A stretch of 64,000 bases of DNA from the human T2T-CHM13v2.0 reference genome, Homo sapiens, in the NCBI RefSeq assembly GCF_009914755.1, contig NC_060934.1; one strand, given 5' to 3'. The notes below the pieces were generated by a model, which worked only from the letters and a program-made list of their open reading frames with translations, ran no database searches and had not been told where the DNA came from. Shown piece by piece: positions 1 to 64,000 of this stretch; position 1 is the first letter of the stretch; every line of letters starts with the position of its first letter. A program made the position numbers and the translations under genes.

Positions 1-499
1 AGCTCCATGCTCGCGAACTTAGACTTCAGACCTCTGTTTCACTGCAGTAATTAAAGAGACCATGGTGGGGATAGGGCGGAAAGTTATGTTCAATAAATAC
101 CTTTTAAATGATTTAAATGTGTCCTTCCTTCTCCAGCGCACACACGTACTCCTGAACTGGACACCTGGCAAGGCCAAGGAAAAAGGAGAAACTCTTTTGT
201 AAGGCGGGAAGGATGCACCCCCTTAGCTACAGACAGGCTTCTAGGTGGCTCGCCTTCTACTAGTAGAACAGGTAGGGTTGTCTGCTAAAGTGTGGGACCT
301 GCTACGTTGAAGCCAATCTTCTCTGAGCAAGACTCAATTTATCTTTTTCTTAATTACAACACATGAATTTTAGGTCACCAAGTAACACCACCAGTCAAAG
401 GGTTTCATTTTATCTTTATTGCCTATTTATTACAATTCAGAAGAAAAATGACCAACTGGAAAAAAAAATATGTAACACGTATTACAGACTGTCAAATTT

Positions 500-716
<217 letters not shown>

Positions 717-739
717 TTTTTTTCTTTATATATATGAAG

Positions 740-1460
740 ACTTGGCAAAGGATATGGACAGACAGGTAATCCAGCTGGATCTTGAGCATATAACAAGATG
801 CTCCACCACACTGGTAATTAGAAAACTATACTTTAAAACTACAAGATACTATTTTCCAGTCTCAGATTGGCCAAGTTCAAAAACGAGGAGAGTGGCTTGT
901 GTCTGGGAGGCTGTGGGGGTCTGTGCTCTCACTCATTACTGACCGTGTGCCCCTAGGGAGATGGCATGGCAGGCAGTTTGCTAAGGCCTTCCAAAGGTAA
1001 CAGTGCACACACTTTTTAACCCAGCAATTCTGCTTATTTGTCCTACAGATTTGTTTGCATATGAAATGGCCTGCCAGTGAGGATGTGCACTGCAACGTGG
1101 TTTCACTAACAAATATGCAACCAATCTACATCTCTATAAATAAATGGGTGAAATAAATAGTGATGCATCCATAGAACCATGAGTAGCCAAGAAAAAAAAA
1201 GTCTTTATATGAACTAATATGCAGAGATCTCTAAGAAATATTATTAAAAGAAATGCAAGGTGCAGAACCATGGGTACATCTACCACTAATGTAAAACACT
1301 AAAAAGCACTGTGTAAGGATATAAAAGAGGCTGTTGATAGTGTTCTTTCCAGGGAAAGAAAATGGGGTGACTGTGGGAAAAAGGTTAGAGGAGACTTAAC
1401 TTTCACTTTCAAATTTTTTGCTGTGTTCAAACTTTGTCTATTCAAAAAAATTAACAAATA
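740..1460 (+). mobile_element. Ancient L1 (L1M/L1ME-like) ORF2 end and 3'UTR remnant
   Basis: Degenerate L1 3' motifs (gcaaaggatatggacagaca, aagatgctccacc, aacccagcaattctgc, aataaatagtgatgcatccatag). Confidence 0.6.
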
Positions 1461-1526
1461 AAAATGCATTTAAAAAATTAGAGGCCAGTATTACCTACAG
1501 TTTCCAGCCTTCTGTGTAAAAGCAGA

Positions 1527-1680
1527 TGTATTCACATTCTCCAGAGAAAGAGAACCACTAAGGTATCTATATTTCTATATCTATATCCATATCTCTATAT
1601 CTGTCTATATAGAGAGATTTATTATAAGGAATTAGAGGCTGAGAAATCCAGACCCCAGGGAGCAAATAGTGGTATGTGAC
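1527..1680 (-). mobile_element. MLT2 (ERVL) LTR fragment containing a TATATC-type microsatellite
   Basis: tgtatt...ttctccagagaaagagaacc...gagatttattataaggaatt resembles the MLT2 terminus. Confidence 0.7.
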
Positions 1681-1809
1681 ATGCCTTCATCAACAGAATA
1701 TGCTGGAAGTAATGTTTTGAGGCTTAAAATTCCAATCTTTAGAGAATCGTTAGCCTCTGCTTCTCCTCTTCTAGAGTCCAGGCAAGGTAAGGTGTTAAAC
1801 TGTACTGAG

Positions 1810-2075
1810 ACAGTCATGCTGTAAGGAAGCCCAAGTTATCCATATGGAAAGAGAGACCACATAAGGGAGCATTGAGGTGCTAGACTTGTGAATGGAGCCT
1901 TCTTGGACCCTCTAACCTAGCTGAACTCCATATATGCAGTCCATGCCATGAGGAGGAGCAGAAGAGCTGCCCAGCCAAGCCCTGCCCAAACTCTCAACCC
2001 ACAGAATTGTGAGAAACAATAAATTGTTGTCTTAAACCACTAAATTTTGGAATGTTTTGTTGCATAGCAATAGGT
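1810..2075 (+). mobile_element. MLT1 (MaLR) LTR 3' part
   Basis: cccagccaagccctgccc...cccacagaattgtgagaaacaataaattgttgtcttaaaccactaaattttgg...catagcaatag is a typical MLT1 3' end. Confidence 0.75.
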
Positions 2076-3142
2076 TTGCCCCAACATACTGGATGTCACT
2101 TACAAAGGTGACGATTCCTTTACAGGGACAGCCAAGTAACCATCCCATGGGAAACAAATATTTGCATTCCTTTATCTTGTTACTGAGGTGACATCTAATT
2201 GTATTCTTCTTTTTACCTTACATGAGACACTAATGGGCGTTTTTCTCCTTGATCTTTTATGGAAGCAAGCACAGTGTCAAACAGCAAGGGGCTTCTAATA
2301 GGGGATTTGCAGATGGCCAGCCTATCTCAGAATAGGACACAAAGATCTTGGGGTATCTTGTTTAGGATTCAGACAGTAGTCCCTGTAAATCCCATATACT
2401 TGCTATGAAAAGGAAAAATTGGCACATCAATTTGAGGTCAAAATGGTGGATATGAGGCAGGACTAACTTGCAGCTCCCACTCAGACAGACAGAGCAGCAT
2501 GTGGAGACTCACATCATGAACTACCTCAGGAACATACCAGGAAAGCCAAGAGAATCCACAGGCCACCTGAAGGAGGTGGATTGCCACTGCAGGCTCCGTG
2601 GGACAGCTGAGGAAACTGCTAGTCTGTTTGCTTTCTCAGCTGGAAGGCTTGTAGCCTGAGGCAAGTTCTCAGCCTTGCTGACTGGCTGCCTGGAAATAAA
2701 CTCAGTGCTGTTGCAGGGAGCATGGTGGGAGTGAGACCAGCCTTTTGGGCTGTGGGCTGCATGGGAGCTGGGTGACGCCTGTGGCTGCCAGCTTTCCCCC
2801 ACTTCCCTGGCAACCTGTGTGATGCAGCAAGGCAGCCATAATTCCCTTGGGAACATAACTCCATTGGCCTGGGAACCACACCTCCATCCCACAAAGTAGC
2901 AGCAGCAGGCCTCGCACAAGGAGAGTCTGAGCTCAGACATGCCTAACCCTGCCCAGACCTGGTGGTCTTTCTCTACCTGCCCTGGTAGCAGAAGACAAAG
3001 GACACAATCTCTTAGGAACTGTATGGCCCTGCCTACCACCTGACCTTAGGGCAAGCTTCTATCCTCCCTATACTACTGCAGCTGATGTGCTCTTAAAAGC
3101 ACCACCTCCTAGCTGGAGGCGAACCAAATAAAATTAGCACAC

Positions 3143-3304
<162 letters not shown>

Positions 3305-3718
3305 TAGGGAAAAATACAATCTTTTTCAGACAAACAAACGCTGAGAGGATTTGCTACTGCAAAGCCATCACTACAAGAACTGCTAAAAGTAGCTCTAAAT
3401 CTTGAAATAAATCTTTGAAATACACTAAAATATAATCTCCTTAAAGCATAAATCTCACAGGACCTATAAAACAATAACACAATGGGAAAAAAAGGTATTT
3501 AGACAACAAAAAGCATGATGAATAGAATAGTACCTCACATCTCAATAATAACATTGAATATAAATGGCCTAAATGCTCCACTTAAAATATACAGAATTGC
3601 AGAATGGATAAGAATTCACCAGTCAAGTATCTGCTGTCTTCAAGAGACTCACCTGACACATAAGGACTCACATAAACTTAAGGTAAAGGGGTGGAAAAAA
3701 GATATTCCATGCAAATAG

Positions 3719-5107
3719 CCCCCAATCCCTTCTAGCTTGTAGAGTCTCTGCTGAGAAGTCCACTGTTAATCTGACAGGTTTTCCTTCATAGATATTGGGG
3801 GAACCCGCCCCCAATATTTTAATGTATGTTCTTTCTATTTTCTGTAAGTGTTGGCCAGCTGAGAAATAAAGAGAAACAGTATAAAGAGAGGAATTTTACA
3901 GCTGGGCCGCCAGGGGTGACATCACATATTGGTAGGACCATGATGCCCACCTAAGTCTCAGACCAACAAGTTTTTATTAAGGGTTTCAAAAGGGAAGGGG
4001 GTGTAAGAACAGGGAGTAGGTACAAAGATCACATGCTTCTGAGGGTAAAAAGTGGAACCACTAATAAAGGTCTAACAAAGATCACATGCTTCTGAGGGAA
4101 CAGGACAAAGGGCAAAAGCAGAACCACTGATAAGGGTCTATGTTCAGCGGTGCAAGTATTGTCTTGATAAACATCTTAAACAACAGAAAACAGGGTTCAA
4201 GAGCAGAGAACCCGTCTGACCACAAATTTACCAGGGTGGAGTTTTTCCCCACCCTAGTAAGCCTGAGGGTTCTGCAGGAGACCAGGGCATATCTCAGTCC
4301 TTGTCTCAACAGCACAAGACAGACATTCCCAGAGTGGCCATTTATAGACCGCCCCCCCAACCCCCCAGGAAAGCATTCCTTTCCCTGGGTATTAATATTC
4401 CTTGCTAGGAAAAGAATTTAGCGACATCTCTCCTACTTGCACGTCCATTTTATAGGCTCTCTGCAAGAAGAGAAATATGGTTCTTTTTGCCTGACCCCAC
4501 AGGCAGTCAGACCTTATGGTTGTCTTCCCTTGTTCCACAAAAATCACTGTTATTCTGTTCTTTTTGAAGGTGCACTGATTTCATATTGTTCAAACACACA
4601 TGTTTTACAATCAGTTTGTACAGTTAACACAATTATCACAGTGGTCCTGAGGTGACTTACATCCTCAGCTTATGAAGATAACAGGATTAAGAGATTAAAG
4701 TAAAGACACACATAAGAAATTATAAAAGTATTATTTGGGAGCTGACAAATGTCCATATTAAAATGAAATCTTCACAATTTATGTTCCTCTACCATGGCTC
4801 CAGCCGGTCCCTCCGTTCGGGGTCCCTGACTTCCTGCAACAATAGGTTACCTGATGCTTTTGCTGCATAACTCTTAAGATTCTTTCCTTCATCTTGACTA
4901 GATAATCTGATGAATATGTGCCAAGGTAATGATCTTTTTGTGACAAATTTCCCAGGTGCTCTTTGAGCTTCTTGTGTTTGGATGTCTAGGTCTCTAGCAA
5001 GGCCAGGGAAGTTTTCCTTGATTATTCCCTCAAATATGTTTTTTAAACTTTTATAGTTCTTTTCTTCCTCAGGAACACCAATTAGTCTTATATTTTGTCA
5101 CTTAACA
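3719..5107 (-). mobile_element. Inverted L1 ORF1 central block (3719-3792 plus 4842-5107) lodged in ORF2
   Basis: The reverse complement encodes degenerate ORF1 from the IGVPEE region to KPVRLTVDFSAETLQARRDWG; the block is split by MER11. Confidence 0.85.
3793..4841 (-). mobile_element. MER11 solo LTR (HERV-K11/HML-8)
   Basis: The reverse complement starts tgttgcaggaagtcagggaccccgaacggagggaccggctggagccatgg and ends ...cccccaata; about 1.05 kb; flanks ATAGA/ATAGG. Confidence 0.93.
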
Positions 5108-8100
5108 AAGCAAGCAGGAGTAGCTATTCTTATATCAGACAAAACAAACTTTAAAGCAGCAGCAGTTAAGAAAGACAAAAAGAGACATTATATAATGATA
5201 AACAGACTAGTCCAAAAGGAAAATATCACAATACTAAATATATATGCACCCAACACTGGAGCTCCCAAATTTATAACACAATTTCTACTAGACCTAAGAA
5301 ATGAGATAGACAGCAACACAATAATAGTGGGGGACTTCAATACTCCACAGACGGCACTAGACAGGTCATCAAAACATAAAGTCAACAAAGAAGCAATAGA
5401 CTTAAACTATACCCTGGAACAAATGGACTTAGCAGACATTTACAGAAGATTCTACCCAGCAACTGCAGAATATAGATTCTCTGCATCAGCATGTGGAATA
5501 TTCTTCAAGATAGACCATATGATAGCCACAAAACAAGTCTCAGCAAATTTAAGAAAATAGAGATTATATCAAGTACTCTCTCAGACCACAGTGGAATAAA
5601 ATTGGAAATCAACTACAAAAGGAACCCTCAAAACCACGCAAATACATGAAAATTTACCTGCTTTTGAATGACCGTTGAGTCAGCAATGAAATCAAGATGG
5701 AAATTAACAAATTCATTGAACTGAACAATAATAGTGACACAATCTATCAAACCCTCTGGGATACAGCAAACACAGTGCTAAGAGGAAAGTTCAGAGTGTT
5801 AAATGCCTACATCAAAAAGTCCGAAAGGGCACAAATAGACAATCTAAGGTCACCCCTCAAGGAACTAGAGAAATAAGAACAAACCAAACCCCAACCCAGC
5901 AGAAGAAAAGAAATAACCAAGATCAGAGCAGTACTAAATGAAATTAAAACAATGACAAAAAATACACAAGATAAATGGAACAAAAAGCTGGTTCAAAAGT
6001 AAATAAAATTGATAGACCATTAGTGAGATTAACCAACAAAAGAAGAGAGAAGATCCAAATAAGCTCAATCAGAAATGAAACAGCAGATATTACCACTGAT
6101 ACCACAGAAATACAAAAGATCATTCAAGACTACTATGAACACATTTACACACATAAACTAGAAAACCTAGATGAGATGAATACATTCCTGGAAATATACA
6201 ACCCTCCTTGATTAAACCAGGAAGAAATAGAAACTCTGAACAGACCAATAACAAGGAGTGAGATTGAAATTGTATCTAAATAGTTACCAACAAAAAAAAG
6301 TCCAGGACCAGACGAATTCACAGCTGAATTTAGACATTCCAAGAAGAATTGGTACCAATCCTACTGACACTATTCCAAAAGACTATTCCAAAAGACTATT
6401 CCAAAAGATTATTGACAAACTGACACTAATCCAAAAGAGGATTCCAAAAGAGGGAATCCTCCCTAAATCATTCTATGAAGCCAGTATCACCCTAGTACCA
6501 AAACCAGGAAAGGAAATAACAAAAAAAGAAATCTACAGATCAATATCCCTGATGAATATAGATGTGAAAATCCTCAACAAAATACTAGCTATCTGAATCC
6601 AACAGCATATCAAAAAGATAATTCACCGTGATCAAGTGGGTTTCAAGTGCATACCAGGGATGCAGAGATGGTTTAATATATTCAAGTCAATAAATGTGAT
6701 ACAACACATAAAGAGAATTAAAAATAAACATCACATGATCATCTCAATACACACAGAAAAAGCATTTGACAAAATCCAGCACCACTTTATGATTAAAACC
6801 CTCAGCAAAATCCACATACAAGAGACATACATCACTGTAATAAAAGCCATCTATGACAAACCCACAGCAAACATAATACTGAATGGGAAAAAGTTGGAAG
6901 CATTCCCTCTGAGAACTGAAATAAAACAAGGATGCCCACTCTTACCAATCTATTCAACATAGTACTGGAAGTACTACCCAGAACATTCAGACAAGAGAAA
7001 GGAATAAAGGGCATCCAAATTGGTAAAGAGGACGTCAAACTGTCACTATATGCTGATGACATGATTACATACCTAGAAAACCGTAAGGGCTCATCCAAAA
7101 AGCTCCTAGAACTGGTAAATGAATTCAGCAAAGTTTCAGGATACAAAATTAATGTAAACAAATCAATAGCTCTGCTATATGCCAACAGCGAACAAGCTGA
7201 ACATCAAATCAAGAACTCAATCCCTTTTACAATAGCTGCAAAAAAATAAAAATAAGAAACCTAGGGCTATACCTAACCAAGGAGGTGAAAGACCTCTACA
7301 AGGAAAACTACAAAACACTGCTGAAATAAATCATAGATGACACACAAATGGAAACACATCTGATGCTCGTGAATGGGTAGGATCAATATTGTGAAAATAA
7401 CCATATTGTCAAAAGCAATCTATAGATACTATTCAATTCCCACCAAAATACCATCATCGTTCTTCACAGAACTAGAAAAAAAATTCTATAATTCAAATGA
7501 AACCAATAAAGACCCCACAGAGCCAAAGCAAGACTAAACAAACAAACAAAAAAATCTGGAGGCATCACATTACCTGACTTCAAACTATACTACAAAACTA
7601 TAGTTACCAAAACAGTACGGTACTGGCTTAAAAATAGGCACATAGACCAATGGAACAGAATAGAGAACCCAGAAATACAGCCAAATACTTACATCAACTG
7701 ATCTTTGACAAAGCAAGCAAAAACATAAAGTGGGGAAAGGACATCCTATTCAACAAATGGTGCTGGGATAATTGGCAAGCCACATGAAGCCGAATGAAAC
7801 TGGATCCTCATCTCTCACCTTATACAAAAATCAACTCAAGATGGATCAAAGGCTTAAATGCAAGACGTGAAACCATAAAAATTCTAGAAGATAACATTGG
7901 AAAAACCCTTCTAGACATTGGCTTAGGCATAGACTTCATGACCAAAAACCCAAAAGCAAATGCAACAAAAACAAAGATAAATAATGGGACTGAATTAAAC
8001 TAAAAAGCTTCTTCACAGCAGAAGAAATAACCTGCAGAATAAACAGACAACCCACAGAGTGGGAGAAAATCTTCACACTCTATACTTCTGACAAAGGACT

Positions 8101-9464
8101 GATAAACAAAATCTACGAGGAACTCAAACAAATCAGCAGGAAACACAAAAAAAAACAGAGAAAAAAAAACCCCCAAAATTGGGCAAATGACATGAATAGA
8201 CAATTCTCAAAAGAAGATATACAAATGGCCAAAAAACATATGAAAAATGCTCAATATCACTAATTATAAGGGAAATGCAAATTAAAACCACAATGTGATA
8301 CCACCTTACTCCTGCAAGAATGACCATAATCAAAAAATCAAAAAATAGATGTTGGCGTGGATATGGTGAAAAGGGACCACTTTTACACTGTTGGTAGGAA
8401 TGTAAACTAGTACAATCACTATGGGAAACACCGTGGAGATTCCTTTAAAGAGCTAAAAGTAGACATAACATTTGATCCAGCAATCCCACTCCTAGGTATC
8501 CATCCAGAGGAAAATAAGTCATTATATGAAAAAGATACTTGCACACCCATGTTTATAGCAGTACAATTTGCAATTACAAAATATGGAACCAGCTCAAATG
8601 TCCATCAATCAATGAATGGATAAAGAAAATGTTGTATATATGTATATGTACCATGGAATACTACTCAGCCATAAAAAAGAACAAAATAATGGTATTTGCA
8701 ACAACCTGGATGGAGTTAGAGACCATTATTATAAGTGAAGTTAACTCAGGAATGGAAAACTAAACATCATATGTTCTCACTCATAAGTGGGAGCTAAGCT
8801 ATGAGGACACAAAGGCATAAAAATGATACGATGGACCTTGGGGACACAAGGGAAAGGGTGAGGGTGGATGAGGGATAAAAGTCTACATACTGGGTACAGT
8901 GTACACTACTTGGGTGATGAGTGCACCAAAATCTTAGAAATCACCACTAATGAACTTATTCATGTACAATAAATAAATCAATATTAACACAGGGAAAATT
9001 GGTACATGGAATGTCAAGAGGCCTCAGGCAAGGCCGCCCTGGGGCAGAACCCCCTCCTCCCCCACTAAGAAACAGAGCCCTCCCCAACCCTATCCAGCAG
9101 CTGGCCCTGAAGGAACAGAGTACACCTGAGAGGCCCAGGCAGGAGGCTGGAGCTTAGGGTGTAGAAGAGGAGCCAAGAGATTGTAAAGACAGAGTAGCTG
9201 CAGGGGAGGTGTAGACTCCACCACCTGAGGGGTGCCTGCAGGGGCTTGAGAACCAAGACCAAGGCTCTGCACCATGGGGAGGCCTCCTGCATCTCCCACC
9301 ATGTGGACTCTGCACAGGTTGGACATTATATCCCTTGAAACTGAAGAGCTGCCTTAATATTTTTTGGGATTCTATGTTTGTGCTGACAACACCACCCCTT
9401 CCTTCCACAACACTGGGCATGGTGCCCAGCTTGGACCATGGGTTGGCAATCAATGAGTGGATGA

Positions 9465-9664
9465 TCAGCCCTAAGGCCAAGTTCTCCTACAGCCTGTGTT
9501 TGTGAATGTTATTCATGTTATTGATCAAGGCCATGCCCATTGATGAACCTGTTGTTCATGGCTTCACTTCCTAATGGCAGAGTTGAGTTGTGACAGAGAC
9601 CGTGTGGGCACAAAGCTTGAAATATTTACCCTCTGGCTCTTTACAGAAAGGGTTGTCAATTCTG
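9465..9664 (+). mobile_element. MER58A-like hAT-Charlie non-autonomous DNA transposon
   Basis: ggcagagttgagttgtgacagagaccgtgtggg...aaatatttaccctctggctctttacagaaa matches the remembered MER58A consensus. Confidence 0.8.
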
Positions 9665-9734
9665 AGGAAATCAATAGGAAGTAAACTATTCCAGTTCCTA
9701 AAAATGTGAGTGTTTTGTGTGGTGAGAGAGACCA

Positions 9735-10760
9735 CACATTTCAAAGAAAAATGATAGAGATAGACTGGAGAAAATACTTACAACATATGCATTTAAAAAA
9801 TTTAATAACTCTTGGCTGGGTGCAGTGGCTCATGCCTGTAATACCAGCACTTTGGGAGGCCAAGGCAGGTGAATAACTTGAGGTCAGGAGTTCAAGACCA
9901 GCCTGGCCAACATGGTGAAACCATGTGTCCACTAAAAATACTAAAATTAACAGGGCATGGTGGTGCATGCTTGTAATCCCATCTACTTAGGAGGCTGAGG
10001 GTGGAGGATTGCTTGAACCTGGGAGGTGGAGGTTGTGGTGAACTGAGATTGCACCACTACACTCCAGCCTGGGTGACAGAGCGAGACTCTGTCTCAAAAA
10101 AAAATTTAATAACTCTAATATTCTAAGGCTTCCACAAATTAATAAGAACAAGGCAAACACCATAGAATAGAAAAATAGAAAAATGGGCAAAGGAGTTGAA
10201 CAGAAAAAGCGCACAAAAATACAAATGACTTATAAATTTATGATAGAGACAAATGTCATAAGTTATTATGAAAACAGAAATGTCACAGTGTTTTTCACTC
10301 ACACTGATTGTATTGAGTCTTGATAAGGATGGAGGGCACATTGTGCCTTTGGGAGAAGCATCAATGAGCACACTTGTTTTGGAGGGGGTAATCTATCTAA
10401 AGTAAATGTTAAATTTTTTAAAAATGCATATCTTTTGCCAGATAATGTCATTTCTAGATGTCTAATCTATATAAATAGTCATACAAGTTCAAAAATAAAT
10501 ACGGAAGGATTTTCATCCTATCATTACATGAGATAACATTTTTTAAAAAAACCTGAATACTAATTAATGGAAAATGGTTACATAAATTGTAATGTATACA
10601 TTTTCTAAAATATGCAGTTACTAAAAGGAATGAAAAGCGTTAATATTTTCTAAATGGAATAACTACTAAGATATATTGTTGAGCAAAAAAGCAAGTTGAA
10701 TAACATTATGAATTACATGATTGCATTCTAAAATGTAAAATCTGTGTATGTACGTGTGTG
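9735..10760 (+). mobile_element. Ancient L1M(E) 3' remnant, host of the AluS
   Basis: gactggagaaaatactta, aatagaaaaatgggcaaagg and degenerate 3'UTR motifs. Confidence 0.6.
9814..10104 (+). mobile_element. AluS, full length
   Basis: Complete dimer; TSD aaaaaatttaataactct on both sides. Confidence 0.96.
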
Positions 10761-10840
10761 TGTGTGCAGGTGTGTGTTCTAGGGAAAGGGGCCATGGCCA
10801 CCTAACTCCTCCACTGGTGTGTAGTGGACAAGGTTGCTGC

Positions 10841-11301
10841 TGTATAAGGTAAGATATTGGTTTGGCTGCTTTAGCAAAGATCAAAATAACAGTAACTTAA
10901 AAAATAAAGAAGTTTGGTTCTCCCTCTTGTTAAAGTCTGGATTGGCAGAAGAGCCAGAGGTCAAAGTTTCCGGAGCCCTACCTGTCTCATCACTGTGCCA
11001 TTCTGTCAGTGCATCTCTAGTCCACACGGTTGCAGCTGGAGGACCATGACCTGGAAAGTAGGAAGTGGGAATGTAGAGGAAAAGATAGACAGGCCCTGTG
11101 GAAGGCATGACCCAGAGTTGCACACGTGATTCACGTCACCTTCTTCTAGCCTAAGCATAGTCATGTGGCCACACCACGTAGGCCAAGAAAAAAGCAGTCC
11201 TTGGCTAGGCAGCCCCATGCCCAGCTAAAATGTAGAGGGCTCTGTTATTAAAAAGAAAACAGGAGAAGTCAATATTGGGGGATAATGAGTAGTCTCTCCC
11301 A
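10841..11301 (-). mobile_element. MLT1J-like MaLR LTR
   Basis: tagtcatgtggccacacc...cccagctaaaa...ggagaagtcaatattgggg...tagtctctccca. Confidence 0.75.
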
Positions 11302-11555
11302 AGGATGTCCTGCTGTCTTCCTTGCCAACAGAAAATCATAAAATCGACAAAGGAGAAACAGCAGACCATTTATGAAAGAATGCGGTTTGTCTTCAGCAGA
11401 CTTATCCAAAACAGTAACAGGCAGCAGAAGATGGAAAATTATATTTGCAAAGTAGTGAGAGGAGCCAGTGTGAGCATAGCATTCTATATTATGTAAATGA
11501 TCATTTAAGAAGAAAGGAAAGAGAAAAACATTTCAGAGCAAGACAGTGAGAATTG

Positions 11556-11700
11556 TCTGGGCACGGTGGCTCATGCCTGCAATCCCAGCATTTGGAGAAG
11601 GCAAAGCAGGAGGATTGCTTGAGCCCAGGAGTTCGAGACCAGGCTGGGCAACATGGTAAAATCCTGTCTCTATTAAAAACAAAACAAAACAGAAAGAAAA
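11556..11700 (+). mobile_element. FLAM_C / Alu monomer
   Basis: Single Alu monomer with A-rich tail; TSD aaga(c/t)agtgagaat. Confidence 0.88.
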
Positions 11701-12237
11701 AAGATAGTGAGAATGTACCATTAATACATTAATACATTAGTACATTAAGACATGTGCTGAAAGAACTACTAACAGATATACTATATTTCAGGAAGAAGGA
11801 AATTGAACCCAGAAAGAACTAAGGTGCAACAAGTAATGGTATAGAAGAACACTGGAAATATATGGTATTTCTAGAAAGCTTTAGCTGAATCCATTAGTAA
11901 TAATAACAGTAATAGTTCTGAATGTATAAAAGTAAATTGGAAAGCTCCAGCTAGAACAAGATGGCTTAGACTAGTTTTCCTTGCACCTTCCTTCTACACA
12001 CAGCTAGAATAATGCAAGAGGCAAACAAAAAAACTCTCGTAGGTTTTAACAGGAAGGTGAACTGGTTTGGGCCTCAGGGATGGATGAAGTTCAGCTGCAG
12101 GGAATCTTATTTCCCCTTACCAGATGGAGGACAGTGACCCAGGTCCAGTGTTTCCATCCCGAACACAGTGACAGAAGGCAGCCAAGGAAGCCTTATTTCT
12201 GTCCTGGAACTACAGGAGTCCCTCCTACAGCACCAGG

Positions 12238-12742
12238 TGTATTTGCCTTCTGTTGTTGCTATAACAAAATTACCACAAACTTAGTAAGTTAAGTAACTAC
12301 ACATTTATTATCTTAGAGTTGTGGAGGTCAGAGGTCTCAAACTGGTCTCACTGGGCAAAACTCAAGGTCTCCAGGGCTGTATTCCCTTTGGAACTCTAGC
12401 AGGGAATCCATGTCTTTGTCATTTCCAGCTTTAGAGGCTGCTCACACTCCTTGGCTAGTGGCCCCTTCCTCCATCTCCAAGCCAGCCACATCGGGTTGAG
12501 TCCTGCTCATTCTTCCATCTCTTACTTTCTCTCTACTGCCTTCACCTTTCACTTATAAGAACCCTTGTGAAGATGTTGGATGTTTGTGATTACACTACAG
12601 AATCCAAGATGACCTCCCCATCTTAGAGTCAACTAATTAACACCTTAATTCTATTTGCAACCTTTGCCATTAGCATAACATATTCATGGGTCTAGGATTA
12701 GAGGTAGACATTTTTGTGGGAGGCATTAATCTGCCTACCACA
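12238..12742 (-). mobile_element. MLT1D-like MaLR LTR
   Basis: tgtatt...gctataacaaaattaccacaaacttag...ggaggtcagag...aatctgcctaccaca termini. Confidence 0.85.
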
Positions 12743-13515
12743 GACTGCCTTCTGGCACCCAAAGATACACATCTATTCCATATGCAAAGTACATTCCACC
12801 CCAAGATTCCCAGGCTTATCAACCCATTAAAGTAACAACTCAAAGTCCAAAATCTCATCTAACTTTTAGATTAGCTCAAAAGTGCCAAATTGCATCATCC
12901 AAGGCTCTGGAAGTTATCCATCCTCAGGCACAATTCTTCTTCATCTGTGAACCTGGGAAATTCAAGAAACAAGTTATCTACTCCCAAAATACAAAGGTGA
13001 GATCGGCATGGGATAACAGTGAACCTGGGAAATTCGAGAAACAAGTTATCTACTCCCAAAATACAAAGGTGAGACAGGCGTAGGATAACAGTGATAGATA
13101 TTTCCATTCAAAAAGAGAAGAGGAAGAAAAAGGAGTTGCCAGTCCCAATCAATTTCAAAATCAAGCCAGGCACATTCCATTTTGTTTCAAGGCTTGAGAA
13201 TAATTATCTGTGACTCAAGGCTCAGACCCCCCCTCTGAGCTAGTGGCTCCGGCCTTGGAGTCTTCCTTCCTTTTTCTTGAAGTGTATCACATGTTTACAG
13301 CTGAGTAGCTTTATCATCACATTTCTTGCCTGTAGAATTTTGGTGGAGGGGGCTGTCTAACAGCCCTTTTTCATTTTGTATTCCGTCTGTCTTTTCTTTC
13401 CAAGCTGGCAGTGTTTCTGTTGGTATAACATCCTCATGAGTCTGTGAGTCTCCCATGTTTGTCACAGAGCTTTACACCATTGGACAAGAGACTCCTCTAA
13501 GGATCTTTCGTAGAG
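12743..13515 (-). mobile_element. MLT1 internal sequence attached to the LTR (truncated provirus)
   Basis: Directly abuts the LTR; MaLR-int motifs (ctcaaagtccaaaatctcatct, caagttatctactcccaaaataca, ttccattcaaaaag). Confidence 0.7.
12947..13094. repeat. 72-bp tandem duplication (2 copies)
   Basis: gtgaacctgggaaattc...ggataaca at 12947-13018 and 13019-13090. Confidence 0.95.
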
Positions 13516-14358
13516 CTCTGTACCACCTGCAAGGGAGATATACCAGGATCCCATCATCAATAAGTGGGCAAGAGAAGTGCTCACCTCCTCCACAGCCTGA
13601 AACTCCCCTCTCGCATCAAGAAACAGCAGGCCAGGTGGAGAAGGCACTGGCAGAGGGCATCCTGTCATAAGTACTTACTCTTGGAAGACTCTCTGTGCCC
13701 TATAAGCAGAAGAGATCCTGCCATAAGGGCCCAGCTAGGAAAGCCTCTGTTTTTGTATGTGAACCTGAGCCTTCCCTACCCCATTGAGTGACACCAGGCC
13801 AACAAACCTAGGGAAATACCTTCAGCCCCCTGGGCAGCAACAGCAGGGACCAATGAGGAGCCTAGCAGCACCGGCTAAACCAAACAGGCAAAAATAACAC
13901 CACAAAGTTTCTGAAAATTAAACTGTTATTGGAACCACGGCCCACAAAAGTAGGTCATTACCCACATACCAAGCCTTAACAGTGTAGTTGCCTTGCTACA
14001 ATAGAAAATTTAAATAGAAATCAGTCTCCTAACAGAAGAAACAAAATGTCCAGATTACAGTAACATACCAAGAACCAGGAAAGCAACAACTGGAATGAGA
14101 AAAGACAATCAAATAACATCAACATGGGGATAAATTAGGTAATGAAATATTCTGACAAGGACTTTACAGGAACCATCATAAATATGCTTCAAAAATTAAT
14201 TACAAATGAAAAAATAGAAAATATCATCAAAAAGTAGAAGTTATAAAAAAGAAGCAAATGTAAATTATAGAACTAAAAATACAATAAAAGAAATTAAAAA
14301 CTTGCTGGATGAGCTCAATAGTAGAATGGAAATGACAAAGGATAAAATCTGTGAATTT

Positions 14359-14656
<298 letters not shown>

Positions 14657-15127
14657 TCAATAGCACTTGCTCATCATGTGAATAATATCATTAAGAATAA
14701 CAGAAAAAAAATAGTCTGAAAAAAATGAACCGAGCCTCAGGGACCATGTTAGATTAAAAAAAAAAATCTGAGTTCCATACTATCAGAGTCTAAAAAGGAG
14801 AGAAGAAAGAGTTGAAAGAATATTTGAAGAAATAATTCCCATTTTGATGAAAGATATAAACCTATAGATTCAAGAAACTGTGATAATCACAAACAAGTAA
14901 ACCCAAAGAAATCCATACTAAGACACATCATCATTAAACTTATTAAAACTAAAGACAAAAAAAAAGTGAAAACAGCCAGAAGAAATGACATCTTAACCTA
15001 CAAGTGTCATTTGAATAGGAATGGATTTACTTCAAACCATGGATGATAAATATAAAACATAAAATAGAACATATTTTGCATAGAATATAGTCTCCAATAA
15101 AAATAAAATATAAAAGAAAAATCTCTT

Positions 15128-15528
15128 TGTAGGAGATTTGTATGGGAATTGGTGATTTTGGAGGCCTAGAAGTTCCACAATCTCCCATACACAAGCTGGA
15201 GCACCAGGAAAGCTGGCGGTGTCATTTAGTCCCAGGTCCAAGGCCTGAGAATCAGGCACTCCCATGTTCAAGGGCAGGAGAAAAGGGTTGTCCCAGTGGA
15301 GGGACAGAGGAAGAAAATTTGCCCTTTTCTCACTTCTTTGTTCTATAAGGTCCTCAGCAGACAGGAATATGTTCATCCACATTGGTGAAAGTAGATCTTC
15401 ACTCAGTCCACCACTTCAAACGCTAATCTCTTCTAGAAGAACTCACAGACACACCCAGAAAAGATGTGTTACCAGCCATCAGGGCATCCTTTAGGCCAGT
15501 CAAGTTGACACATAAAATTAGCCATCAT
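15128..15528 (-). mobile_element. MLT2 (ERVL) LTR
   Basis: gagatttgtatgggaattgg...caagctggagcaccaggaaagctgg...ccagtcaagttgacacataaaattagccatca. Confidence 0.85.
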
Positions 15529-15749
15529 TGTGTACTTTTCCTGCCCTGGTCTTTGATTTAGCCTAGTGGTGATATGGAATTTAGAACCCCAGATCCAGTC
15601 TCTAGCTGTGCTCATTGCTCCTGGAGCACCATGCTTCTGGCCGTTTCAGAACAGAGGTAGGAAATATATGAGTTTTTCATTTGTTTGCTTTTTAAATCTA
15701 TTTATCCTGTTCCCTCAAATTCTAATCAACACCACAGGACTCTTCTGGT

Positions 15750-16086
15750 CTTAGAGCTTCAAATTTATATTTGTTTTATCTGAGTTCCTTCCTCAGGAAA
15801 GGACCCTCAAGCCTGTCAACAAAAGTATCAAAGAACTGAAACTCACAAAATCACCACATCCTCATAATGAGATGCCAGAGCCCTCTTTCATCATGATTGC
15901 TTCCTTAACCTCTCTAGTTCCTGTTTTCTTATACATTGTTACATTTCTTCCCTGCTATATAAACCTTTAATTTTAGTGGGCTGGGCAGAAGAATTTGAGA
16001 CTGAACTCCCATTTCCTTGGCTGCCTCAGTGATTGGCTGTGCAGCAAGCAGCAGGACCTAACTGAACCCCTGGTGTTTCAGTAACA
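15750..16086 (+). mobile_element. MER39-like ERV1 LTR, 3' part
   Basis: tctgagttccttcctcaggaaa...aagtatcaaagaactgaaactcac...gctatataaacc...cccctggtgtttcagtaaca. The AATAAA-containing segment appears deleted. Confidence 0.8.
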
Positions 16087-16089
16087 TAA

Positions 16090-17790
<1,701 letters not shown>

Positions 17791-17884
17791 TTATCCTAAA
17801 TTATGTTAGAAACATATTTCATTGTTTCTAAGTCAAGATTTTTAAACATTTTGGCATCTCTAAAACTGAGTTGCTAAGTTGCTA

Positions 17885-18135
17885 ATTAATGAGCATAAAG
17901 TTCTCGTTAAACAAAATGAGTAAGTCTGCCATACAACATTGTAACCTATCCTTAACTATACCCTATTGAGCCATAATCCAGCCACTGTACTCCAGCCTGA
18001 CCCACAGAGCAAGATCCTGTCTCTAAAAACCAACAATAGCTACAACAACAACATTGTATTGTACAGTTTACATGTATTAAGATGGTGATTTCGTGTTAAG
18101 TGTTCTTTTCACAGTAAAATAAAATTTTAAAATAA
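17885..18135 (+). mobile_element. L1MA/MB 3' end with a nested 5'-truncated Alu (about 17968-18050), inserted in the Tc2 element
   Basis: gcataaagtt...aatgagtaagtctg...ttaagtgttcttttcacagtaaaataaaa; internal gccactgtactccagcctg...gatcctgtctctaaaa. Confidence 0.7.
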
Positions 18136-18726
18136 AATTGAGTTGTTTCTTTTATCTGCTGTCTGGGAGGCAGTAGATGTGACCTGGTTGTTATTGCCTG
18201 TGTTTATGTGAACATAATGATAACTGTTCTTTTTGGCATTACTTCAATTGAGTTATGTGCATTTTTTGGTACTGGATGTATTGAATTTAATTACTGTTTA
18301 TAATTTCTTTAAAAGCTTATGATTTGGCATTGAAGTGAAAAGTTATGCCGTAGGCAGAAAGTTAACTACAAGAGGCTAGTGTGACCTGTTTATATGTTAT
18401 GCAGGACTATAGTCAAGGTATCAAATATCAATTTGTCAGAAACTTGCTGCTGACTTTAATCTGAAGCTATTTAACTTCTAATAACATATGATTCCATTGA
18501 GAAAGGAAATGAAGCTGTGAATGAAATAAAAAATGAAATACTAATAAAACCCTGAGTTTTTACAGAACCATTGCTAACGGTGCTTATTATGAACACAGGT
18601 TAGAAAAGTATTACATCACTCTGATGCTATGCGTAATCACCAAAGGTCAAATGTTGCCACCATATTTAATTTTAAACCAAAAACAGTGTAAGCTATTTCC
18701 CCAAATATCTTAATGTGCTTGTACTA

Positions 18727-19110
<384 letters not shown>

Positions 19111-19574
19111 CTAGGAGACTAACTAACTAAGCATATTTGTTTGGATGCATCTGATCAGCTAAAGAATAAGTTCACTAAGAAGTGAATTAAGTTGGTTGTT
19201 GTTCCATAATGTATGACCCCTTGAAGATTCCATCAGCAAACCATTTAACAGTTATTTGAAGAAGGAACATGATTTCTGTTTGTTGTCTGAAAACCTTGCA
19301 CTGATTGCAAGTTCTGGTAAGATCACTAAAGCACTGGCATCAACTTACAAATGGCATCCATATCTTGAAAGAGAAAAAATCCCAGACAACATTGAAGCAC
19401 TCTTAAACGGTGCTTCATCACAAATTCTATCATTATCACACAGGACATTTGAGTATGCTCAAAAGCTTGGATAACTGACTCTGAGTGAAAAAGTAATTCG
19501 GGAGAATTATATTCTGATTTGGAAAAGTTTTTGTTTTCCTTTTATGTATTAGGGCTATTTCCAGAATTTGTAAT

Positions 19575-19858
19575 TTAATTTTATTTTAATTTTTTGAGAC
19601 AGAGTCTCACTCTGTCACCCAGGCTAGAGTGCAGTGGCACAACCTCGGCTCACTGCAACCTCTGTCTTCCAGGTTCAAACAATTCTCGCACCTCAGCCTC
19701 CTGAGTAGCTGGGAGTACAGGCACCCACAATCATGCCTGGCTAATTTTTGTATTTTTAATAGAGACAGGGTTTCACCATGTTTGCCAGGCTGGTCTCGAA
19801 CCCCTGGCCTCAAGCAATCCACCTGCCTTCACTTCCCAAAGTGCTAGGATTACAGGCT
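19575..19858 (-). mobile_element. AluSz/J-like, lacking about 25 nt at the 5' end
   Basis: Reverse Alu from gagacagagtctcac to ggattacaggc. Confidence 0.92.
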
Positions 19859-21438
19859 AGAATTTTATTTTTAATTCTATTGTCTCTTTAGTTTAAATTT
19901 CTCCTGGAGACCACATATTGTTGGATACTGTTTTTGTTTCAAACTCTGAGAGTCCCAGCCATTTAATTGTTGGATTTAACCCATTTATATTTTGTAATTA
20001 CTGTTATGTTAGTGATTATTTCTGCCAACTTCATATTTAAATTTACTTTTTTCCCATTAAGTATATTCTCTTTCATTGATTTAAAAGTTATAACTATATG
20101 TTCTATGACAATTGCCTTAATTTAATATCCAAATATATGTTTATTTGCCTCTTTTATTTTCTTAAGCATATTAATATATACATTTTCCCTTAAAAATAAA
20201 AGTAATTTTGATGTTCGTGTTACCATTGGTCTCCATTTCCTGCTCTCCTAATCCCTGTCATGTTGATATTATTTAAAATTTTAGTTCTTGGTTGCCATAT
20301 ATGTGTTTTTGTTTGCTTTTCTTTGGTCTTAGAGTGAGTGTATTTGCACTTTTCTTCCTTCCTAAGGCAAGGATAACACTTGCTGATTCATTTGAGGATG
20401 CTTTTTGCCTATTTCTCCTGTATCATCCTTCTGAATCTGCAGCTCTTCTTTTTTATGTACTTTCTCTGAAAGTATTTTCAGTGGGAGTCTTTGTTGATCT
20501 TTGTGTGGCAAGCCTGATACTCTAAATGCCTGAACATATTTTAAATACATACTTAGGTTTAATGAAAAATTGGAGATAAAAATTTGTTTCAAAATTTTTT
20601 ATTTTCAATACTTTAAAATATTTCTCAGTTTTTCTATTGCTTCCAATGTTGTGTTTGAGAAGTTTGATGCCAATTTGATTCTTATTCCTTTGTAAGTGCT
20701 CTCTGCAAGCATTTAGAATTTTCTCTGTCTCCTAAATATTTTAAGTTCACTGTAATGTATCTGGGTGTGTCTTTTTCTTTTGTTTTCTGTTTGGTACTTT
20801 ATGAGCCTTTTCCATTTGTCTTTATGTCTGGGAAATTCATCTTTGCTTTCCTTCAAATATTTCTTTTTCTCCCTCTTTCTCTTTTTCTTTTGGGACTCGA
20901 TTTACCCCTACCCTTTGGATATTGGCACTTCTATATCTATCTTCCATATCTTTTATCATGTTTCACAGTTTAATCTCTTTATTCTTTCCTGCCTTCTGAA
21001 GTGTTATCAGCCTTCACTCTCAATTCTCTAACCTGCTCCTCAGCTCTGGCTGCCACTCTAGAAGGCCCATGCTAATAGACCTGTTGGTGGTTTTCTAACT
21101 TTTACCATCACACATAGCACTGTAGTGAATAACCCGCACATGTGAAAGGATCTCCAAGGGATAAATGCCCAAAATTTGAATTGTGAGTCAAAGGACATCT
21201 GAATTTCTAATTTCTGATAGTTAAATTTTTCTCCATAGTGGTGGACCGATTTGCACTCCACCCAGTGATGTGTAAGAGTACCTGCTTAAAATCTCAAATT
21301 TTAATGAGATTTTGTCAATCTGGTAGTTAAAAATAATTCTTAAGCTAGTTTTAATTTTTATTTCTTTCAATATGAGCAAGGTTGAACATCTTTTCAGAGT
21401 TCTTTATATTTTCAATGAACTTTCAATTCAACATCTTT

Positions 21439-21662
21439 CTTGTAGTTTATGTAAAAATTTGTTTGACCAAAATGTAGAAAAAGTGATACTATTACATATG
21501 ATACAGTTGCAAGAATCTAAAGAAAAGTGTGGATTTTATTCAATTTGCACAATTTGCTAGTGTATTTCCTGGGTAGTGTGATGCTGAATAAATAGGAGTG
21601 GAGTGGTGGGGTCGGGTGGGTAGGGGATTCAGATAAATCAGAAGCAGGGTGATTTAGTCGGA
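21439..21662 (-). pseudogene. UBE2V1: 5'-truncated processed retrocopy of an mRNA 3'UTR end (tentatively UBE2V1)
   Basis: Non-repeat 224-bp insert between perfect 16-bp direct repeats tcaattcaacatcttt (21423-21438 and 21663-21678). The minus strand ends ...ttttggtcaaacaaatttttacataaactaca, which resembles my recollection of the UBE2V1 3' end; the parent identity is unverified. Confidence 0.65.
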
Positions 21663-22130
21663 TCAATTCAACATCTTTAGGTATTTTTTAAAAATTGAAT
21701 TCTGGCCTTATTTATGACAATTTCTAGGAGCCCTTTTTATGTTAGGGAGTTTACTCTTTGTCTAATATGAGACACAATGTTTCCCGCAGATTCTCTTTCA
21801 TTTTCTGATATTGCTTATAGTTTTTTTTTTATTTTTTGCAAAGCAGATTTTCTAAACTTTCATTATAGTCACGTTCATCAGTCTTTTCTTTCATGGATTT
21901 TATATTTTGAGCATGTTTTTTAAAAAAAAGGCTTTCCCTACTTCAAAGTCTGAAAAATAATCTTATGCTTTCTTTTAGAACTTTTAGAACTTTTTATGTT
22001 CAGTTTTTAATATTGTAACCTGTGATGTATTTGGAATTTCTCCTGATTTAAAGGGTCGGGTATAGGTGTACTATTTTTTTAAGATGGCTATCAAGTTGTT
22101 GCCAGATCATTTATCAAAAAAACCATCTTT

Positions 22131-22433
22131 CTCTGGGCGCGGTGTCTCACGCCTGGAATCCCAGCACTTTGGGGGGCCGAGGTGGGTGGATCACGAGGTC
22201 AGGAGATCAAGACCATCCTGGCTAAAGCAGTGAAACCCCATCTCTACTAAAAATACAAAAAATTAGCAGGGCGCGGTGGCGGCACCTGTAGTCCCAGCTA
22301 CTTGGGAGGCTGAGGCAGGAGAATGGCATGAACCTGGGAGGCAGAGCTTGCAGTGAGCCCAGATCGCAGCCACCACACTCCAGCCTGGGGGACAGGGTGA
22401 GACTCTGTCTCAAAAAAAAAAAAAAAAAAGAGA
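22131..22433 (+). mobile_element. AluY
   Basis: gagatcaagaccatcctggcta and gaatggcatgaacc...gagcttgcag; TSD aaaaccatctttc. Confidence 0.94.
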
Positions 22434-22960
22434 AAACCATCTTTCCTCTACTGTTTGAAATGCCACCTTTATTGCACACTAATTTACCCTATATGTTTGA
22501 ATATATTACTTGGTTTTTAAATCTCTCCTATTGGTCTGTCTATAAAATCAGTGCCACACTATTCTATTTATCAAGGCTTTATAAAGCATTTTAATAACCA
22601 GCAGTGTTGCTCTATCACCATTACTTTTCTTCCTCTGAGTTTTACCAGACATTCTTGGCTCTTTAACTTTCCAATGTATAAAGAATGTTTGTCCAATTTT
22701 AAAAAGGTCTAATGATACTTTCACTGGATTCATATTAAATTATGAAGCAAGTTAGAGAAAATTCCCATTTTTGTTATTTACTTTTCATGTCTAATATCAT
22801 GGTATGTCTTCCCATTTGTTCAAGACTTCTTTTTTGTTTCGTCAGTGCTATTTGACTACCTTAAAGTTTTCTTCATTTAAGTTTAACATACAAGTCTTGC
22901 ATATTTCTTGAGTTTATCTCTAAGTATTTTAACTTAATAATGCTGTACTGAATTTGAGTC

Positions 22961-23268
22961 TTTTACTTTTATTTTTTCTTAAGACGGAGTCTTGTTCTGT
23001 CTCCCAGGTTGGAGTGCAGTGCTGCGATCATAGCTCACTGCAGCTTCTAACTCCTGGGCTCAAGTGATCCTCCTGTCTCAGTCTCCCAAGTAGCTAGGAC
23101 TTCAGGTGCATGATACAACATCTGGCTGATCTGTTTCTTTTTAATTTTTTTTAAAGATCGAGATCTCGCTATATTGCCCAGGCTGGTCTCAAACTGGTGG
23201 CCTCAAGTGATCCTCCCACCTCAGCCTCCCAAAGTTGTGAGATTACAGGTATAAGCTACCATGCCTGG
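22961..23268 (-). mobile_element. AluJ
   Basis: Reverse dimer with J-type tagctcactgcagc...ctcctgggctcaagtgatcc. Confidence 0.92.
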
Positions 23269-23294
23269 AAGGGTATTTTCTTAATTCATACATT

Positions 23295-24150
23295 CTTTTT
23301 CTTTTCAGAGCTTTATTGATATATACTTCACATACTGTAATATTTACAGAGTTTTGCAAATCTAATTTTAAAACATCTTCAAAACTCCAGAAAGAAATCA
23401 CACACACATTAACAGTCATTCCAATTCCCACTCCTCCCGCTGCCCCACCTTGCCCCGGTTCCAGCCAACCATGAATCTACTTTTTGTCTCTGTGGATTTG
23501 CCTATTCTGAACATTTTACATAAATGAATCCTAGAATATGTGGTCCTTTTGACTGGCTTCTTTCACGTAGCACAGTGTTTTCAAGGTTCATTCATGTTTT
23601 TGCTTGCATCAGCATTTCACATTTTTATTGACAACATTTCACTATATGGATATACCACACTTTATCCATTTATCAGTTGATAAACATTTAGGTCATTTCC
23701 ACTTTCGGACTATTATAAATAATGAAACTACAAACATTTGTTTACAAGTTTTTGTGTGAACATATGTTTTTAATTTTCTTGCATATATACCTAAAATTGA
23801 AGCTGCTGGATCATAAGGTAACTATGTTTAACTTTTATAGAAACTTCCAAACTGTTTTCTTAGTGGCTGCAACATTTTGCATTGCCATCAGTAGTTCGTG
23901 AGAGTTTCAATTTCTCCATAACCTCACCAATACTTGCTACTGTCTGTCTTTTTTATTATAGCCATCCTACAGAGTATGAAGTGGTATCTATTGTTTTTTT
24001 TTTTTTTTACATTTACCTAATGACAAATTGTGTTGAACATTGTTTCATGTGTTTATTGACCATCTGCATACCTTCTTTGGTGATTTCAATTCCAGTCCTT
24101 TGCCCATTAAAAAAATTAAGTTGTCATTTTATTATTGGGTTGTTAATTCG
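23295..24150 (-). mobile_element. L1MB-like 3' end
   Basis: tctgtggatttgcctattctgaacatt...gactggcttctttcac...tttcaaggttcattcatg...gctggatcataaggtaactatgtttaact. Confidence 0.85.
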
Positions 24151-24931
24151 TATTTTCTACTTAATTGTTGCTTTTTTATGCTTGAAAAGCTGTGGGACTC
24201 AATATTAATTTTATTCACTGCTACTTTACTAAATTTTCTTATTATTTGTTGTACTTTTTCATTATGTTGGATTTTTCAGGCATGTAATCATGTGATCTGA
24301 AAATAGGCTAGCTCCTCATTCCTGCTGTTTCTCTTGTCATGCAATGTCAAATAACAATGGTTACAGGAGACATTCTTGTTTTGTTTCTGACACTCTCAGG
24401 AATCCTTCTAATGACGTGAATTTCGGGGCTGGAATAGATTTATATTGATAATGTTATGAAGTATTAACCTATTATTGGTTTAAAATATTAAAATCAGACT
24501 AGATTTAAATTTTCCATGGTCTATGGAACTGATAATATGATTTATCTCTTTAGAACCAAAGATTTTGTGAATTATATTAATTTCCTGATATTCAGTCATC
24601 CTCTTATTACTAGAATAAATTCTGCATATTCATAAGGAATATATTCTCATTCTAAGGCATTGTTATATTCTGTTTCCTAATGTTTTATTTAAGATTTTTA
24701 AATTGGAATTAATAAGTAAAATTGGTGTATAGCTTCCTTTTTTGTGACTATACTCCCTGCCAAATTTCAATGTTACATTTACGTCATAGAAAACATTTGG
24801 AAGTTTTTTTCATTTTTCAATGTTTTGTAGCAGTTTAAAAAACACTGAAAATGCCTGTTATTTATTAAAGACTATGTAAAGTCCCTTATAACATTATCAA
24901 AGGCTATTCTAGAGAATAGCTTATTGACAAC

Positions 24932-25353
24932 TATATTAGTCTGCTGGGGTTGCCATAACAAAATATCACAAACTAAATGGCTTAAACAACAGAAATTTAT
25001 TGTCTCACAGTTCTGAAGGCCAGAAGTTGAGATCAAAATGTCAGCAGGGCTGTGCTCTGCGGAAGGATCTGTCCAGGCCTCCCTCCACTTCTGGTGGTTC
25101 CTTGGTGTGTGGCAGCATCACTCCAGTCAGCACGTGGCATCCTCCCTGTGTGCCTGGGTCTGTGTCCAGACTTCGCCTTTTTTAAAAGGACACCAGCTGT
25201 GTTGAATGACAGCCCACCCGGCTCCAATGTGACCTCATTCTAACTTAACTAACATCTGCAATGACCCTGTTTCCAAACGAGGTCACAATCTGAGGGACTG
25301 GGGCTTAGGACTTCAACACAGGAGTTCTGGGGCATACAATTCAACCCAGAACA
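24932..25353 (-). mobile_element. MLT1B-like MaLR solo LTR
   Basis: Typical termini and a 5-bp TSD ACAAC (24927-24931 and 25354-25358). Confidence 0.9.
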
Positions 25354-25789
25354 ACAACCTTATCCATTTCTTCTCACAAATCACTCTATTTAAACTTCCT
25401 AACTTTTATGGAGTTCGTTGTGATAAGTTATATTTTTCTAGGAAATTATCCATTTCTTAAATGTTTTCAAATATATCTGAATAATATGGACCAAGTTAAT
25501 GTTTATGATTTTATTAATTTTCTGTTTCTTTTTTCTCAACAAAAGTAAATAATTAACTTTTGTTTCTGGTTATTTCTCCCTCATTGTTTGTTCTTTGTGG
25601 TGTTTAAAAAGCTATTTTACATTATTTAGTGGTTTACACATTCCACTCCACCCCATCCCCCAACCATGAACTTTTGTATTTATTTCTCAATTGTGCTGTT
25701 TTTTTTCCCATAATCACTAATTTATATTTTCTTTGTTAATGCTTTATTTATGCTTTCTTTCAGTTTATTTTTCTTTAAATGACTAAATG

Positions 25790-26140
25790 TATTCATTTTT
25801 AAATAATTATACAGTAAAATTGACATTTTTTACTAGGGTAAAGTCCATGAATTATAACATATATACGTTCATGTGACTACTGCCATCATCGCGGTACACA
25901 GCTGTTCTATGATCTAAAAAGAAATCCCCCAAACAAGAAAATCTCGTGTGCTGTTGACACCCTCCCCCTGTCCCAGCCCCATCCCCCACTGATCTCCCTT
26001 GCATTCTGTTCTCCCCTACTGCAGTTTTGTGTTTTAGGCAATTCCATGCTAATAGAATCATCCAGTATATACTTTGGAGACCAATACTCTCACAAGCACA
26101 GTGCATTTGAGATTCATTCAGATTGTTCTGGGTGTCCATA
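25790..26140 (-). mobile_element. L1MC/MD 3'UTR fragment
   Basis: atacagtaaaattgac...ccactgatctcc...atagaatcatccagtat...gagattcattcagattgtt. Confidence 0.7.
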
Positions 26141-28199
26141 CAGGCCAGTCTCTGTGGGGCTGCTGTTTAGGTGGCTCAACCTTGCTGCAGCTTTTAACTC
26201 TACTGGCCAGCCTATCTTGTTTTTGGGACAAGCTGGGCCCTGCAACCAGTGCTTATAGTGGGGAGCATAGGGGAAGGCATGGGTGACAGCAAACATCCCA
26301 CCTACCTTGCCCTCTCCTCCTTCACCTTTGTCACCCCACCCTGTAGTTGGCACCTGTTTCCACGGTGTCTCCCATGGTGTCTCCCACGTGGCCCCTGTCA
26401 GCCTAGGGATCAGCCTGCTATGAGAACCTGCCACCTTGTCCTAGCTGCCCACTCCAGGGTCCTCCCACTGCACTTACCCTTCTCAGAGCAGCCATTACCC
26501 TGCAGACCTGGCCAGGGCAGAGCATGTGGAGCCTGCACCATGGGAAGACCTGGTGAGGCTCAAGCTGAATTGTTCTACATGCTTTCCTATACGTTCCAAA
26601 AATGTCTGAAAAACACATCAAGAGTCCTCAGTCACTCCTCTCTCCTCCCTGGATGCATTTATTTCAGTCTTTTCTTTCCTTCCTGTCTCTGTTTCTCACG
26701 GAGGACGCTGTGCCAGCTCTCAATGCTGGGGGCTCTGCTGACCTTCCTCCAGCCTCATTCATTCCTCAGATGAGTGGTCCTATCTCAGGGCTGAACTCCC
26801 TACTCCATTAAATTCCTGCTTCTAAGGTGCCCCCAGACTGGATCAGGGGCGACCACATTCAGCCACCTCTGGCAGAGTGTACACATGGTTGCAATAATCC
26901 TGGGAGTTCCCAAGAAGGAAACCCCCACTGCGTGTTCTCCCTGGCCTCCTGGGGTACTTCTCAGAGCAAGTGGGAGGAGCAGGAAAAGTGGCTTCACCAG
27001 TATCTCTTGATGGCTATTGATAGAAATGCTATGTGGAAGGGTGGGAGTGGGGAGGGATACACACAGCCAAGGAGGCCCAGCACTCTCCCAAGGGCTAATC
27101 TTTGGAGTCCCTGGCAAGAGGTAGGGAGCGGGTAATGAAGGAGCAATGCCCAGCAGGAGTGAGTCATCGGACTGGAGACCAAGAAAGGCCCAAGGAGGCA
27201 CTCAAGTGCTGAAGGAATAAATGGTGGGCTCTGGACTTTAGTTAGTGTTCCTCACAATGTGTTAGATGGGAAAAGGTCTGGGTTCAAATAGGCTAGGAAG
27301 TGCTGCTCACCCGCAGTTAAATGTGTTCATCTGCTGGACAGCCTCTCAGAGCCTCTCTGTTCATCTTCGTCAGAACTGAGAGGAAAAGTTGGCAGTGAGT
27401 AAAGGGAGCTGGGAGGCGACACAAGGAAACGACTTTGTGGGTCATTGATCCATTGACCCCTCTCCTGTAAACTCTGCCCCAGGGACATCACTCAAGGACA
27501 GCTGAAGGGTGGCCTGGAAGGGCCTGGAGGAGAGATAGTCATTGAGGTGGGACCCAGGGCAGTGGCCGTGGGGATATGGGAGGCGTGTGGCCAGTGGTCA
27601 GGACAGAGTTCTCCCTGGGGTGAAGCGTGGGCCCTGCGTGGTCACCGTGATCAGGGCGGGCCAGGGCACACTGAAGTAAGGCAGAACAAGGAGGCCTGGA
27701 GGCCATAAGCTGTGGGTGGGACCTGCGCTCATCCAGGGCTTTGCACAGCACTGTCCCAGTGAACATGGCTGAGGCCTCACTGTGGCCCTGTCCTTTCTTT
27801 CTGGGCATCCCTGTCCTTTCCTGGGAGGGAGAAGAAGCAGCAGATTGTCCTACCTTGGCCATAGCGGGATCATTCCTTCCAGGGGCCTGACTGACCCCGT
27901 GGCACTCAGGGCAGCCTGCTGGGCGTTGGCTCTTTTTGACCCCTAGCCCTGGTCTCCTGGGCAAACCCCTGAACCTAAAGAAGAAAGGCCCCCGCCAGCT
28001 CCATCCTAATCTCAACCCACTTCTCTCCAAGAAGCTAAAGGAGCCTGCTCGGCTTTCATTCTCTGGTTCTCTATCCTCCCCTAAGACCTCAGGCTCATCC
28101 CTGGCTCCAAGCCCTTCATCTTCTGCTCTTATTGCCTCCCGGCAGCCCAGGATTTGGGGCTGTCTAACGCCCTCCGCAGTCTGCCAACTCTCTATCAGC

Positions 28200-29600
28200 G
28201 AAGGCTGAAGAACTGCGTTTGCGAAGAGTGCGTGCGTGGGGCCTCAGCGGGGCTTCGGTGGAGAGGGCAGGGCCTCCTACGAAGGGCGTGGCCTGAGTGC
28301 GGGGGCGGGACCTGTGGGCGGGGCGCGGCCTGAGGGCACTGCTGAGGAAAGCCAGTTCCTCCTACTCCCCAGTCCTGTGCTCCCGTGTCCCCGTCTCAGC
28401 AGGTCCCCGCTTAGTCCAGCACCCTGGGGAATGCTGCCCCTGGCTGGCAGCACGCCCTGCCTGCGTTCCTCCCGTCTTTGCTCCTGGTCACTGTGCGTCC
28501 TGCACAGTTGCCATCCGTGCCCACACGCTGCCCCAGGGCCCTGGTCTCCCGGTGTGGCTCGGTCTTGGTGTCCCCGCTGCGGTCGTCCCATTTGCCACCG
28601 CCGTTTGCATGTGGGCCTTTCCACTAAGAAGCGGGCACCCTAAGGCCCGAAGCGCTGGAGCCTCTCTGACTCTCTGTCCAGTCTGGCCTGGGACAGACAC
28701 CTGTGGACACCTGAGGCAAAGGGAAGTCGGGGGCCAGGGACATCTCAGAGTAATGGGGTCTCGGGAAAGCAGGGGAGGCCGGGGCTGCAAGGGGGAGCTG
28801 GGGCAGGCAGGGGAGCCCAGCCCTGCAAGAGGGCAGAATGAGCCGACGGCAGGCCCCGCGGGGCGGTGCGCGGGGCTATGGAGACCACGCTCCTCCGTCC
28901 CCTCCTGTGTGTCTCAAGAGACGCGGCAGGGCACAGGCGACCGCCTGCTCCTGGCTTCCCCGGCTTTCCCAGGCCCCGGGAGCCAGGACTGTCTGAGTGG
29001 GGTGATCCGCCTGGACATTTGTTCGGAGATCCCTGCGTGGAGGGCGACCTAGCGGGGAGAGGCTGGAAACAGGCGAGGAGGAGCAGCGCGGCTAGGGGAC
29101 TGGACGACTGGAACCGGGTCCTCCTTAGCTAAGAAAGGGAAGGGCCTCAGCCTTACTGAAAGGAGCGCCTGCGGAGGACGCGGCCCTGCACCTGCGGCTT
29201 TTCCGCACCCCGCACGCCCGGCGTAGGCATCTCCTCCCCAACACAAGCAGGGGCAGCCCAGCTGCAGCCGAATCCACCTTGAGCGCAGCGCTGGGGTCAC
29301 AGCCTCCGACAGCTGCGTAAGACTTGTCCTCCCCGGGCCCTTTCAGCGGCCTTCCAGAGTTCAGCATCAGCGCTCCTGGCGCAGACCCCACTGCTGACTC
29401 CTTTCACTCCCCCGCCACCCCTTGAGCTATTTGAACTTCTCATCCACCTGCAGGGCCCCGATGTCACCGGCTGACGTCACCAGCTGTAGACAAACAGGAG
29501 CAGGTTTCTGTTTCCCCCTCCTGGCACCTGGCCAAATGCCCAGGTATGCACCCACCCCCTACTGCTGTCTCCGTGGGGCTGCCCACCAGACCCCAAGGAG
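28200..29600. promoter_or_regulatory. CpG island / putative promoter with SP/KLF GC-box cluster and a CRE
   Basis: High GC and far more CpG than the flanks. GGGCGTGGC at 28284, GGGGCGGGA at 28302, GGGCGGGGC at 28316; TGACGTCA at 29472-29479. Confidence 0.7.
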
Positions 29601-30109
29601 ATCGAATGGGGAGTCTGTAGATCCTGATGTTACCAAGCCTCAGAGGGCCAGGAGGAGCTCTGAGCCAGGCCCTCAAACCCAGTAGGGTCCACGGCTGGGA
29701 GAAGGTCAGGGGCCCAGCCTGCTCTCCCGCTGCGTGCTGTGGCTCGCTCCAAGGAGGATGGTGGCCACACTGCACACACCTCTGTCCCCCTGCAGGCTTT
29801 CTGGCCTCAGCTCCCACTGGGTTCGGACAAGGGCGCAGAGCCACCTGGGAGTAGCTCTTTTCCCAGGTCCCGCCCCGGCTGGGCTGCCGTGGGGGTGGCC
29901 TGCTCTACCAAACCCTGCTCCTGGCTCCTGCCAGGGCCGTCTCCAGGGCGACAGCCACACCTGCTGTTACCCAGTCAGGGCTCAAAGAGGTCACAGTTCC
30001 CTGTCCTTTCCAGTCTCCTCAGCCCCACCCACGCCTCTAAAACAGACTCTACCAACGCCCCCAGGGCAGTGCTGGGGTCCTGGCTGGTGGGTGTTTGCTC
30101 TCCTTGATT

Positions 30110-30220
30110 TCATTCCAGTCTTTGATAAGCATTCATTGAGCACCTGTTGTGTACACTAGGCCTGTTTAGGTGGTAGGACCGGAGGAATATGACTTGGGTC
30201 CTGGCCTGTGACAGGCAAGA
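30110..30220 (-). mobile_element. L2 3' end fragment
   Basis: aagcattcattgagcacctgttgtgtacactaggcctg. Confidence 0.55.
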
Positions 30221-31479
30221 GCAAAAGCAGGGGGGAGGAGGAAGTGGTAGGGAGATTTAGGGCCCCACGTGATCCCCAGCACCCCAATTCATGTCCCAGG
30301 AAGAAAAAAATGGTAACTCTTGGCCATGTTTTTCGATAGTCCCTAATCAGCTATGTCAGCTGAGAACACATCCAGACCACATAATATTTAATGATGATCT
30401 AGCACTGTCATTACCTATTTTTTAACAAGATGTCCAAGAAAGCCACCTGTGAGGATGTCAGATTGTCCTCCTGCTGTTTTTGTCATGCTCTACTTCTGCA
30501 CACAGGAGACACACTCACAGGCAACATGCAAACACACATACATGGGAGAGACACACACACAGAGGAGAGTAGCAGGAACTAGAGGCTGGCCAGCTCTACC
30601 TTTTTTTCACTCCACCAACATGTTTTGAGTCCCCTCAGACAGATCAGGCCCCACCAGGTGTGGGGTTGCCCTTCCCTTGTGGAGGTCACCCAGGTAGTTC
30701 AGTCGGAGCTCCCAGTGGTGGCCAGGCCGAGAGCAGAGAGGCTTCTCTTGGTCCCTGTCACTCCTCCCTCCTACACTTCCTTTCCCCCTTGGCCCCGATG
30801 ACCAAACCAACTATTGGACTAAGAGGCCTGTGGGGTCTCCTCAGGGTCTCCAGGCCTGGACACACCCTGCTGCTTTTCCTGGGCAAGAAGCTTGATGAGT
30901 TGGACATGCAGTGGTAGGTTGGAAGCTGAGGCAAGAGCGGGGCTAGAAAGAGTGGACCTGCTCTGGAATAAAGTATGGGAACATCAGGCATCTCTTGGAA
31001 CACTGCAGGAAGGTGGGGGAAGGAATGGCACACAGTGGCAGCCTGAGCAGGGGCAGGAGGCCACTGTCCACTGAGCACCTTCAGGTGTTTGCCAACGTGC
31101 AACATGAACCCCTCCCTGAAGGCTGCCTCGCATTAGGCCTTGGTGCTCCCCCATGGGATCTGAGGAACACAGAGATGCCCATGGTGAAACGGCTCCATGA
31201 ACTCAGCTGGCGTCAATAGGAGCTTCAGATCACAAGTGACCAGGAGAATATGTGCCCCTGAAGGACTATAGAAACCTGGAGGAGATGCTGGGTTTTCCGC
31301 AATTCCACCCGACCTGCACCCTGGGACAACATAGGGAAGCAGGTGCTGGTAAGGCTGCCGTTGCTGCCCCCCAGGCCCGTGGTGGGGGCAGGATGCACCA
31401 TCACAGCCATTGGCCCCATTGGCAGAGCACACTTATATCACCCCCTGCTGCTCACACCAGCCCTGTGTATACTCAGGGA

Positions 31480-31615
31480 TAGGGACAGGAATCATTCCCA
31501 TTTTATAGATGGAAAAACTGTGTCCCGCAGAGAGGACATAATTGACCATACCTAGTAAGTGGTGCTATTAGGGCTGTTACTCAAGCCCCTGCCTGGAACC
31601 TGGACTTCCTCCTGC
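31480..31615 (-). mobile_element. MIR fragment
   Basis: MIR core atcattcccattttatagatggaaaaactg...ctagtaagtgg. Confidence 0.65.
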
Positions 31616-31719
31616 TGGGCTCGGAGAGCCCCATCAACCCACCCCTGCAGAAACCACCAGCTCCACACTGGCTTCCTAACCCACAAGCATCGCCAACTGT
31701 CCATCTCCCCGGAAAACAT

Positions 31720-32600
31720 TCAGTTGCATCTCTATCTTATACCCTTCACGAAATACATTTTGGGTGGACTATTTCCTACATGCAAAATCCACAGTTGCCT
31801 TTATCTAAGTCTTAGGGTCAAAAACAGGAGGATAAGTTTGTAAACTTAGGTTAAAAATCTTCTCAATTAGCACACGAAAAGCAATAAATGAAAATAGTGA
31901 TAAACTTGACTTCACTAAAATGAAAATTTTCCATATGATAAAAGATTCCACAGACAAGCTTGAAAGTCTTTCTACCAAATGGAGAAAGAATCTGCTATGT
32001 GTACAAGTGGCCAGAAAATATAAACAAGTCCTGCAAACCAACAGGAAAAGACTAACAATGCAGCGTGAGGCACAGGCCAAGGAGAACAAGGGCAAGTGCA
32101 AATGCAAGGTGGGAGGTGGGCAAGCTCACCACGGCCACAGCCATGGCCACTGAGGGAGTCTGAGCCATGCCCAGGTTGGCATTGAGTTTCCATCAGCTGG
32201 CAAATGTTTTGAGTTCATAACACACAGGAAGGGTGCGGGAGTGGGGAGCAGGTGTCTTCTGCATTGCCAGGGATTGTAAAGGGGCAGAGCTGCCCTGGGG
32301 CCTCCAGGCAGTGCTTACTGACATGCCACCCATGCACCTGGGAGCTGGCACTTCCATCCTCAGACTCCCCCAAGATTCCCCCAATATATATGCGGGCAGG
32401 TAAACAGAAGCCCAGCAGCACTGCCTATGACTGAAAACTGAAAGGTCTGGAAAGAATTGAAAATACCATTTGTAAGAAACTGGCAAAAGGAAACTATGTG
32501 TCTATGTGTGTGCATGTGCGCGTTTGTGTGTGTTCATCCATGTGTGTACGCCCATGCCATGGAATACAATGCTGCAATGAGGTGGACAACATCTCCAGTG
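31720..32600 (+). mobile_element. Ancient L1M ORF2 end and 3'UTR remnant
   Basis: tctatcttatacccttcacgaaa, tgataaacttgacttcactaaaatgaaaattttc, atggagaaagaatctgct. Confidence 0.6.
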
Positions 32601-33123
32601 AGGTAGACACAGGGTGATCTCCAAGGTCAGTGAAAATGTTCCGTGCACACCAGACCCATTGCTCTTGGAATCAAGACAAACCCACTCTCTGCCTTCCAGG
32701 CCCTCCCTAGCCCCTACTTCACTACCTGCCCTTGCTGTCAGCCCAGCTCCCAGGCCCTCTGCTCCCTTGTGGCCTTTCTCTGACCTTTCATCAACCTCAA
32801 GGCTGGCATGCATCCTTCACTCTGTTCTCCCCACTGGAGCCGGCCCTGAGGCTGCCTCCTATGGCAGCTTTTGCTAACCACTGCCCCTCAAGGTGCACCG
32901 TGCTCCTCACTGAGGTAAGACAGGTGCCCAGGGGCCCTGTCTGACTGCACGCTGCTCAGAGGCTGGCGGCAGCATTGGCGGCTCAAGGCCAGGCCAAGGT
33001 GGCAAGAGAGCAGCCTGTCGAAGGGCAGCCCTTATGAATGGGCTCTCGTCTGACTGTAATTGGAATTTGTATGAAGTCTCTACTTCCAAGAACTTCCCCA
33101 GCAGACGAATCTAGGCTAGAATC

Positions 33124-33676
33124 TGTTAGGAAAAAGGCTTATGGGGTGCCTGTATAAACTGGCTATAAAAATATGGGACAATAAGTTGTGGAAAGCCACA
33201 AGAGGCCTCTGAGGAGGAAAGCCTTCTTATCGCCATTATGTTCCCACGCTCTGAGTGTGACTTGCTGTCTTATCCATAAACACTGTGTTCAAGGAAAAAG
33301 ACACTCCTTTAAAGCACTGGAATCTGGCCAGACGTGCAGGCTCCTAGTTAAGCCCGCTCCCACTAGCTACCCTCCAATAAGTTGAAGATACACTGAGCAC
33401 AAAGGAGATCCATTTAAACTGCCACTGCTATAGATTACATGTATGACGCACTGCCTCCCTTTCACTATTTCGCCCTGAACATCTGCTTCTTAGATCTCAG
33501 TGATTGTACTCAATAAATAGTGTGGAGACCAGAGCTCTGAGTCTTTTGCAACCTCCATTTTGCAATTGACCCCCTAGCCCCTACTCTGTATGCACTTTTA
33601 ACCTGTCTCTTCTCATTCCTTCATTGCCACCGGACTTTGGGTACCCTACAGGTGGTGTTGAGTCTGGTCCCCAGCA
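33124..33676 (+). mobile_element. LTR14-family solo LTR (HERV-K14 group)
   Basis: TG...CA termini, 553 bp, aaactggctataaaaatatgggacaataagttgtggaaagccacaag, AATAAA near 33512, perfect TSD GAATC. Confidence 0.85.
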
Positions 33677-35264
33677 GAATCTCCTGGGAGCCAGCCATAA
33701 ATCTTCCCAAAATGAGGGTGTGCAATCTCATTGCTCTGGAGGCACGCTGCTTGCCCTTGGAGCCGACCTGTCATTCTGCATCCTCCAGGCTCTGCCTGGA
33801 GCCAGGAGCCAGGCCAGGGAGAGGTGGACAGGAGTTGGCAGTCACTGTGAAGGAACACATTTTTATCATTTAATTAAGAGCCTCTCAGAAAAGCGAGCTC
33901 TGTTTCTTCTTGAGCTGGTCAAAGGAAATGAGAAGTGACATTTTCCCACTCCACCTTTCCCTTGGCCCAGGAAGCTCAAGCTGGAGGCACAGGATGTAGG
34001 CAGCCTCAGGCTGTGTGCATCCAGGGCTGGGCCCAGGGGCAGTGGCGAGGCGTGCAGCCTTTGCTGGGCTCTGGCTGTGCCCAGTGCTCTCACTCTCTCA
34101 TTTGCTCTCATAAGTGCCGTCTGCATTATCGATCACCCTCTGGGTCCCTCCACAATGCAGGGGCTTCAGGCTGCACCCACTCTTTGAGAGTGCTGCACTC
34201 TTGTACTCTGCCTCTCCCAAGCATGTGTGTGACAGCAAGATGGCTGCAGATATGCAACTTCCAATAATCAATCAACTCTTAAATGATCCTCAATAAACAC
34301 TGAGGTAATCACCAGGAGCCCCACACCAGCATGTCTGTACCCATCTGTTGCTCTATCCACCTTGATGCATGACTGACAAGTGTTCACACATGCACCACTG
34401 GCAGGCTCCGCTCCTGCTTTGGAGGATGCAGGCAGGGCGTCACTCTTGGGGCTCCCGTCTCCTGGGGAGATAGAGTGAGGGAGGGGCACTCACAAAGCAC
34501 CTCCCAAGCCAGTTTCTGACCCTGCGATTGCCCAGCGTCTGAGGGAACTGACCCGCAAACTCACTGAGCTCCACAGAGTTGCACCTGGGGGCCCAGAAGG
34601 GGCTGTCCTGGCCTGGTACAAAGACCCCCGGCAGAAGAGCTCAAATGTCCTCAATTCTCCCCCAGTACGGGGCACCCAAAACATGCAGCTCCATTTTAAT
34701 GAGCAGCTGCTGTCCTTTTTTGGCTGCTATGGGTCAGCTTTGCCCAGGATGCAACCTCTGGGGAGCCTGAATCCAGCTGGCAGGTGAGGCATGTGCCTGG
34801 AGAACTGTAAGAACATTGGGGCTTCATGCCTCACTTTACAAGGCAGCAAATGGAGGCCACAGAGGGCAAGACACATGGCCAGGGATGCACAGGGGCAGGA
34901 TGAGGAATGGGGCCTTGCTCCCACCCTGCACTAGGAGACCCAGGCCCACCTATTCCAGACAAGGAGTCCGTGGGCCAGGGATGGGACTCATCTGTGCATG
35001 GAGGGCCCAGGGTGGTTCTTCCCTGAAGGGGCAGGTGGTCAAACACTGTCAGGGAGGGACAAATGGCATCTACTCAGCAGAGGGTTTTAGCGCTTCCTTA
35101 GTTCTTGGGCTTCACTGGGCCTTTCTGCCAACAAGCATTGCCCCTGACCCCATGTGGACACTCTCCCAGGGTAGAGTCCATGGCTGGCCAGCCTGAGCTG
35201 CTCCAGACAGGCCAGCAGAAGTATCCAAGTGGCTGGAGCCACCTAGACCTGAGCACACATCCAT

Positions 35265-35640
35265 TTGTTCTTGCGGCAATTACTTACTGAGCCTGGGCAG
35301 AGACAAGATGACCCACCCTGGATGAAGGCTATGAAGAATATAAAGCAGGGCTGGTGGGGTGGGGACATCATGCAAATGTAGTGGGATGGTGGGGAAGCCT
35401 CTCTGTCAAGGTAGCCAACAAGGAGAAGCCAGATGTGCTGACAGCTGTCTAGGGTGGAGAGCAGCAGAGCAAAGGCCCTGTGGCAGGAATGGGCTTGGAG
35501 TGTTCGAGGCAGGAGAAAGACCAGTGTGATGGAGCCAAGTGAACCAGGAAAGTGCAAAGGCCAGAGAAGCACGCAGCCTGGGGCATGGGTTCCATTCCCA
35601 GTGCAGGAAACAGGGATTTGAAGCAAGGGTTGGCATGGTT
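35265..35640 (-). mobile_element. L2 fragment
   Basis: tacttactgagc...gcaaaggccctgtggcaggaatgggcttggagtgttcgagg...gaccagtgtgatggagc. Confidence 0.7.
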
Positions 35641-35829
35641 GATACTTTCAGAAGAGTCAGTCTGAGAAGGGCCCTGGATGCCGGGCTGAGGAGGTGGAAC
35701 TTCCTTCTGGAGGAGAAAGGAAGCCCAAAGAGGCTTTTCAGCAGGGAGCTGGCAGGTCACTCTCCAGCTGTGGGAGCTAGCCCCTTCTCCAGGAGCTGTG
35801 CAGGTGCTGGGCACCATCAAGACAGCACC

Positions 35830-35910
35830 ACTCCTCCCAACTGTGAGACTTGGGACAGGGTCACCTTCTCAAATTCTGTTTTCGTCTCTGTAAAATAGAG
35901 ATGAAATTTT
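35830..35910 (+). mobile_element. MIR core fragment
   Basis: ctgtgagacttggg...ctgttttcgtctctgtaaaatagagatga. Confidence 0.55.
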
Positions 35911-38900
35911 AGACAATAACCAGCTACTCCAGCCAAACACCATGCAAAAAGTGGTGGCTTGTTCCCATTCACACCATCAAAGACCGAGGGGGGAGCCTGG
36001 ACTTCCACCTTGGCCAGGCTATAATGAGGTGCCCAATCTCCCTGTCTTCCTGTTGAGCGGTATCAAAGAGGGCTCAGTGAGGGTCCAGGACCTTTATCCC
36101 CACCAGGCAGTAACCAGCCCCTTCCACCCCATGGTGTCAGTAGAGGCTGCACAGGGAGCTAGAGCCCTCGGGGGAACCCAGACACCTATGCCCACCTTCC
36201 ACACTGTGCCTGCCAGAATGGTGTCAGAAGCCGTCAGCTAAACGAGAAGATTTAAACTCAGATTCAGAATCTTATAACATACTGCACAAATAACACAATA
36301 AAGGAGCTCAGCAGCAGCATGGGGGGACAAAGGAACATATCCGTGAACTCCAAGAGAAACAATATAAATTATTTAATCTGAACAACAAAGCTGCAATAGA
36401 TTGAAAATGAAAATAAAAAGAACAATCCCTCAGGAACCTGTGAGACTGTAGCGAAGGATCTAATTCATGTTACTGAGTCTCAGAAGGAGAGGAGAAGGAG
36501 GTGGGCCTTAAAAAGGACTCAAAGATACAATGGTTGAAACTCCCTAAATCTGGCAAAAGACATACACATACGAATTCAAGAAGCTGAGTTACTCAAATAG
36601 GATAAACCAAAAAAAAAAAAAAAAATCCACACCACGACACATCATGGTTAAACTCCTGAAAAATAAAAACAAAGAAAAAATCTTAAAAGCAATTGGGAAA
36701 GAAAAGACCCCGTCCTACCTATAAGGGAAAAAAAAATAAGAATGACAACATATTTCTCATTAGAAAGCACAGAGGTCAAAAGTGGCACATTTTTCAAGTG
36801 CTGAAAGAAAATAACTATCAACTCAGAATTCTATTTCCAGTAAAATATTCTTCGGGAACAAAGGAAATTAAGATAGTCTCAAATGAAGGAAAAATAACAG
36901 AATTTGACAATAGCTGACCTAGCCTAGAATGATTAAAATAAGTTCTCTAAACAGAAAGAAAATATTAAAATAAGGGATCTCGAAGCATCAGAAAGGAACA
37001 GAAAAACAGTAAGAGTAAAAAATATTGGTAAACATTTCCTCCTCATTTTCAGTTTTTCTAAATTATGTTTGCAGTTGTCACAAAAATTATACTCTCTGAT
37101 GTATTTCTGTATGCATATTGAGAAAATATTTAAGACAATTGTATTATAAATACAGGAGGATAAAGTAGCTTGAAAGGGCATGAGTTTTCTATACTTTACT
37201 TAAACTAGTAAAATATTAACATCAGTACACTAAATTATGTATATATAATGTAATACATCAAATAGCCATTTTAAAAGCTATACAAAAAGATACACTCAAA
37301 ACACACTACAGACAAATCAAGATGGAATTCTAAAAAACTTTAAATAACCCACTGGAAGGGGAAAGAAGCTCAGATAAACTAAAAATAGTGAGAACAAACA
37401 GAAAATCAAAACAAAAAATAAAATGGACAACTTAAGCCCTAACATGTCAATAATTACATAAAAATACAAATGGTCTAAACATACCAATTAAAAGACAGAG
37501 ATGGGCAGAATAAATTAAAAATATGACCCATCTATATGCTGTCTTATTATAAGAAACTCACTTCAAATATAATGATATGGGTAGGCTGGAAGTAAAATAA
37601 TGGAAAAAGATATCTCAGGCAAACATCAATCAAAAGAAAGAAAGCAGGAAAAAGTGTATTAATATTAGATAAAGTACATTTTAGAGCAAATAAAGTTACT
37701 GGAGACAGAAAGGGACATTATATAAGGATGAATGGGTCATCCACCAAGAAGACATAGCAATTCTAAACATGTATGCACCAAACAACAGAGCTGAAAAATA
37801 TGTGAAGCAAAATCTGATAAAACTAAAAATGAGAAATATATAAACCCACACCTCTTTCAAAAATCATAGAACTACTATTTCAACACAGAATTACTTTCAA
37901 CAATTCATAGAACTACTAACAGAAAATTAGCAAAGATATAGAAGAACTCAACAACACCATCAAAGAACAGTGTCTATTCAACAGATGGAGAAAGCCACAT
38001 ATGGTAACAGTAGAATACACATTCTTTTCAAATGCCCATGGAACACATTCCAAAAGAGACTGTATGTAGGCCTTAAAATAAACCTCAAAAATTTAAAAAT
38101 AATTGAAGTTATGTAGAGCGTGTTCTCTGACTGCAATGGAATTCAACTAGAAATCAATGATGGAAAGATAATAGGAAAATCTCTAAAGAGTTTAAAACAA
38201 AAAAACACATGTCTAAATAATCCACAACTCAAAGGGGAAACCTCAAGGGATATATAAACATATATTGGACTAAATGAAAATGAAAATGCAATATACCAAA
38301 ATTGTAGGACACAGCTAAAATAGTGCTGACAGGATGGTGGATAGCACTAAATGCCTATATCACAGAAGAGGAAATATCTTAAGTCGTTAATCTATGTCTA
38401 TATCTCAAGAATCTAGAAGAGAAGAGCAAAATAAATCCAAAACAAGTAGGAGGGAATAATAAAAATAAAGGCAGACATCAATGAAATTTAAAACAGAAAA
38501 ACTATAGATAAAATAAATGAAACAAAAAGATTCTTTTAAAAGATTGATAAAATTGACAAACCTTTAGCAAGACGGATGAAGAAGAAAGAGAAAACACAAA
38601 TCATCAGTATCGTGAATGAAACAGGATATCACTGCAGACCCTGAAGACTGAAGGAAATCAAGGGAATATTATGAACAACTTTACACATGTAAATTTGACA
38701 GCTTACATAAAATGGATGAGTCCCTCCAAAACCAACTATACCTCACTGAATGTAAAATAGATACATCAAATAGCCTATAGCCATTAGTAAAATTTAATTC
38801 ATAATTTAAAACCTCCCCAGAAAGAAATCTTCATGTCCAGATGGTATCACTGCAAAATTCTACCAAATGTTTAAAGAAGAATTAACACCAATTCAGCACA

Positions 38901-39351
38901 CCCTTTTCCAGAAAATAGAACAGAAGCAAATGCTTCCCAATACTATTGCTAGTATTACCGTGATACAAAACTAAGTCTGTCTTAGTCTGTAACCAAATAA
39001 GAAATAAAAGGCATTCAGACTGGGAAGGAAGTAATAAAACTGCCCCTGTTGCTAATGACATGATTCGTCTGTAACAGACTAAGAGAGTATTAAAATAGAA
39101 AACCATAGACCAATATTCCTCGTAAATATAGATATAAATATTCCTAACAAAATATTGGCAAATAAAACTCAGCAATCTATAAAAATAATAATATGCCATG
39201 ACCAAGTGGGGTTTATTCCAGGGATGCAAAGGTAGTTTCAATATGTGAAAATCAATCAGTGTAATCCACTTGATAAACAGGCTAAAGAAGAAAAATCACA
39301 TAATCATATTAATTGAGGAAGAAAATGTATTTGACAAAATTCAGCACCCTC

Positions 39352-39495
39352 TGGGATGGTGAAAATATTCTGGAGCTAGATAGTGGTGATAGTTGCACAA
39401 CATTGTAAATGTCCTAAATGTCACTGAATGCACAGTTTATACTGCTTAGAATGGTAAATTTTAAGTTATGTGTATTTTATGAAAATAAAAATTTA
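39352..39495 (+). mobile_element. Nested short L1MB 3' end
   Basis: gatggtgaaaatattctggagctagatagtggtgatagttgcacaacattgtaaatgt...aatggtaaattttaagttatgtgtatttt. Confidence 0.8.
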
Positions 39496-40761
39496 AATTC
39501 AATAGCTATTCATAAAGAAACTCATAAAAATAAGAACAGAGGGGAATGTCCTCAACTTAATAAAGAATATTGACAAAAACCTAACATTTAACATTATACC
39601 TACTGGTGAAAGACTGGATAATTTCCCCAAAGATCAGGAGAAAGGCAAGGGTACTTCTCTTGCCACTTTGGTTCAGCAGTATCCTAGAGTTTCCAGATAG
39701 TGCAATAAAGCAAGAAAAAAGAAATAAAAGACATTCAAACTAGGGAGGAAGAAATAAAACTTCCCATGTTTGCTAATGACATGATTGTCTATATAGGAAA
39801 TTCTAAGAAATTTACCCAAAAAAGCCAAAAAAAAAAAAAAAAGCAAAAAACCAAAACCAAAACAAAACCACCACAAATAAGTGAGTTAAGGAAAGTCTCA
39901 GGTTATGAGGTAAACATACAAAGAAACTGGTGAGTTTCTACACACTAGCATGAACACAGGGACACTGGAATTAAAAATTACAGTAACTAAAACTAATGAA
40001 ATACTTAGGTGTAAATCTAACAAAACATGTTCAGGACTTGTATGCCAAAAACTACAAAATGCTGATGAAAGAAATTTTTTAAAAATCTAAATAAATGGAG
40101 AGACATACTGTGTTCATGGATTGGAAGTCTCAACATGGGAAGATATCAATTCTCTTTAAGTTGATTTTCAGGTTTAACACAATTTCTATCAAAATTTCAG
40201 CAAGACTTTTTGAAGATATAGACGTTATTCTAAAATTTACATGGAAATGCAAAGGAACTGGGATAGCTAAAACAATTTTGAAAAAGAATAGAGTAGGAGG
40301 AATCCATCTATGTGATTTTAAGATATTATTTAGCTACAGTTATCAAGACTGTGAAGCATTGGTAGAGAGTTAATTACATAGATTAATGGAACAGAGTAGA
40401 GAACCCAGAAATAAACCCACAGCAATATGTCCAGCTGATTTTTGACAAAGGTGCAAAAATAATTAAATGGAGCAAAGATGGTGCCAGAGAAATCAGACAT
40501 TCATAGGCAAAAACCAACCAAACAGAAACCTGAACCTTGACCCAAATCTCACATCTGATTTTTAAAAATTAACTTAAAAAGGATAATAGATTTAAATGTA
40601 AAATTTAGAACTATAAAACTTTTAGCAAAAAATAATAGAAACTTTTCAGGATTTAGGGCTAGGCAAAGTGTTCTTAAATTTGATGCAAGACACAAAATTC
40701 ATAAAAAGAAAAATTGATACGTTGGATTCATCAGAATGAACAAATTTTCCTCTGCAAAAGA

Positions 40762-41023
40762 TCACTCTGGAAGGCAGACGTAGGCAGATCATGAGGTCAG
40801 TAGTTCGAGACCAGCCTGGCCAACATAGTGAAACCCTGTCTCTACTAAAAATACAAAAAATTAGCCAGGCGTGGTGGCAGGCACCTGTAATCCTAGCTAC
40901 TCAGGAGGCTGAGGGAGGAGAATCACTTGAACCCGGTAGGTGGAGGTTGCAGTGAGCTGAGATCATGCTATTGCACTCCTGCCCTAGTGACAGTGCGAGA
41001 CTCTGTCTCAAAGAAAAAAAAAA
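40762..41023 (+). mobile_element. AluSg-like, 5'-truncated
   Basis: gatcatgaggtcag..gttcgagaccagcctggccaacat...ctcaaagaaaaaaaaa. Confidence 0.9.
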
Positions 41024-41817
41024 GGATAAAAAGACAATCTACAGACTAGGAGAAAGTATTTGCAAACCACATATCTGACAAAAAATAGTCTAAAATATAC
41101 AAAGAATTCTCAGAACACAACAAAACTCCAATTAGCAAACAGGCAGAAGTAAAGAGATCTTTCACCAAAGAGATGGCAAATAAGCACATAAAACTGACTG
41201 TCAGTGATGTGTAAATTAAAACCACTACACACTTATCAGAATGGCTAAAATAAAAATTAAAAAATAGCAACACCAGCAAATGCTGGCAAGGATACAGACA
41301 TAGTGGATCACTCATTCATTGCTATTGAGAATGTAAAATGATAAAGACACTCTGGAAAACAGTCTGTCAGTTTCTTTAAAAACTAAATATGCTGAAACAT
41401 CCCTTCTGACAGCTTTGAAGAGAGTAGTGGCTCTCCCAGCACGGAGTTTGTGACCTGAGAACGGACAGACGGCCTCCTCAAGTGGGTCTCTGACCCCTGA
41501 GTAGCCTAACTGGGAGACACCTCCCAGTATGGGCTGACTGACACCTCATACAGCTGGGTGCCCCTCTGAGACGAAGCTTCCAGAGGAAGGAACAGGCAGT
41601 AACATTTGCCATTCTGCAATATTTGCTGTTCTGCAGCCTCTGCTGGTGATACCTAGGCAAACAGAGTCTGGAGTGGACCTCCAGCAAACTCCAACAGACC
41701 TGCAGCTGAGGGTCCTGACTGTTAGAAGGAAAACTAACAAACAGAAAGGACATCCACACCAAAATCCCATCTGTACGTCACCATCATCAAAGACCAAAGG
41801 TAGATAAAACCACAAAG

Positions 41818-42841
41818 ATGGGGAGAAACCAGAGCAGAAAAGCTGAAAATTCTAAAAATCAGACTGCCTCTTCTCCTCCAAAGGAATGCAGCTCCTTGCC
41901 AGCAATGGAACAAAGCTGGATGGAGAATGACTTTGACGAGTTGAGAGAAGAAGGCTTCAGATGATAGGTAATACCAAACTTATCTGAGCTAAAGGAGGAT
42001 GTTCGAATCCATCGCGAAGAAGCTAAAAACCTTGAAAAAAGACTAGACAGATGGTTAACTAGAATAAACAGTGTAGAGAAGACCTTAAATGACCTGATGG
42101 AGCTGAAAACCACGGCAGGAGAACTACGTGATGCATGCACAAGCTTCAGTAGCCAATGTGATCAAGTGGAAGAAAGGGTATCAGTGACTGAAGATTAAAT
42201 AAATGAAATGAAGCAAGAAGAGAAGTTTAGAGTAAAAAGAGTAAAAAGAAATGAACAAAGCCTCCAAGAAATATGGGACTATGTGAAAAGACCAAATCTA
42301 CGTCTGGTTAGTGTACCTGAAAGTGACGGGGAGAATGGAACCAAGTTGTAAAACCCTCTGCAGGATAATATCCAGGAGAACTTCCCCAACCTAGCAAGGC
42401 AGGCCAACATTCAAGTTCAGGAAATACAGAGAACACCACAAAGATACTCCTCGAGAAGAGCAACCCCAAAACACATAATTGTCAGATTCACCAAAGTTGA
42501 AATGAAGGAAAAAATGTTAAGGGCAGCTAGAAAGAAAGGTTGGGTTACCCACAAAAGGAAGCCCATCAGACTAACAGCTGATCTCTCGGCAGAAACTCTA
42601 CAAGCCAGAAGAGTTGGGGCCAATATTCAACATTCTTAAAGAAAAGAATTTTCAACCCAGAATTTCATATCCAGCCAAACTAAACTTCATAAGTGAAGGA
42701 GAAATAAAATACTTTACAGAAAAGCAAATGCTGAGTGATTTTCTCACCACCAGGCCTGCCTTACAAGAGATCCTGAAGGAAGCACTAAACATGCAAAGGA
42801 ACAACTGGTACCAGCCACTGCAAAAACATGCCAAATTGTAA
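41818..42841 (+). pseudogene. Disrupted L1PA ORF1
   Basis: ATG GGG AGA AAC CAG start and C-terminus ...NFQPRISYPAKL...QPLQKHAKL; internal stops and frameshifts. Confidence 0.92.
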
Positions 42842-42904
42842 AGACCATTGAGCCTAGGAAGAAACTGCATCAACTAATGAGCAAAATAACCAGCTAACAT
42901 CATA

Positions 42905-46723
<3,819 letters not shown>

Positions 46724-46934
46724 ACAATGAGAACACTTGGACACAGGGTGGGGAACATCATACACCAGGGTCTGTCGTGGGGTGGGGGGAGGGGGGCAGG
46801 ATAGCATTAGGAGATATACCTAATGTAAATGAGGAGTTAATGGGTGCAGCACACCAACATGGTACATGTATACCTATGTAACAAACCTGCACGTTGTGCA
46901 CATGTACCCTAGAACTTGAAGCATTAAAAAAAAA

Positions 46935-47356
46935 GACTTAGACTTGAGTAGCAGACTTCACATCAGAGTAATTTATTACCTCACAGGGTTCAACAAACAT
47001 TTTAGTTTGTGAACAGTCCCTTAGTAAAGCAGCAGCCTTCATTTAAATTTATCAAGAAAGAGGCCGGGCATGATGGCTTACCCCTGTAATCTCAGTACTT
47101 TGGGAGGCCGAGGCAGGTGGGTCATCTGAGGCCAGAGGTTAAGGACCAGCCTGAGCAGCATGGTGAAAGCCCCGTCTCTGCTGAAGATACAGACGTTGTG
47201 GTACATGCCTGTGGTCCCAGCTGCTCAGGAGGCTGAGGACAAGAATTGCTTGAGCCCGGGAGGTGGAGGCTTCAGTGGGCCGAGATTGCGCCACTGCACT
47301 CCAGCCTGGGTGACACAACGAGACTCTGTCTCAAAAAAATTTTAAAAAAATTAAAT
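46935..47356 (+). other. L1 3' transduction (about 127 bp unique DNA plus an Alu)
   Basis: Lies between the L1PA poly(A) and the downstream TSD copy (aaaaactaaatatgc 41378-41392; aaaaacaaatatgc 47357-47370). Confidence 0.85.
47062..47340 (+). mobile_element. Alu (S-like) with clustered A>G substitutions, part of the transduction
   Basis: Dimeric Alu whose linker reads ctctGctGaaGatacaGacGtt versus consensus ctctactaaaaatacaaaaatt. Confidence 0.93.
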
Positions 47357-47370
47357 AAAAACAAATATGC

Positions 47371-48070
47371 CACTACCGTATGATCCAGTAACTGCATTCC
47401 TGGGCACTGTATCAGAGAAATGAAGACTTGTGCTTACACAAAAATCTGTACATGAATGTTTAGAGCAGCTTTTTGGGTAGTAGTTGAAAACTGGGAACAC
47501 CCTAGATGTCCTTTATTGGGTAAATGGTTTAAACTATGGTTTATCCATACCATGGAATACTGCTCAGTGGGATAAAGGACCAAACTCTTGTTATAGGCAT
47601 CAACCTGGGTGAACCTGCAGAGAAGCATGCTCTGTGAAATAGCCAGTGACAAAACGTTACACACGGTATGATTCCATTTATATAATATTCTTGAAATGAC
47701 AACTTTTATATGAAAATGGTGCAAAAGTAACTAAGGTTTAATAGAAATGCAGACTGGGTTAGTGTAGTGGTTCCCAGGGGTTAAGGGCAGTGTGGGGTTA
47801 GGGGCAGGGAATTCCTCTCCTTGAGGGAGCTAGGTGGGAAGTGGGTGTGGCTATAAAAGAGAAACGTGAGGGATCCTGGTGGGGAGGGGATGTTCTGTCT
47901 CTCCACAGTATCAATGTTAGCATCCTGGTTGTGACATTGTAGTATAGTTTTATAAGATGTTACCTCTGGAGGAAACTAGGTAAAGAGTACACAAGACCTC
48001 TCTGTTTTATTTCTTAGAACTGTATGTGAATCTACAATTATTTCAAAATAAAGTTTAATTGAATAAAAAA
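47371..48070 (+). mobile_element. 3' remainder of the L1MC/L1MD host element
   Basis: cactaccgtatgatccag...ggaggaaactagg...gtgaatctacaattatttcaaaataaag. Confidence 0.85.
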
Positions 48071-48589
48071 GAAATCACTAAAAAAAGTTGCCTAGAAGAT
48101 TTAACAAAATTAAACCAATCTGTGAATTTAATGACATGTTATAAAGCATCCAACTTTATTACTTAATTGCTAGACTTCATCCAAGCAATATATAGCCATT
48201 GCCTAAAACATTTCAACATATCACAAGCTTTGTAAAGAAAAAGGGCAGTCCCCTGCCCTAATCCCCATCCCTAGAAGCATTCCATGTGAGTCTGTTGGCT
48301 GTTCCTTCTCACATTTTATTGTATGATTCCAAGTAAAATGCTTACACGGCCGGTTCTTGGTTTTTCCATTTTAGGTGTTAACCGAATGATGGACTTCTTC
48401 CCAGGGTGAATGACAGTCCTGTTCCCTTACATCCCCTCCCACTGCCCCCACCCCACACACACATCCTTCCATCTTCCCTTCCTTCCAGTGGAGTTAGATC
48501 ATGATATTGGGTCAAATTAATGTTTTATTTTTAACACATGGCTAAGTAAATACCCTTCGCAGCTGAGTCCCACCCTTTTCTAGCCATCC

Positions 48590-48780
48590 GTCCGTTCATG
48601 CAATAAATGCTTATTGGCACCCAGTGTGAGTCAGGCACTGTTGCAGGTGCCAGGGACACAGCACTGTAAAAGCAAATGGGTCCTGTCCTGGAGAAGCTTC
48701 CACTTTTGAGGATTGGGAGCCCAGTAAGAAACAAGTTCTGGCATATTTTTTCCGGAGATAAGCACCAAGGAGGAGCCCTA
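48590..48780 (-). mobile_element. L2 3' end
   Basis: ttcatgcaataaatgcttattggcacccagtgtgagtcaggcactgttgcaggtgccagggacacagc. Confidence 0.7.
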
Positions 48781-50489
48781 GACGGGGTGCCATGGATGGG
48801 GTGCCATGAGCAGGGGTGCCCTAGGGAGGCCTGAGGAGGAGACCTTGCCAGGGCTTGAGGGGAGAAGAGGGGACTTGCGGGCTCCTAGAGGAAGAGCTCA
48901 TCCAAGAAGGACGGCAGAAGCCCAAAGTCCTGGGAATGCGCTCGCTGTCCCGAGGCCCACGTGAAGGGGCTGACATGGGTGGAGGGACGCCAGCTGAGTC
49001 CCCTCTTGACACCCGGAGCCCCACTGCTGAGGGACATCACTTGCTTCTCTTATTGACGCTGGCATCACCCCTCGGCCGCAACTAAAGTTCAGCTGTTTCC
49101 ACTCTGAAACCACTACCTCTCATCTGTTCCTGTTCTTCCCGCAGCGTCACCCCCATCCTCCCCCCACCCTCTGCCTCACAGGCACAAACACTGGGGAGCC
49201 CACGTGGAGGGAGGAGGCCGCACAGGGACCTCCCCGGGGAAATGAGGCTCCAGCTGGATTTGAACACGCAGGGAGGAGGTGAGGATGCTGCTTTCCCAAC
49301 AGCTGGGCCGCCTTGTCCTTGTCACCACTCTGGTTTCTCAGCCCAGGCTATTTTGGGTCAGGCTGCGAGGACTGCTGTGTCAGCAGGTGGGCGTGAGTGG
49401 CGGTTTCCACCTCCCCACGCTGGGCGGGGCACAGCTCCAGGCCGGGCCGACTCAGGCTGCGCCAGGGTCCGCTAGCCTCTGGGATGCATGGGGACCCCTG
49501 GGACGAGGGAGCACTCTCCTGAGCAGGAAATCAGGTCCCAGATAACATGGGCTTCAGCGGGCTCAGGCCGGGGAGGGGACAGGTGTCTCTCAGAGCGAAG
49601 GACAGAGGGGCGGAGGAACTGTGCACAGCAGAGGGCAGCGTCTCAGGGCGGGCTGGAATCTGGGGAGCGCTTCACCAGGAGGGGTCAGTGGCCCGGGCCT
49701 TCCAGGCTGAGTGGCACTGGGCAGAGGCACGAGCAAAGTCAGGAGGCGCTGGGACTATTTAGGGAGCGGGGAGGCTCACCTGGGACACAGTGGCTGGGCC
49801 AGGAAGAGGCCACCAGTCAGGCACGGGGCAGCAGGCCAGGGAGTTCCGATTTCCCTGGCTCCCGCTGGCCCGCATCTTGCAAGCTGGAGATTTCCCCCAC
49901 TCTGTGGAACCCTAACAGCGGTGCCTTGTGCCTCATCCCAGGAGGCTGACCCCTTCTCCTGGCCAGTTCTACCCTCTCTGCCTCAGCAACCTCCACCCTT
50001 GTGGCTGAATGAAGCACTCTGAACAGAGACCTTTTGAAAAAAGTCTAAATGCCCTCTTCTTTGGTGCTGGGAGCAAAAGGGAAAAATAGAATCAACTCCA
50101 GTGATCCATTCCAGTCTCCTTCCGGACTGCAGAAATGAGCAAAGTCATGTGGGCCCACAGGTGGGGCAGGCCCAGCTGCAGGCATCCCCCTCCTCCCTGT
50201 CCTCAGCCAGGCCTACTCTCAGAGCCTGCTGCCCTTCCCAGGCCAGAGAGGCGCCTCCCAGTGGGAACCCCGGTGGAGGGAAGGCCCGCTCCACAGCTCA
50301 GTCGCCAGGAACTGCAGTCGGCCGGGCACCGCCAGGTACTTTTTGACTCATGGGTCATTTTGTTCCAACATGTGTATCCCCTTAAAACTCAGAATAGACT
50401 CTGGTCTTGTTTACCCGTGGTTTTTTTTTTGTTTTTTTTTTTCCCTTTGAACAAGGAGGAAGACTCTCTATAGGCAGAAAGTCCCCAAC

Positions 50490-50835
50490 TGTCCTAGTCC
50501 TGGGGCTGCTATTAAAAAGTACCATAGACTGGGGGCTGAAACAACAAACACATCTCACAATTCTGAAGGCTGGAGGGCCACGGCAAGGTGCTGGCAGATC
50601 CACTGTATGGTGAGCCCTCCCCTTCTGGCTCATCCCTGGTGCCTTCTCCTGTGTCCTCATGTGGTGGGCAAAGCAGCTCTCTGAGGTCCTTGTGTAAGGA
50701 CACCAATCCCATTCACCAGAGCACTGCCCTTGTGGCCTCACCACCTCCCAAATGCCCCATGTCTTAATGCCATCACCATGTGAGGGAAGGTTTCAACCTG
50801 TGGATTTCAGGGAGATACACACTTGGCCCACAGCA
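50490..50835 (-). mobile_element. MLT1A-like MaLR LTR
   Basis: tgtcctagtcctggggctgcta...taccatagactgg...taaggacaccaatcccattcac...ccacagca. Confidence 0.85.
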
Positions 50836-50952
50836 CATACTCAGGCTGAAGCTTGCTCTGCCATTTCCACAGACCCCTCAGGACCCGTTGCGGTGCTGGT
50901 CTGCAGCTCTGTTAAGCTCCTGCCATGCTTGGCCAGGCTGAGCACAGCTGCC

Positions 50953-52440
50953 CTGCTTGCCCACACCATCCCAGCCCTGATGATTAATTGCATAATTAGC
51001 TAGAAGGTGGGTGAATATTCCTGTTCCCTCCCCTAAAGCTCAAGCACCGCTTTCAGCAAGGTTCTGCTGTCCCTCTGTCACAATCAAGGGACAATGAGGT
51101 ACTGAGGGTCCCATGGCATGGCCCTGCAGCCAATCATCAGGACTGAGCATGGGAGTCAGCCCCCAGCTGTCATGCCTGGAACCCCTGATCTTGCTTACTG
51201 CCAAGCCCAGGGAGGGCTGTCACTTCCCTGGGAAGGGTCCTCCACGCTGAGGACATCCTGAGAGTGCCGACTGATTCAACAAACTGGAGGAGGGAACCTG
51301 GGCAGGAGGCCTCGGGAGGGCCTGAGTGGCAGCAGACTGTAGGCACAGGGATGGAGAGAGGATGCTGTGTGTGGGCAGGTCAGCGAGGAAGGTTGGTGAG
51401 GCCTGTGGGTCTAGGACAAGGAAGAGTCAAAGATGACTTGAGGGTTTCTGGGGGCACAAAAGGGAGGATGGTGAGGCCATCAGGGATGGGGCAAGCTGTA
51501 GAGGGTGCTGTGAGGGGCTTTGGCAGTGGAGACTTGAGCTTTCTGAGTCTAATGGAAGAAAGAGAAATTAGAGAGAAGGGCCGCAAGGGGTACCGACCTG
51601 GGCCGGGCTCCAGCACCTGATTCCTGTAGGGGCTATGAAGGCCTGAGGTGAGGATCTGTCTCTGAATTTCAGGGGAATTTCTCTGCTGTGGCCAAAGCAG
51701 CCTGAAGCTAGGCCAGGAGCTTTGTCTCCTCACTGCCTTTTCTGGAGTGCCCCATGGGGGTTAATGCAGGAGGAAGACCTGGTTGATTTCAGGTGTGCCA
51801 GGGGGTCCTCGGGGAGAATTCTTGGTGAAGAGCCTGCACCCCTGAACCATCTTGAACTGTCAGTGCCCTCAATGAGCTTTTGTATGAATTGGAAAGAGAC
51901 GGTGACCCTGAGTCAGGGTACACCAGAGTCCAGGCCTGGGGCTGGTCCCTGGAGGGATCACAGCCCCCCTCTCACAGGGCATGACCCACATACCTGCGTG
52001 CTGTGCCCCTGGACCTTTGGGCCCCATGGGGTTACCAAGCAAGCACTGGCTCCCAGCCTTGTGACTGCAACATGGCCAGGAGCACAGTGCCAGTGGCCCC
52101 AGAGAAAAGACACAGGAGGCCCCAAACTTTTGCTGGGCTTCCCACCTCCCAGGAGAGGGGTGGCCCTTGGCAACTGCACCTTTCTTTTTCCCTGGGAGGA
52201 TCTGCAGCTGTGGGGAAGCCCCCAAGCCCTTGCTAGACTGCTCGGGTTTCCTGCAGGATCAGGGCCAAGCTAGTCTGAGGGAGGGAGGTGGCAGGTGCCC
52301 CAGACTCAGTGTGCTCTGTGGTCTCAGTGGCTGTGGCCTTCCTGCATGTGTACCTGTTGGTGGAATGGCACTGGCATGCTCCTCATCTGCTTGCCCACAC
52401 CATCACAGCCCTGATGATTAATTCCATAATTAGCTAGAAG
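50953..52440 (+). repeat. Dispersed 54-bp direct repeat (50953-51006 and 52387-52440)
   Basis: ctgcttgcccacaccatc(c/a)cagccctgatgattaatt(g/c)cataattagctagaag, 52/54 identical. Confidence 0.95.
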
Positions 52441-53639
52441 CCGCATGTTGTTGCTCAGGATGAATTTGGTCTAAAAATATTTTCTTATGAAAAACACAGC
52501 AGAACCTAAAAATATCTCCTCCACAGTTGCCCAGAGAAGCCTCCTCCTTGGACCACCCCAAGCCACCACTAGCTGTAACTCAGTTTCTTGGAGAGTCTCG
52601 AATGCAGCGGCAGAGGGCTGGCCAGGCACTGCTTCCTGCCAGGGCAGAGTGAGTTGGGCACCAAGCCTGTCCCTGGCATTGCCAGTTCCCACAGGCTCCC
52701 AATGCCCACAGTAGGTCAGAGGCTGCTGGGGCTGCCTGGGAGGTTCCCGCATGCACACAGGATGCATGCCAGCCTGACTTCAGGGAGACTGGGGCAGGGC
52801 CACAGGGGAGGCACAGACCTCGTGGGGTGAGGTCCTGGAAAGGGCTTCCTCACCCTGGTGAGCCATCAGGGAAGGCCCACAAAGGACCAGTGCTGACCTG
52901 AGTGGGACCCTGCACAGGCAGAACTCCCTGCTGACCTGTTCAGGGGAGCAATGGAGGCTGGAGGAAGATGCTGGCCCTGCTCTAGAGCCTCTAAGCTGAG
53001 CATTGCTGTGGCTGAGGTCCGGGTACCTGGTGTCATCCTTGTGTAGGGCTTGGCTGGCTGACTGCATGTCTTGTGGCTGGTGGGACAGACATGAGCAGGG
53101 ACATGGAGCACCTGTGTCTTCCAGGCTTTTGCACGCAAAAGCAACCACCCTACTCTGGCACACAGTTCTGCCTGGGTGGGTTAGTCACAGGGGTCAAGAA
53201 CTTACCATCTTGCCCTTCTCCTCTTCCCTTATGATGTCCTTAAATGGGGGCCACCATCTCCTGCTTCAGAGGCTCTGCCTTGGTTTCAGGAGAGGACCCT
53301 GTCCACCTGGCCTGTCTGTGCACCTTCTATCCCATCTCTGGGGTAGATGATGAACGCTTGGTGCCTCCACTCCCTGCTGGCCCAATGGAGCCCTGGAGCA
53401 CATTTCCAGGCCCTTCTCTCTGGTCCCAGGTGGGTGGCTCAGGCCCAGAGAGGGTGGTCTCTCTGGATGACACAGAGAAGTGGGGGTGCAGCTGAGATAG
53501 GCACTGCCTTCTCCTAAGCCAGCCCAGGTGCATGGATGGAGCAGGTGGGGGCTCCCTGCAGCTCCCCTCAGCCCTGAATCTCAGGCCCAGGGTGGTGTGG
53601 CAGGGATTTGGACTGAGTGTGGCTTGCAGAGGGCAAACC

Positions 53640-54138
53640 CACCTGGGGCCAAAATTTGTTAACCCCAAGCTTAAATAATAAAGGCATTAACAATCTAATA
53701 TCCAGAGAATGAAGAGGTGGGTGGCTCCAGGTGCCTGTTACAGTTAAACCCCTGTGAGGCCTGGCTCCTGTCTCTACAGTCCCCTCACCTTCCTTCATGC
53801 TTCAAAGATGGCTGCTGCAGCCCCAAGCATCACATGTATCACAAAGGGAAGAGATGGCACCAGCAAAATGTCTTCTTCCACCTCCCTCATTTTTCAGAAA
53901 GCCAAAGCCTTCTTGCCAATAGCTTCTCCTCATCTTGACTGAACTGTGACCACTGTGGTCACGTGGCCACTCTTAACTGCTAGAGTGTCTAGTGAAGCTA
54001 GTGTCTGACAAAGGAGAGCCCAGCTGCTATAACTGGACTGGACCAAACAGAATTGCAGCCTCTGAAGTGGAGCACATTGCAACCCCAAACTAAAGCAGGT
54101 GCTGAGGGCAAGAAGAGGTTGGGAGAATGTTTGCCACA
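53640..54138 (-). mobile_element. Old MLT1 (K/L-like) LTR
   Basis: aagatggctgctgcagccccaagcatcacat...ggtcacgtggccactcttaactgc...gtttgccaca. Confidence 0.65.
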
Positions 54139-54569
54139 GGAGGGAACTTCATCCTTGTGATCTGGGGAGGGGCAAAATCTGAGGGTCAGAGAAGGGGAGA
54201 GGCTCTCCCTTCCCTGCAACCCCACTTTTCCATCTCTGATAAATAATGTGTAGGTGTCGTTCCCTGGAGCAGATCTATAACTCACTGAGGGTACCTTCCA
54301 AGCTGGTTCTGCGTTAAATACACAAATCTTACCGCAGCCTTTCTGCCAATCAGGCATCCATGCTCTGCTAGGTCCCTGTTGAAAGGGAACTCATCACATG
54401 CCAGGCAGCCCATTTCTTCTGGAGGCTTCTCTGACAGGAACCACATCCTTATTTTGAGCTACACTGGGCTTCCCTTGGCTTCTAGTCATTAACCCTAGTT
54501 CTACTTTCCTGCATGTTTTTTTTTTCAGCAACTTTCTGTGAATCTATTATTTCAAAACACAAAATTAAA

Positions 54570-55730
54570 AATAAGGTAAGGAGAAAGATGAAAGTGCCTG
54601 AATTGTACTTCTAGAGATGAACATTACAATGTCTGAGATAAATAGTACACTTGATGGCATGACCGGCACATTAGACATTACAAAGGAGCTTGGTGGACTA
54701 GAGACATTGCCATAAGGACTACCCAAAATGAACTACACAAGGAATTAGGAATACAAATGAATGAAAAGGGCATCAGCAAATTGAGGGAAAATCTTCAAGT
54801 AGCCTAATATATGTTGGAATTGTAGTGACCAAAGGAGTGTGGGAACAGAAAAAAATATTTGAAGAAATAGTGGTTGAAGAGTGTCCAAACTGGATGAACA
54901 CTTTAAACTCTAGTGCAAGCACAGCCAACCACAAGCACAAGCACAAGAAGCAGGAAGAAAACCAAGGTGCAATCATGATCAAATTGCTTAAAACCAGCAA
55001 CAAAGAAACATCTTCAAAGCAGCCAGAAAAACAAGGAAACATTTCATCAAGAGGACCAAAGATCATGAAGATAAGAGATTTTTCACCAGAAACAATGCAG
55101 GCGAGAAGTCAGTGGAGAGACATCATTTAAGCACTGACTGGACAAAACTGTCATCAGAGGATTGCACACCCAGCAAAAATACATTTCAAATATGAAGATG
55201 AAATTGAGGCTTCTTCAGACATATGGAAGCTGAAATCATCACCAGCAGATCTTGTCTGCAAGAAATGTTAAAAGAAGTCCATCAGGTAAAGTGATACTGG
55301 ATGGAGATCTAGATGTACAAACAGGAATGAAAATCACTACGGGTGGGAACTACATAGGTAAATTTATTATTTAGGTCTCTTTAAAAGAAAATTGATTCTT
55401 TTGAAAAACAGTAACAATGTATATTGGGGTCTGTGATAGGTAAAAGTGAAGTGTGACAATAGCATTGGCAACAATAGCATAAACGCAGGGAGAAGAGTGG
55501 AGGAAGTATCTCACTATAAAAATCTCAGGCTCTGCTAAAGTCCTGTGATGCCAAGATTGCTTGAAGGGACTGTGATCAGTTAAAGACCCACACTATAGCA
55601 CTTAAAGCAAACACTAAAATAACAAAACAAAGAGTTATAGCTAACGAATCAAAATAAATGCTAAAATGTAATCACAAATACTTGATTAATGCAAAAAGAA
55701 GACAGAAAAAGAGGAAAAAGAACACGAAAA
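54570..55730 (+). mobile_element. Old L1M ORF1 remnant
   Basis: ORF 54825-55130 (KKIFEEIV...IMIKLLKT...DFSPETMQARSQW) is ORF1-like. Confidence 0.8.
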
Positions 55731-56071
55731 CCAGACATTATTCTGCACTGGGAACAGCCCCAGGAGGAGCTCTATTGATGCACTCCCAGCAAAATAAACA
55801 TGACAGATAAAAATCATTTTTTAAAATCCAAAAATTTAAAGCTCAAAGCCTCTTAAAATTATCCTGAGGCATATAGCAGATGAAGAAACACTTATTCAAG
55901 AAAATATACTGAAACTTGGCAAGACCATGAGAATCTGTAGCATTTGAGCCACAGCCTGCTCCCTCACTCCATACCCTGTCTCCAGCTCCATCTGCTGGAA
56001 ACATCCCTCTTGGTAGTGGCCAAGAAAATGAGGCTCCCTTACCCTTCAATTCCTAGTCAAAAGATACGGTA

Positions 56072-56554
56072 CATGGCAGACAGAACAATGGTCCCCCAAA
56101 CATATCAGGTCCTAATCCCTGGAACTTGTAAACATTACCTTGTAAGGATAAAGGGTCTTTGCAGGTGTGGTTAAGTCAAGAACCTTAAGATGAAGAGCTC
56201 ATCTTGGATTATCTGAGTGGGCCTTAAATGCCATCACAGATGCCCTTATAAGAAAGAGGCAGAGGGAGATTTAACACAGAACAGAAGAAGACGAGTCAGT
56301 GTGACCACAGAGGCAAAGATTGGGTGCAGCTGCCACAAGCAGAGGAAGGTTGGCAGCTGCCAGAAGGCAGAAGAGGCAAGGAATGGATCCTGCCCCAGAG
56401 CAACCAGGGGGACTGCAGCCCTGCCAGCACCTCAATTTCAGTCCTGTAGTGTTGATTGCAGACTTCTGGCCTCCAGAACTATGGCAAGATAGATTTCTGT
56501 TTTAAGACCCCAAGTGTGTGATTCTTTCTTACACTAGCCATGGAAACGAATGCA
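56072..56554 (+). mobile_element. MLT1C/D MaLR LTR within L1M 5'-like sequence
   Basis: ggcagacagaacaatggtccccc...gtcctaatccctggaac...gacttctggcctccagaact...ggaaacgaatgca. Confidence 0.88.
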
Positions 56555-58384
56555 TTGTATCTCCCTGGGAGGGGCAGGCCACCAAGACTCATCATCCCCT
56601 CCAACTCTGTGTGGTAAAGTCCAGACAGAGAGTGCTGCTGAGAAGTAGGGGCTCTTTTTTTCTACTTCCTGAATCATGGGTGGAGGCTCTACCCCAGGTT
56701 CAGTGGGCTGAGAATATGGAGGCTCTGACTACTCTCACCCAGCTCACTCACAGGGTATAGGTTGCACTCCAGTCAAGTCAAGTGGAAAAGATCAGAGGCT
56801 TCCACTCCCATCCAGTGGCAAGAGGAGTGTGTAGCTGTTTTTCTCAGGAGTAAAGGCTACTCATGAGAACACAGAGTTCCAAACTCCAAAGTTCTCCCCT
56901 GAAGACGGAGGTTATTTGAAATAGTGTGGGCAAATTCATGTCTAAGGGCTATCTCAAAAACAACGGAGATTTTAGCAGGCAAAGAGGAGGCTGATCACTC
57001 TGTAAGCAACAAGTCAACATTAGGCCAGCAAGTTTACCAGGAAGAACCAAGAAAAGAGCCCTACTGGGACTAGAAAAAAATCCAAATATTATCCCTGTCT
57101 AAAACTAATTTTATCAGACTAGAGAAATTCATGCCCCAGGACATTATCAAAATTGTTTATGCTTTTTGTTTCTGAGGCACTTGTTGGTCCTAAAGATAAT
57201 TGTACATAGTCTCTTCTAAAAGCTTTATATTTCTTTTACATGTAGATACTTCATCCACTTGGAATTGATGTTTGTAAATGGTATGAAGTGGGCATATAAT
57301 TTTAGTTTTTTCCACATGGATTTGCAGTCTTCTAAGGACCACTGATTAGAAAACTCAGCCTGTTCCTCACTGATCATGCACACATGTGGTATATAGATTA
57401 TGAGGATTGTTTCTGGGCTATGAATTCTATTCCTTGGTTTACATGTGTGGTTATTTTTTTCTGTAAGCATTTCATTTTACCTTGGAGTATTATTTGTGGG
57501 TTCCTGCAGGGATTTGTCTTCCATCTTTCAGGTACCTGGGACCACCACCACTCTGTCTCATTGAAAATTGAACTTCCATCTTGAGGTTTTCAGACCACCT
57601 AGATCTTATGAATTCAGGCTGAAAATCTACATGGAGACCACCGGCTTCCGTTGATAAATTCTCAGCAGGGTTTTTCACCTCTCTCCTCTCAGCACTGAGG
57701 TTCAAATGGCTGGTTTTCTGTTATACCCTTGGGAGAGGCAGATTTATTTCCAGTTGCCCCTCACTTTGAACAGATAGCTGATTGGGGTCTCAGCTCTGTG
57801 GGGATTTCCTGTAGAAATCTGGGCCTGCCATGGGTTTCGACTTCTGCCCTCTGCCCACCAGGAAGTCATGAAACTGGAAGTTCAACTTCCCGTTGCTGGC
57901 AAATTCCCTCAGGCCACGCACTGGTGTCAGGCCTTGGCTTGCCTTTTGGGTGGCTGTAGTCGCTAAATGTTTGGATTTGAGAAGTTCTTGCTTTTTGGCT
58001 AAATCCTTAATACATGTTAAAAGGATTATTTATAAAATTTTGTCCAGGTTTTCAGTTGTTTTCAGTGCAAGAGCTGATCCAGGTACCTAGCTCACCATGT
58101 TATCAAAAAGTGTCCAGTACAACCCAATGTTTAAGTTTCCAAATTGCATAATTTTAAAATTATGAAGTGTGTTTTGTCTTTAGGGTTTTGGAAGATCTGA
58201 GAGATCTGTCTTATCCCCAGAGGTAACTGATGTCCCTTCTTTCCTACTCCTGTCCCTGTTACCTGACTCCACTAGTAGCATGTACTTTAACATACATAAC
58301 GTGTGACCTGCTGGTGCCAGAGTAGGGTTCACTTCACTTCCACAATGGCCTGTGCAGGGGCAGGGAGTCCTGGAGCCCTCTGTG

Positions 58385-58870
58385 TCCCACACCCCAGTTT
58401 TGACTTTATTTGGGTCATGAGCCTCTTTAAGAATCTGATGAGGCCAGCTGCAGTGGCTCATACCTATAACTCCAGCACTTTGGGAGGCTGAGGTGGGAGG
58501 ATCACTTGAGCCCAGGAGTTCAAGACCAGCCTGGGCAAACATAGGGAGACCCTGTCTCTACAAAAACAAATGTTTTAAATTAGCCAGGTATGGTGGCATG
58601 TGCCTGTAATCCCAGCTACTCAGGAGGCTGAGGTAGGAGGATCACTTGAGCCCAGGAGGTTGAGGCTGCAGTGAGCCGTGACTGCACCACTGCATTCCAG
58701 CCTAGGTGACAGAGTGAGATTCTGTCTCCAAAACAAAACAAAACGAATTCTGATGAAAGCTAGACAAGGACGTACAGACCACACACAGCAGACAAAGTTT
58801 CTGTTGGATACACCTTCAGAAGGCCTGTGGATCCCTGCTGTAGGATCCCCTAATTCTAAGACTCCCCTAC
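58385..58870. mobile_element. Old hAT-Charlie-type MITE split by an Alu
   Basis: tttgggtcatgagcctctttaagaatctgatga / aagcta...cctgtggatccc...aattctaagactcccct. Confidence 0.5.
58442..58744 (+). mobile_element. AluJ
   Basis: J-type ggaggatcacttgagcccaggag in both arms; TSD gaat(t)ctgatga. Confidence 0.95.
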
Positions 58871-61574
58871 CCCTCTCTACAGCACTTCCCTGCATTTGCT
58901 GATGGCAGGACAGAAGGCAGCAGCAGCTAGCACAGGCCAGCCTGCTCAGCTGTGGTTGCTCTGCTGCGAACCCGCTGTGCCTGTGTCACATACCAAGGGC
59001 ATGACTAAGGGCTACTGATGCAGAGTCAGAAGTGGTCCAACCCTGGTCCCCATCTCCTCCCAGTCTCCTCTGAGCCTTAGCAGAGACTGACCAAGTAGTG
59101 AGGTCTCTGGCAGACATCTGGACCTGCAAGCTATCCAGAACATTGTCCTTAGCAGTGGTGAGATGGTCAGGTCAGCGCCTGGGTCCTTCCCAGCTCAGGC
59201 ATGCTTTTTGCCAGGATAGGAGCTTCTCAGGCCAGGGCCTCTCTTGCCAGTGCAGGCAGTCATGCCTGGCACCCAGTCCAGCAGGCGCGGAGGGGACTGC
59301 AGGCCACAGCTGTTCAAGTGGGGGCCTCCTCTCTGCCCTGCGAGGCCCTCTTGGCCTTGATGAGATCACTCGGGGGCCTTCTATCTTTGGGACCCCAGAG
59401 ATAGGGACAGGGAACTGGGAGCAAAAGCAGCCACATGTGCTTGGGCAGTGCCTGCAGGTGCCAGAGGAGCAGACAGGACCAGGTAGGGGACTGCAGCCCA
59501 GGACAAGCCAGTGGGGCTTCAGCACCTCATCCTGTCCCACCAGTGCCTCACTGCTGGGAAAACAGCCACCCTTGACCACTTGCCCACCGGCCCCTCCTGC
59601 AGAAGACACTCCCAGAAAAAACTGCTAGAATTTTATCAGGGCTAATAGAAGTTGCTGGCTGTCTCCAAAGCACACTCAGCTGTCCTTGGGAACTCAGCCA
59701 GCCCCACACATAGAAGGGACAAGGCCCACAGTGCACAGGCTCAGCTCTACAGCACAGGGCTTCTGTCCTGAGGTCCCCTAAGCCTCCTTCCAGCATGCCT
59801 TTCTGCTTATAGAATATTCACTTGATGATGATACAGCATTCTCCCAAACTGGACTTACTCAGAGAAGGTCTGTGCTCTGAGGGTGATGCTAGCAGAGCTG
59901 CTACCTGGGCACCTCAGAGCAGTCCTGACACAGGCCCCATGCAGCCCCACCTTGAGAAGAACAGGACACAGCCTGGGGACCCTGGGCCCAGAGTCACGGA
60001 GGTCCCTACGTGAGTCCAGCCTGCTCCAGCTGATGCTCTCTGGGCCTCCATTTTCTTGTCTGGGATGGGAGGAAATGATCCCCCGAGCTCATAATAATGA
60101 TCGTTTATGCCAGATCATCATTCCTAGGATTTCCCCAAACCTCCATGTGCCTGGGAGAGGAGCGAGTTCTCCAGCTCCCTGGGACCCTCAGGGGTTAGAC
60201 ATACCACCACCGGCCCTTCCATGAAGGCTGCACCTTGGCTCGGCCTCCACCGTGGGCCTGGCTGCAGGCTCTCACCCCAGCCCGCAGGAGCTGGGATGAA
60301 GGAAGCCAGTTCAGGCGAGTCCTCCGCACCGTGAACCCATCCTCTGCTGGCCTGATTTCCTGATCAGTGCAGGATCAGCCTAAGTGCCTGAATCCAGAGC
60401 CCACTCTCCACTTGGGTGGGAGCATGACTGCTTTCTGTCAGCCCCAGTGGTATGACTGGGACCAGAGCATCTCCTGCAGCCTGAACCATTGTCCCAGCCT
60501 GCTCACCCTTGGCCTCCTGTGCTCCTGGCAGGCATGGCTTTCCATGTGGCAGATCCCACTCTTTGTCAGGGCCTCTGCATCCTTCCTCCTGGGACAGGCC
60601 TGGCCTCAGAGGGTGGGAGGGGCACTGCAGCCACAGCTGCTGCATCAGGAGGGGCCAAGAGTCCCCGAGGTTGAGTCCAGGGCACAGCAGGGAGTCCCAG
60701 TCCTAATGCTTGAAACATGCAGTGTCCTTGTCTTGCCCCAGCTACAGGCTCCATGTACAAAAGCACATGGAGGGGGAGCAGAGGTTTCCTGGGGACAGCA
60801 GCTGAGGCTGGGGGCCGGTGTACTGGCTCACAGGCTCTGAGGCTGGGGAGCGGTGATGTTGTGCCACTGTGGCCTGCCAAGGGAGCCTGCTGGCAAGGGG
60901 CCTGCTGTGACCTGGGCTGCATCACTAGCCAGTCATCTCTCACTAGAGGCCTGGACCCACCCCTGCCAGGAGGGGAGCACTCCCTCCCCCTCTGTGCTCC
61001 CTTCCTCGCTGTCTGGCAGTACAGTGGCCACCTCCCAAGAACCTGTGCCAGCATGGGACTGGGGCCTCAGGGCAAGGGAGAGAAAAACCTGGGTCCCTCA
61101 GTGATATGGCCTGAAGGGGGCCTTGGCTGGCACTGACCACTGGTGTCAGGCAGACACCGGCCCCTCCACCCACCAGAAGATCTCAGGCACACCTGCCCAC
61201 CTGAAAGCAAGCAGGCTGGGGGTGGCTCCCAGAGCTGACCAGAGGAAGAGATGCCAGGAACTGTAGAGACAAGAGGAGTCCACGGCCCAGCCTGGGGCAG
61301 CACCTTGGAAGCTGGGGCAGCCATCCAACTAGAAAGGACAGAAGTCAGCTGTGGGGTTGGCATTGGGCTGGACAGGGGCAGAGGGACTCAGGACGTGCCT
61401 TCTGATGGGATCATAGGGTCTCCATAATGCATTGGCCACAGGTGGATGAGGAGGAAGGTGCCTCAGGGCTGTTGTGGAACTCCCAGGAGGGCTATGCCAC
61501 CCCCATAAGTGACTCTGAGCCCCACCCCACTGGTTTGCAGACCATGGGCCCCTAGTCATGTCACCTGTCTGGGC

Positions 61575-64000
61575 CTTTTTAAAAAAATATTATTATTTTG
61601 AGAGAATTGTAGAACGTGCATACAATTCATGCATGCACTTATAAGAAATGATACAGAGAGGTCTCACATACCCTTTACCCAGTTTCCTTCAGTGATAACA
61701 TCTTGCAAAACTACAGTACAGTATCACAACCATGATACTGACATCCATAGAGTCAAATTACAGAGTATTCGCTTACCACCAGGAGCCTTCCACAGCCACA
61801 CCCACTTCCCTCCCTCCCCAGCCCCTCTTAACCCCTGGCAGCCACTCACCACTTCTCTATTTACAGTTTTGTCATTTCAAGAATGTTATATAAGTGGAAT
61901 CACTGCATTATATAACCTCCTGGCATTGGCTTTTTTCACTCGGCCCAGATCCCTGTAGATCCATCCAAGTTGTCCAGCAGTTGATTTCTTTCTAATGTTG
62001 AGTAAGATTCCATGGAGTGGATCTGCTACACCTGGACCATTCACCCATTGAAGGCTCTCTGGAGAGCTCCTGGTTTGGGGTTACTATGAACAAACCTAAT
62101 ATAAGCTTTTGTGTACAGATTTTTGCATGACTACAAGTCTTCATTTCTCTGAGATAAATGCCTGGGAGTGCAGTTGCTGGGTCACATATCAATTGCATGT
62201 TTAGTTTTTATAAGAAACTAACAAACTGTTTTCTGGAGTGGCTTCAACATTTTACATTCCCACCAACAACATATATGTGATGCAGTTTCTCCACATCCTT
62301 ACCAGCATGTGAGGTTGTCACTGTTTTTTATTTTAGCTATGTTGATGTGTACATAATTGTATCTCCATGCAATTTTAACTTGTATTTCCCTAATGAGTAA
62401 TGATGATGAACATGTTTTCATGGGTTTATTTGCCATCTGTGTATGCTCTTGTATGGAATAACTCTTCATATCTTTTGCCTGTTTCCTAATTTGCTTGTCT
62501 GTTTGTTTACTACTGTATTTTGAGAGCTATTAATTCTAGACCTTAAAAGCCTTCATCAGGTAAGTAGTTTGTAAATATTTTCTCCCAGCTTGTCTTTTCA
62601 TTCACTTAACAGGCTCTTTCACAAAACAAAAGCTTCTAATTTTAAGAAAGTCCAATTATTTTTCATGTCAATTCTAATAACCTGGCTAGTTCTAGATCCC
62701 CAAAATTTTCTGCTATTAAAAAAAAAGTTTTATAGCTTTACATTTACATCCATGATCCATTTTGAGTTAGTTTTTGTATAAGGTGTGAATTCATTATTTT
62801 TGCTACGATGACCAGTTACTCCTGCATCATTTTTTGGAAAGGCTGTCCATCCTCTGATGAATGGCTTTGGTACCTTTGTGGAAGATTAGCTGGGCATATT
62901 TGTGTGAGTAGGTTTCTGAGTCCCATTGATCTATGTGTGTCCATCCCTCTGCCAGTACCCCACTGTCTTGATTAGTAAGCTTTAATTTCAAACAGTGATT
63001 CCTCCCATTTATTCTTCCTTCTCAAGATGGTTTTTGCTGTTCTAGGTCCTGTGTGTTTCCACATAAATTTTATGGAAAAATAAGCTTGTCTATATCCACA
63101 AAAATTCTTGCTAAAATTTTGACAATAACTACATTAAACCTATAGAATTTTGGAAGAATTGACATCCTTATATATTGACCCCTGCACATGTTTTGTTAAG
63201 TTTATAATGAAGTATTTCATTATTTTTGGAATGAATGTAAATGATATTGTATTTTTAATTTTTTTCATGCCTTCTTTGTTAGTCTATAGAAATGGATTGA
63301 TTTTTGTGTGTTGATCTTACATACTGCAACTTGCTAAACTCAGTTATTAGTTCTTTTGCAGATTCCTTGGGATTTTCTAGAGAGACTATCATGTCATCTG
63401 CAAATACAGACAGTTAAATTCTTTCATTCCAATCTGCATGTCTTTTATTTATTTTTCTTGACATATTGTAGTTGGTAGAACTTCCAGTAGCCTACTGCAT
63501 AAGAGAGGTGAGAATGGACACTTTTCCTTGTACCAAGTTATAGAAAGAAAGTATTCAGTCTTTTACCATTAAGTATGTTAGCTGTAGGTTTTTACAGATG
63601 CTCTTCATGAAGTTAAGGAAATTCTCCTTTCCTCCAAGTTTGCTGAGAGTTTTTATCATGACTAGGTGTTGGGATTTTGTCAAATACTGTTTCTGTGTCA
63701 ACTGATAGAATCACATGACTTTTCCTCTGTTGCCTGTTGGTAGGTGTATTACATTGGTTGATCTTGTAATACCGAACCAACCCTGCATACCTGGGATAAA
63801 TCCCAACTGTTCATGGTGTATAATTCCTTTTAAATGTTGCTGAATTTGATTTGCTGATATTTTGTCAACAATCCTTGTGCTAAAGTTCATGAGAAATGTT
63901 GGTCTGTACTTTTATTTTCATGTGTTGTCTTTGTCTGGTTTTTGTATCAGGCCTAGTCTCATAAAATTAGTTGGCAAGTGTTCTTTCCTCTTCTATATTT
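61575..64000 (-). mobile_element. L1MC/L1MD-type LINE, 3'UTR and ORF2, running off the window
   Basis: cttataagaaatgatacagagaggtctcacataccctttacccagtttcc 3' end, then reverse ORF2 (atcatgtcatctgcaaat is the FADDM region). Confidence 0.88.

What the first reader, a model, noticed from the sequence alone, without database searches (positions are those of the whole stretch)
47062..47340. Candidate genomic fossil of ADAR A-to-I editing: a hyper-A>G Alu retrotransposed inside an L1 3' transduction
Seen: against the AluS consensus (aligned by eye) this Alu has about 12-14 A>G changes on the L1 sense strand, all between 47121 and 47278. They sit at 47121, 47137, 47143, 47158, 47180, 47183, 47186, 47192, 47195, 47213/47214, 47223, 47254 and 47278. 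Five fall within 16 nt of the A-rich linker (ctctACTAAAAATACAAAAAtt becomes ctctGCTGAAGATACAGACGtt). Most have T or A as 5' neighbour. No other Alu in the window shows this, and ordinary Alu ageing is dominated by CpG C>T/G>A. Known: ADAR edits Alu dsRNA in clusters, prefers a 5' U or A, and reverse transcriptase reads inosine as G; APOBEC3 would instead leave sense-strand G>A. Inference: the read-through L1 RNA carried an Alu that was paired with an inverted Alu, hyper-edited and then fixed in the germline by L1 TPRT. This would be RNA-editing-to-DNA write-back, and an edited transcript that escaped retention or decay. Caveat: 47214 and 47254 also match AluJ/other subfamily consensus states.
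Basis: partly seen in the sequence, partly recalled or inferred. Interest (0 to 1): 0.9.

Follow-up and report, generated by a model that had tools for sequence, protein, structure and literature searches.

The report
RNA-edited Alu written into human genome
An old L1 insertion on chromosome 10 carries an Alu with 12 A-to-G changes that its parent copy on chromosome 1 lacks, likely because the RNA-editing enzyme ADAR edited the RNA before it was copied into the germline, and two other retrocopies show the same mark.

Summary
Observation largely confirmed. Window 41393-47356 is one insertion (5'-truncated L1, 131-nt unique flank, Alu, short A tail) between target-site duplications. Its parent is G000:C1:177408658. 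Polarised with 71 control Alus, the copy has 12 derived A>G among 64 As and 0 T>C among 47 Ts; the parent lineage has 1 and 1. The attached L1 shows 1.2-1.6% A>G (Fisher p=2e-8) and the flank 1 of 46. Two listed sites (47192, 47195) are a deletion junction; 47214 and 47254 are real. A four-site genome scan gave 3 hits; the other two are retrocopies with target-site duplications and A>G on both arms of inverted Alu pairs on one strand, which is the ADAR signature. Two predictions failed: the parent has no L1 within 19 kb and no inverted Alu nearer than 10 kb, so the pairing partner and the source L1 are unseen. ADAR editing followed by L1 write-back about 0.87; with transduction from a lost source L1, 0.6. 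Ten literature searches found no description; the library is partial.

The parts
41378..41392 (+). 5' target-site duplication, preceded by TTT, inside an older L1 fragment
   Evidence: repeated at 47357-47370 with a 1-nt deletion; left and right flanks continue one another in another old L1 of the window (62334-62195, then 62184-61869)
41393..46925 (+). 5'-truncated primate L1, about 5.5 kb, 3.0% non-CpG divergence from relatives, A>G at background (subfamily label L1PA4-6 is recalled, not tested)
   Evidence: A>G 13 of 820 and 16 of 1297 As; at most 3 in any 160 nt
46926..46934 (+). A run at the L1 3' end; the last 4 As are shared with the start of the parent flank; AATAAA seen in many relatives reads ATTAAA here
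46931..47061 (+). unique flank copied from G000:C1:177408658-177408788, including the parent Alu's own 5' TSD; not hyper-mutated
   Evidence: 2 matches of 2 candidates (self and C1, 93%); 1 A>G of 46 As
47062..47332 (+). sense Alu copied from G000:C1:177408789; 12 derived A>G between 47121 and 47278, 7 further parent-A/copy-G sites that cannot be polarised, 11-nt linker deletion after 47191, 1-nt insertion at 47169
47333..47356 (+). short A-rich tail (cannot tell added poly(A) from the Alu's own tail)
47357..47370 (+). 3' target-site duplication; older L1 sequence resumes after it

Best explanation
The Alu was copied through RNA into this site together with an L1, and its 12 strand-specific A>G changes are likely ADAR A-to-I edits made on that RNA and read as G by the L1 reverse transcriptase, the RNA likely being a 3' read-through from a source L1 that no longer exists at the chromosome 1 parent site. 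Shown: one insertion with TSD; parent locus; direction and lineage of the changes; confinement to the Alu; background level in L1 and flank. Inferred: ADAR as agent (about 0.87); a duplex with an antisense Alu that is not seen today (a distant one at +10 or +14 kb reached before 3' end formation, a partner since lost, an intermediate locus, or pairing in trans); a polymorphic source L1 that was never fixed. Age roughly 20-30 million years (inferred from 3% non-CpG divergence with a recalled rate).
For: 12 of 64 A>G, 0 of 47 T>C, 0 A>C, 0 A>T in the copy lineage; the other changes run like a clock in both lineages (non-CpG other than A>G: copy 6, parent 6; CpG 7 and 7, one of the copy's being a gap-placement artefact). 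L1 body of the same insertion at 1.2-1.6%, in line with L1 RNA not being edited (PMC5224506, passages). 5' neighbour rates T 4/9, A 5/13, C 0/16, G 3/25 against T 22/39, A 30/67, C 19/82, G 7/67 in four Alus of the other two retrocopies (the latter unpolarised). Two of the three 5'-G sites are GAG, a context enriched in ultra-editing, which also favours sense Alus (PMC3197674, abstract and passages). Class evidence: C23:114353991-114355929 copy of C12 (14-nt TSD; 22 of 70 and 18 of 51 As changed on the two arms of an inverted pair, 11 of 430 outside) and a spliced septin retrocopy on C1 (15-nt TSD, poly(A), joined exons; 25 of 71, 13 of 63, 12 of 46 in three Alus, 17 of 541 and 7 of 227 outside; two paralogues show only 3-5). 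For transduction: the junction in the parent reads AT|AAAAG, an L1 endonuclease-type site (consensus as in PMC5974252); donor L1s can be polymorphic and absent from a reference (PMC6425141, passages).
Against: No antisense Alu within -14.9 kb or +10.1 kb of the parent Alu, whereas average editability decays with a scale of about 800 bp and is at noise level at long range (PMC4066801, passages) and trans editing is at most about 1% (PMC526178, passages). No L1 sequence in 39 kb around the parent. No 3'-G preference (3 of 12 versus 20 of 51). Left-arm positions 27/28, changed in the other sense Alus, are unchanged; site overlap with them is not significant once the four sites used for the scan are removed (p=0.37). 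The single Alu's own fold does not explain the sites. The two supporting loci were found by a pattern built from this Alu.
Confidence: 0.6

Rival explanations
1. Still ADAR, but the edited RNA was a host transcript ending in this Alu (with a spliced-in antisense Alu piece as partner); L1 reverse transcriptase copied about 400 nt and then switched to the poly(A) end of an unrelated L1 RNA at the shared A run.
For: Explains at once the missing L1 and the missing near partner; 4 As are shared at the junction; the changes span only model positions 60-227 (post hoc p=0.026), as a partial partner would give.
Against: No transcript evidence could be examined; L1-containing chimeras known to me have the L1 at the 3' end, not a whole 5.5-kb L1 at the 5' end (recalled); the junction is also an endonuclease-type site; none of the four antisense neighbours matches 60-227 clearly better than the rest.
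Confidence: 0.27
2. A DNA-level cluster from an error-prone polymerase (Pol eta type, A>G after T or A) during second-strand synthesis or repair.
For: Strand and 5' T/A preference fit (9 of 12); needs no partner Alu; an 11-nt deletion lies inside the cluster.
Against: No A>C or A>T among the copy's derived changes, while Pol eta makes these too (recalled); nothing would stop it at the Alu edge, yet flank and 5.4 kb of L1 are at background; in the two other retrocopies the changes follow both arms of inverted pairs and skip the spacer.
Confidence: 0.06
3. Ordinary decay, GC-biased or ectopic gene conversion, selection for G at edited sites, or an assembly error.
For: The locus was picked by eye from many Alus; A>G is more frequent after T or A in all Alus; G alleles are reported to be favoured at edited Alu sites (PMC7186786, passages).
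Against: Binomial p=4e-10 at the L1 rate and 4e-7 at 3%; GC bias predicts T>C as well (0 of 47); rare states shared with the parent are interleaved with the Gs (47136, 47141, 47240, 47241, 47272, each in 0-3 of 71 controls), which argues against conversion from another Alu; no antisense Alu lies within 23 kb upstream or up to the window end, so editing in place is unlikely.
Confidence: 0.07

Closest known systems
ADAR hyper-/ultra-edited Alu RNAs (PMC526178; PMC3197674; PMC4066801)
   Same: Cluster of A>G on one strand, confined to an Alu, sense Alu, 5' T/A preference, TA sites used.
   Different: Here the changes are in genomic DNA of a retrocopy; the parent has no inverted Alu within 10 kb; no 3'-G excess.
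APOBEC DNA-edited retroelements fixed in genomes (PMC4866542; PMC2873906)
   Same: Clustered single-type deamination marks acquired during retrotransposition and fixed in the germline, detected by comparing copy with parent.
   Different: Those are G>A from C-to-U on cDNA, mainly in LTR elements; this is A>G, on RNA, in a non-LTR insertion. PMC4866542 has no occurrence of 'ADAR' in its main text.
L1 3' transduction (PMC6425141)
   Same: L1, A run, unique flank from another chromosome and tail inside one TSD.
   Different: No L1 at the parent site in this assembly; the carried piece is hyper-mutated; the terminal tail is short.
A-to-G hypermutated retroviral proviruses ascribed to ADAR (recalled, not read)
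   Same: RNA editing captured by reverse transcription.
   Different: Cellular Alu RNA copied by L1 machinery and fixed in the primate germline.

Membership tests
ADAR-edited Alu | A>G only, on the transcribed strand | tested here: met
   12 A>G, 0 T>C, 0 A>C, 0 A>T in the copy lineage
ADAR-edited Alu | Template has A at the sites | tested here: met
   parent A at 12 of 12
ADAR-edited Alu | Confined to the repeat, not the flanks | tested here: met
   flank 1 of 46; L1 13 of 820 and 16 of 1297
ADAR-edited Alu | 5' neighbour bias (T/A favoured, G depleted) | tested here: inconclusive
   T/A 9 of 12 vs 13 of 51, p=0.002; G depletion p=0.33; partly background
ADAR-edited Alu | 3' G excess | tested here: not met
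   3 of 12 vs 20 of 51; small numbers
ADAR-edited Alu | Inverted Alu within about 3 kb in the transcript | tested here: not met
   nearest antisense Alus +10.2 kb and -15.0 kb; met in the two other retrocopies
ADAR-edited Alu | Same sites edited in RNA-seq of the parent locus | not testable with these tools
   no RNA data or editing database
L1-mediated (TPRT) insertion | TSD, endonuclease-type target, A-rich tail, 5' truncation | tested here: met
   15/14-nt TSD after TTT, 24-nt A-rich tail, L1 starting inside its 5' UTR
L1 3' transduction | Unique flank 3' of the L1 maps to another locus | tested here: met
   C1:177408658, sole other match
L1 3' transduction | Source L1 directly upstream of that flank | tested here: not met
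   no L1 match in 39 kb; a lost source cannot be tested without orthologues
Alu subfamily diagnostics | Many copies share the states | tested here: not met
   triple motif in 4 Alus of 11 genome matches; controls carry at most 5 of 12; Dfam itself not available
APOBEC-edited retroelement | Sense-strand G>A clusters | tested here: not met
   copy G>A 4-5, like the parent lineage

The most novel reading that the evidence does not exclude
The human genome holds an undescribed class of retrocopies that preserve germline ADAR hyper-editing molecule by molecule (at least three loci found here), a fossil record of editing tens of millions of years old and a direct RNA-editing-to-DNA mutation route; this member would further record hyper-editing of an L1-carried Alu with no near inverted partner.
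Probability: 0.5. Interest if true: 0.87.

Novelty: new variant of a known kind. Interest (0 to 1): 0.75.

Why it matters
A review notes that roles for ADAR editing in Alu subfamily evolution and in suppressing retrotransposition by mutation had not been determined (PMC4982230, passage). Copy-versus-parent pairs like these make that testable: they show that heavily edited RNA can reach L1 machinery in the germline and be fixed, give single-molecule editing patterns from ancestral primates, allow the frequency of edited retrocopies to be compared with editing of the parent transcripts (a measure of how strongly editing blocks retrotransposition), and flag paralogues that can mimic editing in RNA-seq mapping.

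Tried and rejected
Sites 47192 and 47195 rejected (deletion junction). Subfamily explanation rejected. Search for a source L1 and for a near inverted Alu or any other complementary stretch at the parent: nothing; L1 body has no useful complement to the Alu; Rfam on 20 kb around the parent: 0 matches. Fold of the parent Alu alone or with its flank: changed and unchanged As equally paired (0.38 vs 0.37-0.38), longest helix 8-10 bp. Site-by-site agreement with three other edited sense Alus: p=0.022 with all sites, p=0.37 without the four used for the scan; not counted as support. The mirror T>C pattern was meant as a null but is not one, since editing of an antisense Alu gives the same marks; its 4 hits are all on C15. 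A three-site pattern gave 11 hits; the 8 new ones carry 3-8 A>G including the 3 selected and were not traced to parents. An independent four-site pattern gave 1 hit, the C23 copy again. L029 shares 10 nt with the junction only. A large random Alu sample was not available, so the empirical null is 71 Alus from held loci. A Pfam scan of a 46-aa tail piece gave no septin hit; the upstream parent exon did.

Full report
Anatomy. The window sequence shows a 5'-truncated primate L1 from about 41393 to 46925, a 9-nt A run, a unique stretch, the Alu (47062-47332) and a 24-nt A-rich tail. A 15-nt sequence at 41378-41392, preceded by TTT, recurs at 47357-47370 with one base missing, and the old L1 sequence on the two sides continues across the gap in another old L1 of the window. 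The whole block is therefore one L1-type insertion.

Parent. A search of the window's own genome with 46930-47375 gave one non-self match over the whole length, G000:C1:177408658-177409100, 84% identical (40 of 8071 candidates scored); the unique flank alone gave 2 matches of 2 candidates, self and the same C1 site at 93%. The C1 Alu has its own TSD on both sides while the copy has only the 5' one, so C1 is the original. In 39 kb around it there is no match to the L1. The junction in the parent reads AT|AAAAG, which is both an endonuclease-type site and a 4-A overlap with the L1 tail.

The changes. I aligned copy, parent and 71 near-full-length Alus from held loci (self and parent duplicates left out) and assigned each difference to the lineage that departs from the column majority. 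Copy: 12 A>G, 0 T>C, 6 other non-CpG, 7 CpG (one a gap-placement artefact at 47191). Parent: 1 A>G, 1 T>C, 5 other non-CpG, 7 CpG. One site was unpolarised. Apart from A>G the two lineages ran at the same pace. The 12 sites are 47121, 47137, 47143, 47158, 47180, 47183, 47186, 47213, 47214, 47223, 47254 and 47278. Seven more parent-A/copy-G sites match the majority G and were counted as parent decay; some may be edits at A:C mismatches, a pattern described in PMC526178 (passage). Unpolarised counts are 19 A>G, 5 G>A, 4 T>C, 6 C>T.

Backgrounds. The same insertion's L1 has 13 A>G of 820 As in its 3' 2.07 kb against 29 relatives and 16 of 1297 in its 5' 3.3 kb against 4 relatives, with at most 3 in any 160 nt. 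The flank has 1 of 46. Tests: 12 of 64 versus 13 of 820, p=1.8e-8; versus T>C 0 of 47, p=0.001; versus the parent's 1, p=0.003; versus flank, p=0.007. Controls average 2.1 A>G (maximum 6) where the copy has 11. No subfamily: the triple motif occurs in 4 Alus among 11 genome matches, and rare states shared by copy and parent are interleaved with the Gs, against conversion from another Alu. Context: 5' T or A in 9 of 12 versus 13 of 51 (p=0.002); 5' G depletion p=0.33; no 3' G excess; controls also mutate more after T or A.

What does not fit. The nearest antisense Alus to the parent are at +10.2, +13.8, -15.0 and -18.5 kb. Average editability falls with a scale of about 800 bp (PMC4066801, passages), and editing in trans is put at about 1% at most (PMC526178, passages). 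The Alu's own fold does not pick out the sites. At the chr10 site the nearest antisense Alu is about 24 kb upstream. So the duplex partner is unseen, as is the source L1.

Is there a class? A pattern requiring four of the TA-to-TG changes gave 3 hits in the genome: this Alu and two others (a lower bound). The first, C23:114353991-114355929, is a copy of C12:68405890-68407842 with a 14-nt TSD; it holds an inverted Alu pair about 650 nt apart, with parent-A/copy-G at 22 of 70 and 18 of 51 As on the same strand and 11 of 430 outside; polarised, 15 and 13 are copy-derived. The second, on C1 near 196.40 Mb, is a spliced retrocopy of a septin gene on C7 (exons 11 kb apart joined; Pfam Septin E=1.4e-13 for the parent exon; the name SEPTIN14 is recalled) with a 15-nt TSD and a poly(A) tail. 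Its two sense Alus have 25 of 71 and 13 of 63, its antisense Alu 12 of 46, the rest 17 of 541 and 7 of 227; two paralogues of the same parent stretch have 3-5 per Alu. Only the four pattern sites in one Alu of each locus were selected for; the second arms were not. A>G on both arms of inverted pairs, on one strand, skipping the spacer, inside RNA-derived copies, is what ADAR predicts and what DNA-level processes do not. This shows that the route exists and raises the odds for the target, which lacks a visible partner. A looser pattern gave 11 hits, 8 new and unresolved; an independent pattern found only the C23 copy again. Site overlap between the target and the other sense Alus is not significant without the selected sites (p=0.37).

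Mechanism. Most likely a germline RNA containing L1, flank and Alu was edited by ADAR while the Alu was paired with an antisense Alu, and was then reverse-transcribed at the chr10 site, inosine giving G. I put ADAR plus write-back at about 0.87, split 0.6 for read-through from a source L1 since lost and 0.27 for a template-switch chimera with a host transcript. Pol eta-type clustering gets 0.06 and the rest 0.07. Non-CpG divergence of 3% (60 of 2068; 92 of 3053) suggests 20-30 million years by a recalled rate.

Literature. Ten searches of the held library listed no paper describing ADAR-edited Alus fixed in human retrocopies. Read as passages only: PMC526178, PMC2873906, PMC4982230, PMC4066801, PMC9148063, PMC4866542, PMC5224506, PMC5974252, PMC6425141, PMC7186786, PMC7353975; abstract, outline and passages: PMC3197674. 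PMC4982230 says such roles had not been determined; PMC5224506 found no editing in more than 2.5 kb of expressed L1 RNA. A 2011 Nature Communications paper on DNA editing of retrotransposons and a 2003 paper on 3' transductions were not held and are recalled only; subscription papers and all supplements are unseen and could contain these loci. Verdict: real feature, new variant of a known kind, interest 0.75.

Noticed in passing
L059/L066 (G000:C23:114353991-114355929, minus strand); parent L065: 1.9-kb retrocopy with 14-nt TSD that begins at the first base of an Alu and has A>G on both arms of an inverted Alu pair; a cleaner example than the target.
   Followed up: yes
L058/L075 (G000:C1:196397437-196401319, minus strand); parent L061, L062, L078: Spliced septin retrocopy with TSD and poly(A); three 3' Alus with A>G excess, plus a 5' antisense Alu piece with 7 of 27 marks whose origin was not found in the fetched parent stretches.
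   Followed up: partly
L060 (G000:C15:20269100-20271300); further hits at C15 26.47 and 28.60 Mb: Repeated Alu plus inverted half-Alu units; three minus-strand Alus carry T>C at 8 of 30, 14 of 42 and 13 of 41, but also 22-24 other changes each; possibly another edited unit later duplicated. Parent not sought.
   Followed up: partly
L067:1135-1416, L068:1100-1386, L073:79-351, L074:69-352: Alus with 7-8 A>G including the 3 selected by the pattern; L067 appears to have its own TSD. Could be mildly edited or chance.
   Followed up: partly
window 47058-47059 and 47169, 47191: Two adjacent G>A just before the Alu, a 1-nt G insertion and an 11-nt deletion in the linker, all in the copy lineage.
   Followed up: no
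G000:C23:114318105-114318751: An 88% match to sequence flanking the C23 retrocopy lies about 38 kb away, suggesting a local duplication.
   Followed up: no
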